IMG/VR virus record: IMGVR_UViG_3300014720_002669
Length of the DNA: 64,000 bases
Strand: one strand, 5' to 3'
Origin: a virus
Shown here: positions 1-64,000 of the stretch, piece by piece
How positions within the stretch are numbered: the first letter of the stretch is position 1
Layout: the number at the start of each line of letters is the position of its first letter
Translations under genes and position numbers: made by a program
The notes under the pieces: model-generated
What the model saw: the letters and a program-made list of their open reading frames with translations, nothing else
Told to the model about the DNA's origin: nothing
Databases searched by the model: none

Positions 1-7
1 CGAATAA

Positions 8-15
8 TATAAATA
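8..15 (+). promoter_or_regulatory. T4-type late promoter TATAAATA
   Basis: Exact TATAAATA upstream of AAGGAG SD and ATG 47. Confidence 0.6.
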
Positions 16-46
16 TTCGTGTATCGATAAACTCAAGGAGAATCCA

Positions 47-742
47 ATGGATGCAAAACAATTTGTTAAAAAACTAGTCGGCGACAATCAAGCATTGTTC
101 CAGGCCAGTCAACACAACGTCAAAGAATACTTTGACAGCCGACCGCCTCAAGCGGAACTGGTAGAGCACTTTGTGGGCCGCATGGTCAACGAGCGCATGA
201 ACATGGTGGAAATCAGTCAAGCCATTGCTCAAATGCCTGCTGACACCCCAACAGAAGAACTTGAACTGTTGACTCGTCAAGCACAAGACGAAGCCCGTCA
301 CTTCCGCATGGTCAAAGAAGTCATTGAGCACATGACTGGTCAGCCGCTAGACGTAGCCGCTGCCATCGCTGCCGAAGCTGCCAAACCCACTGCCAAAGGT
401 GCTGGCTTGTTGGCCAAGTATGGCGCAGAAAATGATGCTGTTGCCTTGGCAGCGTATCAGTTGGTTGCCGAAGGTCGTGCAGAAGCAGTATGGAACCAAA
501 TGGCTGACTGCATTGAAGACGAGTTCATTTCGACTTCATACGCCAAGATTGCTCGCGACGAAGGCTTCCACGCCAACATCGGCGGTTGGAAATTGGAAAA
601 ATTGGCACAAGACGAAGCCACACAACAACGTGTTGAAGCCCTGGTAATCAAAATGCGTCGAGACTTGTATGACATTTCATGCCGGAACACTGTGGCTGCT
701 GAAGCAGGCAAGCAACTAGTGGCAGACGCCTACGGTTGGTAA
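47..742 (+). CDS. Ferritin-like di-iron carboxylate protein
   Basis: Two E..ExxH pairs (NERMN/DEARH; AEG/DEGFH), all-helical; good SD. Confidence 0.75.
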   Translation: MDAKQFVKKLVGDNQALFQASQHNVKEYFDSRPPQAELVEHFVGRMVNERMNMVEISQAIAQMPADTPTEELELLTRQAQDEARHFRMVKEVIEHMTGQPLDVAAAIAAEAAKPTAKGAGLLAKYGAENDAVALAAYQLVAEGRAEAVWNQMADCIEDEFISTSYAKIARDEGFHANIGGWKLEKLAQDEATQQRVEALVIKMRRDLYDISCRNTVAAEAGKQLVADAYGW

Positions 743-1275
743 TGCGAATAGGACTCACACAACGAGTCCTGTTGCACCGAGATCGAGCGTATGATTCCCT
801 GGAGCACTCATGGTATGAGTATTTGCAGGGACATACGCTTGTTTCTATTCCAAACAGACTCCCACTATCATGCCCAGACTTAGACGCCTTGATCGTCACA
901 GGCGGAGACGATCATCCCATACGTAATCAAGTTGAGCACAAATTAATTGATATTATGTCAGCTCGCAATGTTCCAGTGATAGGCATTTGCCACGGATGTC
1001 AGTTACTGACACAACGACTAGGTGGTTATGTGACACCAGTGGATGATCACCAGGACTGTTATCACGAAGTTTTTTATCATGGTGAACCACACTTGGTCAA
1101 CAGTTATCATCGACTGCGCATAGAAACAGTACCCCCAGGGGCCACTGTGTTGGCCCGTGATCCAGATGGGTATGCGGAAGCATGGATATCAGGGCGCACA
1201 GCCGGCATCATGTGGCATCCTGAGCGCATGACACAACCTTGGATTCCCCAAGAAATACAACACCTATTATCTTGA
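742..1275 (+). CDS. Class I glutamine amidotransferase / peptidase C26-like
   Basis: TGG, GICHG nucleophile elbow, NSYH, WHPE triad; TAATG overlap with the upstream stop. Confidence 0.85.
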   Translation: MRIGLTQRVLLHRDRAYDSLEHSWYEYLQGHTLVSIPNRLPLSCPDLDALIVTGGDDHPIRNQVEHKLIDIMSARNVPVIGICHGCQLLTQRLGGYVTPVDDHQDCYHEVFYHGEPHLVNSYHRLRIETVPPGATVLARDPDGYAEAWISGRTAGIMWHPERMTQPWIPQEIQHLLS

Positions 1276-2270
1276 ATCAATTAATTTATTATCCCACTGG
1301 CAGTTACGGCACATTTGTACAATGGCTGTGTAACACAGTCAACATCTCTGGCGCAGAAGATCTACCATTTTATACTGATGGCAACAGCCACCGATATGTG
1401 CTGACTGACCAGTATCGATTGTTGATTTCAGAACAAGACGATCAAGAATTTATTTTCGCACCCAATCCCAATGTGGTTTCATGCATTTGGCCAGTGGAAC
1501 ACAATGGCCGAATGTTCAATGCCAACAACGAGTGTGATTTTTATTTCAAATTGAGTTGTGATCATTTGGCATATTTTGATCAAGCCAATGTAAAAATTTT
1601 AGTGATACACCCAACTGAAAACAGCAAAATATGGTGGTGGCACAACAACTGTAAAAAAGTGTTTTATACACCAGATATGTTTGATAAAAAAATTAAAAAT
1701 CGATACGCAGATCTGCCTTGGTTGACCACAACTGATCCTGTACAACGTGCTGGTGTGCAAATGAACTACTATCAAGATCGAGCTTGGTACAAAACACTGG
1801 CACAGAATTTTCAATGCGCAGACGCTGGTCAACTTACACAGGGACAGTTACGCACTGTGATGGCACATTCAATTGCCAATGAATCTTTTGACTATCTCAG
1901 TCATTGGCAGCAATTGCCAGCACAGTTTGCCAACATAAAATTTGTATCCTTGGATCAACTGCGTGACCACACAAAACATACCATACAAAGCATACTCGAA
2001 TATTTCAATGTAGAATCCAATTTGCCCTTGGATTTTGTACTAGATCACTGGACACCGTTGCAGACAACTCGCAACAGAGATGCAGAACACAGCAAAATCG
2101 TAAACTGCATAGTTAATGATCAACCGTGTGACTGGAGTGATTTGCATTTTGATTTGTTTGATGAAGTTTACTTGTGCTACGCATTGACATTTCAACACAA
2201 TATTACGTTAAACGCAGACAGCATAGATTGTTTGCCAACCAACACACATGACCTATTGCTACTTTGCTAA
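1239..2270 (+). CDS. Hypothetical protein (possible P-loop/sulfotransferase-like fold); start uncertain
   Basis: 343-aa ORF; YYPTGSYGTF near the N-terminus; AT-richer. Confidence 0.5.
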   Translation: MDSPRNTTPIILNQLIYYPTGSYGTFVQWLCNTVNISGAEDLPFYTDGNSHRYVLTDQYRLLISEQDDQEFIFAPNPNVVSCIWPVEHNGRMFNANNECDFYFKLSCDHLAYFDQANVKILVIHPTENSKIWWWHNNCKKVFYTPDMFDKKIKNRYADLPWLTTTDPVQRAGVQMNYYQDRAWYKTLAQNFQCADAGQLTQGQLRTVMAHSIANESFDYLSHWQQLPAQFANIKFVSLDQLRDHTKHTIQSILEYFNVESNLPLDFVLDHWTPLQTTRNRDAEHSKIVNCIVNDQPCDWSDLHFDLFDEVYLCYALTFQHNITLNADSIDCLPTNTHDLLLLC

Positions 2271-2278
2271 ATATCAAT

Positions 2279-2737
2279 ATGTGGCTTTTACACTTCTTAC
2301 CTGACGCACTCATACTCTGGATCTGCAACATTGTATTGCTGGCAGGCGTGTTGCTGACTGTCACAGCATTTTTCATCAAGCGCATTCCTGTGATAAACCA
2401 GTACCGGACGCCTGCACAAGTCCTGGGCATCGCACTGCTGGTCATGGGCGTGTACTGGCGTGGCGGTTATGCTGTGGAACAGGAATGGCGTGAACGTGTG
2501 GCTGAAATGGAAGCCCGTGTAGCGGCTGCTGAAGCCAAAAGCGCAGAAGAAAATGTCAAAATTGTCACCAAGGTTGTGACAAAAACACAGGTAATTCGAA
2601 CACGTGGCGAAACTATAACCAAGTACATTGACCGTGAAATAATCCGGTACGATGAAAAGTTTGCGCCTGGTGGTCAATGTGAAATACCACAGGAATTTAT
2701 TAAGGCGCACAACAGCGCAGCAGAGGCACCCAAATGA
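2279..2737 (+). CDS. Putative i-spanin (Rz-like)
   Basis: N-terminal TM helices, then coiled coil, VTKVVTKTQVI and a C-terminal C..P.EF..AHN; in the lysis module. Confidence 0.6.
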   Translation: MWLLHFLPDALILWICNIVLLAGVLLTVTAFFIKRIPVINQYRTPAQVLGIALLVMGVYWRGGYAVEQEWRERVAEMEARVAAAEAKSAEENVKIVTKVVTKTQVIRTRGETITKYIDREIIRYDEKFAPGGQCEIPQEFIKAHNSAAEAPK

Positions 2738-3837
2738 AAGTAAATGAAATTATATTAGAATCAGTGACTCATATGAGACCAGTCAATGAACTGGCACCCA
2801 GTCCAGGTGGTGCCGGTCCCAGCGACTATTTTCGTGTGTTAGCATCGGCCTGGTACAATCATGACATCAGTCAACTGGCTGACATTGCCAGAAAAGGTGG
2901 ATCACCCATGAAGAAAATCATGGACGCACAAGTGGCCGTGGAAAAAATGCTGCAACGTGGTGTGATTGGCAGCGACGGCAAAACACGCAAGTATGATATC
3001 TCATACAACTCGGACTTTGATGGTGTAGTGATTTCGAGTGCCGACTACTACGAGCACAGTGACTATGACGCTGCCGGCAATGAAGTTGACAGTCGCTCAG
3101 GACGTCCCTGGGGACCAAATGATTACATGGAGTTTGATGGCGACGAACTGGACGAAGGCATGTATGAAAACACAGAACTTGTGGCGGAATTTGATCTCAT
3201 TGAGAGTATCATAAACCGGCTGGCTGCTCACAACGGTGTCGAGGCTGAAGTGATCTGGGAGGATCTTGAAAGCCTCACCGAAGATGAACTGTATGCATTT
3301 GCTGTGACTTCAGAACCCATCATGGAAGGCAAAGGCGTGACAGAAGCATTTGGTTTATACGGTCCATTTACTGTGACCATCAACACCGGTGAGCGTCCGC
3401 AATCAAGAACCAAAACCAAAAAGTTCCGTAGGGAAGATGATGCCATACTGTATGCTGAAGATTGGTTGGAAGATGCTCCACAATATGTGTTCGCAACAGC
3501 CAAAGTCACTGACCCAGAAGGCAACGTTGTTTGGACCACGAATGAAAGTTTAGAAGAACAAGGTGTGGCGGAAGACTGGCAAAAGGCCAACAAACGTGAC
3601 CGTACCGCAGGCATGAGTCAAAAGGCTGTGAATGCCTATCGCAGAGAGAATCCTGGTTCAAAATTGAAAACTGCTGTGACCACCAAGCCTTCAAAACTCA
3701 AGCGTGGGTCAAAGGCCAGCAAACGCCGAAAGAGTTATTGCAGTCGCAGTCGCGGACAGATGAAAATGCACAGCATCAGTTGCGCCAAAACTCCTGACAA
3801 GGCCATTTGCAAAGCACGTAGACGTTGGAACTGCTGA
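2734..3837 (+). CDS. Modular putative capsid-internal protein
   Basis: MKVNEIILE N-terminus; modules bounded by VNE, LDE, IME/GVTE, QGVAE; basic Cys-rich C-terminal module. Confidence 0.6.
   Translation: MKVNEIILESVTHMRPVNELAPSPGGAGPSDYFRVLASAWYNHDISQLADIARKGGSPMKKIMDAQVAVEKMLQRGVIGSDGKTRKYDISYNSDFDGVVISSADYYEHSDYDAAGNEVDSRSGRPWGPNDYMEFDGDELDEGMYENTELVAEFDLIESIINRLAAHNGVEAEVIWEDLESLTEDELYAFAVTSEPIMEGKGVTEAFGLYGPFTVTINTGERPQSRTKTKKFRREDDAILYAEDWLEDAPQYVFATAKVTDPEGNVVWTTNESLEEQGVAEDWQKANKRDRTAGMSQKAVNAYRRENPGSKLKTAVTTKPSKLKRGSKASKRRKSYCSRSRGQMKMHSISCAKTPDKAICKARRRWNC
3557..3574 (+). repeat. 18-bp AACAAGGTGTGGCGGAAG, copy 1
   Basis: Identical to 30003-30020. Confidence 0.85.
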
Positions 3838-4145
3838 TGAATTCGCAACACGACCGTCAACCCTTGGCCACCATGTTGTTTGTGGTGTGTATGATTTTGT
3901 TGGTATTCAGTTGTGTGGGCTGTTCAACTGTGGTGCCTGTCACACAACGGTTTCCTGACGCACCAGGCAACGTGGCCATGACAGCCTGTCCACAACTGCA
4001 AAAAGTTGCAGAAGATGCCCGGTTAAGTGACATCTCACGCACTGTGACAGTGAACTACGGCACCTACTATGAGTGTGCTGTGAAAACCGATGCTTGGATT
4101 GAATGGTATCAAAAACAACGACAAATATTTGAGTCAGTAAAATAA
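3837..4145 (+). CDS. Putative o-spanin lipoprotein (Rz1-like)
   Basis: Hydrophobic signal plus lipobox-like VGC-S, Pro-rich segment, two later Cys; next to the endolysin. Confidence 0.65.
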   Translation: MNSQHDRQPLATMLFVVCMILLVFSCVGCSTVVPVTQRFPDAPGNVAMTACPQLQKVAEDARLSDISRTVTVNYGTYYECAVKTDAWIEWYQKQRQIFESVK

Positions 4146-4158
4146 CAAAGGAGCCTGA

Positions 4159-4776
4159 ATGGAACTTACACTACAACAATTAAAACAAATGGTGCCGGGC
4201 ATACCCCATGCTGAAAACTGGCTGGAAGCCTTGGATCAGTTACTGCCAGACTACGAAATCAACACACCTCGTCGTGTCGCTGCTTTCATAGCACAGTGCG
4301 CACACGAGTCCGGTGGGTTCCGTTTCATCAAAGAAAACTTGAACTACAAAGCAGAGAGTTTGAGAAAAGTATTTCCCAAGTATTTTCCCACAGACGAACT
4401 GGCTCGAGCCTATGCCAAGAAGCCTGAAATGATTGCCAACCGAGTGTATGCGTCACGCATGGGCAATGGTGACGAACACTCAGGTGATGGCTATCGTTAT
4501 TGCGGACGTGGCTTGATACAACTCACCGGCAAAAGCAACTATGAAAACTTTGCTGCCAGCCTGGAAATCTCACCCGAAGAAGCAGCCGAATACCTGGGCA
4601 CATTTGAAGGTGCTGCACAATCAGCCTGCTGGTTCTGGGAAAGCAACAACTTGAATGTGGAAGCCGACGCTGGAGACATCAAGAAAATGACCCGGAAAAT
4701 AAATGGCGGATACATTGGATTAGCCGATAGGGAGTCTCATTATCATCATGCCCTAGAAATATTAGGAATACGATGA
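4159..4776 (+). CDS. Glycoside hydrolase family 19 endolysin
   Basis: FIAQCAHESGGF, ENLNY, YCGRGLIQLTGKSNY, INGG motifs. Confidence 0.92.
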   Translation: MELTLQQLKQMVPGIPHAENWLEALDQLLPDYEINTPRRVAAFIAQCAHESGGFRFIKENLNYKAESLRKVFPKYFPTDELARAYAKKPEMIANRVYASRMGNGDEHSGDGYRYCGRGLIQLTGKSNYENFAASLEISPEEAAEYLGTFEGAAQSACWFWESNNLNVEADAGDIKKMTRKINGGYIGLADRESHYHHALEILGIR

Positions 4777-5378
4777 ACTATTTGGAATGTTATAATAATC
4801 TTGTAGAATCAAGACAACAACTACACCGTTCAAAAGGTCAAGGTGTTTATTTTGAAAAACATCATATTGTCCCACGTTGGCTTGGTGGCAAGGATACAAA
4901 AGATAATTTAGTGCTGTTTACAGCAAAAGAACATTATATTGCACATCTTTTATTATGGAAACATTACAGAGATAGACCGAGTGCTTTAGCATTTCATAAG
5001 ATGACTAGAAGCAATAATAAAAACCAACAAAGAAAGTTTACTTCGTTACAATTTAGAAAAGCCAGAGAGGCATTTGTTCAAACGCAACTTGGAGAACTAA
5101 ATTGGTCTAGTAAAAATTTATCACCTTTAAAAGGTAAACCTAGTATAAACAAAGGTAAAAAATTAGGCAAACGAGATTGGATGACTGGCGATAATAATCC
5201 TAGTCGCCGACAATCAGTAAGGGAAACAATTAGTGCAGCGTTAAAAGGACGTAAACGGTCTGATGAACATAACAAAAATTTACAAGCAGCACTCACGCCT
5301 GAAATTAAAAAATTAAGGTCTCAAAAAATTTGGGAGACACGAAGACGAAATCAATTATTAAAATTACAAGGAGCATAA
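4773..5378 (+). CDS. Free-standing HNH homing endonuclease with NUMOD3-like basic tail
   Basis: EKHHIVPRWLGG..DNLVLFTAKEHYIAH; ISAALKGRKRS; markedly AT-rich. Confidence 0.88.
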   Translation: MNYLECYNNLVESRQQLHRSKGQGVYFEKHHIVPRWLGGKDTKDNLVLFTAKEHYIAHLLLWKHYRDRPSALAFHKMTRSNNKNQQRKFTSLQFRKAREAFVQTQLGELNWSSKNLSPLKGKPSINKGKKLGKRDWMTGDNNPSRRQSVRETISAALKGRKRSDEHNKNLQAALTPEIKKLRSQKIWETRRRNQLLKLQGA

Positions 5379-5379
5379 C

Positions 5380-5916
5380 ATGGCCGAAGAAACAAAACCC
5401 CTTTCACGTTCAGAACGTGAAGCAGCAATCAAAGACAAAGCCGGCTTGGTGATTGTGATCATGGCCCTGTTCATGGCTGTGACCACATACTTCTCCAGCA
5501 GTTATTCTGGTGCTGTGCTCAAAAACATGCTCAAGGCCACAGACACCTATGCGTTCTATCAAAGCAAAAGCATCAAGCAAAGCATCTCTGAAGGTCAACT
5601 GGAAGAAACCCGTGACCCACAGCGCAGAGCAGAACTTGAAGCCAAGATTGCACGTTATGAATCAGACCCAGTGAAGGCGGAAGGCAAGCGCGAACTGTTG
5701 CAAAAAGCACAGGCCTACGAAGCCGCACGTGATGAGGCCAGCCGGCACACACCATGGTTGACCTTTGCATCATTGTCATTTCAATTGGCCATTGTGTTGT
5801 TGAGTGCCAGCATTTTGAGTGTGAACAACACCATGTATCGTATCAGCGAAGTGGTGGCTGTGATTGGCACAGTGTTGTTGAGCCAGGGTATCTGGCTGTG
5901 GATACCATTTGTCTAA
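5380..5916 (+). CDS. Membrane protein, DUF4337-like
   Basis: TM helix, FYQSKSIKQ, coiled coil, two C-terminal TM helices. Confidence 0.6.
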   Translation: MAEETKPLSRSEREAAIKDKAGLVIVIMALFMAVTTYFSSSYSGAVLKNMLKATDTYAFYQSKSIKQSISEGQLEETRDPQRRAELEAKIARYESDPVKAEGKRELLQKAQAYEAARDEASRHTPWLTFASLSFQLAIVLLSASILSVNNTMYRISEVVAVIGTVLLSQGIWLWIPFV

Positions 5917-5990
5917 CACCCACTAAAACTCAAGTGTAGCTCCGTTAAATACTCCGAGCCCCCAGCGTAGGGGCATGAGTGATAACAACA

Positions 5991-6809
5991 ATGGATCCGC
6001 TAACACTATTTGCATTAGCCAACGGTGCAGTTCAGGCTGTGAAAAAAGGATGTCAACTGTACAAAGACATCAAAGGTGCCGCGGGCGATGTAAAAGGCGT
6101 ACTTCGAGATCTTGACAATCAGTTTCACAAAAAATACGATGGTAAACCCGTTCCTGATGGTGCAGTCAAACAACTCAACGAAGAAAAAGCTCGGGTCCGA
6201 GACCTAAACAAACGCAGTGAAGAAAGCACCAATATCTACACAGAGATTGGTGATAATCTAGGACAGTATTACGACAACTACTTCAAATGTCTGGCAGTGC
6301 TGGAAGATGAAGAAAAACGTAGCAAAACTGAAGTTTACACTGGCGGTGACAGCCTGGCCAAACGCGCCTTAAAACGTGTGCTGATGAAAAAGCAACTGGA
6401 ACAAATGGGCACAGAACTGAGAGAACTCATGATCTATCAAAGCCCACCTGAACTAGGCGCCTTGTTCACTGAAGTGGAAAGCATGACCAAGGAACTGGGC
6501 AAAGAGCAAAAAGTGCTGATGGCTCAAGAATTGGCCAAGGCACGCCGCCGGCGCCAACGCATGCAGAGATATCAGTTTGAAATTGCCTTGGGCGTGGCAG
6601 CTCTCATTGCTATAATCATCATGGCAGGATTCTTCATGTGGGTGGCACATGATGCACAACGGCGTTGGGGCAATCCCACTGAATTCAGAGACACCTTGGC
6701 CGCAGTGCAAAAACAAGAGTGGTTTGAACGTCAACAACGATTGCAGGAATACCAAGAGTTCCTAGAAGACAAGCGGCGACGGGCTGAGCAAAATGAATCC
6801 AGTAACTAA
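5991..6809 (+). CDS. Coiled-coil membrane-anchored hypothetical protein
   Basis: MDPLTL start, helical body, one TM near the C-terminus. Confidence 0.6.
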   Translation: MDPLTLFALANGAVQAVKKGCQLYKDIKGAAGDVKGVLRDLDNQFHKKYDGKPVPDGAVKQLNEEKARVRDLNKRSEESTNIYTEIGDNLGQYYDNYFKCLAVLEDEEKRSKTEVYTGGDSLAKRALKRVLMKKQLEQMGTELRELMIYQSPPELGALFTEVESMTKELGKEQKVLMAQELAKARRRRQRMQRYQFEIALGVAALIAIIIMAGFFMWVAHDAQRRWGNPTEFRDTLAAVQKQEWFERQQRLQEYQEFLEDKRRRAEQNESSN

Positions 6810-7128
6810 AACCCTGTTGTTGATCTTGGGCACAATTCTTGCTGTGTTTGCCGTACCTGCCGTGCTGATCATATTTCATGCATACTTGAATGCGTTTTTT
6901 GCTGTTGTGCTGGTGCTGAGTTGCTTTGTGCTGTTTGCCTATTACACATACCAAGAGTTCTTGCCAGAGTTTCAGCAGGCACAATTGGAAGAAGAGCAAG
7001 TCATGGCTCGCTTTGCAGGAGACCCTGAAAAGATACGTTTTTACCGGGGGTTTAAGAAACACTTTGATGGAGATTTGAATCTAAAACAACTAGAGCAGTG
7101 GTTGATCGACCATCCTGTAAAACATTAA
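6793..7128 (+). CDS. Two-TM membrane protein
   Basis: Two hydrophobic helices, then a soluble tail. Confidence 0.6.
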   Translation: MNPVTKTLLLILGTILAVFAVPAVLIIFHAYLNAFFAVVLVLSCFVLFAYYTYQEFLPEFQQAQLEEEQVMARFAGDPEKIRFYRGFKKHFDGDLNLKQLEQWLIDHPVKH

Positions 7129-7268
7129 CGACGAGTGATAAACCACACAGCACTCAACACTATGGCACCTGCAACTAAAAATATGCTGAACACTGACACA
7201 AGAAATCGCCAAGGACTTTTTATCTTGACAAGATATTCATACAGTTGATCGGATGCAGACTTGGCCAT
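7125..7268 (-). CDS. Small single-TM protein (47 aa), not in the ORF track
   Basis: MAKSASDQLYEYLVKIKSPWRFLVSVFSIFLVAGAIVLSAVWFITRR; TTAAATA 5 nt upstream on the minus strand; fills the intergenic gap. Confidence 0.6.
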   Translation of the reverse strand: MAKSASDQLYEYLVKIKSPWRFLVSVFSIFLVAGAIVLSAVWFITRR

Positions 7269-7353
7269 GTTAGTATTTAAATGCCGGGTGTCTAAATATT
7301 ACACAGCAGTTATCTCTGCTCAAAAACCATAAATATTGTCAAAGGAGCCTGAC

Positions 7354-7821
7354 ATGTCAGAAGAACAAAAACCAGAAAAGAAAGACGAAGATTGGATGCA
7401 GAAGAAATGGCGCCCGGCCATGGGATGGATGTACATGGGTATCTGTACCCTGGACATGGCAGTGTTTCCGGTGCTGTGGTCCGTGTTGCAGATGTTTCAA
7501 AACACCACAATAACACAATGGAGTCCACTCACACTGCAAGGTGCTGGACTGTTCCATATTGCCATGGGCGCTGTGCTGGGTATTGCAGCATTTGGACGCA
7601 CACAAGAAAAACTGGCTGGCACCGCCGTCAACGCACCAGCAGCATCAGGCACGCCATTGCCCACACCGGTAGTGGCCAACAGTTTTGGTTCGGCACCACT
7701 GGGCAGCAACACCATGAGCGCCAGAATTGAACCTACATTTGCACCTGCAGCACCCGCAGCGGTGACCACAGGCTTTGGCGGTAAAAAAGCACCACCCGAA
7801 CCTGACTATCCAGAAATCTAA
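7354..7821 (+). CDS. Holin-like protein (3TM/GTA-type family resemblance)
   Basis: KWRPAMGWMY, TM segments, GAVLGIAAFGRTQEK; AAGGAG SD; late promoter upstream. Confidence 0.7.
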   Translation: MSEEQKPEKKDEDWMQKKWRPAMGWMYMGICTLDMAVFPVLWSVLQMFQNTTITQWSPLTLQGAGLFHIAMGAVLGIAAFGRTQEKLAGTAVNAPAASGTPLPTPVVANSFGSAPLGSNTMSARIEPTFAPAAPAAVTTGFGGKKAPPEPDYPEI

Positions 7822-7832
7822 AAGGAATTATC

Positions 7833-8060
7833 ATGAAAAATCTACTTTACTCATTTACCCCTATCCTAGTAGGCCTCAGCCTGTTATTATTTGCAAACCT
7901 TGGGCATGCAGCCGCTGAAATCAAAGAAGTATGCAAGGACCGAAAAGACAAAGCCGGCAAAGTTGTTGTAGACAAAAAAACCAACAAACCAGTACAAGAA
8001 TGTAAAAAAATCAAAGTCCACAAAAAACTAGAAGGCACCCGAGTACCTGAAAAGAAATAA
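7833..8060 (+). CDS. Small secreted basic protein with a Cys pair
   Basis: Signal peptide ending GHA-A; Lys-rich. Confidence 0.6.
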   Translation: MKNLLYSFTPILVGLSLLLFANLGHAAAEIKEVCKDRKDKAGKVVVDKKTNKPVQECKKIKVHKKLEGTRVPEKK

Positions 8061-8089
8061 TTGACAAGCACCACAGGGTCCTGTATAAT
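8061..8089 (+). promoter_or_regulatory. Consensus sigma70 promoter
   Basis: TTGACA-17 nt-TATAAT. Confidence 0.85.
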
Positions 8090-8109
8090 TAATCATACAG
8101 GACCTTTTT
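8077..8109 (+). terminator. Rho-independent terminator overlapping the promoter -10
   Basis: GGTCCTGTAT/ATACAGGACC 10-bp stem followed by TTTTT. Confidence 0.7.
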
Positions 8110-8110
8110 C

Positions 8111-8899
8111 ATGACTGACTACTATGCTGCACTAGGTGTACCAAAAACTGCCACTGCTGACGAAATCAAACTGGCTTTTCGTCGGCTGGCCGGTACGCAT
8201 CATCCAGACCGAGGTGGCGATACCAAAAAATTTCAAACCATTCAACAAGCCTATGCCACGCTGGGCGACGAACAAAAACGAACAGAGTACGACAACCCCA
8301 GACCACAGTTTTCAGGCTTCTCAGGATTTCACGGTCACCCCGGCGGTGTCAACATCAATGAAATATTTGGCCAAATGTTTGGCCATGGATTTGCACAGCA
8401 AGCTCGACGAAATCATGTGCGTATGACTCTGTGGATTTCGTTGTTGGACGTGGCCACAGGCGGCCGACGCACTGTGAGCCTGGGCACTCAGCAAGGAACC
8501 AGCACAGTGGAAATAGATGTGCCGCAAGGTATCATGGACGGTGACAATGTTCAATACGAAGGCATTGGTCCCGGTGGTGCCGATCTTGTGATCCAATTTC
8601 GAGTGCATCCAAACTCACAGTGGCAACGTCAAGACCTCAATCTCATAACTGAACGAACCATAGGCTTATGGGATTTGATACTGGGTGCCGATCTAGAAAT
8701 GCATACCATAACTGGTCGCACACTGACTGCCAAAATTCCGCCCAAGACACAACCGGGAACCAGTTTGCGACTCAAAGGCCAGGGCCTGACCAATCGCAAT
8801 GGTCAAGTTGGTGATATCTTTGTTCGTATACAAGTTCAAATTCCCGATGCGATTGCACCAGAAATCATCACTGCTATACAAAATAGCCAAAATAAATAA
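8111..8899 (+). CDS. dnaJ: DnaJ/CbpA-type co-chaperone
   Basis: DYYAALGV J-domain with HPD, G/F region, C-terminal LRLKGQG; no zinc finger. Confidence 0.9.
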
Positions 8900-8905
8900 T
8901 CCAGG

Positions 8906-8934
8906 TTGCTCTGTTTTGTAGATAGCTGTATACT
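8906..8934 (+). promoter_or_regulatory. Probable sigma70 promoter
   Basis: TTGCTC-17 nt-TATACT with TG extension. Confidence 0.5.
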
Positions 8935-8957
8935 AAACATCACACGCAAGGACGTAA

Positions 8958-11207
8958 ATGAATAACCCAGAAATAGAACACATTGTTGAACAAGCAGTAA
9001 AGATTGCTCGAGAGAAAAAACATGAATATGTGTTGACTGAACACCTGTTGTTGGCCATGATTCGTCATCCAGCTCTGCGTCGGACCCTGGACAAGTACGG
9101 AGTAGAGATTACCCGGATGGATCAAGAAGTTGATGCCTATCTCAACGGACTCATGCACCTGGTGAAAGATCACGAAGATCTACAACCAAGAAAAACTCAA
9201 ACCCTGGAACGACTGTTCAATCGAGCCAATGTGCAGGCCATGTTCACTGGACGTAGACAACTGTCTGTGATAGACATTTATCTTTCGATCATGGCTGAAA
9301 CCAACAGTCATGCACACTACTTCTTGTTGAAGTACGGCGTGAAGAAAACAGATTTTGCAGAATTCTATCAGAAAAATTATGCCCAGAATGATGTGCGCAT
9401 GACTGATGTACAGGCCAATGACATCTTGACTGAGTACTGCACCAATCTCACTGAGCAGGCCAAGAATGATCAACTGGAACCCTTAATTGGACGCCAAACA
9501 GAACTGCACGAAATGATCACTGTGATGGCTCGACGCTTCAAAGCCAATGTGCTCATGGTGGGTGATCCTGGTGTGGGCAAGACCTGCATTGTGGATGGAC
9601 TTGCACAGGAAATCATTGCCGGACGTGTGCCCGAGTTTATCAAGAACCACGAAGTATGGGGTTTGGAAATTGGCAGCTTGCTGGCAGGATCCAAGTACCG
9701 CGGTGAGTTTGAAGAAAAGTTCAAGGCTGTGATTGCTGCCTTGGAAACCAAAAAGAAATGTATCCTGTTCATTGACGAAGCACACACCATGAAGGGTGCA
9801 GGATCCGGCTCAAACAGCAGTCTGGACTTTGCCAACATGCTGAAACCTGCAATCACCAAAGGCAACTTGAAAGTGATTGCGTCAACCACCTGGGAAGAAT
9901 ACTACGAGTCATTTGAGAAAGATCGCGCACTCATGCGTAGATTCTATAGACTCAGCATTGACGAGCCCGATACTGATACCACAGAAAAAATTCTAATAGG
10001 ATTGAGTCTTAGACTGGAAAAATTTCACAATGTTGAAATTGACACCGAAGCTATAATGGCCTCTGTGGAACTGGCCAACCGCTACATTCATGACCGTAAG
10101 AATCCTGACAAAGCCATTGACTTGCTGGATGCAAGTTGTGCCCGTGAGCGTGTGAAAGATGAAGGCACTGTTGTGATCACAAAAGAAATGATTCAGGCAC
10201 AAGTGAGTCGTGTGGCAGGTGTGCCTTTGGATCGCTTGCAGAACGAACGATCGGCAAAGATTGTAGATTTGGAAAGCAACATCAAGCAGAAGTTGTATGG
10301 ACAAGATTCGGCAGTGGAGGCTGTGTTGGAACGTGTATACATCAATTTTGCCGGCATTGGCAACGCAAAACGTCCTATCTCAAGTTTCTTGTTTTTGGGC
10401 CCAACTGGTACAGGCAAAACTGAACTGGCCAAACTCTTAAGCGAGCACTTGGAAATGAAACTGTTGCGATACGACATGAGTGAGTATCAGGAAAAGCACA
10501 CAGTCAGTAGTTTGATCGGTGCACCTCCGGGCTACGTGGGCTTTGAAGATGGCAATGTGGGCGGTGGCAAACTGATTTCAGACATCAGCAAAAATCCCTA
10601 TGCCATCATCTTGTTTGATGAAATTGAAAAAGCACATTCAGATGTGACCAACATCCTGTTGCAGATGTTAGACGAAGGACACATTACGTCAGCCAACGGC
10701 AAACGAGTGGATGTGAAAAACTGCATCATTATCATGACCAGTAACTTGGGCGCACAGGCCAATGACGCCAACAACATTGGGTTTGGTAGCTTGGAGAAGT
10801 CAGGCGAAGAAGATCGTGCAATGAAAGACTTCTTCCGCCCAGAACTGCGCAATCGTATTGATCGAATCTGCAAGTTCACCAAATTGGACACACTTGCCAT
10901 CAAGAAAATTGTGTTGAAGTTTGTGGACGAACTCAAAGCCAGTATGACACACAAGAACATTAAATTGTTGTTGAGTGAGCCGGTGATTGACCACTTGGCT
11001 GACAAGGGTTATGACAGCAAAATGGGCGCACGTCCCTTGAGTCGCAAGATTGATGAGCTGATCCGTGTGCCACTCAGCAAGCGGATGCTGTTTGATCGCT
11101 TGGAGAATTGCACAATCACCGCTGTGATGCGGGATGATGCTGTGGAATTTGAAATTGAACAAGACGCTGTGCCTACAATAAATGCCGAAGGAATCATCAT
11201 TGTATAA
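8958..11207 (+). CDS. clpA: ClpA-like AAA+ chaperone
   Basis: Clp N-domain, two Walker A (GDPGVGKT, GPTGTGKT), FIDE/FDEIEK, GYVG pore loop, IGF ClpP-docking motif. Confidence 0.92.
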   Translation: MNNPEIEHIVEQAVKIAREKKHEYVLTEHLLLAMIRHPALRRTLDKYGVEITRMDQEVDAYLNGLMHLVKDHEDLQPRKTQTLERLFNRANVQAMFTGRRQLSVIDIYLSIMAETNSHAHYFLLKYGVKKTDFAEFYQKNYAQNDVRMTDVQANDILTEYCTNLTEQAKNDQLEPLIGRQTELHEMITVMARRFKANVLMVGDPGVGKTCIVDGLAQEIIAGRVPEFIKNHEVWGLEIGSLLAGSKYRGEFEEKFKAVIAALETKKKCILFIDEAHTMKGAGSGSNSSLDFANMLKPAITKGNLKVIASTTWEEYYESFEKDRALMRRFYRLSIDEPDTDTTEKILIGLSLRLEKFHNVEIDTEAIMASVELANRYIHDRKNPDKAIDLLDASCARERVKDEGTVVITKEMIQAQVSRVAGVPLDRLQNERSAKIVDLESNIKQKLYGQDSAVEAVLERVYINFAGIGNAKRPISSFLFLGPTGTGKTELAKLLSEHLEMKLLRYDMSEYQEKHTVSSLIGAPPGYVGFEDGNVGGGKLISDISKNPYAIILFDEIEKAHSDVTNILLQMLDEGHITSANGKRVDVKNCIIIMTSNLGAQANDANNIGFGSLEKSGEEDRAMKDFFRPELRNRIDRICKFTKLDTLAIKKIVLKFVDELKASMTHKNIKLLLSEPVIDHLADKGYDSKMGARPLSRKIDELIRVPLSKRMLFDRLENCTITAVMRDDAVEFEIEQDAVPTINAEGIIIV

Positions 11208-11877
11208 AGTCGAAGTTGACCATCGGAGTAGTCTGTATTACCATCAGTACAAATGGTGCATAACCATCAACATCTCTGAGGCGCCTTGTTTGCGACACTT
11301 GGGGAGTGCTCAATTCGAAAGTGCTATTCGTAATGCCAGGCACTGGGCCGAAAAAGATGTATGGACAGATAGGTCATGGACTGTGACCAAAGAAACTGCC
11401 TTGCGCGAAACTCGTGACGTGCTGGTCACCGAAACTCATTCATTCAAAATAGTGGTCAGTTTCAACACAATCAGCATATACACCAACCATCGTAAGTTGG
11501 CCGATCGACTAGTTCAACTAGGTAATGACGGTGTACACATGCACCTGGTACGACAAGCAGTGTTGACCCGGCCAGCAGGGGTGGTGCAACTGCAGGAATC
11601 ACAATATGCTTACAGAACTTATCTTCGAGAACGCAAGTACACCAGAGATCAAAGAGACATGTTGGCCAATTTTTTACATTCTCGTCAAGATACCTTGCGT
11701 GTGAGCCCAGCATTGGATGAATGGGTAAACGGTGCGTTTGTTGGGTATACACGAAATCTCAGTTATTCGAGATCCTACTATTTTGTGGACCATGATCATC
11801 CCAACGAAGGCACCATGCTGAGTTTGGTGATGCCGGGCATTGTAAGAAAGACCATGCCCATTCAAACGACTAAATAA
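11182..11877 (+). CDS. Hypothetical protein
   Basis: Long ORF in operon context; start uncertain. Confidence 0.6.
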   Translation: MPKESSLYKVEVDHRSSLYYHQYKWCITINISEAPCLRHLGSAQFESAIRNARHWAEKDVWTDRSWTVTKETALRETRDVLVTETHSFKIVVSFNTISIYTNHRKLADRLVQLGNDGVHMHLVRQAVLTRPAGVVQLQESQYAYRTYLRERKYTRDQRDMLANFLHSRQDTLRVSPALDEWVNGAFVGYTRNLSYSRSYYFVDHDHPNEGTMLSLVMPGIVRKTMPIQTTK

Positions 11878-11883
11878 TACACT

Positions 11884-12048
11884 ATGGCTAAAATACACGA
11901 AGAAGTAGTTGTGATCAAACTATCAAAATTGATCCGAGATACCGATGCTGGTGACGAAATTGCCACCGCTGACATCGTTGCTGCCTTGCAAAGTGTGGCA
12001 GAAGAACTTGCTGGTACAGGTGTTGTTGTAGAAGCGGACAAGGCTTAA
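11884..12048 (+). CDS. Small hypothetical protein (54 aa), not in the ORF track
   Basis: MAKIHEEVVVIKLSKL...; after CTAAATA; TAATG-coupled to the next gene. Confidence 0.7.
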   Translation: MAKIHEEVVVIKLSKLIRDTDAGDEIATADIVAALQSVAEELAGTGVVVEADKA

Positions 12049-12410
12049 TGACCACAAAAACCATTCTTGCTACCACTGTTTATGGCGTGCCCTCGGGCAA
12101 CTATGACGGCAGCAGTCAAGACTGGTCAAGTGATCCTGTCACAGCCGCCAATTATTATCGCGGTCGCGGCGGCGTGCAAACCATTACATTTTCAGTTACT
12201 GAATTCGAAGGTGACATGATTTTGGAAGCCTGCTTGGACGATGATCCTGCTGAAGCCAACTGGTTTGACACATACGTCTACGGTGACGGCAGTACCATTC
12301 CGCTAACTGACTATCATCCTGCCACGGTCACCGGCAATTTTACCTGGATGCGAGTGCGTGTTGAAGCATTTTCAGGTGGCACAATCAATTCAGTCACTAT
12401 TACCTACTAG
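12048..12410 (+). CDS. Hypothetical beta-rich, probably virion protein
   Basis: T/G/S-rich, GNFTWMRV; late promoter. Confidence 0.55.
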   Translation: MTTKTILATTVYGVPSGNYDGSSQDWSSDPVTAANYYRGRGGVQTITFSVTEFEGDMILEACLDDDPAEANWFDTYVYGDGSTIPLTDYHPATVTGNFTWMRVRVEAFSGGTINSVTITY

Positions 12411-12418
12411 AGCATCTC

Positions 12419-12853
12419 ATGGACAAAGTAAAAATTGCATTTGACATTGTGTCAACATCGGCTGCATGCCCATTCCACATTGAAATTTGGTTGGATCAAT
12501 CAAAACTGTTGGCACTAGACAATGTGGAAGACTGTGTGCATTTTACCTACGAATTAAGCGACGACGATGGCGAGCACGAGTTAAAGATAGTGCTGCAAGG
12601 CAAATTGCCCGAGCATACCAAAATTGACGAGCAAGGCAATATGATCAGCGATTCTACATTGCAAATATCCAATGTTACCATTGATGAATTAGACATTAAC
12701 AAATTGTTCTTAGAAAAATGCGTGTACACACACAATTTCAATGACAGTCAACCTGACATTAGGGACACATTTCATGGCATTGCAGGCTGCAATGGCACAA
12801 TCAGTTTTGAATTCTCCACACCCGTTTATCTGTGGTTGTTGGAAAACATGTGA
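12419..12853 (+). CDS. Hypothetical protein
   Basis: ORF, ends FSTPVYLWLLENM. Confidence 0.65.
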   Translation: MDKVKIAFDIVSTSAACPFHIEIWLDQSKLLALDNVEDCVHFTYELSDDDGEHELKIVLQGKLPEHTKIDEQGNMISDSTLQISNVTIDELDINKLFLEKCVYTHNFNDSQPDIRDTFHGIAGCNGTISFEFSTPVYLWLLENM

Positions 12854-12869
12854 TTGCTAAATACAGTTT

Positions 12870-13604
12870 ATGACAACTGTAGTAATCATGCCCGGCGGGT
12901 TTCATCCTTTTCATGCAGGGCATGCAGCTTTGTATCAGTCAGCTCGGCGTACATTTCCAGATGCAGATGTATATGTGGCTGCTACCAATGACACATCAAC
13001 AAGACCTTTTCCATTTCAAATAAAAGAAAAACTGGCTCAATTGGCCGGAGTTGACCCAGGTCGATTCATGCAGGTCAAAAGCCCTTTTCAAGCCGCAGAA
13101 ATAACAGCACCTTACGATCCCGCCCGTGATCAATTGATATTTGTAAGATCAGAAAAAGACGCAAACAAACCACCACAGGCCGGTGGCGTCAAAAAGAACG
13201 GCGAACCATCATATCTGCAGCCGTTGTTGAGTGCAAAAAAACTAGAACCATTTGCAAAGCATGCTTACATGGCCTATTTGCCCACTGTGGAATTTGGTCC
13301 AGGCATGACTTCGGCTACGGAAATACGTAACGAATGGCCTACGCTAGATGAACAAGGTAAATTGGATCGTGTGATGAGCCTGTATCCCCGAACACAGATC
13401 AATCCCCGGTTGGCTGCCACAGTGGTCCGAATGTTGGACACTGCCATTGGTACAGAAGTCTCTGAAAATCAAGGCTGGGCTGCCACTTACGAAGCAGTGG
13501 GACTCACTGCTGGCACCGGCGTCACAGGAGGCATGCATGCCTCATATCAAACACAATACAATCAACCCACCACAGAAGACTATGTGGAAGAATACCGGTC
13601 GTAA
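12870..13604 (+). CDS. Cytidyltransferase-like (HxGH) nucleotidyltransferase
   Basis: PGGFHPFHAGH and MTSATEIR motifs; tail after VSE. Confidence 0.8.
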   Translation: MTTVVIMPGGFHPFHAGHAALYQSARRTFPDADVYVAATNDTSTRPFPFQIKEKLAQLAGVDPGRFMQVKSPFQAAEITAPYDPARDQLIFVRSEKDANKPPQAGGVKKNGEPSYLQPLLSAKKLEPFAKHAYMAYLPTVEFGPGMTSATEIRNEWPTLDEQGKLDRVMSLYPRTQINPRLAATVVRMLDTAIGTEVSENQGWAATYEAVGLTAGTGVTGGMHASYQTQYNQPTTEDYVEEYRS

Positions 13605-13663
13605 AAAATACCACACGCTGTTATAATCTTTAAATACTAACATAATTTTTTAACGGAGAACCC

Positions 13664-14605
13664 ATGTCAGACACACCAATTGATCAGCCTCAAGCTGATG
13701 CTACACCTGTCACTGCACCATCCAGCGATCCAGCAACCACCAATCAACAAAATGTGCAAGTCAACATTGACTACTTGCGTACCACTAGAGTACACATTTG
13801 CATGCCCTGCTACGGAGGACAGCTGACTGAAGCTTGTTTTATGAGCTTTGTAAAATGGGCCAACCTGTGCCGTCAGCTGAACATTGACTGGACCGTGGAA
13901 ACCATGACCAACGAGAGTTTGATCAGTCGAGCACGTAACACCTTGACTTCCAAGTTTTTGTACACCAAAGAGTCAACACATTTGATGTTTATTGACGCTG
14001 ACATTGGCTGGGAACCTTGGCATTTGCTGGTGTTGTTGGATGCACAAAAAGACGTGATTGGTGGATTGTATCCCATGAAGAGCCTGCCAGTAAAATGGTG
14101 TGTGAATGGCATTCCTGGACAAGCAGAAGATCCCACTTCCAATCTCATCGAAGTCACAAAAACTGGCACAGGTTTCTTGTTGATCAAACGTGATGTGTTT
14201 GAAAAACTCAATGCACATCCTGCTACCAAGCCTTTCAACAACGACATTGGCTTGCCAGCAGAGCTGAACCCTTTCATGAAAACCTACTTTGACACTGCTG
14301 TGCGTGAAAATCGCTACTATTCAGAAGACTGGACTTTCTGTGAAAACTGGCGTGATATTGGTGGTCAAGTGTTCATTGACAAGCGAATCATGCTGAAACA
14401 CGTGGGCACCTATGTGTTTGACTACAACACACACGAGCAACTGTACAAAGATCTCAAAGTGATGTTTGAACCCCAGACTGCCATCACAGGCGAAGTCAAT
14501 GTGGTGAACAAACCAGCCGAAGCACATGATCTAGCACAGGCACCGGCTCCAGCAGTGGAACCAGAAGTGTTTGCGTCAAGCGAAGAATCAGCTATCGCTC
14601 AGTAA
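13664..14605 (+). CDS. GT-A fold glycosyltransferase-like protein
   Basis: ICMPCYG, SRARN, FIDADIGW (DxD), GTGFLLIKR, SEDWTFC. Confidence 0.8.
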   Translation: MSDTPIDQPQADATPVTAPSSDPATTNQQNVQVNIDYLRTTRVHICMPCYGGQLTEACFMSFVKWANLCRQLNIDWTVETMTNESLISRARNTLTSKFLYTKESTHLMFIDADIGWEPWHLLVLLDAQKDVIGGLYPMKSLPVKWCVNGIPGQAEDPTSNLIEVTKTGTGFLLIKRDVFEKLNAHPATKPFNNDIGLPAELNPFMKTYFDTAVRENRYYSEDWTFCENWRDIGGQVFIDKRIMLKHVGTYVFDYNTHEQLYKDLKVMFEPQTAITGEVNVVNKPAEAHDLAQAPAPAVEPEVFASSEESAIAQ

Positions 14606-14620
14606 CGGTAAATACAGCTT

Positions 14621-17600
14621 ATGAACATTCATGAGCTGGCTACTTACAATCTTGATGATGCTGTAAAGTTTCATCAGCGACTCAATCCTGTACTTTGGGC
14701 AAGAGACGAACATCTCTTGCCTGAAGTGCGCAACAAGTTGTTAAAAATAGCAGCAGACTTCCAAGAATTCCTGGGAGTAGAGGATCTCAAAGTAAAAGAC
14801 ATCACTGTGTCTGGATCCAATGCTGCTTATTCTTACACCAAACAATCCGACATAGATCTACACCTGGTGGTCGAAATGCCCAACGATCCGGTGTATCAAG
14901 AGTTGTTTGCTGCCAAAAAATATCAATACAACACCGAACATGACATCACCATAGGTGGTGCTGACGTTGAACTGTATGTGCAACCAGATGATCAGCCACA
15001 TCACAGTCAAGGCATTTATTCAATCAAGAACTCAGACTGGGTAAAAGTACCACAACGCAAACGCAGTCAAATAGATGACACCTGTGTGTTGGCCAAGGTA
15101 GATGATCTGGCCACCAGAATCAAATCTGCCATTGCCAGCCAGGATAGATCAGTAATGGATTCGTTGTGGAAAAAAATCAAAATCATGCGCCAGAGCGGTT
15201 TGGAAAATCATGGCGAGTTTGGCTGTGAGAATGTTGCATTCAAACTGCTGCGAAACAATGGCAGCATTGGCGCATTGAAGTCAGCTATAACAGCAGCACA
15301 AGATCGTGAACTGAGTTTGCCGCCTAAAAAACGTGTGCGCTATGGATTTTCAGAAGACGTGACTTCCACCCCTGACGGAGTCAGTGCCAGCACCAACATG
15401 TTTTTGAACGAAACACCTGTGAGCAATGTTGTGCAGTCTTTTGTGCAAGATGTAGTGCAACGCCTGGGCATTGAAAACATGCCTGAAGTAGTTTTGCACG
15501 ATGATCCTGACTGGAGCAAACAAAACAACAGCTTTGGTCAATACAATCCTGACACACGAACTTTGCATGTGAGTTTGGTTGATCGCCATCTACTGGACAT
15601 ATTGCGAACAGTGGCACATGAGCTCACTCATTGCCGTCAAAACGAGCTGGATACATTGCCAGATCATGCTGGAGAAACTGGCAGTCGTTGGGAAAATCAA
15701 GCCAATGCTCAAGCAGGCATACTCATGCGTGACTTTGCAGATGCCAATCCTGAGTATTTCAACGAGTCATACACTCAAGCAAAAAGTTTGCAGTCATCCA
15801 TGAAGACCTTTCGTGCCAAAGTACGCATCAAAGATCGATACGGTAGTCCGGCTATTGAAGCACAGGTAGTGGCCAGAAACCATGACATGGCCAGACAAAT
15901 GTTGAGAGCTCAGTACGGTCCTGACAGTGTGATCAGCACAGTGACCGAGCTTAAAGAAAATGCATCGGGCTATATTCCCAAGAACCGACGAGAAGCAGCC
16001 ATGCCTCGGTATGCCATGGCTCTTTCAGTGGATATTAAACCTGGCGAAGTTGGCAGACAAGCCAACAAACTTGCTCTGAAAACTGGACGCAATGGTGAGC
16101 CTGGTTTGCTGCAACCCGATGCACAGAATCTCTTGCGTGAGTTCAGCGAATTTGTGACAGAACAAGATCAGTTGTTTGAAATCACCATGAGTCCTTCAAG
16201 CCTGAAGAAGTTGAGTGCGCAGACTGGTGCCTTGGCCGGCATGGAATTTGAAATGATTGTGCCCGGTACCGGGGATGATGACGGCGATCTAGAACCTGAC
16301 TACGACTTTGATGAACGTTGTCGCAGCATTCAGGATGCCCGTGATTTTTTCTATGACGGTGACTACAACGGTCGTCGAGATATTCAACGCATGAGTGATC
16401 GCATGCAGAATGACTACGCAGAATGGTTGTATGAAAGACTTGACACCGACTTTACCAACAACAGTGAAAATCTCATTAGTGAGTGGATCTCAAACAATGT
16501 GGACGAATCAAAGTGGAATCCTGACGATCTTGAAGGCGAGGCTCGTCAGGAAGCCCTGGCGGAATTTGTCGCCAATGTTGATGCTCGTCCCAGCAGTGAT
16601 TATTATCAACAGGCCCTGGACGAGTATCGTGAAGAAAATCAGGGCAGTTATGACGAAAGCGACTGGTTGGATGCCGAAGATCTAGACCTCATGAGTGGCG
16701 TTGAAAACGCCTACAATATAACCTGGCCACATTGGCGCAGCACAGGTGGCGGTGAAGTCAGCACTGAGGAAGTGGCCGACAGTTTCAGCAACGCAGTGGG
16801 CCGTCCTTGCCGAGCCAGCAGCAGTTATCACTCAAGCCGAGTACCACGACCCAGCAAAACCAATGTGAGTTATATTGTGGAACCTGACAGCAGCCTGGAA
16901 CCAGATGATGCCAATGACTCTGGCCTGGAGTTTGTGAGCCCACCCCTGCCCATTGAAGAACTGCTCAGTGATTTGAACAAAGTTAAAAAGTGGGCTGACA
17001 AGACAGGTTGCTACACCAATGATTCAACTGGCCTGCACATCAATGTGTCAGTACCTGGTTGGTCTGGCGGCTCAGAAGGCCTGGACTATGTGAAACTGGC
17101 AGTGTTGTTAGGTGACGAATATGTGCTGGATGCATTTGGTCGCGCAGGCAACACCTATGCCAAGTCGGCCATGGGCAAGATTCGTTCAATAATCAAACAA
17201 AATCCTGCCAAGGCAGAAGAAATGCTGGAACGCATGAAGTCTGGCATGGATCAACTGGCCAGCCGCGCCATACACTCAGGTGCCACAGAAAAATACACGT
17301 CAATCAACAACAAAAATGGCTACATTGAATTCCGCAGCCCAGGTGGCGACTGGTTGGATGCCAACTTTGATCAAATTGAAAACACCTTGCGACGTTTCAC
17401 AGTGGCTCTAAGTGCTGCTGTTGATCCCCAGGCCTACAGACAAGAGTACCTAAAGAAACTGTATAAACTTCTGGATGTCAAGAGTGAAAAAGATTCCTTG
17501 AGTTATTTTGCACGATATGCCGCAGGCGAATTGCCCCGAGCCGCGCTGAAGAGTTTTGTGCGTCAGGCCCGACTGGAACGTGATATACAACGTGGCAAAA

Positions 17601-19582
17601 CAGGCGAGGAAGAATTCAAATGGGAAGTTGGCAGACCAGGTTATGGTGCTAGTATCATTGTCCGAGCCAAAACCAAAGAACAAGCCATTGACCGAGCCGT
17701 GCAACCAGATGGATACCCCGACTGGGCCAGTGCCAGAAGTCAACTCACAGCCCGGCCCATAGGACCAGTCGACACCGCCCCAGTCAGAGCCACTGCAGGT
17801 GAACCCCAGGCCGTTGGACAACAAGGCAACTGGGGCATTTGGATGACTGGTGAGAATCGTTTCAGCCGAGCACCAGGCCAACCGGACCCTTCTGTATATC
17901 GTAGATTTGCCAGTCGTGAGGCGGCTGAACAATACATTGAACAACAACGTCAAACGTACCCCGGTATGCGTACCGACATTGAAGTGCGTGAGATTGAACC
18001 CAGTGCCGCAGCACAGGCCATGGGACAACAAGGTGCAGCCATGCTGGGCGATCGACCCAGCAACCCCGATGGCAACTATGTGATCACGCCCGAAGGAGAT
18101 CGCACCAGCGTTTACTATCGATTCCAAGCAGTGGACATTGATGATGCCAACACAGTGTTGCGAGCCTGGCGACAGCAGTATCCCAATCAAGTGTGGTTGG
18201 CTCAACGCGACGACAGCAGAACGTTGGGACAACCGCCTGTGCCAGGATCTACCCTGGACCTACAACGTCAACGACTTGCGGCCACACCTGCATATGGTTT
18301 TAGAGATTTATTTTCAACCACCCCAGATCAACAGCAAGGCGGCAGACCTCATGATCCCACAGGACGCTATGCCATTGTGGCACGCAGCGACACAGCAGTG
18401 CATGGACGCACAGGCGGTCCAGCCCCCTACTACTATTTCAGATTCAACATGCAGAATCTTGAAGACCAAGGCCACGGACGATATGTTCTACAGGCCTGGG
18501 CTGCCAGAAATTCAGTGAACACTGATGATTACATGGTGGTTGATACCACTCAATATGCAGATGATGCTGCTCAAGGTGGCACAGTGGATGTGGCCACAGA
18601 CCGACCAGCACAGCGTACAGGCGGTGAGTTTACTGGTGAGTGGCGGGTCCTAGTCAACGGCCAAGAAGTGTATAGATTCAGTGGTGCAGGCAACAGTCAA
18701 GCCGATGCTAACAGAGTTGCCGCTGATTGGTTGCGTCGCAATGGAATGGGGGTGAGTGGCGAAGGCTTTGAAGTGTATCCGGTGATGGCAGAAAGTCTGC
18801 AAGAGGCCAAAGGCAACCGTAGAAAGTTTGCTGATGGCTATTTGGTGTTTAGTGATCATTTGTATGACAGACTACGCGATCACAGCATCAGTCAAGACGC
18901 CGTTGAGCAATTGTTAAGAAAACTGGAAGTGCGCAGATCTATTGATTTAATTCGAATGCCATACATTGACTTTGTAGTCAAAACTCCAGATTTAGCATTG
19001 GCCATTGCTAAAACACGTGACCAAAATGACAACACAGCGTTTGTTGTCAGCACAGTGCGTCAAAATTTGCGCTCAGGACCTGACCAAGATGTAGTTTATT
19101 TAGAAGATATGCCACAGCCCAGTCACGGTCCAGGACAGATCAAAGATCTAAATGAACCCTTGGGGCCAGAGTCACCACCCCAAATGCCCGCGGGCACCAT
19201 CAAAGTAGATGTGTCAGACATGTATGACTGGTATAAATTGGGACAAAAGATATCAGACCTGGACAGCATCCGGCCTGGAGAATTGGGTTCAGGACCACCA
19301 TCAACTGTGTTTGCATTTGGCTCAGAAGACCTAAAGAACATGTACAGTCATGCGCTCACACGACTGGGATTGAAGACACATGATTTGGATGAGCCTGGCG
19401 AAGAGGACATTGACGAAAACTTTGCAGACGGCCGGAATCCACAAGACAAGGGAGATAGTGCTAGGCATGGTATACCAAAGAAGGCCTCATTAGCAAAGTT
19501 AGACAAAATAGGACATGGGTCAGGCCGTAAAGCACAATTAGCCAGATGGCAGGCGAATATGAGACGTGGTCGTGCTAAATAA
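14621..19582 (+). CDS. 1653-aa polyvalent protein: nucleotidyltransferase + HExxH metallopeptidase + amidoligase + small modules
   Basis: GSNAAY..SDIDLH (Pol-beta NTase); VAHELTH..WENQAN; GMEFE, DSS, LEFVSPP, STGLHINV, IEFR (COOH-NH2 ligase). Confidence 0.8.
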   Translation: MNIHELATYNLDDAVKFHQRLNPVLWARDEHLLPEVRNKLLKIAADFQEFLGVEDLKVKDITVSGSNAAYSYTKQSDIDLHLVVEMPNDPVYQELFAAKKYQYNTEHDITIGGADVELYVQPDDQPHHSQGIYSIKNSDWVKVPQRKRSQIDDTCVLAKVDDLATRIKSAIASQDRSVMDSLWKKIKIMRQSGLENHGEFGCENVAFKLLRNNGSIGALKSAITAAQDRELSLPPKKRVRYGFSEDVTSTPDGVSASTNMFLNETPVSNVVQSFVQDVVQRLGIENMPEVVLHDDPDWSKQNNSFGQYNPDTRTLHVSLVDRHLLDILRTVAHELTHCRQNELDTLPDHAGETGSRWENQANAQAGILMRDFADANPEYFNESYTQAKSLQSSMKTFRAKVRIKDRYGSPAIEAQVVARNHDMARQMLRAQYGPDSVISTVTELKENASGYIPKNRREAAMPRYAMALSVDIKPGEVGRQANKLALKTGRNGEPGLLQPDAQNLLREFSEFVTEQDQLFEITMSPSSLKKLSAQTGALAGMEFEMIVPGTGDDDGDLEPDYDFDERCRSIQDARDFFYDGDYNGRRDIQRMSDRMQNDYAEWLYERLDTDFTNNSENLISEWISNNVDESKWNPDDLEGEARQEALAEFVANVDARPSSDYYQQALDEYREENQGSYDESDWLDAEDLDLMSGVENAYNITWPHWRSTGGGEVSTEEVADSFSNAVGRPCRASSSYHSSRVPRPSKTNVSYIVEPDSSLEPDDANDSGLEFVSPPLPIEELLSDLNKVKKWADKTGCYTNDSTGLHINVSVPGWSGGSEGLDYVKLAVLLGDEYVLDAFGRAGNTYAKSAMGKIRSIIKQNPAKAEEMLERMKSGMDQLASRAIHSGATEKYTSINNKNGYIEFRSPGGDWLDANFDQIENTLRRFTVALSAAVDPQAYRQEYLKKLYKLLDVKSEKDSLSYFARYAAGELPRAALKSFVRQARLERDIQRGKTGEEEFKWEVGRPGYGASIIVRAKTKEQAIDRAVQPDGYPDWASARSQLTARPIGPVDTAPVRATAGEPQAVGQQGNWGIWMTGENRFSRAPGQPDPSVYRRFASREAAEQYIEQQRQTYPGMRTDIEVREIEPSAAAQAMGQQGAAMLGDRPSNPDGNYVITPEGDRTSVYYRFQAVDIDDANTVLRAWRQQYPNQVWLAQRDDSRTLGQPPVPGSTLDLQRQRLAATPAYGFRDLFSTTPDQQQGGRPHDPTGRYAIVARSDTAVHGRTGGPAPYYYFRFNMQNLEDQGHGRYVLQAWAARNSVNTDDYMVVDTTQYADDAAQGGTVDVATDRPAQRTGGEFTGEWRVLVNGQEVYRFSGAGNSQADANRVAADWLRRNGMGVSGEGFEVYPVMAESLQEAKGNRRKFADGYLVFSDHLYDRLRDHSISQDAVEQLLRKLEVRRSIDLIRMPYIDFVVKTPDLALAIAKTRDQNDNTAFVVSTVRQNLRSGPDQDVVYLEDMPQPSHGPGQIKDLNEPLGPESPPQMPAGTIKVDVSDMYDWYKLGQKISDLDSIRPGELGSGPPSTVFAFGSEDLKNMYSHALTRLGLKTHDLDEPGEEDIDENFADGRNPQDKGDSARHGIPKKASLAKLDKIGHGSGRKAQLARWQANMRRGRAK

Positions 19583-19589
19583 TGTTATC

Positions 19590-20186
19590 ATGGCACACGT
19601 TTATATCATCACAAACAAAATAAACAATAAACAATACGTCGGAGTGACCAATAACTCACTTCAAGAAAGATGGAAAAGTCATCTGTATGACAATAAGATC
19701 ATTAGCAAGGCTATCAAAAAATATGGCAAAGAAAACTTTTCCATAGAAGCAATACATGAATGTGATACAATGGATGAAGCGTACATTCTTGAACCAAAAT
19801 TTATTATTGAACATAATACCAAATACCCAAATGGATACAATGTATCGTCGGGAGGCAAAGGATCGCAAGTTGGTAAACGCAAGCCCACTCCAGATCATGT
19901 CAAGCAAAAAATAAGTGAATCAATCAAGAAAAATCATTACTGGAACAACTTGTCTGAAGAACAAAAAGAAAAATGCAGAGAAAGTTGGCGGGCAAACAAT
20001 CAGTCTCGTATAGGGCAAAAAAGAAGTTCATATAACAATGGATTATTCAAAAAAACTGTTTGGATCAACAACGGCGAACAGAGAAAACGAGTTCCAGAAT
20101 CTGATATAAATGACTGGATATCAAATGGGTGGATACGCGGGCACATGAACGGTGTAGTCAACATGAAATTTGGACATAAGAAATGA
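19590..20186 (+). CDS. Free-standing GIY-YIG homing endonuclease (Seg-like)
   Basis: HVYIITNKINNKQYVG..ERWKSH..E..GYN, NUMOD3-like segment, WINNG; AT-rich. Confidence 0.88.
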   Translation: MAHVYIITNKINNKQYVGVTNNSLQERWKSHLYDNKIISKAIKKYGKENFSIEAIHECDTMDEAYILEPKFIIEHNTKYPNGYNVSSGGKGSQVGKRKPTPDHVKQKISESIKKNHYWNNLSEEQKEKCRESWRANNQSRIGQKRSSYNNGLFKKTVWINNGEQRKRVPESDINDWISNGWIRGHMNGVVNMKFGHKK

Positions 20187-20611
20187 GAAATCTCATCAAC
20201 CTAATCGAAGCCAAACAACGTGGTTGTCCCTTGGCCACACATGACATAGATGAAAACTTAAAGAATCGTCAACGAGCCATTGACGACTATCACTATGGTC
20301 CTGCCAATCCTGACCGTGCTGAAGACTACTGGGCCAAGAGTGCCCGGGGATTCAAAGTCAGTGTGGCCACTGCTCGAACCATGCAGTGTGGCAACTGTGC
20401 GGCCTTTGACGTCAGCGACAGCATGCGAGAATGTATCGCTCAGGGCATACGCGGTGATGAAACTGCGGTGGATGCCAATGCCAGTATCAACGGGGCTGAC
20501 CTGGGCTACTGCAACTTCTTGCACTTCAAGTGTGCTGGCACACGTAGTTGCCGTGCTTGGATCACTGGTGGTCCCATCACTGAAAAAGACAAACACAAGA
20601 GTGCAGATTGA
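20183..20611 (+). CDS. Cys-rich hypothetical protein
   Basis: CGNC, GYC, CAG..SC..W; MRNLINLIE N-terminus. Confidence 0.7.
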   Translation: MRNLINLIEAKQRGCPLATHDIDENLKNRQRAIDDYHYGPANPDRAEDYWAKSARGFKVSVATARTMQCGNCAAFDVSDSMRECIAQGIRGDETAVDANASINGADLGYCNFLHFKCAGTRSCRAWITGGPITEKDKHKSAD

Positions 20612-20620
20612 GACCTTGCA

Positions 20621-21199
20621 GTGAGACACCACGAAATCACTCAAGAAGCATCGCCCAACACCTGGGCAGGCAGTTTTACTCCTGACCTGGTGGCCAGCAA
20701 GACCTGGTTGACCACACAGTTGAAAAAACAACTGGCCGGTGCGTCAGCTGGCGACGTCTATGTGCTGGGCAGTTGGTGGGGCAACACAGGAGTGTTTATC
20801 CAGCAGGCCGGCATTGAGTTTGATCGACTGATCATGGTAGAACGGCGCAGATACTTGTTGGCCAGCACCAAGATGCTGTTGAACGACCTGTGGCAACAAG
20901 GACGCTTGGTATTGTGGCATCAGGATGCTGCCAACATCCAGTATCCCACCAATCGAACCATCACAGTGATCAACACCAGCAGCAATGAAATGCCCAGAAC
21001 TTGGATCACTCGAGTGCCCCGGGGCACACTCACAGTGATACAGTCAAGGGACAATGTCAAGGATGTCAAGGTCATCACTGACACAGCAGCACAGTTTTAT
21101 GCCAAGTTTCCCTTGAAAACCACAGTGTACTGGGGCGAACGCCGACTGCGAGATCCAGAAACACGCTACCGACGCTGGATGAAGATTGGCTATAAATAA
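20621..21199 (+). CDS. Putative class I SAM methyltransferase-like protein
   Basis: SKTW, VLGSWWG, acidic beta2, QDA, VINTS, RWMKIG; GTG start. Confidence 0.55.
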   Translation: MRHHEITQEASPNTWAGSFTPDLVASKTWLTTQLKKQLAGASAGDVYVLGSWWGNTGVFIQQAGIEFDRLIMVERRRYLLASTKMLLNDLWQQGRLVLWHQDAANIQYPTNRTITVINTSSNEMPRTWITRVPRGTLTVIQSRDNVKDVKVITDTAAQFYAKFPLKTTVYWGERRLRDPETRYRRWMKIGYK

Positions 21200-21205
21200 A
21201 CAACT

Positions 21206-21559
21206 ATGACGTACAAAGAAATTCTTGAAGCCTGCTGGACTGGTTATCGCCAAGCAGGCATGAAAAACAAAGGCGGGCGCCAGGTGCCCAATTGCGTGCC
21301 TGTGCGCGAAGCCGAAATAGAAGAAAATCTTCGTGACTGGTTCAAACAAAAGTGGGTGCGTTTTGGTCCTGATGGAAAAATCCGTGGCGACTGTGCTAGA
21401 GGAAGTGAAAAGGAAGGCAAGCCCAAGTGTTTGCCCCAGGCCCGGGCGCACGCACTGGGTCGAAAAGGTCGTGCCAGTGCAGCGGCTAGAAAACGGCGTG
21501 AAGATCCCAACCCCAACCGTACAGGAAAGGCCATCAACGTGGCAACTAAAAAGAAATGA
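21206..21559 (+). CDS. Small modular basic protein
   Basis: MTYKEILE + CWTGY..VPNCVP module + IEE-NLRDWF module; exact TATAAATA at 21191. Confidence 0.7.
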   Translation: MTYKEILEACWTGYRQAGMKNKGGRQVPNCVPVREAEIEENLRDWFKQKWVRFGPDGKIRGDCARGSEKEGKPKCLPQARAHALGRKGRASAAARKRREDPNPNRTGKAINVATKKK

Positions 21560-22707
21560 TCATAAGCGAACTATTTGAAGAGCCACAACAGTGCCCCGAA
21601 TGCGGTGGCATCAGTTTCTCAGACTTGATCCTGGCTGAAAAGAAAGACGCCTGCTACCACAAGGTCAAGGCATCAGCCAAGGTATGGCCGTCGGCCTATG
21701 CATCCGGACGCTTGGTACAGTGTCGCAAAAAAGGTGCCGCCAACTATGGCAACAAATCAGAAGGTGTATCAGAAGCACCACTACCTGGACAACGTCGAGG
21801 CCCATTAGATTTGCAACCACTGGAAGGTGGTGGTGTTGGTGGCGGTGGTGGTTTCGGTGGCCCAACTCGAAGTGGTCCTTCACAATTTTTTGGTCCCAAA
21901 CCCGGGTCACGTGAAGCATCTGTTGCTCAGCCCAATCCCAACACTATGACGGTGAAACAAAGTCCAAACCCTGACTATCGCTCCCCATCTCAACAATCTC
22001 AAACCACAGGTGATAAACCAAAAATCAAAGTCAATCCTGGTGAAACCGTACCTCAGGCCATAGAACGCACAAAAACCCAACAAGAATTTGGCAAGTTCCT
22101 ACAAGGGCAAAGTGGTCAAACATTTGGCGCCGGCGCTGGCCGTGGCTCAATAAATCCAGCGCCAACAAACACCATGAACAACACACCGGTCAGTGTTAGA
22201 AATAAGCCATCTGCTATGAATTCCATGGCCAGAGACTTGACCAAGACCCCCACGTCAACTAGACAAAACACTCAGACTGAGCCAGTCAAACAATCTGAAC
22301 CAGTCAAACAACCTGATCCGTTTGACTTGCCACTTGACGTTGGTGCAGCACGTCCAGGTTTTGACGGTAGAATGGGCTCAACACCAATGCCAAACAGAGC
22401 AGACAAACAGTCATCCATGCTTGGAAAAGCAGGCAAAACACTGGGATATGGAGCAGCCGCTTATGGTGCTGCTGACTTAGGTTCACGTGCCCTGGACTAC
22501 TATGATCAAAATTATTCTGAGGTTCCTTATGTTCCTCAGATCAAGGAAGCCAAAAAACAACCACCCGAAGTGGAATATGATGACGAATATGATGCCATGG
22601 TGGCCAGAGTTAAAAAGTTGGCCGGACTGGGTCCGCTTAAAACTGTGTACGATCCCAAACGACGTCAGTATCGCAACCAGCCCACAGTCCAACAGCCTAA
22701 AAAATGA
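21556..22707 (+). CDS. Modular low-complexity protein
   Basis: MIISELFEE, CPECG, LAE-KKDACYHKVK module, GVSE, G/P/Q-rich region, IKE. Confidence 0.65.
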   Translation: MIISELFEEPQQCPECGGISFSDLILAEKKDACYHKVKASAKVWPSAYASGRLVQCRKKGAANYGNKSEGVSEAPLPGQRRGPLDLQPLEGGGVGGGGGFGGPTRSGPSQFFGPKPGSREASVAQPNPNTMTVKQSPNPDYRSPSQQSQTTGDKPKIKVNPGETVPQAIERTKTQQEFGKFLQGQSGQTFGAGAGRGSINPAPTNTMNNTPVSVRNKPSAMNSMARDLTKTPTSTRQNTQTEPVKQSEPVKQPDPFDLPLDVGAARPGFDGRMGSTPMPNRADKQSSMLGKAGKTLGYGAAAYGAADLGSRALDYYDQNYSEVPYVPQIKEAKKQPPEVEYDDEYDAMVARVKKLAGLGPLKTVYDPKRRQYRNQPTVQQPKK

Positions 22708-23309
22708 GAGCACAGGAGTTTGTCATAGAGCGCAAAAAAAGCCGCCGAAAAAAATCCAGCCGGCACGGTGGATATTTCTTTCCAGGATATGCCTACTATA
22801 GCAGTGGTGGCGATTCCAGTGAAGGCGGTGGAGACGGCGGCGGCGAATCACGTTCAGGCACACCGGAAGGCAAACGTATTGCAAGAAAGCCTGGGCAACC
22901 AGCAGCATCAAAAAAACATTCAGATCTTTACACAGATGAGAATCCTCGTGGCACCATCACCGGTTTGAAATTTGCCACGGTGGAAGATGCTCGAGCCAGT
23001 GTAAGTAAAATACGAAACAGTGGCCGCAGTCATGCACACAAGATACAGGCAGCTGTGGCCATGGAACAACGAGCCCGTGCAGCCGGCAAAAGTGATGCAG
23101 CAGCAGTGTATAGGCGATTCATTGACGCCAACAAAAAAACTGAAGAACAGCAATTAGACGAACTCAGCTTCCTAGGATCCCAATGCACCAAAGACTGCTC
23201 AGGTCACAGAGCCGGATACGAGTGGTCAAAACGCAAAGGACTACGTCAGGCCAACTCATGGTCACCCAGTTTCAACAAAGGCGCTGGCCTGGCAGTGGCA
23301 GGAAAATAA
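22704..23309 (+). CDS. Modular basic protein
   Basis: MRAQEFVIE; HSDLYTDENP module; LDE-LSFLGSQCTKDCSGH module. Confidence 0.65.
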   Translation: MRAQEFVIERKKSRRKKSSRHGGYFFPGYAYYSSGGDSSEGGGDGGGESRSGTPEGKRIARKPGQPAASKKHSDLYTDENPRGTITGLKFATVEDARASVSKIRNSGRSHAHKIQAAVAMEQRARAAGKSDAAAVYRRFIDANKKTEEQQLDELSFLGSQCTKDCSGHRAGYEWSKRKGLRQANSWSPSFNKGAGLAVAGK

Positions 23310-23342
23310 CACCCCAACTGTGAATCACAAATACATAAGTGC

Positions 23343-24185
23343 ATGATTGATATTGTCACTGTTGTTTTTGAACAAGAAATTTCCATATTACGAGCACAGG
23401 CACAAAGCATTGCTTTAAATTGCCAACGCATTGGTATCCGCAACATCTACGTGGTGTTGAATGACACAGAAACCATTGCCGGTCAAATTGATCCTGCTTG
23501 GTGGGGACCACTGGCCAGCAATGTGCTGATAATTCCACGCACAGCATTCTCCACACCGTTTGTGACCGATGGATGGGTCAGTCAGCAAGTACTCAAACTG
23601 CTCACCGCATCAATGAGCTACAACACTTACTCAATGATTTTGGATGCCAAAACCTTGTTTGTGCGTGAACTGGATCCTGCCACTGTGGTGGACGAAACAG
23701 GTCGAATCCTCACAGGTAGATGTCCCATATACCCTGTGTTCGAGCCCAGCAAAAAAATAGTAGAACAGTTGTTTGAAATTGAACTCACTGAACAACTGGG
23801 CCCTGGTGGTGTGCCATTCATTGTACACAACGACACCGTGAGAATGATGATAGCTGAAGTTACCTTGCGCACACGCACATCATTTCCCACATGGTTCCAA
23901 CAACAAGGCATGGTCACTGAATTTATATTGTATTCAGGCTTTGTAAAATTCTTGTGCGGCAATTTGGAAGTCATGTACGACAGGCAAAACAAACTGGGCA
24001 GCATAGTAAATGTCAGTCATGATGAAACTGTGCATTGGCTGACGAAAATAAATCAAATGAACAATCGAAACACTCTGACTGTGAGTGTGCATAGAGGCGC
24101 CTGGCTCCGACTAACTGCACAACAACGTCAAGAATATCGAGACTTGTTGCTACAACGTGGCATAGAGGCAGCACAAGATCTATGA
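23343..24185 (+). CDS. Glycosyltransferase-like hypothetical (DUF6492-like)
   Basis: GWVSQQVLKL, ILDAK, TEFILY. Confidence 0.55.
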   Translation: MIDIVTVVFEQEISILRAQAQSIALNCQRIGIRNIYVVLNDTETIAGQIDPAWWGPLASNVLIIPRTAFSTPFVTDGWVSQQVLKLLTASMSYNTYSMILDAKTLFVRELDPATVVDETGRILTGRCPIYPVFEPSKKIVEQLFEIELTEQLGPGGVPFIVHNDTVRMMIAEVTLRTRTSFPTWFQQQGMVTEFILYSGFVKFLCGNLEVMYDRQNKLGSIVNVSHDETVHWLTKINQMNNRNTLTVSVHRGAWLRLTAQQRQEYRDLLLQRGIEAAQDL

Positions 24186-24694
24186 AGGCGTTGTGTCTTG
24201 TGGCTCATCCCGATGACTGTGTGATATTTGCCTACAGCTATATCTACAATCATCCTGAGCATGACTGGACCATTGGCTATTTGACCTACACCGCTCAAGA
24301 TCCGCGTGGTGCAGAAATGGCAGAATTTTGGCAACGCCGAGGCATTGGCACAGTGTTCCTGGGCTTTGAAGACCACTGGCATGACAATGAACAGAAACAA
24401 TTTACTCGTTGGACAGAAGAACGTGCAGAACGAGCCTGTTGGGCACTAGCAAAAGATTTTGACTTGGTATTGACTCATGACGAATCAGGTGACTATGGAC
24501 ACATACATCATGTGTTGGTATACAATTCTGTGCAATGGCACCCGCGTCTGGTGACATTTGCTCGCCCCGGCGAAGGCACGACATACACAGTGCCCAACAG
24601 TGCATACAGTCTGGATGAGGTGCCACGGCACGCCAACATCATTGCTGGATTTCACATCAATCAACATCAAAACAGTTACAAGGAACCCCAATGA
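24182..24694 (+). CDS. PIG-L/LmbE-family deacetylase
   Basis: VAHPDD and THD..GDYGHIHH motifs. Confidence 0.8.
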   Translation: MKALCLVAHPDDCVIFAYSYIYNHPEHDWTIGYLTYTAQDPRGAEMAEFWQRRGIGTVFLGFEDHWHDNEQKQFTRWTEERAERACWALAKDFDLVLTHDESGDYGHIHHVLVYNSVQWHPRLVTFARPGEGTTYTVPNSAYSLDEVPRHANIIAGFHINQHQNSYKEPQ

Positions 24695-25497
24695 AATTAA
24701 TGGTAGCAGGTTGTAGTTTTAGTGCTGTAAGCAAGTCATTGCCTGGCACTGCTTGGAGTGAAGTGTTGGCCAAGAAACTGGGTTGGGATTTGGTCAATCT
24801 AGCACGTCAGGGCTGCTCCAATGGTGGCATACGCATACAGATAGATGAGATACGTCGCCAGCGTGCAGACTTTGCTGTGATCACTCCCACATTCTGGGAC
24901 CGAATGGAAATACCTGCCAACTCAGTGCCCTACGACTGGAATCAAAAACCCAGTTCAGGAGTGAATCCCCCACTGGAACAGCATTTGCAAAATCGTGCCC
25001 TGGGCAATGGCTACCGCAGAGAAGATGGCATACGCAATGTCAACTACGGCACAGAACCATCAAACATGATTTGCGAAACTATCTTTACTTTGGCTGAAAA
25101 CTTTGATCATCCTTACAGAATGGCTCGTATTACAAAGCAAGCACAAACAGGTGTGCGCCATTGGATTGACAGTATCTACGACAATGCTTGGAAAAAACAA
25201 TGTGACGAATGGATTATGCGTGATGGCATCACAATGATGTACTTGGACGGTATCCGATTTATTGTGTGTCCCAACCTGCTGTGGCCATTTGATCCTGCAA
25301 ATTCTTCACAGTGGCGTGAGGCATTTCCCAGCATTGTGCCTGACCATTACATCAATTTGGATCCTGCTCGATCCCCACAGGCCATCTGCGGCAACAATCC
25401 CTTTAAGGGCGAAGATCCTGGTTATCATTCAAGTCCAGCGGGACAAGAAATAATTGCTGAACACTTTTATCAAACTTGGTTGGATCACTTCAAGTGA
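24691..25497 (+). CDS. SGNH/GDSL-like hydrolase
   Basis: AGCSFS, NLARQGCSN, C-terminal GYHSS..GQ. Confidence 0.6.
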   Translation: MKLMVAGCSFSAVSKSLPGTAWSEVLAKKLGWDLVNLARQGCSNGGIRIQIDEIRRQRADFAVITPTFWDRMEIPANSVPYDWNQKPSSGVNPPLEQHLQNRALGNGYRREDGIRNVNYGTEPSNMICETIFTLAENFDHPYRMARITKQAQTGVRHWIDSIYDNAWKKQCDEWIMRDGITMMYLDGIRFIVCPNLLWPFDPANSSQWREAFPSIVPDHYINLDPARSPQAICGNNPFKGEDPGYHSSPAGQEIIAEHFYQTWLDHFK

Positions 25498-26546
25498 TCT
25501 ACCACAAACTGTTGTAGTTCTTTTGTTTTTTCTTGTTCAAACTTGTACAGCCTATTGTGATTGTGATCTAACTTGGGTCGGAGTTTTGGCAACAGTGCAG
25601 GCAAGTCTTGCGTACACAGATACTGCACTTGTTCAAACGCCCGGCTCCAACGAACTACGTCATCCGGCTCGGCATCGTATGATTCATCAATGACATCACC
25701 AAATGTTTCAAACCCCCAATCACGATACTGCTGTAAAAAATCTTGTATGGCAAACACCACAAACAGTCTGCGAGCTTGAAAACACTTGGCAGTTTTTTCA
25801 GCAGAAAGAAACACACGATCCTTGCCCAAAGTTTCACACACCACACTGAACCAAGTGCGATTGTATATTTCCCAAGGCACTAGACCGCTGACACTATTGT
25901 CCATGTCTTTTTTAACTTCCCATGCTGAGTCCAAGTTTGGGCTCACATAAGGATACTGTAATGCAGTATTATCAAACAGCCTAGCTACACGTTCGGGTGT
26001 TGAATCAATCCAATGCCCCACAAACAAGTCTCTGTAGGTCACAATGCTCTGTTCCAGCAAGCCTGATTGTTGTAGGCCCAGCATCACAAAGTCTCTGTGC
26101 TCTCGTCGAGCGCCTAGTAAGCATTCAAATGCATAAGCACGTTCGGCAGGAAAATCTTCTCTTGGTTGATTCCACCGCAAGAAGTTGAAACTCCAAGCTG
26201 GTCTGTAAATCACTCTTGGGTGGGGTGGTTCATCCAACCACACACCGGCTGTGTGCAACAGCCAGTTTTCTATGCCTGTGGTCCCAATCCATTCCACAAG
26301 TTCTTTTTTGCTGTGCCACTCAATGTCAGTGAACAACACAAGATCAAATTTGTGCAGCGGCAATTGCATGTATTCTGTGTTGTATTCGTGTTTGTTGGAC
26401 AGACTGTAAAACACCGGCATCACTGCAATGCGATGTGGTTGTGATAATGCAGTGTCTAAGTCTACTATTTGATCGTAGCCAAAGCCCCACTCTGTGGCCT
26501 GGTAGCCCGGGGAGAATACTTTAAGTGAGGCGTGCAAGAGTTTCAC
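25485..26546 (-). CDS. Putative glycosyltransferase-like protein
   Basis: G..R.HR, VVCET, AEKTAK, GFETF..IDESYD; paralog at 58769. Confidence 0.55.
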   Translation of the reverse strand: MKLLHASLKVFSPGYQATEWGFGYDQIVDLDTALSQPHRIAVMPVFYSLSNKHEYNTEYMQLPLHKFDLVLFTDIEWHSKKELVEWIGTTGIENWLLHTAGVWLDEPPHPRVIYRPAWSFNFLRWNQPREDFPAERAYAFECLLGARREHRDFVMLGLQQSGLLEQSIVTYRDLFVGHWIDSTPERVARLFDNTALQYPYVSPNLDSAWEVKKDMDNSVSGLVPWEIYNRTWFSVVCETLGKDRVFLSAEKTAKCFQARRLFVVFAIQDFLQQYRDWGFETFGDVIDESYDAEPDDVVRWSRAFEQVQYLCTQDLPALLPKLRPKLDHNHNRLYKFEQEKTKELQQFVVDHLK

Positions 26547-27405
26547 GTATCTTGTCCATGTAATAATCGAACTTCACAACTTCTTTCCGTTCCCAGTCCA
26601 TTTGCAAACTGCGACTCAAGTCAGGCACAGCATCACACACAGCAGTGTGATATGAAGGATCAAAGTCACCAATCTTTTCCATGTCATCATAATGATATCG
26701 GCGTTGGAACTCTTGGGTGATGGGCCTGCGGCTCATGGTCCAGTTGCCAATGAATTCGTATTCTGAGAACCAGCGTATGAGTTCACCGTTGCCCCAGGGA
26801 GGTACAGTGGGTTCAGGCGGACATGAGTCAATCATGGCATCCAGCCATTTCTTCTGATGTTTTTCTTCCAGGAACTTTACTAAATCGTTAAAGTCTTGTT
26901 TGAGTACAGGCACGTTTTCACTAATAAAGCAGTGCGGGGTAAGTCTGTCAAAGCCCAGGCCGTTCTTGATGCTTTCGTAGTAGCCCCAACTGTGACGTTC
27001 ATTCTCCAGCACTTGAAAATTCAACACCCCGTCCTTGATAGGTTCGTAGGGTCGGATCAGCAGACAATCACAGTCGTGCATGATCATCAAGTCATAGTTG
27101 AGATAATCAAGAAACGCAAATTTGATGGCTTGTTGACGCAGCCAGTAGGTTCGGTAGTCGCCTTCAAACACCCAGTTGTTGACTTCAGGATAGATTCTGT
27201 AGATCTCTGAATCAGGAGCATAGTCTAATTTGGCGGTGTCAATGCCGTACTTTTCAAACACAGGCCACAGTTCTTCCTGCGGTACAGGACTGGCAATACA
27301 AGTGCGGTCTATGCCAATGAGATTGTTGGCAAATTCAGGTTGCAGGCTCATGATAGCATGCGGCACACGATATCGTGCTAGGTATAAAATTCTTGCTGAG
27401 GTCAT
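26521..27405 (-). CDS. Glycosyltransferase-like hypothetical (paralog of 23343)
   Basis: WLRQQAIK, HDCD, FSEYE; AAGGA SD before ATG 27405. Confidence 0.55.
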   Translation of the reverse strand: MTSARILYLARYRVPHAIMSLQPEFANNLIGIDRTCIASPVPQEELWPVFEKYGIDTAKLDYAPDSEIYRIYPEVNNWVFEGDYRTYWLRQQAIKFAFLDYLNYDLMIMHDCDCLLIRPYEPIKDGVLNFQVLENERHSWGYYESIKNGLGFDRLTPHCFISENVPVLKQDFNDLVKFLEEKHQKKWLDAMIDSCPPEPTVPPWGNGELIRWFSEYEFIGNWTMSRRPITQEFQRRYHYDDMEKIGDFDPSYHTAVCDAVPDLSRSLQMDWERKEVVKFDYYMDKIRETLARLT

Positions 27406-27412
27406 ATTTTCC

Positions 27413-28402
27413 TTAGGTGATTGAGCAACTGTTGACACATTGATACAGCCTACCATCGGCAATACTGCTTTTAGCCCAGGTTTGTTCCACACGTTCAAAC
27501 CAGTCAAGACAATGCGCCAAATCATATTTAAGTGCGTTGTTTTCCTCAACCAATTCTTTTGTTTGACTGTTGCCGGCATGATACATGGTTTCAGGGTAGA
27601 ATCCCAGATAGCAACAAGGATACACTGACCCGTCTGCGGCTATGTATATTTCTTGTTTGATCTTGTGTTGACAACGTAAATTTAACTTTGCTGTATCCTT
27701 GTGACTTTGCACAGTGCGCGGATCAAACCATGTGACATGACTTTGTATTAAATCTTTAATGTGCGGCACATGATTGCTGGAGTCTGTGCCAATCCTGTGA
27801 CTGTATTCTCCTGACCTAGTGAACACCGGTCCGGAGTCTCGGCCATCGTAGATGTTTTCAAACTCAACAAATCCCAGGTCTTGGGCCAGTTGTCGGCATT
27901 CGGCTTCTTGATGTCGGTTGTGATCAAATGGTACGAAACGCCATTTGGCCCGACCGCCCGCAGCGATCAAAGCCTGTGCATTGGCTATGACTTTGTTCCA
28001 GTCTGTATCTTGACGGTACAGGGCATGAGTATCTGCCAGACCGTCCAGCGCAAATCCCACAGTGACCCGGGGCAACGCCAAACGCCGCCACCAATCTGTG
28101 TTGCGCAAACTGCCGTTGGTGTTGATGTTTACTGTGACACCATGTTCCGCAAGATACTCAACTATTTCCACAGCGTCTCGAGCCGACGCAAAGTCTCCCA
28201 GGTTGCCATTGAAGTTGACGTGTGTTAGCTGTGATATCACAGGTGCCAAAATGTGCCGGAACTGTGCAAGACTCAGTTCCACATCAGGATAACCTGAATT
28301 GTAATCCAAGCCTCGATAGTTGCGCATACACATGGGACAACGGGCATTGCACCGGGTAGTGAGTTCCACATGCACCTGGCGTATTTGGTCTAATTTTAGC
28401 AT
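27413..28402 (-). CDS. Radical SAM protein with SPASM/twitch domain
   Basis: CNARCPMC; GD; TNGS; DGSVYPCC; TATAAATA upstream on the minus strand. Confidence 0.88.
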
Positions 28403-28439
28403 GGGATATTTATATACACAGTTTTGACTAAATATATCT

Positions 28440-28742
28440 ATGCAAACTCAATACGTGCGAGTAGTATGTGACATAAGTGGCAGGTGTTCTCAACCTGCAC
28501 GATATCGCGTGTATGTCAATGAAGAATTGTTCAGTGAGCGCACCTGGATCTGGAAAGACATTTATCTTGAAGAGTCTTTGCAAATACAAGCACCGTTTGG
28601 CGCTTACTTGTTGCGGTTTGAAAATGTAGATCCTGACTGTGGGAATTTCAAAATGCGCAATGTGCGAGTACAAGAAGGTCCTGGCAAGATCAAAACCTTT
28701 GATGGCAAAATATACATAGAGGTGCATGATGAGATGGCGTGA
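28440..28742 (+). CDS. Hypothetical protein
   Basis: [15 protein letters not shown]; CTAAATA upstream. Confidence 0.65.
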
Positions 28743-28947
28743 AATTGTAGAATCAGCATCAGCAGGCGCTACTGCATCTGGCGGTATTGCTCCTGTAAGC
28801 CAGCCCATGGGCATAACGTCAAGATCTGGCAGTTCCTTACTGACAGGTAAATATACAACTGGTTTGGACCCTACGCCGAATACACCTAAAGAATACAAGA
28901 GGAACAAGCATGCTCGCGGACAATTTGAAAACTCTATTGGCAAGTAA
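28729..28947 (+). CDS. Small putative capsid-internal peptide
   Basis: [22 protein letters not shown]-terminus. Confidence 0.55.
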   Translation: MRWREIVESASAGATASGGIAPVSQPMGITSRSGSSLLTGKYTTGLDPTPNTPKEYKRNKHARGQFENSIGK

Positions 28948-29350
28948 TTTTGTCTACTACCTCAAAGCACACCAATTTCATTGGAATGTGGAAGGCTCTG
29001 ATTTTGGCCAGCTACACAAATTTTTCCAAGAAATCTACGAAGATGCCTATGGTGCGTTGGATCTGATTGCAGAATACATACGATATCTTGACGAATACGC
29101 TCCCGGCAGCCTTGAACGCTTTGCTGAACTCAGTATCATACAAGGCCAAACCAAGATACCACGTGCTCGACTCATGATTGAGGAACTGTTGGCCAACACA
29201 CAACAAATGATCGACCTGCTGAACCAGTGCTTTGCTGCTGCTGAACAAGAAAGTCAACAGGGCATTGCTGACTTTGTGAGCCAGCGGCTGAGCCAACACG
29301 GCAAGTATCAATGGCAACTGCGCAGTTATCTGAAAGATCAGCGAGCATGA
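28910..29350 (+). CDS. dps: Dps-family mini-ferritin
   Basis: KAHQFHWNVEG..LH.FF.E.Y....D.IAE.IR signature. Confidence 0.9.
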   Translation: MLADNLKTLLASNFVYYLKAHQFHWNVEGSDFGQLHKFFQEIYEDAYGALDLIAEYIRYLDEYAPGSLERFAELSIIQGQTKIPRARLMIEELLANTQQMIDLLNQCFAAAEQESQQGIADFVSQRLSQHGKYQWQLRSYLKDQRA

Positions 29351-29970
29351 ACAACGACATTAGATCAATCTTGGACCGATTGGCCACAGTGGAGGGTCGA
29401 CTGAGCCCTGCACAACAACGAGTGCCACAACTGCCTGCACTGTTCAAACCCCGACACATTCGTGCCCTGGGCGCAAAAACAGATCCTGCTCATCCCATGG
29501 ACGGATACATGGTGGGTGATAGTGTAGAACCCCGGCGGACCGCACTTGAAGAAGCCATGGCCGAGATCGAAGAAGACATGCTGAGCAAGGTCAAAAAAGA
29601 CCTAACACAATACTTGGACCGACTTGAAAAGAAGGTGCGTGTTGACCGTGACTTGAAAGACAAAGCCAAGGATGCTGTAGAACGTGGTCAAGCCGAAGAA
29701 GACCTTGATGAATTTGCCCCAGTTGGCGGAGACGACCGCGAACCCAATGAAGAAGAAAGATTGCATCCAGTGGAAACATTTGAAATGGCTGACGGTTCAT
29801 GCTTGGAATGCTATGGCGACGATGAACAAGGGTACGAACTGAGACGGAACGGAAACAGCCTGCCCAGTCGTTTCAAAACACGCAAACATGCCAAAATGGC
29901 TGTGGACTTGTTTCGCGCTCGACGAAAACAAAATCAAGACCTCGGCCAAGATTACATAGAAGAACGCTGA
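29347..29970 (+). CDS. Hypothetical modular protein
   Basis: ATGA overlap; LDE-FAP module; ends QDYIEER like the 12870 tail EDYVEE. Confidence 0.6.
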   Translation: MNNDIRSILDRLATVEGRLSPAQQRVPQLPALFKPRHIRALGAKTDPAHPMDGYMVGDSVEPRRTALEEAMAEIEEDMLSKVKKDLTQYLDRLEKKVRVDRDLKDKAKDAVERGQAEEDLDEFAPVGGDDREPNEEERLHPVETFEMADGSCLECYGDDEQGYELRRNGNSLPSRFKTRKHAKMAVDLFRARRKQNQDLGQDYIEER

Positions 29971-29971
29971 T

Positions 29972-31507
29972 ATGCTGATAAACGACTTATTCAACAATAA
30001 CAAACAAGGTGTGGCGGAAGGCAGGTTTGATGAACCACTAACAGGATGGCATATTGTTTATCGTAATTCAGGTAATCCAGTTCATGCTACTCCCAGTTTT
30101 GAAACCAAAGAGCAAGCACAAAAGTATCTAATGACACGAATGTTTGCCAATCACCAAGATTACAAAGTAGTTCATACCGCAGGTGTAGGTGTGGCGGAAG
30201 GTGAAGTCATTCCATTCAAGAGGCCCCAGTCACAGACCGCAGTGTCTTGGCAAAAACTGCCCAAAGATGTATTGACCCTGGCAAATGATTGGTACTGGGC
30301 CGACTACGAAGGTGGTGGATCTGCTGCCATAATGGATCCCAAAGGGCTAGGCAGCGGATTTGCAAATCAAAAAAAATATTTGGGTGCTCAACTGCAACAA
30401 CGAGGATGGGCCATTGACTTTGATGACGAATTTGAAAATGTTGTATTGAAAAACAAGCAAGGTCAAACAATTTTGTTGCCCATTGAGGATGCACAGACTT
30501 TCTCGGGCTGGGCCACGGGCATCAATCTTGTCACAGAGCAAGGTATGGCAGAAGGCAAAGCCGATTACAACTTTGATATTGAGGATTTGAAACGCCTTGA
30601 GCAAATTAGAGATCTAGCAACACTAAAAGCACAAGCATTAGAATTGATCAGTAAACCCAGTGCCAAACCAATGAAACCAGAAAAAGTTGAATGGTTTAGA
30701 AATGCTCTGAATCGCATGGACAGTCCGTTAAAAGTCATAAAGTTAATGTATGATTTGTTGCTCAGTGGCGAAGGAAAAGCCGTGGTCGGATCCAGGTCAT
30801 CAATGAACCCCAACACTTATCGTCAGAGGTTTGGTGAGCAAGGCATTGTGGAAAATCAAGATTGGATGAAAGATTTAGCAGCCAAGGCCGCTGCCATGTC
30901 CAAGCCTGGCACACCATATGTGCCACCAAAGCAAGACGCTGAAAAGGCACGTCGTGATCTCACAGCACGATATCCCAACATTGATGAACTGGTCGCGGCT
31001 GCTGAAAAACGTCGTGATCCCTACTATCAATATGCCGAAGGCCCAGCCTACTATCGGGGCCGCGAAGCCGAACATGAATATCAACGACTGCGACAGATCC
31101 AACGTGTGATTCAAGGTTTGAACGAAATGAACTTTGGCGGTGTAGGCCAAACCACAGATTCAGCCACTGGCGATATAACCACCAGTTTCAATCAAGGTCC
31201 GTTGTCTGTGTCGCAGACCAAAACGCCTGGCGGTTATACAAAACAAACTGATCAACAAGTCAACCTGGGCACAGCAACGCTGGGCGCACGAACGGTTGGA
31301 CCCAACATTGGCGCAGGTCAGTTGGCTGGTACCACAACCAAGACTGCCACAAACAACATTACCGGACAGGCCAAACAACAAGTCAAAGGAGTTGGCTTTG
31401 GTGGTGCCACAGGTGCCACAGTGGGCAAAAACTACGTTGATCAATACAGCGTAAATGAAAACGTGGCACGCATGCAATATCTGGCAGGTATTCGACCAGC
31501 CCGATAA
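29972..31507 (+). CDS. Cassette-built polyprotein with repeated QGVAEG junctions
   Basis: QGVAEG, VGVAEG, QGMAEG, QGIVEN, LNE, VNE; ends RMQYLAGI. Confidence 0.75.
   Translation: MLINDLFNNNKQGVAEGRFDEPLTGWHIVYRNSGNPVHATPSFETKEQAQKYLMTRMFANHQDYKVVHTAGVGVAEGEVIPFKRPQSQTAVSWQKLPKDVLTLANDWYWADYEGGGSAAIMDPKGLGSGFANQKKYLGAQLQQRGWAIDFDDEFENVVLKNKQGQTILLPIEDAQTFSGWATGINLVTEQGMAEGKADYNFDIEDLKRLEQIRDLATLKAQALELISKPSAKPMKPEKVEWFRNALNRMDSPLKVIKLMYDLLLSGEGKAVVGSRSSMNPNTYRQRFGEQGIVENQDWMKDLAAKAAAMSKPGTPYVPPKQDAEKARRDLTARYPNIDELVAAAEKRRDPYYQYAEGPAYYRGREAEHEYQRLRQIQRVIQGLNEMNFGGVGQTTDSATGDITTSFNQGPLSVSQTKTPGGYTKQTDQQVNLGTATLGARTVGPNIGAGQLAGTTTKTATNNITGQAKQQVKGVGFGGATGATVGKNYVDQYSVNENVARMQYLAGIRPAR
30003..30020 (+). 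repeat. 18-bp AACAAGGTGTGGCGGAAG, copy 2; further copies at 30187 (core) and 30536, 30836 (degenerate)
   Basis: Direct reading of the sequence. Confidence 0.85.
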
Positions 31508-31512
31508 CCCAA

Positions 31513-31588
31513 CACACCTCCCTTAAGACCGTGTGGCCCGGCTGCTGGGCAAGCTGAACGATTCGCTACCGTGATGCTTGAAGTGAGC
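31513..31588 (+). ncRNA. Candidate structured RNA (three stems)
   Basis: GC-rich intergenic island: CACAC/GTGTG, GCCC/GGGC, AAGC..ACG/CGT..GCTT. Confidence 0.4.
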
Positions 31589-31598
31589 TAAATTCTAC

Positions 31599-32321
31599 AT
31601 GCAATCAACATTTACATTTGAAGATCTTTATACGTCGCCGGCCATTCCTATGGCTGTCAAGAACCAATCTTTTGTGTTTGATCAGGAGATTGTAAATTTT
31701 GATTATAATTCTTATGGTTATCGCACACACGAATTTGTCAATGTTGGAGAACACATTGCAATTTCTGGATGTAGTTTAACTGAAGGGCATGGATTACATC
31801 TACACCAAACCTGGGCCGCAAAATTTGAAAAGTCAACAAATACTCAGGTGTTCAATCTTGCCAAGGGAAGCAGTTCAGCAGAATTTGTAAGTCAGAATTT
31901 ACAGAATTGGATTAGATCACATACTCCCAAATTTGTTGTGGCTCAGTGGCCAAATCCTTATAGAAGTTTGACTTGGAACAAGTCTTTTGCAAAGTTCAAT
32001 GTGAACTCTGACCATGATGAAATTTATCGTATCAAACTTCGTAATGGTGATGAAAATTTTTACCATGGTTGGTGTAATAGCATTATAATACTAAATTATT
32101 TTTGCCAAAAACACAATATACCTATTGTCAACATGTGCCTTGAATCTTTTGACATGGTCAAACCAGCAATGCCAATTTTAGAAAAATTCAATATCGAATT
32201 GCACTATGATCAAAAAGTTCCCGGGAAGACATGGTTTTTTGACAGTGCGGCACTGGACAAAAGTCATCGCAGTGAATTTTGTAATGAAAAATGGACAGAA
32301 CGACTGCTCACTATCATCTAA
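31599..32321 (+). CDS. SGNH-like hydrolase
   Basis: NSYGYR, SGCSLTEG, NLAKGSSS, DKSH; AT-rich. Confidence 0.6.
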   Translation: MQSTFTFEDLYTSPAIPMAVKNQSFVFDQEIVNFDYNSYGYRTHEFVNVGEHIAISGCSLTEGHGLHLHQTWAAKFEKSTNTQVFNLAKGSSSAEFVSQNLQNWIRSHTPKFVVAQWPNPYRSLTWNKSFAKFNVNSDHDEIYRIKLRNGDENFYHGWCNSIIILNYFCQKHNIPIVNMCLESFDMVKPAMPILEKFNIELHYDQKVPGKTWFFDSAALDKSHRSEFCNEKWTERLLTII

Positions 32322-32373
32322 TGATATTGCGATTGACAAAATCTGTGTTATACTTGTGCTTTAGGAGTACCAC

Positions 32374-32634
32374 ATGGAAAACAAAACATTCAATGGCGAA
32401 CAGAAATTAAAACTCACTCAAATCATAAATGAAGGCATGGCCGTGATGCACGAGATTGACACCCTGCAGGGCGGACTCACAGACACCATAAAGGCCATTG
32501 CAGAAGAATTGGAAATCAAACCTGCTGTGTTGAAAAAGGCCATTAAAGTAGCACACAAAGCCGAATTTGGCCGAGCCAAACAGGATCACGAGTTGTTGGA
32601 GACAATTCTTGAAACCGTGGGCAAGACACTATAA
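32374..32634 (+). CDS. T4 DsbA-like dsDNA-binding protein
   Basis: 86-aa helical protein, IKAIAEELEIKPAVLKKAIK; next to the polymerase. Confidence 0.6.
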   Translation: MENKTFNGEQKLKLTQIINEGMAVMHEIDTLQGGLTDTIKAIAEELEIKPAVLKKAIKVAHKAEFGRAKQDHELLETILETVGKTL

Positions 32635-32709
32635 ATATTGTTTTCAACAGCAACGAGTCGTTCACGTCACGAACATGTAGCAAGGCCGTCCGGCCACAAA
32701 CGGAGACAA
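32630..32709 (+). promoter_or_regulatory. Late promoter plus structured polymerase leader
   Basis: TATAAATA 32630-32637; hairpins GTTC/GAAC and GGCC/GGCC before the CGGAG SD. Confidence 0.45.
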
Positions 32710-35370
32710 ATGAGTTACGTAGACGCACTATTTGATCGTGAGCACGATCGCATTCACGTGGTAGAACGCCGAGACGGTGTTCGCAGATACCAAGAGTATC
32801 CGGCCAATTATGTTTTTTACTACGACGACCCTAGAGGCAAATTTCAGAGCATCTACGGTACGCCTGTGTCAAGATTTTCAACACGCAACAACAAAGAATT
32901 TCGCAAGGAAGTTCGAGCACAAAGCGGTCGGCAGATATATGAATCGGACATAAATCCCATATTCCGATGCTTTGAAGAGAACTACAAAGACCAAGACGCC
33001 CCCACACTGCACACAGCCTTTTTTGATATTGAAGTTGGGTTTGATGCGGTTCGTGGCTTTTCACCTGTGACAGATCCTTTCAATGCCATCACTGCCATAT
33101 CGGTATATCTGAATTGGTTGGAGCAACTTGTGACCCTGGTTGTGGCACCACGCCACATGAGTGAGGAGACTGCTTGTGAGATCTGTGCGGAATTTGAGAA
33201 CACTGTGCTGTGCGAGTCGGAAACAGAAATGTTGAAGATGTTCCTGGATCTCATAGATGATGCAGACATATTGAGTGGATGGAACTCGGAAGGCTATGAC
33301 ATACCATACACAGTGAATCGTATCACTCGAGTTCTCAGCAAAGACGACACCCGACGTTTTTGTTTGTGGGGGCAGTTTCCCAAGAAGCGTGTGTTTGAAC
33401 GCTTTGGTGCTGAGAATGAAACCTATGACTTGGTGGGCCGTGTGCATATGGACTATATGCAACTGTATCGCAAGTACACTTACGAAGAACGCCATTCATA
33501 CAGCCTGGATGCCATTGCCGAGTACGAACTGGGCGAACGCAAAACACAGTTTGAAGGCACCTTGGATCAGTTGTACAATCAACACTTTAAAACCTTTATT
33601 GAATATAACCGGCAAGATACCTTGTTGTTGGATAAGTTGGACAAAAAACTGCGATTCTTGGAACTGGCCAGCGAACTGGCACATGCCAACACAGTGCTGT
33701 TGGCCACCACAATGGGTGCTGTGGCAGTGACCGAACAGGCCATCATCAACGAAGCACACGAACGTGGCATGGTAGTGCCCAACCGCCAACAGCGACTCAC
33801 TGACGAGGACACACAGGCAGCGGGTGCTTATGTGGCATATCCACGCAAGGGCATACACGAATGGATTGGATCGGTAGACATCAATTCATTGTATCCGTCA
33901 GCAATTCGTGCGTTGAACATGGGACCAGAAACCATCATAGGTCAACTGCGCCCCATAATGACTGACCGGTACATCCGAGACAAAATGGCCAAAGGTGATT
34001 CATTTGCGGCTGCATGGGAAGGTGTGTTTGCCAGTCTAGAATACACAGCGGTCATGGAACAGCAACGTGGCACAGAGATCACCATTGACTGGCAGAGTGG
34101 TGAGGAAACTGTACACTCAGGTGCTGAAATTTGGTACATGTTGTTTGACTCAAATCAACCTTGGATCTTGAGTGCAAATGGTACTATATTTACTTATGAA
34201 AAGAAAGGCGTTATCCCAGGCTTGCTGGAACGCTGGTATGCTGAACGCAAAGAAATGCAGGTCAAAAAGAAGGAGGCCAAAGATGCCAAAGAAATCGCTT
34301 TCTGGGATAAACGACAGCTGGTTAAAAAGATTAACCTTAACAGTTTGTATGGTGCTATTCTTAATCCTGGTTGTAGGTTTTTTGACAAGCGAATCGGCCA
34401 ATCCACAACCCTTACTGGTCGAAGCATTGCCCGGCACATGGACGCATATTTGAATGAGTGTATCACAGGCGAATATGACCATGTGGGACAGGCAGTGATT
34501 TATGGTGACACAGACTCATGCTACTTCTCAGCATGGCCTGTGCTCAAACAAGAAGTTGCAGAAGGCCGCATGGCCTGGTCAAAGGAAATTTGCATCCAGT
34601 TGTACGATTCAATTGCTGACCAAGTCAATGACTCATTCCCAGCATTCATGGAACGTGCGTTCCACTGCCCCAGGGACATGGGCAAATTGATCCGGTCCGG
34701 CCGTGAAACAGTGGCAGACCGTGGTTTGTTCATTACAAAGAAACGCTATGCAGTCAACGCCATTGACATTGAAAACAAACGACTGGATGTCAACGGTGCA
34801 ATTGGCAAGACCAAGGCCACTGGCCTGGATTTGAAACGATCAGACACCCCCCGAGTTATTCAAGACTTCTTGTTGGAAATTCTAAATCGAGTGCTGTCTG
34901 GTGCTGAACGTGATGAAATCATCGAACGTGTGCGTGAGTTCAAGTATGAATTCAAAGAGCGACCAGGATGGGAAAAAGGCTCACCCAAGCGTGTGAACAA
35001 CTTGACCAAGTACGGCCGGGAAGAAGAACGCCTGGGCAAAGCCAACATGCCCGGGCATGTACGTGCGGCACTAAACTGGAATAACTTGCGAAGAATGAAT
35101 TCAGATAACTACAGCATGCAGGTGGTTGATGGCATGAAGACCATTGTGTGCAAACTGCGAAGCAATGCCTTGGGTTGGACATCAATTGGTTATCCCACAG
35201 ACGAAATGCACCTGCCACAGTGGTTCAAGGACTTGCCTTTTGATGACGCAGAAATGGAAGCCACTGTGGTGGATCAAAAGATTGACAACTTGTTGGGTGT
35301 GTTGGATTGGGATTTGGCCGCTGCCACCAACACAGAAAACACATTTACTGCACTATTTTCTTTTGAATGA
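32710..35370 (+). CDS. Family B DNA polymerase (gp43-like)
   Basis: FDIE exonuclease, WNSEGYDIPY, YNRQD, DINSLYPS, KINLNSLYG, YGDTDS, KKRY; uninterrupted. Confidence 0.97.
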   Translation: MSYVDALFDREHDRIHVVERRDGVRRYQEYPANYVFYYDDPRGKFQSIYGTPVSRFSTRNNKEFRKEVRAQSGRQIYESDINPIFRCFEENYKDQDAPTLHTAFFDIEVGFDAVRGFSPVTDPFNAITAISVYLNWLEQLVTLVVAPRHMSEETACEICAEFENTVLCESETEMLKMFLDLIDDADILSGWNSEGYDIPYTVNRITRVLSKDDTRRFCLWGQFPKKRVFERFGAENETYDLVGRVHMDYMQLYRKYTYEERHSYSLDAIAEYELGERKTQFEGTLDQLYNQHFKTFIEYNRQDTLLLDKLDKKLRFLELASELAHANTVLLATTMGAVAVTEQAIINEAHERGMVVPNRQQRLTDEDTQAAGAYVAYPRKGIHEWIGSVDINSLYPSAIRALNMGPETIIGQLRPIMTDRYIRDKMAKGDSFAAAWEGVFASLEYTAVMEQQRGTEITIDWQSGEETVHSGAEIWYMLFDSNQPWILSANGTIFTYEKKGVIPGLLERWYAERKEMQVKKKEAKDAKEIAFWDKRQLVKKINLNSLYGAILNPGCRFFDKRIGQSTTLTGRSIARHMDAYLNECITGEYDHVGQAVIYGDTDSCYFSAWPVLKQEVAEGRMAWSKEICIQLYDSIADQVNDSFPAFMERAFHCPRDMGKLIRSGRETVADRGLFITKKRYAVNAIDIENKRLDVNGAIGKTKATGLDLKRSDTPRVIQDFLLEILNRVLSGAERDEIIERVREFKYEFKERPGWEKGSPKRVNNLTKYGREEERLGKANMPGHVRAALNWNNLRRMNSDNYSMQVVDGMKTIVCKLRSNALGWTSIGYPTDEMHLPQWFKDLPFDDAEMEATVVDQKIDNLLGVLDWDLAAATNTENTFTALFSFE

Positions 35371-36308
35371 AACTCAGCGATTTAATATCTTATTTGAATC
35401 TTTTGGAACAGCCGGATTATACACCTGAGTATGGTCAGGCTGTTAGACAACTACAGTCGTTGAGTATGTCTGTTGCACGAGCTCATGTGCAACTTGATTC
35501 TTTCACGGCTGACATGGAATTCAATGTCAGTGCTGTGATCAATGCCTTTGACAATGTGCAGGCCACACTGGATGCACTCAAGGCACGACTGCGTGAACTA
35601 ATAGCACAAAAAGAACCCAAACAATACAAGGCCAGCACAGTGTTGTACGAGCAAGGCATGTTGAATGAATCTCCAGAGTACATTTTTGAACGTAAGCTGG
35701 GCATTGATGATCAAAGCAACATCTTGCTTCGTAGCAGGCTGCGCAACTACAGTGACTGGAGATTGCCCGGCATGATCATACGCCCAGGTCCAGAAACGTT
35801 CATTGAAGATTTGGTACCGTTGGATCCACTGTATCTGGTGGATCAACACCAAGCACTGTTGGACCCAGCCATCTCAGCATTTACTTTGGAATATCAAAGA
35901 CGTCTACGTCCATATGTGATTGATGACCGAAGAGACGGCATGCCATTATGGCAGTTACCCAATGAACAATTTGGAATGATTTTTGCCTATAATTATTTCA
36001 ATTATCGGCCCATTGAAGTTGTAAAACGCTATCTTGCTGATGCGTATTCCAAACTGCGACCCGGCGGCGTGTTTATATTCACGTTCAATGATTGTGATCG
36101 AGGACATGGAGCCGCACTCAGCGAAAAATTCTTCATGTGCTACACTCCGGGTCATGCTGTTGCTGCCGCAGCAGAACGTGAAGGCTACGAGATCATGAAT
36201 CTACATCATGGGCATGGTGATTTGTCTTGGTTTGAACTGAAAAAACCTGGATCCATAAAAAGCATTCGCGGCGGGCAGAGCCTGGCCAAAATAGTTGCAA
36301 CACAGTAA
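35367..36308 (+). CDS. Coiled coil + class I SAM methyltransferase-like domain
   Basis: IRPG, YNYFNY, KLRPGGVFIF. Confidence 0.6.
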   Translation: MKLSDLISYLNLLEQPDYTPEYGQAVRQLQSLSMSVARAHVQLDSFTADMEFNVSAVINAFDNVQATLDALKARLRELIAQKEPKQYKASTVLYEQGMLNESPEYIFERKLGIDDQSNILLRSRLRNYSDWRLPGMIIRPGPETFIEDLVPLDPLYLVDQHQALLDPAISAFTLEYQRRLRPYVIDDRRDGMPLWQLPNEQFGMIFAYNYFNYRPIEVVKRYLADAYSKLRPGGVFIFTFNDCDRGHGAALSEKFFMCYTPGHAVAAAAEREGYEIMNLHHGHGDLSWFELKKPGSIKSIRGGQSLAKIVATQ

Positions 36309-36323
36309 AAAAATCTATATAAT
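36295..36323 (+). promoter_or_regulatory. sigma70 promoter
   Basis: TTGCAA-17 nt-TATAAT. Confidence 0.7.
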
Positions 36324-36343
36324 CACACAACATAGGAGTAAGC

Positions 36344-37066
36344 ATGAGAGATTATCTTAAAGACTTGGTAGAACACACACACGATCTTGGCTGCATTGAC
36401 TTGATCAAAATCACTGGAGACGACAAAGGCACAGCTATTGTGGGTGTGGCAGAAGACTTGTCAGTGGTTTTAGAAGGTGAGTTTAAAAACCCACACGTAG
36501 ATTTTATTGGCACATTTGGAATGCCCAATTTGAACAAACTAAAAATCTTGTTGAACTTGCAAGAGTACCGAGAGAATGCCAAACTCAAACTGACCAAAAA
36601 AGCCACAGGCGCACCTGATGGTATTGAGTTTGAAAATGCCACTGGAGACTTCCGCAACACCTATCGTTTCATGGCAGCAGAAATTGTGAACGACAAACTC
36701 AAAACCCCCAAGTTCAAAGGTGTGACCTGGCACATTGAATTCGAACCCACTGTGGCTGCTATTCAGCGACTGCGCATGCAAGCACAGGCCAATGCCGAAG
36801 AGCCCAACTTTCAAGCCCGGACCGAAAATGGCGACTTGAAGTTTTTCTTTGGTGATCATTCAACACACGCTGGTAACTTTGTGTTCCACTCAGGTGTGAA
36901 TGGTCAACTCAAACGTGCTTGGTCCTGGCCGGCTCAACAATTCATGGCCATCATGGCATTGACTGGGGACAAAACTATTCGCATCTCAGATGATGGTGCT
37001 GCCAAGATCACCGTGGATTCGGGCGTGGCTGTTTACAACTACATTTTACCAGCACAAAGCAAGTGA
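36344..37066 (+). CDS. Probable sliding clamp (gp45-like)
   Basis: 240 aa, FGMPNLNKL, C-terminal YNYILPA; beside the polymerase. Confidence 0.65.
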   Translation: MRDYLKDLVEHTHDLGCIDLIKITGDDKGTAIVGVAEDLSVVLEGEFKNPHVDFIGTFGMPNLNKLKILLNLQEYRENAKLKLTKKATGAPDGIEFENATGDFRNTYRFMAAEIVNDKLKTPKFKGVTWHIEFEPTVAAIQRLRMQAQANAEEPNFQARTENGDLKFFFGDHSTHAGNFVFHSGVNGQLKRAWSWPAQQFMAIMALTGDKTIRISDDGAAKITVDSGVAVYNYILPAQSK

Positions 37067-38679
37067 GCCAAGACAATTTAACTGCCAAACAAACTGGTCC
37101 AGATGGTCGCAGCCAATGGGCTGTGTTCCTTCCAGCAATCTCTGGTTTCTATGCCACGTTTGTGGGCAAGCAACGCAATGAGCACTACGTAGATCCTGCA
37201 AGGTTTCCGCAAGGGTTGACTGATATGGAACAGATTAACTGGCTTAATAGTCAGAAAGCATTGTTTCCATACCGGTGGTCATTGTATTCAGGCGGTCATG
37301 CCAACTTGGATTTGACCAAACAAGATTGGTCAGAAGACATGGTTCGCAATCGCGAGCCAGGCACGTTCATGCTGGGAGATTCTGGTGGATTTCAGATAGC
37401 CAAAGGCCTGTGGGAAGGCGACTGGCGGGCCAATTCAGGTTGTGCCAAAGCTGAAAAGAAACGCAGTAGTATTTTGAAGTGGCTGGACACAATCAGCGAC
37501 TACGGCATGATCCTTGATATCCCTACCTGGGTTATTCATGACAAGAAAGCCAGCAATGCTTGCGGTATCAAGACACTGGAAGAAGCCGTTGATGCTACCA
37601 AGTTCAACAACGAATACTTCATGGCTCACCGTCGGGGCAAAAACAATGGCGGTGCCCGATTCTTGAACGTGTTACAAGGTGACAATCACACATCGGCAGA
37701 AACATGGTATCAAACCATGAAGCAGTACTGTGACCCTGTGCAGTATCCAGACACACACTTTGATGGCTGGGCTATGGGTGGTCAGAACATGTGTGATGTG
37801 CATTTGGTACTCAAGCGACTGATTGCACTGAAATATGATGGATTGTTACAAGAAGGCACACATGACTGGATGCACTTTTTGGGTACAAGCAAGTTGGAAT
37901 GGGCTGTGCTACTCACCGTGATTCAAAGGGCAGTTAGAAAATACGCTAATCCCGCATTTACGATCTCCTTTGATTGTGCCAGTCCATTCCTCGCTACTGC
38001 CAATGGACAGGTGTACTTTGCAAATGTGTTTGAACATGATAGCAAATGGTCGTATCGCATGGCACCGTCAGCAGATGACAAGAAGTATGCCACAGACACA
38101 CGCAAATGGTCGGCGGGTGTGGTAGCAGATGGTGTGTATGATCGTTGGGAAGATAGTCCAATCAGTGACATGCTCAAGATGAAAGATATTTGTATCTATC
38201 GAGCAGGTACGCCCAAACCAGGTGTTGTTCTTACAGAAGAAAACTTCAAAGACCCTGACTTGTATGATGTGCTGCCAGATGTCAACAAGAATGGCAAGTG
38301 GGGCAAGACATCATGGGATTCGTTCTCATATGCACTGCTGATGGGCCATAATGTCTGGATGCATTTGATCGCTGTGCAAGAAGCCAACAGACGCTTTGAT
38401 GCAGGAGAACACCCTGCCATGATGCGCCGTAGTACAGGGGATTATGCCAAGTTTGAAGACATTGTGGAAGCCATATTTGCCGCTCCCACACGTGAAGATT
38501 CAGAAGCCATCATTGAATACTATGATGACTACTGGATGGAGATTGTGGGCACCCGTGGATTCAAAGGCAAGAAAGCCAAGAACGCACGTACACAATTCAA
38601 TGCACTGTTTGAATACGAACAAACTGAACAAGAAGATTTTGATTCTAGTAAACTTGACAAGTTGGAGACCACAACATGA
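37063..38679 (+). CDS. dpdA: tRNA-guanine transglycosylase-like DNA 7-deazaguanine transglycosylase (DpdA-like)
   Basis: LGDSGGFQ, MILDIP, NVLQG, GWAMGG, HFLG, SFDCAS; co-located with folE/queD/queE. Confidence 0.8.
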   Translation: MSQDNLTAKQTGPDGRSQWAVFLPAISGFYATFVGKQRNEHYVDPARFPQGLTDMEQINWLNSQKALFPYRWSLYSGGHANLDLTKQDWSEDMVRNREPGTFMLGDSGGFQIAKGLWEGDWRANSGCAKAEKKRSSILKWLDTISDYGMILDIPTWVIHDKKASNACGIKTLEEAVDATKFNNEYFMAHRRGKNNGGARFLNVLQGDNHTSAETWYQTMKQYCDPVQYPDTHFDGWAMGGQNMCDVHLVLKRLIALKYDGLLQEGTHDWMHFLGTSKLEWAVLLTVIQRAVRKYANPAFTISFDCASPFLATANGQVYFANVFEHDSKWSYRMAPSADDKKYATDTRKWSAGVVADGVYDRWEDSPISDMLKMKDICIYRAGTPKPGVVLTEENFKDPDLYDVLPDVNKNGKWGKTSWDSFSYALLMGHNVWMHLIAVQEANRRFDAGEHPAMMRRSTGDYAKFEDIVEAIFAAPTREDSEAIIEYYDDYWMEIVGTRGFKGKKAKNARTQFNALFEYEQTEQEDFDSSKLDKLETTT

Positions 38680-39173
38680 ATAGAGCAGGACATGCAGAAG
38701 TTGATTTCTTTACAGGTACAGAAGTAGAACGCACTCCGGCATTTGGAAAAACTACATTGTTTGTGGTAGGGGTACAGTCCATCGATAACATTGCTGCCAA
38801 AATGGCAGGTTGTGAGCACATCTTCTTTGGTGCCAACCACAGTTTCGATCCCAAGTCGCCCGAAGAGTGGCGCAGGTGGGAAAGCATGATCACACCCTTT
38901 TTAGAAAGTGGTTATCTTTGTACACTGGACATTCCAATTGGGGCAGTGGAACAGTTCAATGATGGCAGTTTATGTGAATACCGCAACTTCATTCCGCAGA
39001 TTCGAGTAAGTGTACCGTATACACGACTGTGGAATTATAATACAATGTTAAAAATAGATGACAAGGACTTTGACGCAACCAATCCCGGCGTCTGGTGCCA
39101 CAGTCTACACAGCCTCATGAGCCGTGAGACATTTACTTCGTGGGATGATTACAAAGGGGATACACCACTATGA
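38676..39173 (+). CDS. Hypothetical protein coupled to dpdA
   Basis: ATGA overlap; HIFFGANHSF, KIDDKDF. Confidence 0.7.
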   Translation: MNRAGHAEVDFFTGTEVERTPAFGKTTLFVVGVQSIDNIAAKMAGCEHIFFGANHSFDPKSPEEWRRWESMITPFLESGYLCTLDIPIGAVEQFNDGSLCEYRNFIPQIRVSVPYTRLWNYNTMLKIDDKDFDATNPGVWCHSLHSLMSRETFTSWDDYKGDTPL

Positions 39174-39502
39174 AATGGTTAGACAATTGGATTTTACAGC
39201 GTGCCGAACGCATTAGAGAGCGTGAAAACGAAATCGTACCAGATCGTGTCCCTGCAGTTCCCAGCAACAGAAAATCCTCAAATCGAGGCGTCAGCATCAA
39301 CGAAGACCGAGCCAGCATTGGCAGCAGTAAACACAGAATGATGTTTACCGTGTATCGTGCCAATGGCGGCATGATGGTAGAGTACAATCGATACGATGAA
39401 CGCAAGGATCAACATCACTGCGAACTGCACATCATACACCCAGATCAAGACCTTGGCACGGCCCTGGGCCAAATTGTAACCTTTGAAAGTTTGAAATCTT
39501 AA
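39170..39502 (+). CDS. Hypothetical protein
   Basis: FTVYRANGG; operonic. Confidence 0.65.
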   Translation: MKWLDNWILQRAERIRERENEIVPDRVPAVPSNRKSSNRGVSINEDRASIGSSKHRMMFTVYRANGGMMVEYNRYDERKDQHHCELHIIHPDQDLGTALGQIVTFESLKS

Positions 39503-39503
39503 A

Positions 39504-40055
39504 ATGGCAAAAATCAAACAAGTCAAGCATCTTGTGGGGCAGGTGGTGCCACCAAAGACTCATGGCGCAGCCGGTCGAGCAATAGAAGAAATAATGGAAA
39601 CACAAGGTTGGCCCATGGATCGTCATGGGCAAGGAGTTGACGTACCTGCATATGGATTCGAAGTAAAAAGTAGAGATTTAGATTCAACATCAGCTCAAAG
39701 CATAGGCAAGATGTTGCCCGAAGATATAAAAGTCACGCCATTTCCCAAATCTCCTATCTACGACAAAATACAACACCAGCTTAGAGTAAAAACTCAGGAC
39801 CAAGTTATTGTCAGTGCCAACATGTATGACTTCAGCAATCCTTATATACAACAAAAGATCGAAGAATCATATGAAGCAGCCAGGGCAAAGATTATTGCTG
39901 ATGATGACAGCAATTACATATCTGGTGGGCCATTTGGATACTTTGAACGAACCAATCCCAAGACATCTAGATCATATGATTTTAGACTGACCGACGCCGC
40001 CATGCAAAAACTAGAAAACATGGCAACATCAACTTTTAAGGACTTATTCAAATGA
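39504..40055 (+). CDS. PD-(D/E)xK restriction-like nuclease
   Basis: GRAIEE helix ... GVD-x-FEVKS catalytic pattern. Confidence 0.55.
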   Translation: MAKIKQVKHLVGQVVPPKTHGAAGRAIEEIMETQGWPMDRHGQGVDVPAYGFEVKSRDLDSTSAQSIGKMLPEDIKVTPFPKSPIYDKIQHQLRVKTQDQVIVSANMYDFSNPYIQQKIEESYEAARAKIIADDDSNYISGGPFGYFERTNPKTSRSYDFRLTDAAMQKLENMATSTFKDLFK

Positions 40056-40495
40056 ATCAAGCAGAACGTGAAGTGGTAGACCGAGTGATGCAACATGCAC
40101 AACGAAAAATATGGGTTACATTTCAAAAGGAAGGCATGCACAGATATCCCGCGGCTGCCACAGATCCTGCACTGGCCACAGGTGATGAATATGATGTTTC
40201 ATTTCTTGCTAATTCTCATCGTCACATGTTTCATTTCCGGGTGTGGATTGATGTTGTACACAATGATCGCGATATCGAATTTATCCAATTCAAACGTTGG
40301 CTTGAAAATCTCTACCGTAGTGGAACTCTCCAACTAGACTACAAAAGTTGTGAGATGATGGCAGACGACCTATATATACAAATAGCCGGTCGTTATCCCA
40401 ACCGAGCAGTGTGGATCGAAGTGTCCGAAGACGGAGAAAACGGCGCACTGATCAAATACGAAATCACTAGACCCCTCAACAACATTGTCATCTAA
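40052..40495 (+). CDS. QueD-like T-fold protein, DpdL-like (CDG decarboxylase candidate)
   Basis: FLANSHRHMFHF = LxxxHRHxF; DRDIEFI, SCEM, VSEDGENG. Confidence 0.7.
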   Translation: MNQAEREVVDRVMQHAQRKIWVTFQKEGMHRYPAAATDPALATGDEYDVSFLANSHRHMFHFRVWIDVVHNDRDIEFIQFKRWLENLYRSGTLQLDYKSCEMMADDLYIQIAGRYPNRAVWIEVSEDGENGALIKYEITRPLNNIVI

Positions 40496-40505
40496 GGAGA
40501 ACAAC

Positions 40506-40730
40506 ATGGCAAGACCCACATTCAAACCCAACCCCAAAGTGCGTGAGATCCAAGACGATCTTGAAGTGTATCTGGAATTTTGTCAGGACTATGGATATCG
40601 CTACAACGAAGCGGATCTCTACAACTTCAAAACCTATGCCTGGCAACAGTTCAGCAAGTGGCATGCTGGCAAGTACGCCAAGAACATGTGGGATGAGGAC
40701 ACTCGTAGATTTGCAGGACATCGCGCATGA
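40506..40730 (+). CDS. Small hypothetical protein
   Basis: AAGGAG SD; FCQDYGYRYNEADLY. Confidence 0.65.
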   Translation: MARPTFKPNPKVREIQDDLEVYLEFCQDYGYRYNEADLYNFKTYAWQQFSKWHAGKYAKNMWDEDTRRFAGHRA

Positions 40731-41929
40731 GAAAACTATACTACATGGGTCTTGAAAGTTACGAGGCCCGTTACACACTGCAACTGACTGAGTGGAACCG
40801 ACGTGTGTTTGAACGTCGAGGACTTGATGTGGTGTATGTGCCAGGTTTGACCCTAGACAACAGTCAAAAGATTGTTGTGGGACAAGTGCTGGATGCACAT
40901 GGACGCAGTTATTTTGGCATGAGCCAAATGATGAACCTGGTGCGGCTCATGCAACAAGGTGAAGTCACTGCAGAAGATGTGATCTATTTTGAAGACATGT
41001 TCCAGCCAGGCATTGAGAGTTTGCCATACATCATGGACCAGGTTCCTGCCGAACAACGTCCTCGCATTTATGTGCGCTGTCTGGCACAGGCCATTGATCC
41101 TGACGACTTTGTGCATGTGTGGGGCATGGCCGGCTGGATGAGCACATATGAAAAGATGGTCAATCACTTTGTAACAGGCGTGTTAGCCACCAACGAAGAA
41201 ATGGTTGCTCACATGCGCATTGCAGGTTGGACTGCTCCAATCTACAACATCTCAGGATTGGCGTTTGGCAAAGAAGAAGTGCTGGAACGCATTGGCGGCA
41301 GTGCCAACATTCGACCATTTGAAGATCGTCCGCGCCGTGTGGGCTTTGCCGCACGTTTTGATCAAGAAAAGCAACCTGGCTTCTTCATGGACTTGATTGA
41401 AATGTTTCATGAGCAAGGTCCAGTAGGCATTGAGTTCTGTATATACTCCGGTAGTCCATTGCGTAGCAACAATCCTGAATATGTTGCTCGTGCTCGCCGC
41501 ATGGAAGCTGAAGGTAAACTAAAGATCTACGACAACATCACCAAAAACCAATACTATGCGCATCTCAACAACACTAGAGTTTTGTTCAACTGTGCTCTGC
41601 AAGACTGGGTCAGCAATACAGTCAGTGAAGCTGACACTGTTGGTTGCAATGTGCTATATCCAGCATACCGGTCATTCCCCGAAACCTTTGCCAACGATCC
41701 CAACAGACTCTACGTTCCGTGGTCAATTGATGATGCATATCACAAGATGCAAAATCTCTTGCGGAAACCACATCACAACATGGGTCTCATATCTGACTGG
41801 AACAATGGCACTGTTGACCGTGTGGTTGATATACTGTTTGGTCTTGGTGAGCATTGGAATCGAGCGGGTGCGAGATACCGTGACCATGTGGCTGAAGCCA
41901 AATATCACGTAGTAAAGATTGCCATGTGA
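40727..41929 (+). CDS. GT-B glycosyltransferase
   Basis: ARFDQEKQP, QDWVSNTVSEA, YRSFPE. Confidence 0.75.
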   Translation: MRKLYYMGLESYEARYTLQLTEWNRRVFERRGLDVVYVPGLTLDNSQKIVVGQVLDAHGRSYFGMSQMMNLVRLMQQGEVTAEDVIYFEDMFQPGIESLPYIMDQVPAEQRPRIYVRCLAQAIDPDDFVHVWGMAGWMSTYEKMVNHFVTGVLATNEEMVAHMRIAGWTAPIYNISGLAFGKEEVLERIGGSANIRPFEDRPRRVGFAARFDQEKQPGFFMDLIEMFHEQGPVGIEFCIYSGSPLRSNNPEYVARARRMEAEGKLKIYDNITKNQYYAHLNNTRVLFNCALQDWVSNTVSEADTVGCNVLYPAYRSFPETFANDPNRLYVPWSIDDAYHKMQNLLRKPHHNMGLISDWNNGTVDRVVDILFGLGEHWNRAGARYRDHVAEAKYHVVKIAM

Positions 41930-42699
41930 AAACACAGTCAAGACCATTGGTTACCTTTGGTTGTAGTTGGACCTTTGGAGTAGGGGTTCAATATCAACCA
42001 GGTATGTCAAAAAAACAGTATGAAGCAATTGCACATCGAGAAGACAGTGCTGGGTTGACTTTTAGGCGACGTCTTGCAGCCGATTATCAATGTGCAGAGC
42101 ACAACCATGCTGTGATGGGTTCCAGTAATCAACAGCAGTTTCGATTGGCTAGAGAGTTTTTTTCTCCGGCCAAAGTTGAAAAATTAAAAAAACAATGGTC
42201 AAACATCACAGTGCTTTGGGGCATAACCAGCACTGCCAGAAGTGAATATTTTGATACCTCCAGCAATTTGTTTGAACCAATATATTCTGGAGACTCCGCA
42301 CCCCAGGCCAAATTTTGGATAGCAAACTACAATCACGAGCATGAAGTACAGCAGTTGTCTATGGCAATAAAATACTGGGACGAATATTTTTGCAATCACG
42401 GCATACAGAATTTTTGGTTTGACACGTTTAATCATCACAATTATCAAGTTGACACATTGAAAAATTTCATCTACAAGAATAAACAACCAAGAGATTTGCT
42501 GTCACAAATGTTGATACAACACGGTCACGCAGTGCCCGACTCAAAATATCATTTGAGCAACTGGTCTTTGGACACTGCTAGATTAGATGCGTTGATTGAC
42601 TTACAATTGATCAATCCAATCAGCTTCCATCCAACTCAACTGGGACACGAAGTGCTGTACAAAATGTTGAAAAATGAAATTGGAGAATATTTAAAATGA
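41926..42699 (+). CDS. SGNH-like hydrolase
   Basis: FGCSWTFG, GSSN, SFHPT.LGH. Confidence 0.6.
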   Translation: MKTQSRPLVTFGCSWTFGVGVQYQPGMSKKQYEAIAHREDSAGLTFRRRLAADYQCAEHNHAVMGSSNQQQFRLAREFFSPAKVEKLKKQWSNITVLWGITSTARSEYFDTSSNLFEPIYSGDSAPQAKFWIANYNHEHEVQQLSMAIKYWDEYFCNHGIQNFWFDTFNHHNYQVDTLKNFIYKNKQPRDLLSQMLIQHGHAVPDSKYHLSNWSLDTARLDALIDLQLINPISFHPTQLGHEVLYKMLKNEIGEYLK

Positions 42700-43649
42700 A
42701 CACAGTTATAGTAACTGGGGCTGGCGGATACATTGGTGGCCAAACTGCATTGATGTTGAAGGATGCAGGTCATCGTGTGGTAGGCATTGACAAAAACAAA
42801 TGCCCCCCGCATTTGAAGTCGGTGTTTGATGACTATATTGAAAAGGACTTTGCCCACAAAGACGCCTTGGTCACACTGTTGATACACGAACCCCGTGCCA
42901 TCATACACTGTGCCGCCACCAGCCTGGTTGGGCCCAGCATCCGTCACCCCGGTTGTTACTTTGAAAACAACGTGGTGAACACACTCACACTGTTGGATCA
43001 AGTGCGCAGAAGCATGCCCAAGACCAGAGTTATTTTTAGTTCAAGTGCCGCAGTGTACGGTGAGCCTATTATGACTCCCTGTCACGAAGTGGATCCTTGT
43101 GAGCCTATATCTCCGTACGGTGACAGTAAACTCATGGTGGAACGCATCATGGCAGCATATCATAAGGCCTACAATTTAGACTATGTGGCATTTCGTTACT
43201 TCAATGCTTGTGGTGCCGACAGTCGAGCCAGACACGGACAAGAATCAGGTGCCACACACATCATTGCTAGAGTGTTAGAAGCCATGAAAAATGATGCAGA
43301 ATTTACGCTGAATGGTGTGGACTTTACTACACCAGACGGCACCTGTGTGCGTGACTACGTGCATGTGGAAGACATTGCTCGAGCACATGTTCGGGCATTG
43401 GATGCTGAAATTTTATCAGGCGTGTACAATTTGGGCAACAATACAGGTGTCAGCAACAGAGAAATTATTGCCGCAGCCGAGCGTGTGACTGGAAAAAAAT
43501 TGAAAGTTGTGATGGGCGAGGCTAGGCCAGGAGATCCTGCTGTGCTCACTGCCAGTGCTGCCAAATTTGGTATGGCTGCTGGAGGCTGGTGCTGCCACTA
43601 TACCTTAGATGACATGATACAACACGCCTGGAACTGGTATGTTCGATAA
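42696..43649 (+). CDS. galE: UDP-glucose 4-epimerase-like SDR
   Basis: TGAGGYIG, SSSAAVYG, YGDSK, RYFNACG, DGTCVRDYVHV. Confidence 0.9.
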   Translation: MNTVIVTGAGGYIGGQTALMLKDAGHRVVGIDKNKCPPHLKSVFDDYIEKDFAHKDALVTLLIHEPRAIIHCAATSLVGPSIRHPGCYFENNVVNTLTLLDQVRRSMPKTRVIFSSSAAVYGEPIMTPCHEVDPCEPISPYGDSKLMVERIMAAYHKAYNLDYVAFRYFNACGADSRARHGQESGATHIIARVLEAMKNDAEFTLNGVDFTTPDGTCVRDYVHVEDIARAHVRALDAEILSGVYNLGNNTGVSNREIIAAAERVTGKKLKVVMGEARPGDPAVLTASAAKFGMAAGGWCCHYTLDDMIQHAWNWYVR

Positions 43650-44238
43650 AATACTGGCATTTGAAACTGCCCTGGCAGCATTCACAGGTGCGCCACGAGC
43701 CATCATGACTGATTGTTGTACTCATGCAATTGAATTGTGTTTGCGGTATGACAAAATCAGTGCCTGCACATTTACACCATATACATATTTAAGCATTCCA
43801 ATGACCATGCACAAACTGGGAATCCGCTACGAATATTATCCAGATTCGTTGCCACGTAGACAACAGTGGATTGGAGAGTACAAGTTTGAATTAACACGAA
43901 TTTGGGATAGTGCTCGTAGACTGGAAGCCATGATGTATAGACCTGGACAGATGCAGTGTGTGAGTTTTGGTCATGACAAACCCTTGGCCATTGGTCGAGG
44001 TGGTGCCATATTGCTGGATGACGAGTCTGCATATCAAGCCTTGATACGCATGAGGTATGATGGTCGTGATTTGACCATATCACCTTGGGTCGAGCAACAA
44101 GAGTTTCGGGTGGGCTACCACTATCGTCCCACTATTGAAGAAGCCCAACGCGGCCTAGAACTGCTGGCCAGTTATCACAGTCAACCTCCCCAACCAAAAT
44201 TATATCCAGATTGTAGACAAATTTCCATAGTGACTTGA
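43639..44238 (+). CDS. Compact DegT/DnrJ/StrS-like PLP aminotransferase
   Basis: CTHAIELCL, WDSA, SFGHDKPL..GRGG. Confidence 0.7.
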   Translation: MFDKILAFETALAAFTGAPRAIMTDCCTHAIELCLRYDKISACTFTPYTYLSIPMTMHKLGIRYEYYPDSLPRRQQWIGEYKFELTRIWDSARRLEAMMYRPGQMQCVSFGHDKPLAIGRGGAILLDDESAYQALIRMRYDGRDLTISPWVEQQEFRVGYHYRPTIEEAQRGLELLASYHSQPPQPKLYPDCRQISIVT

Positions 44239-44264
44239 CTGTCACGATCTAAATAGTGTACAAT
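44235..44264 (+). promoter_or_regulatory. sigma70-like promoter with embedded late motif
   Basis: TTGACT-18 nt-TACAAT with CTAAATA in the spacer. Confidence 0.55.
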
Positions 44265-44281
44265 CACACACCGGAGTAACA

Positions 44282-44977
44282 ATGCAAGAAAAGAATTTAT
44301 CACAAGTACTTAGAGAACAAATGACGGCCCGAGGTCACCGCTTCTGGGCCGGCGACAACATCAGCGATTACATGAGCGATGCCATCAAAGAAAAACTCAT
44401 TGACGAAGCCACTGTGGCATTTGAAGGTGTGTTGGATGCCTTGCTGATCGATCGTGAAAACGATCCTAATTCACGTGGCACAGCGCGGCGCTTGGCCAAG
44501 ATGTACTACCACGAAATCATGGCAGGTAGATATGAAGCACCCCCAGATTGCACCGCTTTTCCCAATGACTCAGCAGACCGCTACGAAGGCATGTTGGTGG
44601 TGCGTAGTGAGTTACGTAGTATGTGCAGTCATCATCATCAGCCTGTTAGTGGTGTTGCCTACATCGGAATTATTGCTGCACAAAAACTTATTGGTCTGTC
44701 TAAGTATACTCGTATTGCTCAGTGGTGCGCTCGGCGCGGTACTTTGCAGGAAGAACTGTGTATAGACATCGCCAATGCCATAGAACAGGCCACTGACAGT
44801 CATGATGTTGGTGTGTACATACAGGCCACGCATGGGTGCTGTGAGAATCGAGGTATCATGGCACACAGCAGTCTCACACAGACCACAGTGCTACGTGGTG
44901 CGTTTAAAGACGATGCCAGTGTGAAAAAAGAGTTCATGGACAATATCAAATTACAACAGGAGTTTGCACCGCGATGA
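44282..44977 (+). CDS. folE: GTP cyclohydrolase I
   Basis: SMCSHHHQP, IGLSKYTR, LQEE, HGCCENRG. Confidence 0.95.
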   Translation: MQEKNLSQVLREQMTARGHRFWAGDNISDYMSDAIKEKLIDEATVAFEGVLDALLIDRENDPNSRGTARRLAKMYYHEIMAGRYEAPPDCTAFPNDSADRYEGMLVVRSELRSMCSHHHQPVSGVAYIGIIAAQKLIGLSKYTRIAQWCARRGTLQEELCIDIANAIEQATDSHDVGVYIQATHGCCENRGIMAHSSLTQTTVLRGAFKDDASVKKEFMDNIKLQQEFAPR

Positions 44978-45087
44978 TTATCACAAACCGCACAGGCAAG
45001 ATTCGATTGCCCTGGGAACCAGGGCTGTTGGAATGGTTGCAGGAACACTATCCTGCAAGTCAGTATAGAGTGGTAGAATTAACTTAA
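44974..45087 (+). CDS. 37-aa peptide, not in the ORF track
   Basis: MIITNRTGKIRLPWEPGLLEWLQEHYPASQYRVVELT; ATGA overlap with folE. Confidence 0.5.
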   Translation: MIITNRTGKIRLPWEPGLLEWLQEHYPASQYRVVELT

Positions 45088-45098
45088 AGGAAAACAAA

Positions 45099-45290
45099 AT
45101 GAGTAAATTAAGCAAATTGACAAAAGTAAATGAGTCAATCACCATCTACCGTTATGACAACGGCTTCATGGTCGAGGTAGGCGGTCGTGACGACGAAAAC
45201 GATTGGAAATCTGCCAAGGTTCTTTGCGCAACAGAAGCGGACATGATGGCTGTGGTGCAAGAGTGGATTAGCATGGAATTAGACAACTAA
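45099..45290 (+). CDS. Small hypothetical protein
   Basis: AAGGA SD; YDNGFMVEVGG. Confidence 0.7.
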   Translation: MSKLSKLTKVNESITIYRYDNGFMVEVGGRDDENDWKSAKVLCATEADMMAVVQEWISMELDN

Positions 45291-45299
45291 GGAGAAACA

Positions 45300-45998
45300 A
45301 TGTTTGGCGCAAACTATAGTGAAAATGATGTTATCAATTATCGTTCAGCAGAAGAAATTAATTCGGCCATGGGTCGTGTGTATGGGCACATGAGCTTGGC
45401 TGTACTGTTCAGCATGCTGGTCAGTTATTGGATTGGTACCACACCAGAACTGTTGCAATTCTTTTTCACCGGAGTGTTGAAATGGATTGTTATCTTTGCA
45501 CCTTTGGCAGCCATATTTGGTGTGAGTTATATGTTGGCCAATAACCCTACAAAATCCACAGCACAGTTGTGCTTACATGGATTTGCGGCATTGATGGGCT
45601 TGAGTTTTAGCATGATCTTTGCTGTGTTTACCATGGGCTCAATTGTTAGTGCGTTCATGGGTGCAGCCATCCTGTTTGGTGTGATGAGTGGCTATGGGTA
45701 CTTTACCAAACGCAGTCTTGACAGTGTGGGACAGTTCATGTTTGTGGGCTTGATTGCCATCATTATTGCCAGCATTGTGAACATCTTTATTGGATCAACT
45801 GTAATGCAGATGGTTATCAGTGCATTGGCCATCATTATCTTCCTGGGACTCACTGCCTATGACACACAAAAGATTCGCGAAGAACTCAGTGTGGAGACCA
45901 GTGACAGTGCAGAAGTACGTGGTGCATTGACCTTGTACATGGACTTTATCAACTTGTTCTTGAATCTGTTGCAGTTGTTTGGCGGCAGAAAAGAATAA
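45300..45998 (+). CDS. Bax inhibitor-1/YccA family membrane protein
   Basis: 7 TM; AYDTQKI, ALTLYMDFINLFLNLL. Confidence 0.9.
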   Translation: MFGANYSENDVINYRSAEEINSAMGRVYGHMSLAVLFSMLVSYWIGTTPELLQFFFTGVLKWIVIFAPLAAIFGVSYMLANNPTKSTAQLCLHGFAALMGLSFSMIFAVFTMGSIVSAFMGAAILFGVMSGYGYFTKRSLDSVGQFMFVGLIAIIIASIVNIFIGSTVMQMVISALAIIIFLGLTAYDTQKIREELSVETSDSAEVRGALTLYMDFINLFLNLLQLFGGRKE

Positions 45999-46000
45999 TC

Positions 46001-46648
46001 ATGGCCACGTGGGAACTGTCAACCGAATACAAAAAGAACGCCATCGAGGTACAACTGTGGTATAAAGATGGTGTTACTATAAAGAAAATTGAAGGCTATC
46101 GCTGGGGCACTTTCTATTGCGAAAGCGATGAACATCCCGACATTGACTTGCGCAACCCCGACGGTTATGAACTAGCAGACTATGATTGGGAATTGGACAG
46201 TCTGGATGATGGTTGTTGGAGTGAATGGCAGTATCCTGATTCTGTCACAGCAGAAGAACGTGCCAAGATCGAAGCAGCCTGGGACGAAAACTGGTACAAA
46301 GGCATGGAAGACTTGGGCTGGTCAAACGATGATACCGAGTATCACTTTCAAGGTCCACTGAAGTTGGTGAACCGAGATACTGGAGAAGAGTTCTCAGTAT
46401 TGGATGCCGATGGCAATGTCATTCCCGAACCAGAATGGAATCCAGCGGCAGAACTTGACAAGATTGAACCACCACTGACTGAATGGTTTCCTTCAGATGT
46501 TGCGCCTGTGCGTGAAGGCCGTTACCAAATCAACGACAACAAAAATCCACAATGGCCATTTCCTGCCTATGCAGACTGGGATGGGCAAAAGTGGAGTGAG
46601 GACAGCATTGAGAAGTGGCGCGGACTGGCCGAGGATCCCAACAAGTGA
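46001..46648 (+). CDS. Acidic Trp-rich hypothetical protein
   Basis: ORF; C-terminal TEWFP..PVREG..WRGL. Confidence 0.65.
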   Translation: MATWELSTEYKKNAIEVQLWYKDGVTIKKIEGYRWGTFYCESDEHPDIDLRNPDGYELADYDWELDSLDDGCWSEWQYPDSVTAEERAKIEAAWDENWYKGMEDLGWSNDDTEYHFQGPLKLVNRDTGEEFSVLDADGNVIPEPEWNPAAELDKIEPPLTEWFPSDVAPVREGRYQINDNKNPQWPFPAYADWDGQKWSEDSIEKWRGLAEDPNK

Positions 46649-47715
46649 GTGTTTGGACCAATTGGGATCCGCTTGAAGAAGTCATAGTAGGTGATTGCCA
46701 TGCGGTACATGCACTGGATTGGTATGTGCCCAAACCACAACAGTCTGCATTCAATCAAATACTTGAAGAAACCAAGCAAGATCTCAACAGGTTGGCGGCG
46801 TTGTTACAATCACTTGGTGTGACAGTTCATCGTCCCTTGGTCCCGAACATACAACAAAATATCCAACTGCCCACATTTTCAATCAAGTGTGCAGTGGCGC
46901 CTGTGGTGCCCAGAGATCAATTTTTGGTATATGGTTCCACTGTGTACCAAACATTTACCAGCATGCCTGACAGATATATCGATAGTTTGTCGTATTATAA
47001 AATTTTCTGCAGCCTATTCAAACAAGGGCACAACTGGCTTAGTCAACCAGCGCCGATTTTGTTTGACATGCCCAATGATGTAGACTGGACACAGCAAGGT
47101 GAAACAGTCTATAAAAAAATATTGCACGAACGTGTGTTGTGGCACACAGCAACCATGTTCAAGTGCGGTGATGCATTGATTACCAATACTGCTGGTCCAG
47201 GCACTGCTTTGGGACTGGAATGGATGCAAAGAAACTTGCCACCCAACACTGTGGTAGCCAATCACAATACCACGCAAAACAACTGGGGTCACATTGATCA
47301 TGGGTTTTTGATGATAGATGACCACACTGTGATCTGCAAGAACTCGGAGTTTGTGCCCAAAGTTTTGCGTGATAAAAATATAATATGTGTGCAACAATAT
47401 CTAACTGAGAATCAATCAGTGCTACCTGCTCATGCTGTGTTGAGCAACAATCTGCAGCACATACACAGCCTGCTGGATGAAGCCAAGGGCTATGAACAAG
47501 TTACCAACTTTGATTTGAATGTGCTGGTAGTAGATTCCAAAAATATTATTTTTGGATCTCATCGTCCAGAGTTATTTGCACATTTAAAACAGCATGGTAT
47601 AACATGTCACGTCAGTGAATTTAGACACAACAAATTTTGGTATGCCGGCATACACTGTGTTACCTTGGATATTCGACGCCGTGGTCAACAAAGAAAGATT
47701 ATCAATGAAATATGA
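46645..47715 (+). CDS. Amidinotransferase (AGAT/StrB1-like)
   Basis: WDPLEEVIVG, PRD, GHID, GIHCVTLDIRR. Confidence 0.85.
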   Translation: MSVWTNWDPLEEVIVGDCHAVHALDWYVPKPQQSAFNQILEETKQDLNRLAALLQSLGVTVHRPLVPNIQQNIQLPTFSIKCAVAPVVPRDQFLVYGSTVYQTFTSMPDRYIDSLSYYKIFCSLFKQGHNWLSQPAPILFDMPNDVDWTQQGETVYKKILHERVLWHTATMFKCGDALITNTAGPGTALGLEWMQRNLPPNTVVANHNTTQNNWGHIDHGFLMIDDHTVICKNSEFVPKVLRDKNIICVQQYLTENQSVLPAHAVLSNNLQHIHSLLDEAKGYEQVTNFDLNVLVVDSKNIIFGSHRPELFAHLKQHGITCHVSEFRHNKFWYAGIHCVTLDIRRRGQQRKIINEI

Positions 47716-48106
47716 AACATTAAAAGAAGCACAGAACGCAGGTGTAGCACCTTGGGATTTAGAAGTTGAACAACTGTCAGACTTTCACGTGGCAGTGTTT
47801 CGAGATCGTTATCCTGTTGCCCGTGGGCATTTGTTATTTGTGCCACAGTACAACACAGATGCGGTAATTAACGACTGTTTTGAAACTGCCATGCGTGAAG
47901 GTCGTAGAATGGTTGACGCTGGCGAATGTGATGCATTCAACATAGGCATCAACATGGGTGCAGCGGCAGGCCAAACTGTGATGTATCCGCATGTGCATTT
48001 GATTCCTCGTCGTCATAGCGACTGCGCTGATCCTGTGGGAGGTGTGCGTGGAGTGATAGTTGGTCAAGCCAATTATAAAAGTGCATCGTATCAACTTCCC
48101 AACTGA
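47705..48106 (+). CDS. HIT-family hydrolase
   Basis: DRYPV..GHLL, AAGQTVMYPHVHLIPR. Confidence 0.9.
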   Translation: MKYETLKEAQNAGVAPWDLEVEQLSDFHVAVFRDRYPVARGHLLFVPQYNTDAVINDCFETAMREGRRMVDAGECDAFNIGINMGAAAGQTVMYPHVHLIPRRHSDCADPVGGVRGVIVGQANYKSASYQLPN

Positions 48107-48115
48107 TTTTTCGCA

Positions 48116-48538
48116 ATGATACGCTATCTAGAGTTACCAAAAATTCCCGATGACATTTTGCAAATCATTCCGACTGAGTTGAATAAATATCATTGCAAGA
48201 TTAACTATGGCACTTACAATTGGTCTGACAGTTTCAATCAAGAACTCAATGCCTGGGGACAACAGTATATTTGCCAAGATATGTATTTTGCTTTTCAATT
48301 GATGACTGGCGATGTACCTACACACAAAGACATAGGAACAAAAACCAAACTGGTTTATCTTCTTTGCACTGGCGGGGACAATGTGATAACAAATTTTTAC
48401 AACAAAAACAACAAATGCACACATAGTTATCACATAGAACTACATCGTTGGCATATTTTGCAAGCAAGTAGAAAACACAGTGTGGATGGAATAGTGCCAG
48501 GAAGTCTAAGACTCAGTGTTACTGGACGTATTTTTTAA
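48116..48538 (+). CDS. Possible cupin/2OG-Fe(II)-like protein
   Basis: HKD...H..V...R.S pattern; AT-rich. Confidence 0.5.
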   Translation: MIRYLELPKIPDDILQIIPTELNKYHCKINYGTYNWSDSFNQELNAWGQQYICQDMYFAFQLMTGDVPTHKDIGTKTKLVYLLCTGGDNVITNFYNKNNKCTHSYHIELHRWHILQASRKHSVDGIVPGSLRLSVTGRIF

Positions 48539-48543
48539 TCACC

Positions 48544-48608
48544 TACCGGCCTTTGGCATCATTCCCGGTATACAAATTCTGCTGCCTATGCTAAAATTAA
48601 CATAGGAG
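48544..48608 (+). promoter_or_regulatory. Candidate pseudoknot / SD-sequestering RNA switch upstream of queD
   Basis: TACCGG/CCGGTA stem; loop GGCA pairs with TGCC; CCTATG/CATAGG hairpin covers part of AGGAG. Confidence 0.5.
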
Positions 48609-48615
48609 AAAAAGC

Positions 48616-49149
48616 ATGTCACAAGATCAAAACCAAGTAGGTCACCGCTGGATGTCAGCAAGACAGTACAAGTACACATCAACCAAAGAGTATCACGATG
48701 CGTTTCCATGCGCATATCGTCAATGGCGAGCAGACAGTCATTGCAATTTGATTCATGGCTATAGTTTCTCGATGAAGTTCTACTTTGGTACAGATAACTT
48801 GGATGTACGCAACTGGGCTGCCGACTATGGTGGTCTCAAAGAACTCAAGTCGGTGTTGGAAAGTCAATTTGACCACACATTGTTGGTAGCCGAAGATGAT
48901 CCTGAACTAGAGTTCTACAAGGAAATGGAACGCCGTAGTCTTGCCAAACTAACTATACTACCCAAACTGGGTTGTGAAGGACTGGCTGATCAGCTGTACA
49001 AATATGTGAACGGTGTTTATATTCCTGACATGTGGGGGCAAGGTGAAGCAGCTCGACTGTGGTGCTATCGCGTGGAAGTGCGTGAAACCCAGAGCAACAT
49101 GGCTTTTAGAGAAGGCCATCGCGAATGGAATGAGGATTTATTTGCATAA
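48616..49149 (+). CDS. queD: 6-carboxy-5,6,7,8-tetrahydropterin synthase
   Basis: CNLIHGY, DYGGLK, FDHTLL, GCEGLA, VEVRET. Confidence 0.88.
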   Translation: MSQDQNQVGHRWMSARQYKYTSTKEYHDAFPCAYRQWRADSHCNLIHGYSFSMKFYFGTDNLDVRNWAADYGGLKELKSVLESQFDHTLLVAEDDPELEFYKEMERRSLAKLTILPKLGCEGLADQLYKYVNGVYIPDMWGQGEAARLWCYRVEVRETQSNMAFREGHREWNEDLFA

Positions 49150-49158
49150 GGATCAAGT

Positions 49159-50019
49159 ATGAGTATGGTAACTTACGATCAATCACATCGTTACGATATT
49201 GCTATGTTGTTGGCCACACGAGGCCGAACTGAAAGTCTGGACCGCAGTGTTCGCAGCCTAATAGAGTTGGCTGACCATCCTGAACGTGTGCAGTTGATGT
49301 TTGCGTTTGATCGCGATGATGTGATTGGCAAAGATTATTTTAAAACGAAACTTCAACCCTGGATGGATCAACAAAAACTGGCCTACAAGGCCATGATATT
49401 TGATCGCCAGGGATATCACAGACTACACATCTACAACAACAAGTTGGCAGAAAATACCGATTCACGTTGGCTGATGATTTGGAACGATGATGCCTACATG
49501 GAAACTCAAGGTTGGGATACCACCATCATGAGTTACGAAGGACAATTTCGATTGCTGGCTTTTCATACTCACATGGATCATCCCTACAGCATCTTTCCTA
49601 TCATTCCAAGAAAGTGGTTTGATTTGTTGGGCTATATCTCACCACACAGTGTGCAAGATGGCTGGCTAAGCCAACAGGCATACATGCTGGATATCTGGCA
49701 GCGTATACCTGTGAATGTGTTACATGACCGTGCAGATCTAACCGGCAACAACAATGATACCACGTTTCGTGAACGTGCATCGCTGGAAGGTCGTCCCATG
49801 GACGAAAATGACTTTCACAGTAGGTCACAGATAGCATTGCGACAGCAAGATTGCTATAAATTGGCAGCTTATATGTTGAATGATTTGCAAATGGATCTGA
49901 GTTTTTTCAACAATATCTGGCTGGGCGCACAAGATCCCTGGGAAAAATTAGCTAAAAATGATGTCAACAAGCAAATGGTTCAGTTTTCTAATCCGCATGT
50001 GCATTTTGGAAACAAGTAA
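49159..50019 (+). CDS. GT2-like glycosyltransferase
   Basis: LATRGR, DRDD, WNDD. Confidence 0.7.
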   Translation: MSMVTYDQSHRYDIAMLLATRGRTESLDRSVRSLIELADHPERVQLMFAFDRDDVIGKDYFKTKLQPWMDQQKLAYKAMIFDRQGYHRLHIYNNKLAENTDSRWLMIWNDDAYMETQGWDTTIMSYEGQFRLLAFHTHMDHPYSIFPIIPRKWFDLLGYISPHSVQDGWLSQQAYMLDIWQRIPVNVLHDRADLTGNNNDTTFRERASLEGRPMDENDFHSRSQIALRQQDCYKLAAYMLNDLQMDLSFFNNIWLGAQDPWEKLAKNDVNKQMVQFSNPHVHFGNK

Positions 50020-50026
50020 ATAAGAC

Positions 50027-52033
50027 ATGACATGTAACATTGCTTGGGTACAACCAAATTTTCAACAAGGACCAAAAGAGTTCAACGCCTACTATCTGCC
50101 TTATTCTGCAGGCGTGATATGGAGTTACAGCCTGGCAGACCCGGCCATACGTGAACGCTTCAAAGTTACTGAATTTTTGTGGCGCAGAGAAGCCATCGAA
50201 GAAACAGCTGAAAGATTGTGTAAAAATGACATGGTGGCATTCAGCACCTATGTTTGGAATCATCGCTACAACTATGAACTTGCTCGGCAGATCAAAGCAC
50301 GAAATCCCAACACAGTGATTTTGTTTGGTGGACCTGAGCCTGCTATCACAGACGTCAACATTTTCCGGGACAATCCTTTCATGGATTTGATCATTTGTTA
50401 CGAAGGTGAAATCACATTCAAACGTGTGTTGGAAGTGTTTGACACCAAGAACTGGGAAAGTGTAGCCGGCCTGCTGATCAACAGAAATGGCGAAGCTGTA
50501 AAAACTGAAGAAGCCAAGCGTATTGAAAGTCTTGAAGAAGTTGAAAGTCCATACTTGTCTGGTATATTTGATCAACTCATAGCTGATCATCCTGAGGTAA
50601 CCTGGCAAGGCACCCTGGAAACCAATCGTGGCTGCCCGTATCAATGTACCTTTTGTGACTGGGGCAGTCTGACCTACAACAAAGTCAAGAAGTTCAAACT
50701 GGAACGTGTGTTTGCTGAACTGGAATGGATGGCTCAGCACAACTTTGATTGGATCAGTATAACTGATGCCAATTTTGGCATGTACCCCGAACGTGACGGC
50801 ATGATTGCAGACAAGATCATTGAGTGTCAAGAAAAATATGGATCACCAAGAACATTCTCAGTGGCCTGGGCCAAGAATCAAAAGAAAGAAGTCATAGACA
50901 TTGTGAAGAAACTGTTGGATGCCAAGGGATTCAATCAAGGACTCACACTCAGCGTACAGAGTTTGGACTTGGATGTGCTGGAAAACATTCGTCGCAAGAA
51001 CATGGAAATGAACAAGCTCAACGAAGTATTTGAGCTGTGCGACCAACGCAACATTCCTGCATACACAGAATTGATCCTGGGCCTGCCTGGTGAGACCCTG
51101 GAAACATGGAAAAAAAACTTCTATGCCTTGTACGAATTAAATCAGCACACCGGCATCACAACATTCCAAGCACAGTTGTTGGAAAATGCCGAAATGAACC
51201 TGTTACAGAAGAAACTGTTCAAGATCACCAGCCAACCTGTAACAGACTACTTTGCTGGCAGCTACAGTGTGGAACACATTGAAGAAAGCATTGATGTCAT
51301 CACAGGCACCAAAGACATGCCTACTCCAGTGATGCTGGATGCACAGATATTTGCCTGGTTCCAGACCACGGTTCACATCAACGGCTTTGCTACTTTGGTC
51401 GCACGTTTTATCAACAAGTACCTGAACATCAGTTACAACAACTACTACGAAGAATTGTTTGCACACTTCATGACCAATGAATGGGTAAAGAAAGAAGAAT
51501 CTGAAGCCCGTATGTACTTCAACAATTGGATGATGACCGGACGCATTAACCATCCCAAGATTGGTGTGGAAATACACGGCTGGAACATCATTCACAGAAC
51601 CAGCATGAACATGCACCAGGAAAATCAAGTGGAACAGTTGTATGATCATCTGGAACAGTTTCTAGAACGCTACAACTTGCCCCCAGATCTGTTGGCCAGC
51701 TTGATGAAACTGCAAAGAAGTTACTACATCAAGTATGATGACAGAAATCAGTACCCCATGAACTTGCAGTTGGAATACAACATCTGGGAATATTTGAGCT
51801 TCAGTAAGCCTCTAGAAAAAATTCCCACTGTGTATCGATTGGATTTTCCTGAAGACAAGACCATGAGTTTTAATAGATTTTTGGAATTGTTTTACTTTGC
51901 AAGACGCAGAAACTTTGGCAAGGCCACGGTGGATCGCGTCAGTGGCGGAGACTCCAAAGGCGCTCGTCGAGGCGCAGGTGCTGCCAAAGCACAAGGCAGT
52001 TTTTCAGTGAAGAAAAAACAACTAGTGGCGTGA
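50027..52033 (+). CDS. B12-binding radical SAM protein
   Basis: FSTYVWN, GGPE, EGE, RGCPYQCTFCDW, DANFG, ELILGLPGET. Confidence 0.88.
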   Translation: MTCNIAWVQPNFQQGPKEFNAYYLPYSAGVIWSYSLADPAIRERFKVTEFLWRREAIEETAERLCKNDMVAFSTYVWNHRYNYELARQIKARNPNTVILFGGPEPAITDVNIFRDNPFMDLIICYEGEITFKRVLEVFDTKNWESVAGLLINRNGEAVKTEEAKRIESLEEVESPYLSGIFDQLIADHPEVTWQGTLETNRGCPYQCTFCDWGSLTYNKVKKFKLERVFAELEWMAQHNFDWISITDANFGMYPERDGMIADKIIECQEKYGSPRTFSVAWAKNQKKEVIDIVKKLLDAKGFNQGLTLSVQSLDLDVLENIRRKNMEMNKLNEVFELCDQRNIPAYTELILGLPGETLETWKKNFYALYELNQHTGITTFQAQLLENAEMNLLQKKLFKITSQPVTDYFAGSYSVEHIEESIDVITGTKDMPTPVMLDAQIFAWFQTTVHINGFATLVARFINKYLNISYNNYYEELFAHFMTNEWVKKEESEARMYFNNWMMTGRINHPKIGVEIHGWNIIHRTSMNMHQENQVEQLYDHLEQFLERYNLPPDLLASLMKLQRSYYIKYDDRNQYPMNLQLEYNIWEYLSFSKPLEKIPTVYRLDFPEDKTMSFNRFLELFYFARRRNFGKATVDRVSGGDSKGARRGAGAAKAQGSFSVKKKQLVA

Positions 52034-52743
52034 TGTCAAGACTGTTTACATTTGGGTGCAGTTTTACCAACTATCGTTGGAGCACCTGGGCCGATTGTCT
52101 TGCTCCTGAATTTGATTATTTTGAAAATTGGGGGCAGGCCGGTGGCGGCAATCATTATATTTTTAACTCAGTGATGGAAGCTGATCAGCGTCACCAATTT
52201 GGTACAGGTGACACTGTGATAGTTTGTTGGACCAGTTTAGATCGCGAAGATCGTTATGTTGATGGACGATGGCATACTCCGGGCAATGCGCATTTTGCAA
52301 CCAATGTGTTCAACAAAGAATATCTCAAAACACACATTGATGAGCGAGGATTTTTAATTAGAGATCTTGCCTATATCAAAGCAGTAAAAACGTTGTTGGA
52401 AAATTGTCCAGGGTTGACCTGGCGTTTCTTGAGCATGGTAGAACTCATGGCTCGTCCCTGGCCCGATGATGATGTTAGTTTGCACAGAGATGTCATGAGA
52501 TTGTACAGTGATGTACTGGATACTATCTTGCTGGGCTATGATAAAACTGTGTTTGCTGAAACTGGATGGCCCAATAGAAATGGCGATCCACATCCCAGTC
52601 CAGACGAGCATTTGGCCTATTTGGACGCAGTGTTGCCGGGATGGGTGACAAAAGCAGAAACTCGTGTTAAAATGCATGAACAAAGCGTCAATCTAAATAA
52701 AGATCCCCGCAAGTCGGGCATGACAAAGGTAACAAGACTATGA
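52030..52743 (+). CDS. SGNH-like hydrolase
   Basis: FGCSFT, NWGQAGGGN, DPHPSP. Confidence 0.6.
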   Translation: MMSRLFTFGCSFTNYRWSTWADCLAPEFDYFENWGQAGGGNHYIFNSVMEADQRHQFGTGDTVIVCWTSLDREDRYVDGRWHTPGNAHFATNVFNKEYLKTHIDERGFLIRDLAYIKAVKTLLENCPGLTWRFLSMVELMARPWPDDDVSLHRDVMRLYSDVLDTILLGYDKTVFAETGWPNRNGDPHPSPDEHLAYLDAVLPGWVTKAETRVKMHEQSVNLNKDPRKSGMTKVTRL

Positions 52744-53585
52744 AATTAAAAGTATCAGAATTATTTTATTCAGCACAAGGTGAAGGACGCTATGTTGGCG
52801 TACCCAGCATATTTTTACGCATGTTTGGTTGCAACTTTACGTGTAGTTCATTTGGTTGCAAGCCAGGTGAACGCAGCACAGAAGCAGACGAAGTTGCTAA
52901 AACGGTTGGTCTATACCGAACATTTGAAGAACTGCCCTTGGTGAACACTGGGTGTGACAGTTACGCTTCATGGCATCCTGACTTCAAGCATCTTAGTCCC
53001 ACATACACAGTAGCCGAACTGGTGGACCGAATGACTGAGTTGTTGCCCCGTGGCTCATGGCTACAACCCAATGGCAATCCTGTGCATTTGGTGATCACTG
53101 GCGGCGAGCCATTGCTGGGTTGGCAACGTGCCTATCCAGAACTGCTGGATGTACTAGCCGAGCGTGGACTGCGACATATCACATTTGAAACCAATGGTAC
53201 TCAAGAATTGAGTCGAGAGTTTAGAGACTACTTGCGCAACTGGTTTGGTGAGATCACGTTCAGTGTCAGTCCCAAGCTCAGCGTGTCGGGCGAGTCCTGG
53301 TCTGATGCCATCAAGCCTGACGTGGTCTGGGACTATGAGACATATGGCGTGACTTATCTCAAGTTTGTGGTGGAAAAAGTTGCGGACTTTGACGAACTGG
53401 ACCGTGCTGTGGATGAATATCGCCTGCGTGAGTTTGGTGGTCCTGTGTTTGTGATGCCAGTGGGCGGAGTTGTATCAGTGTATGACGGCAATAGAATCTC
53501 AGTGGCTGACGAAGCACTCCGACGTGGCTACTGGTACAGTCCACGACTTCACGTTGACCTTTGGGGCAATGGATGGGGCAAATAA
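52740..53585 (+). CDS. queE: 7-carboxy-7-deazaguanine synthase
   Basis: ELFYSAQGEG, FLRMFGCN, CDS, TGGEP, ETNGT, SVSPK, PRLH. Confidence 0.9.
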   Translation: MKLKVSELFYSAQGEGRYVGVPSIFLRMFGCNFTCSSFGCKPGERSTEADEVAKTVGLYRTFEELPLVNTGCDSYASWHPDFKHLSPTYTVAELVDRMTELLPRGSWLQPNGNPVHLVITGGEPLLGWQRAYPELLDVLAERGLRHITFETNGTQELSREFRDYLRNWFGEITFSVSPKLSVSGESWSDAIKPDVVWDYETYGVTYLKFVVEKVADFDELDRAVDEYRLREFGGPVFVMPVGGVVSVYDGNRISVADEALRRGYWYSPRLHVDLWGNGWGK

Positions 53586-54281
53586 ATGTTTGATTGTGTA
53601 TTAGTCAACGGAGACAGTTACTCTGCTTCCGATAAAAAACACAAAGTCTATGCGGATTTTTTGCAAGAATGTTTGGATGTGCCTGTGCATAATATTGCAT
53701 GGTCTGGTTCAAACAATCAAAGAATAATAAGAAGCACTTTAGAACATTTAAATCACTACAAAAACCCACTGGTGTTGATTGGTTGGAGTTTTATTAGACG
53801 TATTGAGGTATGGTACTATGGACAAAAACCATCTGTACTGCGTTGGATACCTGACCGATCTAAAGACATAGACAGTAGCAAACATCCTAAATTTATAACA
53901 TTAGATTTCTTGGTAGACGAAAAAGAAGCAACACTAGAACAAAAATGTTTGATAAATGATGATTTCTTTGTACATAAACAGTTAACTGATTTTTACACCA
54001 GTTTGTATATGTTTGCGCACACTTTAGAATCACTGGGTATCAAATACCAATTTTTTTCAGCGGCAAAAAATACTGAAATTCCTATTAATTGTTTTCCATA
54101 TATCGAATCTTTGCAACAAGTACAATGGTGTCACACCAACAAAAATTTTTACAAATTACATGATTTTTGTATTTTAGACTGGGCCAAAGAGCATGATGCT
54201 GATGCCCACTCAGTTACTGGACATTTGAGTGAAAATGGTCACAAAAAATTTGCTGGTTTTTTGTTAGACAACATAATATGA
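53586..54281 (+). CDS. SGNH-like hydrolase
   Basis: NGDSYS, NIAWSGSNN, GHLS..GH; AT-rich. Confidence 0.6.
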   Translation: MFDCVLVNGDSYSASDKKHKVYADFLQECLDVPVHNIAWSGSNNQRIIRSTLEHLNHYKNPLVLIGWSFIRRIEVWYYGQKPSVLRWIPDRSKDIDSSKHPKFITLDFLVDEKEATLEQKCLINDDFFVHKQLTDFYTSLYMFAHTLESLGIKYQFFSAAKNTEIPINCFPYIESLQQVQWCHTNKNFYKLHDFCILDWAKEHDADAHSVTGHLSENGHKKFAGFLLDNII

Positions 54282-54301
54282 TACTGGATGGAGCATTTGA
54301 A

Positions 54302-54712
54302 ATGTTTGATTGGTTAAAGAAAAAAATGTCACCACCACCCCCGGTGCGTACAGAAAAAGCACCACGTGTGGTCCGGGCGCCAGAAAAGGCACCTGAAAAG
54401 AGTGCCAAGCAATTGGCCACCGAAGCCAATGAACCTTATGTGGCTATCATCACCATGGACATTGATCCCAACAACCTGCACCAAGGTGCATTTGAATTGG
54501 ACTGGAATGAGATATTCATTGCACGACTGGTCAAGGCTGGCTACATGATGAAGCCCACAGACGCAGACTCAGACATTGTGGATCGTTGGTTCCAAAATGT
54601 GTGCAGACATGTTGTGATGGAAACATGGGAACAAGACCAGGCCATGCGCAACTCAGCAGGCGGTTATGTACACACCCGTGACATTGGTGACGGACGCACC
54701 GAGATTAGTTAA
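54302..54712 (+). CDS. Hypothetical protein
   Basis: GAFELDWNE, IVDRWF; GGAG SD. Confidence 0.7.
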   Translation: MFDWLKKKMSPPPPVRTEKAPRVVRAPEKAPEKSAKQLATEANEPYVAIITMDIDPNNLHQGAFELDWNEIFIARLVKAGYMMKPTDADSDIVDRWFQNVCRHVVMETWEQDQAMRNSAGGYVHTRDIGDGRTEIS

Positions 54713-54722
54713 GGAAATTGAT

Positions 54723-55184
54723 ATGAATGTAGGATTTACAGCTTCAACTTTTGACCTGTTTCATGCAGGTCACATCATAATGCTAAAAGAAGCCAGAACT
54801 CAGTGCGATTATTTGATAGTAGGATTACAAACGGACCCTACCATTGATCGTCCTACAGAAAAAAATAAACCTGTGCAAAGTATTTTTGAACGTTATGTGC
54901 AGTTGCAGGCCTGCAAATATGTAGACGAAATAGTGGTGTATGCCACAGAAAAAGATCTTATAGATATTTTACTTTCTTATCCCATTAACATAAGAATATT
55001 GGGAGACGAATATGAAAACAAATCATTCACAGGACGGCAAGAATGCATTGGCAAAGGTATCAAATTTTACTTTAACAAAAGGCAGCACACATTTTCTACT
55101 ACAGAACTAAGACAACGTGTAATTGACACCGAAGCAACCAAGTTCATGACCAAGGCCACTGCACTCGACATGAATCGCAAATGA
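54723..55184 (+). CDS. TagD-like cytidylyltransferase
   Basis: STFDLFHAGH, LIVGLQTD, STTELR. Confidence 0.88.
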   Translation: MNVGFTASTFDLFHAGHIIMLKEARTQCDYLIVGLQTDPTIDRPTEKNKPVQSIFERYVQLQACKYVDEIVVYATEKDLIDILLSYPINIRILGDEYENKSFTGRQECIGKGIKFYFNKRQHTFSTTELRQRVIDTEATKFMTKATALDMNRK

Positions 55185-55906
55185 TATTGTATGTCAACGG
55201 TTGCAGTCACACTGCGGCTGCAGAAGCAGTGGTGCCAGATGCATTTGCTGAGGATGATGGTAAGAACGGTACTGATCGTCGTCCACATCCACTTAACTTG
55301 GCAGCCAGTTGGTGTACACATTTGGCACGTAATCTTGGTCGTACACTGGTTTGTGATGCAGAGTCGGCCAGCAGTAACGATCGCATTATTAGAACCACTA
55401 GAGAATGGATCTCTGCCAATCCTACTCAATTACAAAACGTATTCATGGTCATACAATGGACCACTTGGGAACGTGAAGAGTGGTTGCACAACGGAACTTG
55501 GTATCAAGTCAACGCATCTGGCACAGACTGGGTTCCAACAGAGTTGCACTTGCGCTACAAGGAATATGTGGCCAATCATGACTATCGGGCAAAGACTCAA
55601 GAATGGTACAAAAAAATCTGGGACTTGCATGTTGAATTCTTGGACAGAAAAGTAATACATTTGTTTTACAACGGCTGGAGTACATTTAGTGATATTCCCA
55701 ACAAAAGAGATTTTGGTAAAAACTATATTGGTCCATACAGTCGAGATTTAAGTTATAACTCTGTACTTGTAAACAACGGATTTGAGTGGGTCTCCCCAAA
55801 TTCTTACCATTTTGATGCCAAAGGTCATTGCTTTTGGGCCAAATATGTGTTACAATACATCAACGAACACAACTTGGTACCTACACATGCGCTATCTACT
55901 GATTGA
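55181..55906 (+). CDS. SGNH-like hydrolase
   Basis: NGCSHT, SSNDRI, YHF..KGH. Confidence 0.6.
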   Translation: MILYVNGCSHTAAAEAVVPDAFAEDDGKNGTDRRPHPLNLAASWCTHLARNLGRTLVCDAESASSNDRIIRTTREWISANPTQLQNVFMVIQWTTWEREEWLHNGTWYQVNASGTDWVPTELHLRYKEYVANHDYRAKTQEWYKKIWDLHVEFLDRKVIHLFYNGWSTFSDIPNKRDFGKNYIGPYSRDLSYNSVLVNNGFEWVSPNSYHFDAKGHCFWAKYVLQYINEHNLVPTHALSTD

Positions 55907-56972
55907 TACCAGCAACATGTTTTTCCGTGCGCGGCACCAAGCGCATCGTGCCGCTGACACATGGACCAAATTGGGCTTTGCCCTGCACCTTACCTTGATG
56001 AGTGCAAACAAAGTGGCACGTGATTTGGGTGCTGATCATGTGGTATTTGCACTAGAGGGCAGGAGCTGGCGCAAAGATCATTACCGACCCTACAAGGCAA
56101 ATCGTGCTGTGGCACGTGGGCAAATGAGCGAGTCAGAAGCAGAAGAGGACAAACTGTTCTGGGAAACCTATGATGAGCTGACTAAATACTTGTCTACACG
56201 AACCAACTGTAGTGTGATCCGTTGTGCCACAGCAGAAGCAGATGATATCATTGCACGTTGGATTGCTTTACACCCCCAAGACGAACACGTTATTGTCAGC
56301 TCAGATTCCGACTTTGTGCAGTTGATTGCACCCAATGTGAAATTGTACAATGGCATCAATGATCACTTGTTCAGTCCTGCTGGTGTCACAGACGCAAAAG
56401 GCAAAAACTTGGCATTCACTATTGAGAGCAACTCAAAGATCAAGGTTGGCAAAGCCGATGCCAACTTTGTGCCTCCCACTGACTATCAACAGTGGGTGTT
56501 GTTCTTGAAGTGCATGCGTGGTGATCCTGGTGACAATGTGTTCTCGGCCTATCCAGGTGTGCGTGTTCGAGGCACAAAGAATCAAGTGGGACTCACAGAA
56601 GCATTTGAAGATCGTGACCGTCGTGGCTATGCTTGGAACAATCTCATGTTGCAACGTTGGATGGATCATGAGCAAACAGAACGCAAGGTGTTGGAAGATT
56701 ACGAACGCAATCGTACTCTGATTGATCTTACTGCACAGCCCGATGCCGTCAAAGCTGTGGTAGATGAAGCCATACGTGAGCAGATTAGTCATAGGGATGT
56801 AGGCATGGTAGGTGCGCACTTCTTACGATTCTGTGGCCGATACGAACTCACCAAACTCAGTGACTATGCAGATGCAATTGGTCGCTGGTTGAATCAAACA
56901 TACAAAGGAGTATTAGATGATCGAAGCCAAACCCATAGTGGATCAAAAGTATTGGATCTTGAAACAAGATGA
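55887..56972 (+). CDS. rnh: T4 RNase H-like 5'-3' exonuclease
   Basis: LLIDTSN, WRK..Y..YKANR, EADD, SSDSDFVQL, GDPGDNV. Confidence 0.9.
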   Translation: MRYLLIDTSNMFFRARHQAHRAADTWTKLGFALHLTLMSANKVARDLGADHVVFALEGRSWRKDHYRPYKANRAVARGQMSESEAEEDKLFWETYDELTKYLSTRTNCSVIRCATAEADDIIARWIALHPQDEHVIVSSDSDFVQLIAPNVKLYNGINDHLFSPAGVTDAKGKNLAFTIESNSKIKVGKADANFVPPTDYQQWVLFLKCMRGDPGDNVFSAYPGVRVRGTKNQVGLTEAFEDRDRRGYAWNNLMLQRWMDHEQTERKVLEDYERNRTLIDLTAQPDAVKAVVDEAIREQISHRDVGMVGAHFLRFCGRYELTKLSDYADAIGRWLNQTYKGVLDDRSQTHSGSKVLDLETR

Positions 56973-57366
56973 TCGCAAGGTTGGTGTGGTAGAAGCCGAG
57001 AGTGATGGCTACACTGTGCGCATCAATGATCAAGTGGGCCGGTTCAAAACCATTCCCATGGTGCGAAAGCAGGCCAACATTGAGTTTGCACCACCTGAGA
57101 AGATCACAAGGCCTGCGCCAGATCAAGTGCATGGATTTGAAACAGGTTGTAGAGCATTCAATCCCATGTGGGACGTTAAACATAAGTTGCCACTGTTCAC
57201 AAAAGAAAACAAATCAAAGTCATGGTATGCCGCTGGTTGGTATGCTGTGCGTCAACATCGCTCATGGAAACTGATTCGCAACCCAAAACTAATTGTGTTG
57301 GAACGTTACCAATATCGTGGTCCATTTCATACTCAGGAGGCAGCACGTGACCAATCCCTTTCGTGA
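56917..57366 (+). CDS. Hypothetical phage protein
   Basis: AAGGAG SD; PLFTK..KSKSWYAAGWY. Confidence 0.7.
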   Translation: MIEAKPIVDQKYWILKQDDRKVGVVEAESDGYTVRINDQVGRFKTIPMVRKQANIEFAPPEKITRPAPDQVHGFETGCRAFNPMWDVKHKLPLFTKENKSKSWYAAGWYAVRQHRSWKLIRNPKLIVLERYQYRGPFHTQEAARDQSLS

Positions 57367-57709
57367 TCAGAAGAAATTTATGCGGGCTTGCGACCAAACG
57401 GTTGAAGGCTTTGATCAAGATCAATTCAATATGTACAAAAATTTAATTGCGGAAGAGTTCCGTGAACTGCAAGAAGCTCACGACATGGAAGCAGAATTGG
57501 ATGCACTGATTGATATCCTTGTGGTCACAATCGGTGCTATCCACTCAGCCGGCTTTGATGGTGAAGGCGCATGGAAAGAAGTCATGAGCACAAACTTTGC
57601 CAAAATTGATCGTGATACAGGCAAAGTACGCCGGCGTGAAGATGGCAAGGTGCTCAAACCCACTGGTTGGCACCCACCGGTGTTGTATCCATACCTAACT
57701 AAAAAATGA
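57347..57709 (+). CDS. MazG/all-alpha NTP pyrophosphohydrolase
   Basis: LIAEEFRE, LDALIDILVV, N.AK, REDGKVLKP; GTG after AGGAGG. Confidence 0.82.
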   Translation: MTNPFRDQKKFMRACDQTVEGFDQDQFNMYKNLIAEEFRELQEAHDMEAELDALIDILVVTIGAIHSAGFDGEGAWKEVMSTNFAKIDRDTGKVRRREDGKVLKPTGWHPPVLYPYLTKK

Positions 57710-57903
57710 AAACACGCGAACAAATCATCACTTCAATGTGCTACACCTGGCGGCATGATTATGGACTTGATAAAATGGAACATGACGGTCCTGGCGGGTT
57801 GATTTCAGCAGGATTAACTGATGCTGAACGCAAACTGTTATGGCGCCAAATGGCACAGATTTTTGACAATGACATTGCACCACACATGGAGTTTCGACCA
57901 TGA
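57706..57903 (+). CDS. Hypothetical protein
   Basis: ATGA overlaps at both ends. Confidence 0.6.
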   Translation: MKTREQIITSMCYTWRHDYGLDKMEHDGPGGLISAGLTDAERKLLWRQMAQIFDNDIAPHMEFRP

Positions 57904-58112
57904 GTCTGCACATAAATCGTTTTGTAGACTCAATAAAGGCTGCAGAAAGTCGCGGACAGCGAGAACTACAAATAAGCCTGCGTGATGCCAAGGATCTACA
58001 CAGTGATATTACCAAACTGTTGCTCACCCTGGAACAAATGCGTACACAACAAGCACGTGGTGCAGAAATAGTAGAAGTGCAGATCACCGGCGGTAGTTTC
58101 AAATCTACATAG
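57900..58112 (+). CDS. Hypothetical protein
   Basis: Operonic ORF ending GGSF. Confidence 0.6.
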   Translation: MSLHINRFVDSIKAAESRGQRELQISLRDAKDLHSDITKLLLTLEQMRTQQARGAEIVEVQITGGSFKST

Positions 58113-58142
58113 TTATTGGCATAAATAAACGCGGAGTTTAAT

Positions 58143-58439
58143 ATGTCAAGACCAAAGCCTACGGTGCTGATTGAGCACACTAACAAACAGACTTACAAGA
58201 CAGAACAAGTGCTGGCGTCAGAGGGTGTTTGGGCGGTGTTTTTTGAGGCCAAGCCTATCAACTTGAAAACCAGCAACTTGCTTACTCAGTTTCCTGGTCC
58301 CAAGTACAAAAAAGTATCGTTCTCCAACCCAGGGCATGCCATTAACTTGGCTAGAAAACTCAACACACAGTTTCGAACAGACAAGTTCAGTGTTGTGCTG
58401 TTGACACAAGGGGATAAGATCTATCCCAATGCTCAATAA
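58143..58439 (+). CDS. Hypothetical phage protein
   Basis: ATAAATA + GGAG; MSRPKP, KYKKVSFSNPGHA. Confidence 0.7.
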   Translation: MSRPKPTVLIEHTNKQTYKTEQVLASEGVWAVFFEAKPINLKTSNLLTQFPGPKYKKVSFSNPGHAINLARKLNTQFRTDKFSVVLLTQGDKIYPNAQ

Positions 58440-58788
58440 ACTTGCTCTTACTCAGGAACTGATAACACGTTATCCTGATGCGCCACCTCTTGATGAAGCC
58501 ATGCGTACCTGGTGGCAGAACATTCGAGATGACGGTGGCCTAAGACTCACACACGAAGGCTTCTATGTGTTTGAGAACTTGTTGGAATTGGACAGTTACA
58601 CGTTTGATTTGCCAGAGAAGTTGTTGACTCCCAAGAACCTGCTGGCGCTAGATCGCCGCATGACTTGTCCTTACTACATGGTCAACAATCGCAAACTCAA
58701 CAAACTGGTGATGTTTGGCAGTAAAGAAGCTATGATGGCCACACTGCATGGAGACATGCAGAGATTTATCACAAGTTTAAGTTACTGA
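58429..58788 (+). CDS. Hypothetical protein
   Basis: WW.N.R..GGLRLT..G. Confidence 0.65.
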   Translation: MLNKLALTQELITRYPDAPPLDEAMRTWWQNIRDDGGLRLTHEGFYVFENLLELDSYTFDLPEKLLTPKNLLALDRRMTCPYYMVNNRKLNKLVMFGSKEAMMATLHGDMQRFITSLSY

Positions 58789-59704
58789 TATCACGCTGGA
58801 ATCGCATTTCCATCATGGTTGAATAATCATCCAACAAAAATTTACGTTGCGCACGTAATCGTTCACGATATGGTGCCAAGTCTATACGTCCCTGTATCAA
58901 GTCTTGATTTAGTATCAACGCCTGCTCTGCACGAACTTTATTGGGCATGTGGTCATAACTTGTGTCCACCAAGTCTGAGAACATGTCAAAGCCTAGTTCT
59001 CGACAGTGTTGCACAATGCCCTGATGCCCGACCAAGATAGGTATTTGTTCGGCGGCCATGGCCAACAAGGTCTTTTCTGATATAATTCCCGGGACAGTGG
59101 CATATTCTGTTTCTGTCACAATGTTCACAGCACAAGTGCTGTACATGTAATCCAAGTTTATAAAGTTGTCGACATTGTTGTAGGTGTAGTTGGTGTAGTC
59201 ATGTTGTGGCAAGCGTATGCGATCGTGGTAGCTCAACACACCACCATACCAACCTTGCAATATTTGCATCACACGTGACCTATGATCACACATACGGCCG
59301 TTCAAACACTGCCATGCCTGTGTTCGAGGTTGGCCAACAATGTGTTGCCATTCTGGCCAACGCTGGCGCAGTTGGTTCACAAGATCATAGTTGTGATTGC
59401 TAAACTCAACCAATCGAACGGGCCCTGTGTAAATTTGATCTAATCCGTGATTCCAATATGTCACAACCACACGGTCAGCACGTGATCCATAACGCTGTTC
59501 TATCTGCTCAAGTTCCAGCACACGACCGTCCTGTATGTTTACCAAATCCTGAAAATGCAACAACAAGATGTCTGTGTCAAAGGCAGGCAAGCGCAGGCTC
59601 CATCCTGTGTCAGGCGAGCGGGCACTTTCAAAACAATGATAAACAGGAGTAAATGACACGCCTTTATTGGTCAACTGTTGGGCAAACAAAGCACTGTAAT
59701 TCAT
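58769..59704 (-). CDS. Putative glycosyltransferase-like protein (paralog of 25485)
   Basis: CLNG...HR, NIVTET, SEKT, GFDMF...D.SYD; GTAAATA upstream. Confidence 0.55.
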   Translation of the reverse strand: MNYSALFAQQLTNKGVSFTPVYHCFESARSPDTGWSLRLPAFDTDILLLHFQDLVNIQDGRVLELEQIEQRYGSRADRVVVTYWNHGLDQIYTGPVRLVEFSNHNYDLVNQLRQRWPEWQHIVGQPRTQAWQCLNGRMCDHRSRVMQILQGWYGGVLSYHDRIRLPQHDYTNYTYNNVDNFINLDYMYSTCAVNIVTETEYATVPGIISEKTLLAMAAEQIPILVGHQGIVQHCRELGFDMFSDLVDTSYDHMPNKVRAEQALILNQDLIQGRIDLAPYRERLRAQRKFLLDDYSTMMEMRFQRDISNLNL

Positions 59705-59755
59705 GGCGTATTTACAACAGTCAAAAGGTAGTACTTTTGTAGTACTACTTTCTGG

Positions 59756-59784
59756 TTGACCAAATATGCCCGAAATGCTATAAT
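59756..59784 (+). promoter_or_regulatory. Early sigma70 promoter
   Basis: TTGACC-17 nt-TATAAT with TG extension. Confidence 0.8.
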
Positions 59785-59790
59785 ACACAC

Positions 59791-60120
59791 ATGATGAGAA
59801 AGAAACGCACCGATCGAACCCACATTGTATACACAATCCAAATTGGATTGGAGTACTACATTGGTATTACCGCTAAAACTCAGCGCACCATAAACATGTC
59901 GCTTCGTAGCCGAGTCAACAAGCACATCTACCGCGCTCGCACTGAGAACAAGAGCTGGAACCTGTACGAAGCAATTCGCGCCGCAGGCGAATCTGCTGTA
60001 AACTATGCCATCGTGGACACGGTGCGTGGCAAAGATGTTGCACACCGACTAGAGCGCGAGTTAATACAAAAGTACGCACCTGCGTTGAACACTGATGTGC
60101 GGGTAAAGCAAAACGGTTGA
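59791..60120 (+). CDS. Small GIY-YIG-like nuclease
   Basis: HIVY...YYIGIT, R..KH, E..LI....PALN; leaderless. Confidence 0.65.
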
Positions 60121-60145
60121 CCAATAATCGCCGTTTTGCTATAAT
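60117..60145 (+). promoter_or_regulatory. Early sigma70 promoter
   Basis: TTGACC-17 nt-TATAAT, same flanks as 59756. Confidence 0.8.
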
Positions 60146-60175
60146 ATACATATAGCAAACAACCTGGAGTCAGCA

Positions 60176-60550
60176 ATGGAACAGTTCAAATCGTGGGAAG
60201 ACATGACAGATCTTGAGCAAGCCCAATGCACCTATTGGGACATGTACAAGGACGCTTATGGCCATCGTCCCCGTGGTGTTGACACCAGTGCCTGGACTCT
60301 AGAAATGTTTGAACACGAATTCAAACATCTGGCAGTGATTATTGATCGCGAAGAAGCCGATCGTAGGCTCTCTGAGGCTCTGGCTGTCAAGAAGTTTGAA
60401 CAGCATGTACTCAACACCATTTGCATGGGTGCTCGGGACCGCGAAACTGCCCTGAACTGGATCATGGATGCTAGCAACGCCAATGGCGACTGGGAGTATC
60501 TGTGTTGGGACCTGGGCTTGCCCTATCATTATTTTAGAAAGGTGGCATGA
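60176..60550 (+). CDS. Hypothetical early protein
   Basis: WDMYKDAYGHRPRG; GGAG SD. Confidence 0.7.
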   Translation: MEQFKSWEDMTDLEQAQCTYWDMYKDAYGHRPRGVDTSAWTLEMFEHEFKHLAVIIDREEADRRLSEALAVKKFEQHVLNTICMGARDRETALNWIMDASNANGDWEYLCWDLGLPYHYFRKVA

Positions 60551-60759
60551 TGAAATTCACAGTTGAATGGAATGACCCAATGCATCGTTGGGACGTGGTG
60601 CGTTGGGCTACCAGTGCGGAAGGTGTATGGGCTGGTACCACAGTGGACCGATGTTCGGTGCTTGAGGATGCAGAAGAAATTTGTGCATATCACACAGACA
60701 TGATGAACCCTGAATTGTGGGCAGATCATGAATGTGAATTTGATCGGGAGATAGCATGA
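60547..60759 (+). CDS. Hypothetical early protein
   Basis: ATGA overlap. Confidence 0.55.
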   Translation: MMKFTVEWNDPMHRWDVVRWATSAEGVWAGTTVDRCSVLEDAEEICAYHTDMMNPELWADHECEFDREIA

Positions 60760-61175
60760 CCATGCCTGCTGGACGATACTACATTGGTGACCTGTGCTAT
60801 GTCATGCACCCAGAATGGTCAGAGTGCTGTGACTTGTTTTTCCCACCTGGATCCTCGGGCCGTGGTGTAGATGGCGAGTTTGTGCTCAAGGACGGTCGAC
60901 GCTTTGCCAACTTTGGTACAGCCTATGGCGATGGCACCTACCGTTCCAGTATTGGCACTGCACACTCTGTGGACTCAGGCAGTATTGGTTGCATACTTGC
61001 GGAACACATTCGCGACACCAAGTACGACCCCACAACCATCCAACAACTGGGTGCATTTGTGGATTTTGCTGAACCTTTTGAAGTGTTGGAAGACACTGGT
61101 ATGATTGTGTTTGGTCATGTCCGGATAGAAACCAACACCGACTATGATTGGGACCAAGAGGAGAGTGAACAATGA
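60756..61175 (+). CDS. Hypothetical early protein
   Basis: YYIGDLCY, TAYGDG, VDSGSIG. Confidence 0.7.
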   Translation: MTMPAGRYYIGDLCYVMHPEWSECCDLFFPPGSSGRGVDGEFVLKDGRRFANFGTAYGDGTYRSSIGTAHSVDSGSIGCILAEHIRDTKYDPTTIQQLGAFVDFAEPFEVLEDTGMIVFGHVRIETNTDYDWDQEESEQ

Positions 61176-61456
61176 CCAAAGTTGTGATAAACACATGCCA
61201 CGGTGGCTTTGGGCTCAGTGCCGCGGCTGAACGAAAATACCAGGAACTGGCTGGCATCGCAGACCCTGATTTTCACAGCCGCCTTATACCGCGAGATGAT
61301 CAGCATCTAATTGCTGTGGTCGAACTCATGGGTGCGGCAGCCGACGGCGGTTATGCCGAGTTGAAGATTGTGGACGTGCCCGACGATGTCAATTGGTATA
61401 TCGAGGAATATGATGGTCGAGAATGGGTGGCCGAACGTCACCGAACCTGGGAGTAA
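61172..61456 (+). CDS. Hypothetical early protein
   Basis: KVVINTCHGGFGLS, IEEYDGREWV. Confidence 0.7.
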   Translation: MTKVVINTCHGGFGLSAAAERKYQELAGIADPDFHSRLIPRDDQHLIAVVELMGAAADGGYAELKIVDVPDDVNWYIEEYDGREWVAERHRTWE

Positions 61457-61459
61457 ATC

Positions 61460-61708
61460 ATGGCAACTGAACCTGATGACATGGACATGCCTGAATGGAG
61501 TGATGACTTGGTGGTCAAGTCAGTGCCGGCACAGGACCTGCACCAGGGTCCAGCCACAGTCAAACCCTTGAATCGCAGTTGGGCTCAACAACATGGTCCG
61601 CAACCCCCAGGACCTGGTCTGCGAGCCTTGGATTTCTTAATCTTGGCCATGTTTGCTGTATCTGTGTTATTGTTTATCAAAGCATGCGCCTGGGCATTGT
61701 TCAGTTAG
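61460..61708 (+). CDS. Small C-terminally anchored membrane protein
   Basis: C-terminal TM helix. Confidence 0.55.
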   Translation: MATEPDDMDMPEWSDDLVVKSVPAQDLHQGPATVKPLNRSWAQQHGPQPPGPGLRALDFLILAMFAVSVLLFIKACAWALFS

Positions 61709-61757
61709 GCAAAATTGCTCTAGTTAGGTCCCGGGGCAGAGGCGTTGTATATAGTAC

Positions 61758-61895
61758 ATGAAACGAAAACTTGTCAACCAAGTACGCGAACTGCTAGAAC
61801 GCAATCTCAGCACTGCCGAAATAGCACACAGAATGGGCATTGACATAGACTTGGTCAAGATGGCCACCAATCTCATCAATCAATTGCTGACTTAG
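61758..61895 (+). CDS. 45-aa helix-turn-helix protein, not in the ORF track
   Basis: MKRKLVNQVRELLERNLSTAEIAHRMGIDIDLVKMATNLINQLLT. Confidence 0.6.
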   Translation: MKRKLVNQVRELLERNLSTAEIAHRMGIDIDLVKMATNLINQLLT

Positions 61896-61915
61896 CTGTT
61901 GCATAAGTAATTGCA

Positions 61916-63958
61916 ATGTCAATTACTGATTCCAAAAAAATAATACCCATACAAACCACACAATATCCGACAGTGTCTCCGGTTGCGGTCAGCGACGACA
62001 CGCATGTAAAACTTTCTGAAATGTTTGTGGCTGCACAAAAAAGCCCAACTGAAAGTCGCAAGCAAAAAAATCTCACTGAAGTTGCAATACATCACGAAAC
62101 AATTAGATCAAATCGTGTGGCCCTGATTGTCATGCCTGAATGGAGCACTATTTCACCACCATATGGCATTGCTAGAATGGCAGCACTGAGCAAGCATGCA
62201 GGCTTTGCTACCAAAACATGGGATATAAATGCTGTTTGCAAAAAACAAGCGTCCGCAGAGTTGCTGCAGTATTGTAGCAGTTATGAAGATTGGAAATGGC
62301 AAGACCCTCATTACAGCAAAATATTGCACCCCATGCTTGAGCCAATGCTGTTGCCATACATAGATGAGATTTTGTCTTGGCAGCCCACTGTATTGGGATT
62401 CAGTTGCTGGTACACCAATGATGCATGCACCATGTGGATGATTGAACAATTCAAATGTCGATCACCGGATTTAAAAATCATCATTGGTGGCCCCAATATC
62501 ACGCAAATGAACAACAATGGCAGTGTTGGCTCTGATGGTGGCAGACCCCACAACCCTGCAATCGATCATTATGTGTCTGGCGAAGGGGAGATGTTGTGGT
62601 TACAGGTGTTGGAAAACATAGAAAACCCCACAGAAGATTTGCCAAAATTTTTAGTTCAAAGCAAAGATGCACGTATAGATCTAGACAGTATGCCACCGGC
62701 TGACTACAGTGACTTTGATATTTCGTTGTATGATTCTCGCGGCATCACCAGTGAGTTCAGCCGAGGTTGCATTGCCAACTGTGTGTACTGCAATGAAACA
62801 GTGTTCTGGAAATATCGTGCCAGGCAAGGATCTCGTGTGTTGGAAGAAATTGAAATTGCCTATCGCAATCAACACATACAAAGTGTAACGTTCATAGACA
62901 GTTTGTTGAACGGAAATCTTCGCGAGCTACGAGCATTTGCCGAAGGGTTAATGGAACAAAACATACGCATCAATTGGAGTGGGTACAGTCGAATTGATGG
63001 CAAGATGGATCGAGACTTTTGGGCATTGTTGAAACGATCAGGTGCCACGGGGTTTGCGTTTGGAGTAGAATCTGGATCACAGCGAGTGCTGGACTTGATG
63101 AAAAAGAACTGTCGAGTAGAATGGATAGAACAAAATTTCAACGACATGGCTGAAATTGATTTTTGCAATCAATTTGCCACTTGGTTCACTGGTTTCCCTG
63201 GGGAAGAACTAACTGATGTTGCACAAACACAAACCTTGATGTGGCGACTGCGAAACTCAGGCATGGGAGCTCAAAGTGCTGGCACCTGCGGACTGGGACA
63301 TAACACACCCTTGGATTTGGAACGAGAACGATTTGGTGTGAGACGCATTGACTGGACCCACGGATGGGCCACACAGGACCTGCGCAACACTGTGTTTCAC
63401 AGATTCGTAAGATTCAAACTTACCAATATACTGCTGGAACAATTTAGATTGCACAGTACCAAAAGATCATACCGTCCGCATTGTCAAGAACCTGATTTAA
63501 AGAACCAATATCAAATTGAATCAGACCCTGCAAATTGGGCAGACTCAATTCCTTGGGAAAAAGAATTTGATTACGAGATCATCAAAGTGGATATCAATCC
63601 CATGGCCAATAGTTTGATCAACGAAATCTGGCCCTTGTTGCGAGTGTTTTGGCTGGCCATGGGTGCTTACCGGTTCCGTGTGGAGTTTGATCCAGACCGA
63701 GATCTTAGAGAATTTGGCACAAGGCGCTATCCAAAATATCCCGATCATTGGGCAGCAGGAACAAAATTTGAATTTCGTGCTGTGTACAATTTTGAAATCA
63801 ATGATCAGGGTGTGTGGAATGCAGATTTTGATATCAGCTTGCAAGGCGAAGCCTATGATGACAACCCAGCTGCCAATCATCACAATCAGGGTCGATCATT
63901 GAACTTTGATTTCAAATGGGTTCATACAGATGTTTGGACCAGACCAATAACCACTTGA
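61916..63958 (+). CDS. B12-binding radical SAM protein
   Basis: PPYG, GFS, GGP, GEGE, SRGCIANCVYC, GVESGS, GFPGE. Confidence 0.88.
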   Translation: MSITDSKKIIPIQTTQYPTVSPVAVSDDTHVKLSEMFVAAQKSPTESRKQKNLTEVAIHHETIRSNRVALIVMPEWSTISPPYGIARMAALSKHAGFATKTWDINAVCKKQASAELLQYCSSYEDWKWQDPHYSKILHPMLEPMLLPYIDEILSWQPTVLGFSCWYTNDACTMWMIEQFKCRSPDLKIIIGGPNITQMNNNGSVGSDGGRPHNPAIDHYVSGEGEMLWLQVLENIENPTEDLPKFLVQSKDARIDLDSMPPADYSDFDISLYDSRGITSEFSRGCIANCVYCNETVFWKYRARQGSRVLEEIEIAYRNQHIQSVTFIDSLLNGNLRELRAFAEGLMEQNIRINWSGYSRIDGKMDRDFWALLKRSGATGFAFGVESGSQRVLDLMKKNCRVEWIEQNFNDMAEIDFCNQFATWFTGFPGEELTDVAQTQTLMWRLRNSGMGAQSAGTCGLGHNTPLDLERERFGVRRIDWTHGWATQDLRNTVFHRFVRFKLTNILLEQFRLHSTKRSYRPHCQEPDLKNQYQIESDPANWADSIPWEKEFDYEIIKVDINPMANSLINEIWPLLRVFWLAMGAYRFRVEFDPDRDLREFGTRRYPKYPDHWAAGTKFEFRAVYNFEINDQGVWNADFDISLQGEAYDDNPAANHHNQGRSLNFDFKWVHTDVWTRPITT

Positions 63959-64000
63959 CTTGGTATAGAATCGAAAGATTTATATGTAGAGGTAAAAGGA

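Follow-up and report, generated by a model that had tools for sequence, protein, structure and literature searches.

An in-frame DNA connector at module boundaries of candidate cargo polyproteins in a T4-like freshwater phage

Introduction

Why would coding genes of one phage share a short stretch of DNA down to its silent positions, and what becomes of the protein segments that it joins? The question is raised by the gene at 29972-31507 of the window, the whole 64,000-nucleotide stretch of DNA analysed here, which comes from a T4-like freshwater phage of ~320-360 kb. Flanked by Dps/orf29311 on one side and orf32374/PolB on the other, the gene occupies a slot that is hypervariable, and its homology to other contigs is segmental, with edges at the repeated junctions that are described below.

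Results

A recurring junction in three reading frames

In the window the 18-mer AACAAGGTGTGGCGGAAG is present in exact copies at 3557 and 30003, with 0.06 expected, and in a copy with three mismatches at 30537, while its 14-nt core AGGTGTGGCGGAAG is found at 3561, 30007 and 30187. Both exact 18-mers are read in the identical frame, ..Q G V A E.., and all junction copies, exact as well as degenerate, are in frame and confined to the ORFs 29972-31507, 2734-3837 and 21556-22707. The linker is Q-G-V-A-E-G, and the general junction form is (Q)G-[V/M/I]-[A/T/S/V]-E-(G). The motif search thereby confirmed the identical pair and the additional core that a sequence-only reading had reported, and located all four of its degenerate copies (QGMAEG at 30539, QGIVE at 30839, KGVTE at 3331 and EGVSE at 21760), to which the boundaries QGLNE at 31112 and GMYE at 3157 can now be added. 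The intervening segments, described in that reading as unrelated and of some 60-120 aa, measure 60, 118 and 100 aa and match no Pfam family, and the GCG codon that it had thought uncommon indeed accounts for 7.3% of the Ala codons in the window. Some of the segments were also said to look AT-richer than their flanks, which holds only modestly (41.7% and 41.3% GC for modules A and C, versus 46.6% for ORF 29972-31507). The probability that three GVAE sites agree by chance in all four codons is 7.6e-4.

Architecture of the junction-bearing proteins

The gene at 29972-31507 (+ strand, as are all features below) encodes a predicted cargo polyprotein of 511 aa, ordered as a leader followed by modules A, B, C, D and E. 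The N-terminal leader MLINDLFNNNKQGVAE (29972-30019) ends in V-A-E and, judged by its sequence, is a probable capsid-targeting propeptide; similar N-termini are present in motif-seeded ORFs, and the orthologues retain the leader and an [LV]-x-E end (LTE, VVE, VSE) without the DNA motif. Junction J1 has the exact consensus CAAGGTGTGGCGGAAGGC (QGVAEG, 30005-30022) and together with its direct repeat J2 (GTAGGTGTGGCGGAAGGT, VGVAEG, 30185-30202) flanks module A (RFDEPL...HTAG, 30023-30184). Module A is missing from the orthologous locus L005, turns up in different surroundings in L033, L035 and L039, with the DNA similarity between the window and L033 stopping at J2, and is the sole cargo behind a leader in ORFs of 95-99 aa. 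Module B (EVIPFKRP..., 30203-30538), common to the window and L005, is followed by the degenerate variant J3 (CAAGGTATGGCAGAAGGC, QGMAEG, 30539-30556). Next comes module C (KADYNFDIEDL...MKPEKVEWF..., 30557-30838), a widespread helical module of many different polyproteins, every homologue of which has, in the ORF translations, a hydrophobic-x-Glu sequence a few residues upstream of the module start. Its AF2 model (pLDDT 75) is all-helical and yielded no PDB match in Foldseek at E <= 0.001, hence module C is left without an assigned function. The degenerate J4 (CAAGGCATTGTGGAAAAT, QGIVEN, 30839-30856) reads QGVAEN in L005 and QGVSEN in L023 and leads into module D (QDWMKDL...PNIDELV..., 30857-31111), which the window has in common with L005, L006 and L023. 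The orthologues diverge directly after J5 (CAAGGTTTGAACGAAATG, QGLNEM, 31112-31129), and the gene ends with module E (31130-31504), a region of Gly/Thr-rich repeats carrying the tail ..ARMQYLAGIRPAR; this module is also found in L006, where it is duplicated.

The second predicted cargo polyprotein (2734-3837, 367 aa) consists of the leader MKVNEIILE, module 1, an FDLIES module, an inserted module and DUF6321. The degenerate boundary preceding the FDLIES module (GAAGGCATGTATGAAAAC, EGMYEN, 3154-3171) reads QGVAE or QGMAE in relatives. The inserted module (AFGLYGPFTVTI..., 3349-3558) has the degenerate junction AAAGGCGTGACAGAAGCA (KGVTEA, 3331-3348) at its left edge and is followed by the junction CAAGGTGTGGCGGAAGAC (QGVAED, 3559-3576), which overlaps the start of the DUF6321 module (3574-3834; Pfam E 2.4e-9). 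DUF6321 is C-terminal in mosaic proteins of cyanophages and forms a standalone 93-aa ORF in pelagiphage HTVC100P. The third leader-bearing mosaic protein (21556-22707, 383 aa) appears to be a decayed form, with a MIISELFEE leader and a Zn-ribbon module followed by a degenerate junction (GAAGGTGTATCAGAAGCA, EGVSEA, 21760-21777), a low-complexity region and the tail ..ARVKKLAGLGPLKTVYDP..; in the relatives' copies EGVAE comes after the Zn-ribbon module, with various modules behind it. The adjacent ORF 22704-23309 carries a single cargo without a junction behind the leader MRAQEFVIE, a leader type that also heads junction-bearing ORFs outside the window. A TATAAATA late-promoter motif lies upstream of the 21206-23309 cluster.

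Cultured phages, searched at the near-DNA and protein levels, gave no matches for the 511-aa ORF and matched the 367-aa ORF only at its DUF6321 end. DUF6321 was also the only family that Pfam recognised in the three window polyproteins; single modules gave no informative family in Pfam or PHROGs, their PHROG matches being families that are themselves mosaic. The proposal that the modules are anti-defence effectors is therefore unsupported, as the cargo modules are without a known family or fold.

Conservation of the junction at silent sites

The codon tally covers 156 independent, non-seed GVAE junctions from IMG/VR contigs, in which the codons are GGT in 96%, GTG in 88%, GCG in 87% and GAA in 92%, against backgrounds of 43%, 30%, ~6-7% and 81%, respectively. 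The bias extends to every silent position of these junctions; the wobble of the first Gly is the most fixed position, and those of the Gln and the last Gly are fixed too. An 18-nt core with sharp edges is common to 76 junctions with unrelated flanks. Unrelated junctions use the same codon at frequencies of 0.65-0.96, compared to 0.27-0.52 for the flanking codons and 0.44-0.51 inside the homologous module C. At least 120 stretches in IMG/VR have the GCG form versus 42 with the GCA form. The conservation of the junction at the DNA level is thus real, and its wobble positions are conserved beyond what codon usage predicts, as the sequence-only reading had anticipated.

Copies lie in frame inside long ORFs in 60 of 60 distinct cases from the first loci and in 147 of 148 from the motif-seeded loci. 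A chi-like genome-wide signal can be ruled out, since complete genomes have just 1-4 copies of the 12-nt core GGTGTGGCGGAA, all in frame.

Exchange of modules between related loci

Since no relatives of the downstream neighbour, ORF 31599-32318, are present in IMG/VR, it could not serve as an anchor, and orthology was set from the flanks of the loci instead. Three orthologues of the 29972-31507 locus, namely L005, L006 and L023, have the same flanks and a neighbouring PolB that is 96% identical in amino acids, but their module sets differ from that of the window. In L005 the gap left by module A falls exactly between the repeats J1 and J2, and in the large relatives G001, G002, G004 and G005 the slot is occupied by different leader-bearing proteins. 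One boundary of ORF 2734, that of the inserted module, is found in five states: it holds the window module, another module in L044 and yet another in L046, is reduced to a solo junction in L050, and in 31 loci its two sides are fused directly. Modules with 93-99.8% DNA identity stand beside unrelated neighbours, and the identity begins and ends at the 18-mer.

Intervening DNA has thus been inserted, deleted or replaced from repeat to repeat between close relatives, and these comparisons show cassette exchange at the motif directly. Two earlier proposals are upheld: entire cassettes do distinguish the orthologous loci, the breakpoints falling at the motif, and a role of the junction in recombination is strongly supported by the silent sites, the cassette-level differences and the identity ending at the 18-mer. 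The contexts recur in different metagenomes, the window ORFs are intact and assembler k-mers exceed the 18-nt repeat in length, which rules out assembly chimeras.

Leaders, junctions and the head protease

Head genes are absent from the window, and the S77 protease is known from its relatives alone. G001, whose PolB shares 85% identity with that of the window, and three more of the nearest complete relatives, G003, G004 and G005, encode an S77 (gp21) protease together with a gp23-type capsid protein; neither was detected in G002, a junction-bearing linear contig among the five large relatives. The capsid proteins of G003 and G004 have the T4-type sites YLAE↓S and YLKE↓N. In T4, gp21 cleaves after L/I-x-E, and for packaging a capsid-targeting sequence of 10 residues is enough (PMC9026906). 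The leaders MKVNEIILE, MRAQEFVIE and MLINDLF..VAE resemble this sequence, which is a likeness between short peptides, with MRAQEFVIE being the nearest to it in the window.

The junction itself looks like a cut site of a phage head protease, although its P3 residue is Val or Met versus Leu or Ile in the T4 consensus. Numerous boundaries between modules of these proteins lack the motif, and the Glu and the hydrophobic residue persist at boundaries where the remainder of the junction or the DNA motif decays. Each of six Tat-like RRGFL signals is situated 2-4 aa past a hydrophobic-x-Glu and 3-7 aa past a GVAE junction, with a null expectation of 21% within 10 aa. Such signals normally function at an N-terminus. 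They are equally compatible with processing in the cytoplasm. The C-terminal tails of the window polyproteins resemble the C-terminus of the lineage's putative scaffold protein; the ..KRLAGL.. tail of that protein was not found at the C-terminus of T4 gp22, so the likeness is lineage-specific and only suggestive. From the sequences of the leaders and junctions we infer that the junctions are cleaved and the proteins packaged in the capsid. The maturation-protease role inside the capsid that had been assigned to the junction is plausible on indirect evidence only, namely the S77 protease in relatives, the T4-like leaders, the hydrophobic-x-Glu sites and the Tat-like signals that follow junctions.

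Discussion

The explanation that we favour, and consider fairly probable as a whole, is that the ORFs 29972-31507 and 2734-3837 and, in decayed form, 21556-22707 encode packaged, protease-cut cargo polyproteins whose modules are exchanged via the connector. The T4-like leader would draw the chain into the prohead core, where the gp21/S77 prohead protease would cut after each junction Glu, in line with the hydrophobic-x-Glu fit, and the freed modules would exit with the DNA on infection. As DNA, the connector would be a standard unit of 15-18 nt, and modules would be inserted, deleted, duplicated and swapped in frame as the connectors of co-infecting relatives or of paralogous genes recombine through their short homology. 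The commonest connector would offer a module the most exchange partners, and its silent positions would consequently stay fixed. Eighteen bases are short for efficient homologous recombination. The recombination mechanism, the responsible protease and the injection are those that we infer as the most fitting. A version in which the 18-mer is, clade-wide, both an actively used site of an in-frame cassette system and a head-protease cut site appears unlikely; there, modules would travel between the cargo polyproteins of giant freshwater phages with the help of a phage-encoded enzyme or of a defined mechanism coupled to replication, and the connector would allow any small protein to be loaded into the capsid for delivery to the host.

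The precision of the breakpoints could also mean that a dedicated enzyme with sequence specificity, such as a homing-type endonuclease or a recombinase, acts on the connector and mobilises the modules in place of passive short homology. An asymmetric, sharp-edged site of 18 nt has the size of a homing-endonuclease target, fixation of every silent position, the first Gly wobble above all, would suit such recognition, and the window has an HNH-type ORF at 4773-5378 and a GIY-YIG-type ORF at 19566-20186. Free-standing endonucleases are, however, to our knowledge frequent throughout the T4-like phages, no gene accompanies the junction-bearing ORFs with any consistency, neither an enzyme nor a cut site or target duplication was identified, and the 12-nt core has only 1-4 copies per complete genome, making this quite an unlikely origin of the exchange.

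The fate of the chains may likewise be read differently, with another protease cutting the junctions in the host cytoplasm and the modules acting there or being exported, never entering the capsid. The Tat-like signals directly after junctions would agree with this, as would LysM-like segments in some of the proteins in the orthologous slot and the occurrence of DUF6321 alone among the small ORFs of a podophage without a T4-type head. Against it stand the leaders and C-terminal tails with their likeness to the T4 capsid-targeting sequence and the scaffold protein, respectively, the late-promoter motif before the 21206-23309 cluster, and the prohead protease, beside which no Glu-specific protease is known from the lineage, and we hold cytoplasmic cleavage to be decidedly doubtful. 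Still less can be said for an uncleaved flexible linker, the DNA identity of which would reflect recent common descent of linker-plus-module units without a selected function. While distant module C homologues with the decayed junctions IAE, IEE and VSE would be expected if the canonical form were young, junctions beside unrelated modules in different metagenomes agree at silent sites, synonymous sites inside homologous modules are saturated, the Glu and hydrophobic residue outlast the decay of the rest, and normally N-terminal Tat-like signals come after junctions, which renders the linker very improbable. Virtually no weight falls on a role of the silent sites in RNA or translation, for although the rare GCG codon stands at a domain boundary and the core has four GG tracts (GG-TGT-GG-C-GG-AA-GG), the second and third created by the strongest biases (Val GTG and Ala GCG), both a two-layer G-quadruplex and a rare-codon pause are ruled out by wobbles irrelevant to G tracts being equally or more fixed (the first Gly, and likewise the Gln and last Gly), an internal translation start by there being no start codon at a usable distance downstream of the Shine-Dalgarno-like AAGG, no hairpin partner is conserved, the flanks being unrelated, and the breakpoints at the motif would be left unexplained.

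The packaged and exchangeable cargo that we propose has a counterpart in the T4 internal proteins IPI, IPII, IPIII and Alt, which have a capsid-targeting sequence and are processed by gp21 (PMC9026906, PMC3012670). In common are the T4 lineage, a short N-terminal leader that ends in hydrophobic-x-Glu and is conserved ahead of highly diverse cargo, a Glu-specific prohead protease in the relatives, and the single module behind the leader in some of these. In contrast to the T4 proteins, with one cargo per gene that is cut at the termini only, unrelated modules are chained here with internal sites standardised in the DNA, and packaging and cleavage are predicted from sequence. PeSLs, intergenic units of a promoter and a stem-loop that move whole genes (PMC2839356; Comeau et al. 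2014, PMC4122927), similarly use short conserved repeats as recombination points at which intervening DNA is gained, lost or replaced in the hyperplastic regions of T4-type phages. The connector differs from them in being 18 nt long, coding and in frame, and in moving modules within an ORF; it has no promoter or hairpin and, instead of forming an intergenic sigma-70-like promoter and stem-loop terminator, is found in frame inside long ORFs. In the gp38 adhesin, glycine-rich motifs separate hypervariable segments (Trojet et al. 2011, PMC3157838), and there, too, short conserved in-frame motifs lie between easily exchanged segments of one T4-type gene. The gp38 motifs, however, form the core of one domain with segments that are variants of one function, whereas the connector links unrelated modules that would fold independently and, by its sequence, probably doubles as a cleavage site.

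The polyvalent proteins of phages and conjugative elements (Iyer et al. 2017, PMC5512222), which are defined by zincin-like peptidases and a known set of domains, likewise combine disparate domains in one polypeptide, for which delivery along with the DNA and processing into pieces are predicted. Neither polyvalent-protein domains nor a zincin-like peptidase were found by Pfam in the three window polyproteins. We know of no standardised DNA connector described for polyvalent proteins. The term integron-like, which had been applied to the locus, can be kept only as an analogy, in that a short recurring site delimits the exchangeable units of an array in both cases. Unlike integron cassettes, the units are in-frame peptide modules and not promoterless ORFs, the asymmetric 18-mer has no attC-like imperfect palindrome and no conservation beyond it on either side, and no integrase family was found in the scanned ORFs adjoining the junction-bearing genes of the window. 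A literature search for GVAEG returned no phage paper, and the searched literature gave no description of this system.

On the proposed explanation, the connector would extend two known ideas, diverse cargo behind a common leader and shuffling at repeats, to protein modules within a gene, and would represent a rare clear case of silent-site selection for exchangeability. It could allow uncharacterised phage cargo proteins to be recognised from sequence alone, and may help in engineering phage-delivered protein payloads in laboratory systems. If the proposed explanation is true, any small protein flanked by connectors would splice in frame into a capsid-targeted chain and be released by the head protease, and T4-like phages would have a plug-and-play means of altering what enters the host.

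The junction motif and the mosaic genes

The 18-nt motif AACAAGGTGTGGCGGAAG has two exact copies in the window (3557 and 30003, against 0.06 expected), a copy with three mismatches at 30537 and a 14-nt core at 3561, 30007 and 30187. All of these lie on the plus strand in a single frame, reading Q-G-V-A-E, in ORFs 2734-3837 (367 aa) and 29972-31507 (511 aa, a leader and modules A-E). The motif described in the sequence-only reading is therefore confirmed, together with every degenerate copy named there (QGMAEG at 30539, QGIVE at 30839, KGVTE at 3331, EGVSE at 21760), and two further degenerate junctions, QGLNE at 31112 and GMYE at 3157, had been overlooked. The window ORFs contain four GVAE peptides against 0.38 expected, three of them in the two mosaic genes; the fourth, at 36443-36454 in ORF 36344-37066, has GCA rather than GCG as its alanine codon. 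GCG accounts for 7.3% of the alanine codons in the window, and the probability of all four codons agreeing by chance at three GVAE sites is 7.6e-4. Some of the segments between junctions had also been described as AT-richer; modules A and C do have 41-42% GC against 46.6% for the ORF, a slight effect that leaves the claim weak.

In IMG/VR, the 511-aa ORF is matched by its relatives in separate pieces (residues 11-76, 66-385, 189-295 and 315-511), with the junctions as edges. These pieces are spread over many ORFs, 170-980 aa long, that open with a short leader of similar type (M-x-I-N-D-L-F, MKLNDVILE, MFINDIF and others) and continue with unrelated segments parted by (Q)G[V/M]AE(G), and module A is also the sole cargo after the leader in ORFs of 95-99 aa. 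Relatives of the 367-aa ORF follow the same mosaic pattern. Its last module, DUF6321, is the C-terminal module of T4-like cyanophage mosaic proteins and in a pelagiphage forms a 93-aa ORF by itself; it is the only Pfam family found in the polyproteins. Matches in PHROGs are limited to families without known function, themselves mosaic, and the helical model of module C (pLDDT 75) has no counterpart in the PDB. The earlier proposal of an effector cargo is thus not supported, and with no informative family or fold an anti-defence role, by analogy with T4 IPI, is only a guess. The 1653-aa ORF 14621-19582 has a leader-like start, MNIHELATYNLDDAVKF, and weak matches to nucleotidyltransferase (aa 55-106) and Amidoligase_2 (aa 714-909); in another contig, an ORF with junctions begins with a homologue of this N-terminus (MNITELNSYNLDDAVKF), and the protein of the window may be a giant enzymatic cargo.

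Exchange of whole modules at the junctions

The locus of ORF 29972-31507 has three orthologues in IMG/VR (L005, L006 and L023), which share its upstream flank, the tail of orf29311, and its downstream flank, orf32374 and the polymerase; the polymerase is 96% identical in amino acids to that of the window. Between the shared flanks the gene differs by whole modules: leader-A-B-C-D-E in the window, leader-B-C-D' and a long different tail in L005, leader-X-Y-D and a long, in part LysM-like tail in L023, and a leader, 300 aa of unrelated sequence, a portion of D and two copies of E in L006. Module A is absent from L005 exactly between the direct repeats J1 (30005..30022) and J2 (30185..30202) of the window, the empty site reading ..NNNALALTE/GEVVPF.., and is found in L033 and L035 at about 88% DNA identity among quite different neighbours, with the similarity bounded by the junction repeats. 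The orthologues diverge again downstream of QGLNE, and four large related contigs (G001, G002, G004 and G005) differ in the content of this slot, which they fill with proteins that have a leader and are 300-1466 aa long. ORF 31599-32321 (240 aa), between the polyprotein and orf32374, is missing from the three orthologous loci and has no relative in IMG/VR, and is therefore regarded as an ORFan inserted into this hypervariable slot. In L023 and L133 (G004:66379-70776) the protein in this slot contains a peptidoglycan-binding, LysM-like stretch, and near its C-terminus a conserved peptide, ..VAE/SLTWS.NFDP.., follows a cleavage-like site.

The boundary between the FDLIES and DUF6321 modules of ORF 2734-3837 exists in five states: a direct fusion, ..P[V/L]ME/DWQK.., in 31 distinct ORFs, a solo junction, ..IMESQGVAE/DWQK.., in L050, and three different junction-flanked inserted modules in L044, L046 and the window. 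As the sequence-only reading anticipated, whole cassettes differ at the motif in both genes. Recent exchange was sought by an all-against-all comparison of inter-junction segments from 225 junction-bearing ORFs, among which modules 93-99.8% identical in DNA were found with the left, right or both neighbours unrelated. The identity starts and stops at the 18-mer itself in the alignments L284/L175, L150/L216, L205/L209/L298, L147/L194, L216/L218 and L233/L234, and one module is tandemly duplicated in L229. Assembly chimeras do not explain the shared modules, since the contigs come from different metagenomes and the 18-nt repeat is shorter than the assembler k-mer.

Conservation of silent positions

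The sequence CAAGGTGTGGCGGAAGGC is common to 76 junctions with unrelated 30-nt flanks, and the information content drops to background within one codon on either side. Codon usage at 26 QGVAEG sites is CAA (96%), GGT (92%), GTG (88%), GCG (96%), GAA (92%) and GGC (88%), against backgrounds of 73, 43, 30, 6, 81 and 34% in the same ORFs. To avoid ascertainment bias, a second sample was seeded by the exact 18-mer in IMG/VR and only the other junctions of those ORFs were scored. Among the matches listed, 156 such GVAE sites have GGT in 96%, GTG in 88%, GCG in 87% and GAA in 92%, while GCG encodes alanine in 114 of 137 G[V/I/M]AE sites against 6.7% of 5,885 background alanine codons. The junction silent positions are thus conserved beyond codon background. 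The exact 18-mer is present in at least 120 IMG/VR stretches, compared with 42 for the variant with the common alanine codon GCA.

Junctions on different contigs have the same codon at a frequency of 0.65-0.96, against 0.27-0.52 in adjacent codons, and in homologous modules C codon identity at identical residues is saturated at 0.44-0.51 once the proteins are less than 90% identical; the junction silent sites, unlike their surroundings, are therefore either held or continually re-homogenised. In the first loci the 12-nt core has 60 distinct copies, each of which reads QGVAE within a long open frame, as do 147 of 148 18-mer copies among the matches listed in the seeded loci; a complete genome has only 1-4 copies of the core.

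Phage lineage and the candidate protease site

No cultured phage is close to the window in DNA. Five IMG/VR contigs, 317-364 kb long and two of them with terminal repeats, carry a family-B DNA polymerase 73-85% identical to that of the window. A prohead protease of the S77 (T4 gp21) family and a major capsid protein of the gp23 type are encoded by four of these contigs, where the genes follow the T4 order of protease, 366-aa coiled-coil ORF (probably the scaffold) and capsid protein, and in G003 and G004 the capsid protein has a T4-like maturation site, ..YLAE/S or ..YLKE/N, aligned with ..FLTE/A of T4. The linear contig G002 gave no protease or capsid match and is probably without the head block, and the window itself contains no head genes. 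The polymerase relatives and their T4-type head genes therefore place the window in a giant T4-like freshwater phage, for which the earlier appeal to gp21 is legitimate. The T4-type late-promoter motif TATAAATA has four copies in the window against 0.72 expected, one at 32630, just before the polymerase ORF, and one at 21191-21198, 8 nt upstream of ORF 21206, the first in a run of leader-bearing genes (21206-23309). This ORF (21206-21559, 117 aa) consists of the leader MTYKEILE, a CW.GY...VPNCVP module and a second module; both modules recur within polyproteins of other contigs and cyanophage B23, and the surrounding gene order is rearranged in L035.

The gp21 protease cleaves after L/I-x-E, and ten N-terminal residues are enough for targeting into the T4 head (PMC9026906). 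The junction peptide is hydrophobic-x-Glu followed by a small residue, and this rule outlasts the DNA motif: all module C homologues have V/M/L/I-x-E a few residues before the module start (VAE, MGE, LGE, IAE, IEE, VSE, VQE, VKE or VDE), and at the four orthologous loci, that of the window included, the leader ends in VAE, LTE, VVE or VSE. There is also a resemblance between the leaders and the T4 capsid-targeting sequence; it is closest for MRAQEF[V/I][I/T]E, a leader that ORF 22704-23309 of the window has too. From these peptide features it is plausible that the junction is a prohead-protease site and that the chains are packaged in the head. Several chains, those of window ORFs 21556-22707 and 29972-31507 among them, have a tail of the form ..[V/I]K[K/R]LAGL.. 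or ..RMQYLAGI..; the window tails ..ARVKKLAGLGPLKTVYDP.. and ..ARMQYLAGIRPAR (22600-22704 and 31460-31504) resemble ..IKRLAGLN, the C-terminus of the putative scaffold of the lineage (L124, L126). Such a tail, not shared by T4 gp22, fits this reading too and may act as another head-targeting element, at the C-terminus.

Six distinct Tat-like signals (RRGFLKG.GAAA..) within polyproteins, none of them in the window, all lie 2-4 residues past a hydrophobic-x-Glu and 3-7 residues past a GVAE junction, a small sample to be read against 21% of random positions within 10 residues of any hydrophobic-x-Glu. A signal peptide normally requires a free N-terminus, which junction cleavage would create, so these signals fit cleavage. 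They would also suit processing in the cytoplasm rather than the capsid, which is possible. Tat-like signals and Sec-like hydrophobic stretches directly follow junctions in L140, L068, L133, L137 and motif-seeded loci, and after release some modules may be exported again, into the host periplasm.

Discussion

Cleavage alone cannot explain the conservation of the junction, because the requirement on the peptide is loose and the junction DNA is overwhelmingly of a single exact sequence. The comparison of loci strongly supports the other half of the earlier interpretation, in which the junction would serve as a recombination site. The simplest account would be short-homology recombination between connectors, in mixed infection or between paralogous genes, with modules bearing the commonest connector spreading preferentially and synonymous variants being purged as a result. 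A dedicated enzyme recognising the asymmetric 18-mer is possible, and free-standing ORFs of HNH type (4773-5378, HHIVPRWLGG) and GIY-YIG type (19566-20186, YIITNKINNKQYVGVT), identified by motif, are present near two leader-bearing genes, but nothing links either to the 18-mer. A reading of the silent sites at the RNA level fails, because the most fixed position, the first glycine wobble, is irrelevant to G tracts, and it leaves the breakpoints unexplained.

The connector system matches the integron, to which it had been likened, in no defining feature tested. In its leader, candidate protease and diverse cargo it resembles the T4 internal proteins (PMC3012670, PMC9026906), but it has several cargos on one chain. 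PeSL shuffling in hyperplastic regions similarly takes place at repeats (PMC2839356, PMC4122927), but the exchange point of the connector lies inside the reading frame; the gp38 adhesin has conserved in-frame motifs (PMC3157838), whereas the connector is a linker and not a structural core. The chains recall polyvalent proteins (PMC5512222), although the hallmark polyvalent domains are absent here. A full-text literature search for the junction peptide returned no phage paper, and literature searches on prohead proteases and polyproteins gave no description of the connector system.

Follow-up and report, generated by a model that had tools for sequence, protein, structure and literature searches.

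Phage-only riboswitches are rare, and to our knowledge all validated preQ1 riboswitches act as OFF switches of cellular genes. In the adenine riboswitch of Vibrio vulnificus add, stabilization of the aptamer frees the strand that masks the Shine–Dalgarno (SD) sequence and AUG, and the bound state permits initiation. Members of the preQ1-I class are H-type pseudoknots in which P1 measures 5-6 bp, the base immediately before its 3' strand is a specificity C and an A-rich L3 docks into the minor groove of P1; their P2 of 3-4 pairs holds part of the SD and the ligand represses translation (PMC10622847). The class comprises types I-III, with examples from B. subtilis queC, T. tengcongensis and E. 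coli yhhQ (PMC10622847). Structured leaders are also described for phage genes. For T4 e, soc, 49 and I-TevI, the ribosome-binding site (RBS) is masked on long read-through transcripts and an internal promoter gives short, translatable ones (PMC3014915). The gene 32 leaders of T4, T2 and RB69 contain a pseudoknot that serves autogenous translational control via gp32; this pseudoknot, 67 nt before the start codon, is the nucleation point from which gp32 binds cooperatively along an A/U-rich tract that lacks structure (PMC3014915).

Here we describe a conserved leader upstream of a queD-like gene. The window, by which we mean the whole 64-kb stretch of DNA that was analysed, is probably part of a large uncultured phage, with tightly packed genes that are nearly all on the plus strand. 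Megablast against the phage collection gave no match to the window region, and the 64 kb contain no tRNA genes. The intergenic gap between the stop codon of the upstream ORF (48536-38) and the ATG of queD (48616) is 77 nt, and positions 48545-48586 within it have the pairings of an H-type pseudoknot with P1, P2 and an A-rich L3. The parts of the locus are as follows.

48116..48538, + strand: upstream ORF of 140 aa with no family; its TAA stop (48536-38) lies 6 nt before P1
48545..48549, + strand: P1 5' strand, ACCGG, partner of 48565-69
48550..48554, + strand: L1, CCUUU, pyrimidine-rich; family range 4-10 nt in the anchored alignment
48555..48561, + strand: P2 5' strand, GGCAUCA, in which U48559 is the conserved mismatch partner
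48562..48563, + strand: L2, UU; 1-2 nt in the family
C48564, + strand: invariant C directly 5' of the P1 3' strand
48565..48569, + strand: P1 3' strand, CCGGU
48570..48579, + strand: L3, AUACAAAUUC; A-rich, with length fixed at 10 nt
48580..48586, + strand: P2 3' strand, UGCUGCC, in which C48582 is the mismatch partner; common to the masking fold
48616..49149, + strand: QueD-like gene (6-carboxy/6-pyruvoyl-tetrahydropterin synthase), 177 aa

The encoded protein matches Pfam PTPS (8.7e-14) and the QueD-like phrog_2389 (6.2e-35), with a score against TIGR03367 that is below the family cut-off.

A sequence-only reading of this DNA had drawn attention to a pseudoknot and a competing SD-masking hairpin at this site. 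The pairings that it listed (48544-49/48565-70, 48555-58/48583-86 and 48585-90/48601-06) are all present, as are the SD AGGAG at 48604-08 and the queD ATG at 48616, but several extend differently than was proposed. Five pairs of the suggested 6-bp P1 are conserved (48545-49/48565-69) while the sixth, T48544-A48570, is not. The 4-bp loop pairing of GGCA with TGCC is real but belongs to a longer P2, 48555-61/48580-86, which has seven positions in the window (7-8 in the family) and forms six pairs around a U48559·C48582 mismatch. The hairpin does share C48585-86 with the pseudoknot, although the full overlap amounts to 6 of the 7 nt of P2 rather than two. Folded as a lone sequence the leader is no better than shuffled sequence (z = -0.70), and the case for the structure thus rests on comparison with its relatives.

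Across these relatives the unpaired invariant bases gather at the junction of P1 and P2, where they comprise the C before the P1 3' strand, the U·C mismatch together with the UCA/UG end of P2, and the A residues and UC of L3. The C is present in all 44 unique cores found by the model and in every QueD-anchored leader; the UCA end of the P2 5' strand is near-invariant; and L3 has an invariant A at positions 3, 5 and 7 and an invariant UC at positions 9-10. The distal part of P2 and the whole of L1 are free to vary. This distribution of fixed and variable bases is the pattern expected of a pocket at the junction.

The sequence-only reading had seen no preQ1-I consensus at this site. This observation stands in so far as no Rfam preQ1 model matches, but the architecture is close to that of preQ1-I, which had been missed. 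Both are very small H-type pseudoknots whose 5-bp P1 ends in G-C pairs at the junction; C48564 occupies the position of the specificity base, where it may contact a ligand; the A-rich L3 could line the P1 minor groove; and the motif precedes a gene of the queuosine/7-deazaguanine pathway and is predicted to act on translation initiation. There are also consistent differences. In place of 3-4 pairs, P2 spans 7-8 positions that include a conserved internal U·C mismatch. Of the loops, L1 is long (4-10 nt) and rich in pyrimidines, L2 is short at 1-2 nt, and L3 always has 10 nt and a UC end. From P2 downstream to the SD the distance is 18 nt or more (18 in the window), and the SD lies in a separate competing mask; the predicted output is ON rather than OFF, and the motif is confined to uncultured phages. 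RF00522 (preQ1-I) gave no match at E <= 10 in a search of 48000-49200, of the 86 nt alone or of ten diverse loci. No Rfam 15 family matches the leader, with preQ1-II (RF01054), preQ1-III (RF02680) and all others giving matches at noise level only. Given this and the structural differences, we have not filed the motif as a member of preQ1-I; it is either a variant that resembles preQ1-I or possibly a new class. The best of the noise matches, to freshwater-2 (RF02980), reached 12.4 bits against a threshold of 49.9 bits and aligned via the SD/AUG part only; a literature search for the freshwater-2 motif found nothing. Weak overlapping matches far below threshold (Phe_leader, rimP leader, asX2 and BSnc120) were also seen just downstream of queD in one relative (L079, 3446-3546), and this region may be structured or of low complexity.

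Both helices covary and their pairings are conserved among homologous leaders, which bears out the earlier proposal of an H-type pseudoknot with a competing SD-masking hairpin before a QueD-like gene. For this analysis a structure-anchored alignment of 123 unique aptamers replaced one made with MAFFT, which had misplaced the variable L1 and L2 loops. In P1 the three outer pairs occur as AT/TA/GT, GC/CG/TA and CG/AT/TA, respectively, and the two junction pairs are invariant G-C. A perfect 5-bp P1 is present in 173 of 178 queD-adjacent instances as against 14 of the 120 chance matches listed from cellular genomes with the same core pattern, a comparison in which perfect P1 pairing was itself one filter used in picking instances. 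The pairing of P2 was examined in a P2-centred alignment of 106 sequences. Here 88.0% of cells were paired compared to 66.5% in shuffles (0 of 500) and 23-46% when the strands were slid; double-sided changes numbered 172 against about 72 expected, and the covariation score was 0.535 against 0.182. The junction-proximal P2 pairs are fixed in this alignment yet compensated elsewhere, with A-U replaced by G-C in two loci (L357 and L369) and C-G by U-A in a third (L020), while the U·C mismatch within P2 is nearly invariant.

We examined the distribution of the motif using both the protein and the RNA as starting points. From IMG/VR we retrieved 80 loci on the basis of their QueD (81-96% identity); 70 have the motif in the leader, and in the ten without it queD mostly abuts the upstream gene. 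A sister clade (L015, L017-L019, L024-L026 and L072) has no leader, with queD abutting a gene that ends ...HIWGNTMGT*, and no motif was found within the fetched flanks. Control of queD must differ in this clade, perhaps through translational coupling. In a second QueD clade, whose protein is about 60% identical, the covariance model detected the motif in 72 of 80 loci, always on the sense strand and just upstream. A context-blind pattern scan of all viral contigs with the invariant core as query brought the total to 189 instances, 178 of which are directly upstream of a QueD homolog. The other instances having P1 precede a QueD with a GTG or TTG start, a QueD clipped by the contig end or an operon in which QueD is second. 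In three loci (L165, L174 and L183) the motif precedes another ORF (of 113 aa, of 240 aa or with a TTG start) and QueD is the second gene, which suggests that the switch can control a small operon. Association of the motif is therefore exclusive to queD operons. Conservation starts exactly at P1, and 83 type A leaders (defined below) have 40 unrelated upstream contexts. Within the 64-kb window there is a single occurrence, at 49.8 bits compared to 11.4 for the next best match, and no second copy was found there or in the phages with a leaderless queD.

Searches beyond viral contigs gave little. A scan of 185,579 cellular species genomes yielded two real instances among the first 120 core matches listed, both in MAG bins on short or phage-like contigs with phage-like QueD contexts, and as a negative control only 1 of 118 chance core matches listed from cellular genomes passes both the P1 and the P2 tests. 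The motif was not found in cultured phages by blastn, and none of these phages has a QueD above 56% identity to that of the window; in the two nearest full-length cultured matches, ACP17 and R5C, queD overlaps the upstream gene. Within the viral, cellular and cultured-phage searches, the motif is thus carried only by uncultured phages, hundreds of which keep it via compensating base changes. In the literature library that was searched, no paper describes the motif or a phage queD riboswitch.

Downstream of the pseudoknot the leaders fall into three expression-platform designs, types A, B and C, and the window is of type A. The relevant features are as follows.

48585..48606, + strand: masking hairpin of the window, CCUAUG/CAUAGG, covering AGG of the SD
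48604..48608, + strand: SD, AGGAG
Type A platform (including the window): CCUAUG/CAUAGG, covering AGG of the SD
Type B platform: (U)GCCAUUG/CAAUGGC(A), covering AUG
Type C platform: UGUCGUC/GAUGGCA, covering AUG

In the window the masking hairpin is extended by pairing of UGCU 48580-83 with AGCA 48613-16, and the mask (-6.6 kcal/mol) and the P2 duplex (-5.1 kcal/mol) are of similar strength. The probability that the SD is unpaired rises from 0.25 in the free leader to 0.85 when the P2 3' strand is engaged. In each of the 132 unique leaders the P2 3' strand contributes 2 nt or more (about 5 on average) to a helix over the interval from the SD to AUG+5. When this strand is blocked, the stability of the leader drops from a range of -8 to -11.5 kcal/mol to one of -3 to -5.6 kcal/mol, a cost of 5-7 kcal/mol. 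As the P2 3' strand is common to both, the knot and the mask are mutually exclusive, and stabilization of the knot should therefore favour initiation. The predicted withdrawal of a strand from an SD/AUG mask by an aptamer resembles V. vulnificus add, whose aptamer is a three-way junction, unlike the queD leader, and has no homology with it in sequence or structure. From these folding calculations the wiring would be ON. A weak alternative helix between UAUGCU 48587-92 and AGCAUG 48613-18 (-3.1 kcal/mol) could cover the AUG once P2 forms, however, so that the direction of regulation in the window is not secure.

The leader of the window also contains the following element, which was absent from the sequence-only reading.

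48569..48597, + strand: sigma-70-like promoter with -35 TATACA (48569-74), a 17-nt spacer, TG (48589-90) and -10 TAAAAT (48592-97)

This near-consensus promoter with an extended -10 overlaps L3, the P2 3' strand and the hairpin loop, and its predicted transcription start is at about 48603-05, in the 3' arm of the mask. An internal promoter is found in 84 of 88 type A leaders compared to 0 of 47 leaders of types B and C, whereas a promoter upstream of P1 is found in 4/88 and 27/47, respectively. This upstream promoter of types B and C is strong and lies just ahead of P1, where transcripts would start. In type B it is present in 10 of 14 leaders with a -10 that ends about 7 nt before P1, so that the transcript would begin at the aptamer. 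Among type A leaders, 76 of 83 have a C at the free position of L3, where it completes the "..ACA" of the -35, as against 2 of 47 of types B and C, and conservation of the type A hairpin loop is limited to the part that forms the -10. We read the double coding of type A bases, for promoter and for aptamer or platform, as genuine, and the internal promoter may be in use in this type.

We put the probability at about 0.6 that the queD leader is a cis-acting metabolite riboswitch of preQ1-I-like build that is wired ON. In this mechanism 48545-48586 fold into a compact H-type pseudoknot with the invariant C and the 10-nt A-rich L3 at the helical junction, while in the alternative state the P2 3' strand can join the fold that masks the SD and the base preceding the AUG. 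A metabolite that stabilizes the pseudoknot would cause the P2 3' strand to leave the mask and so turn on translation of queD. The invariant C at the specificity position suggests a guanine-faced ligand, and the effector would likely be such a compound from the 7-deazaguanine pathway or among its precursors; for an ON switch, preQ0 and preQ1 are no more plausible than a precursor or an intermediate of the pathway. In type A, initiation at the internal promoter would yield transcripts that have neither the aptamer nor the 5' arm of the mask and escape control, leaving only read-through transcripts from upstream genes under the switch. Besides the unremarkable single-sequence fold and the weak helix over the AUG, further considerations count against this reading: an ON switch on a first committed enzyme would be unusual if the effector is the end product, and the internal promoter of type A may supply most queD mRNA without an aptamer. 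A narrower proposal, which we advance tentatively and at slightly less than even odds, is that the motif constitutes a phage-restricted new class in which a preQ1-I-like fold with an extended, mismatch-bearing P2 responds to a guanine-faced metabolite to turn queD on, with one lineage fused to an internal promoter such that the origin of a transcript would determine whether it is under the switch. The metabolite of such a class may be preQ0, CDG, 7-deazaguanine, guanine or a GTP-derived precursor.

Similar observations could arise if the leader were a protein-binding translational operator whose pseudoknot is recognized by QueD or a general phage repressor, as the T4 gene 32 pseudoknot is by gp32, with the protein shifting the balance of knot and mask. 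We consider this unlikely. Covariation combined with invariant loop bases is no less compatible with a protein site than with a ligand pocket, yet in a fold this small the invariant junction bases closely mimic a known metabolite pocket. While the strict tie of the motif to queD operons speaks for an operator, it is retained in front of QueD proteins with 40-60% difference in sequence. Autogenous control through a phage leader pseudoknot is documented for gene 32 of T4, T2 and RB69 (PMC3014915) and the queD leader is likewise an mRNA leader pseudoknot with predicted translational control, but no cooperative A/U-rich tract of the gene 32 type is conserved and neither such a tract nor a binding protein is evident at the queD leader. 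We assign a comparably low likelihood to ligand-independent control of the T4 gene e type, in which the pseudoknot would only tune the folding, stability or processing of read-through RNA. As in T4 e, soc, 49 and I-TevI, which provide the precedent (PMC3014915), type A leaders have, at the level of consensus and conservation, an RBS in a helix and a promoter within the structure. Of these leaders, 84/88 have a near-consensus promoter with its -10 in the hairpin loop and a start predicted in the 3' arm, and positions that are structurally free are biased to the promoter consensus. Unlike the T4 arrangement, however, this promoter is sigma-70-like rather than T4 late and is restricted to type A, and the mask is coupled to a conserved pseudoknot. 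Types B and C, without an internal promoter (0/47), keep the same pseudoknot and strand-sharing mask, and their promoter placement would make the aptamer the 5' end of the mRNA; control of the gene e type also leaves the invariant junction nucleotides and the covariation of type A P2 unexplained.

The leader is much less likely to be an ordinary member of preQ1-I (RF00522) acting as an OFF switch for preQ1 or preQ0, a reading that we disfavour. In its H-type topology, its 5-bp P1 with a C before the 3' strand, its A-rich L3 and its position ahead of a que gene, the leader agrees with that class (PMC10622847), but the model is not matched at E <= 10 even in the 86-nt search, P2 has 7-8 positions with the SD 18 or more nt beyond it, and the wiring predicts unmasking rather than masking. 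Finally, the probability is close to nil that the element acts only at the DNA level, as a promoter and/or palindromic operator with RNA pairings that arose by chance. Although a promoter consensus shares bases with the motif and the leader folded as a lone sequence gives no significant result, this reading is contradicted by covariation. Both interleaved helices show compensatory changes in a set of >120 unique sequences, controlled by shuffling and sliding, and types B and C share the fold without an internal promoter.

If the riboswitch interpretation is correct, the leader would represent a phage-only, ON-wired relative of preQ1-I placed on queD, which encodes the first committed enzyme of 7-deazaguanine synthesis, and would show how phages time or gate the production of the modified, DNA-protecting bases that they use. 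Such a leader would also provide a new ligand-pocket variant for one of the smallest known aptamer folds and a compact natural ON switch (about 45 nt) usable in engineering. The overlap of a promoter with both aptamer and expression platform would be an unusually dense case of dual coding, and the type A arrangement would tie riboswitch control to the T4 device in which the origin of a transcript decides whether its RBS is masked.

The gene content around the leader is also relevant to the nature of the pathway. The genes identified in the window are listed below.

8111-8899: full DnaJ, with J domain and C-terminal domain
44282-44977: FolE, near the queD leader
45300-45998: Bax-inhibitor-1 family membrane protein (Pfam 4.4e-54)
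47615-48106: HIT-domain protein
49159-50019: glycosyltransferase-like ORF, between queD and queE
50027-52033: KedN5-like B12-binding radical-SAM C-methyltransferase, between queD and queE
52030-52743: ORF of no assigned kind, between queD and queE
52740-53585: QueE-like gene

No QueC, QueF or TGT/DpdA was found among the 50 ORFs scanned with Pfam, PHROGs and NCBIfam in this window, which is part of a genome, and the product of the cluster, on which the plausible effector depends, may therefore not be the usual preQ0-derived DNA base. The Bax-inhibitor-1, DnaJ and HIT proteins are auxiliary genes that are uncommon for a phage. A radical-SAM/SPASM protein (27413-28402, - strand) and two DUF6492 proteins (23343-24185; 26521-27579, - strand) form a short minus-strand block that sits inside an otherwise plus-strand region.
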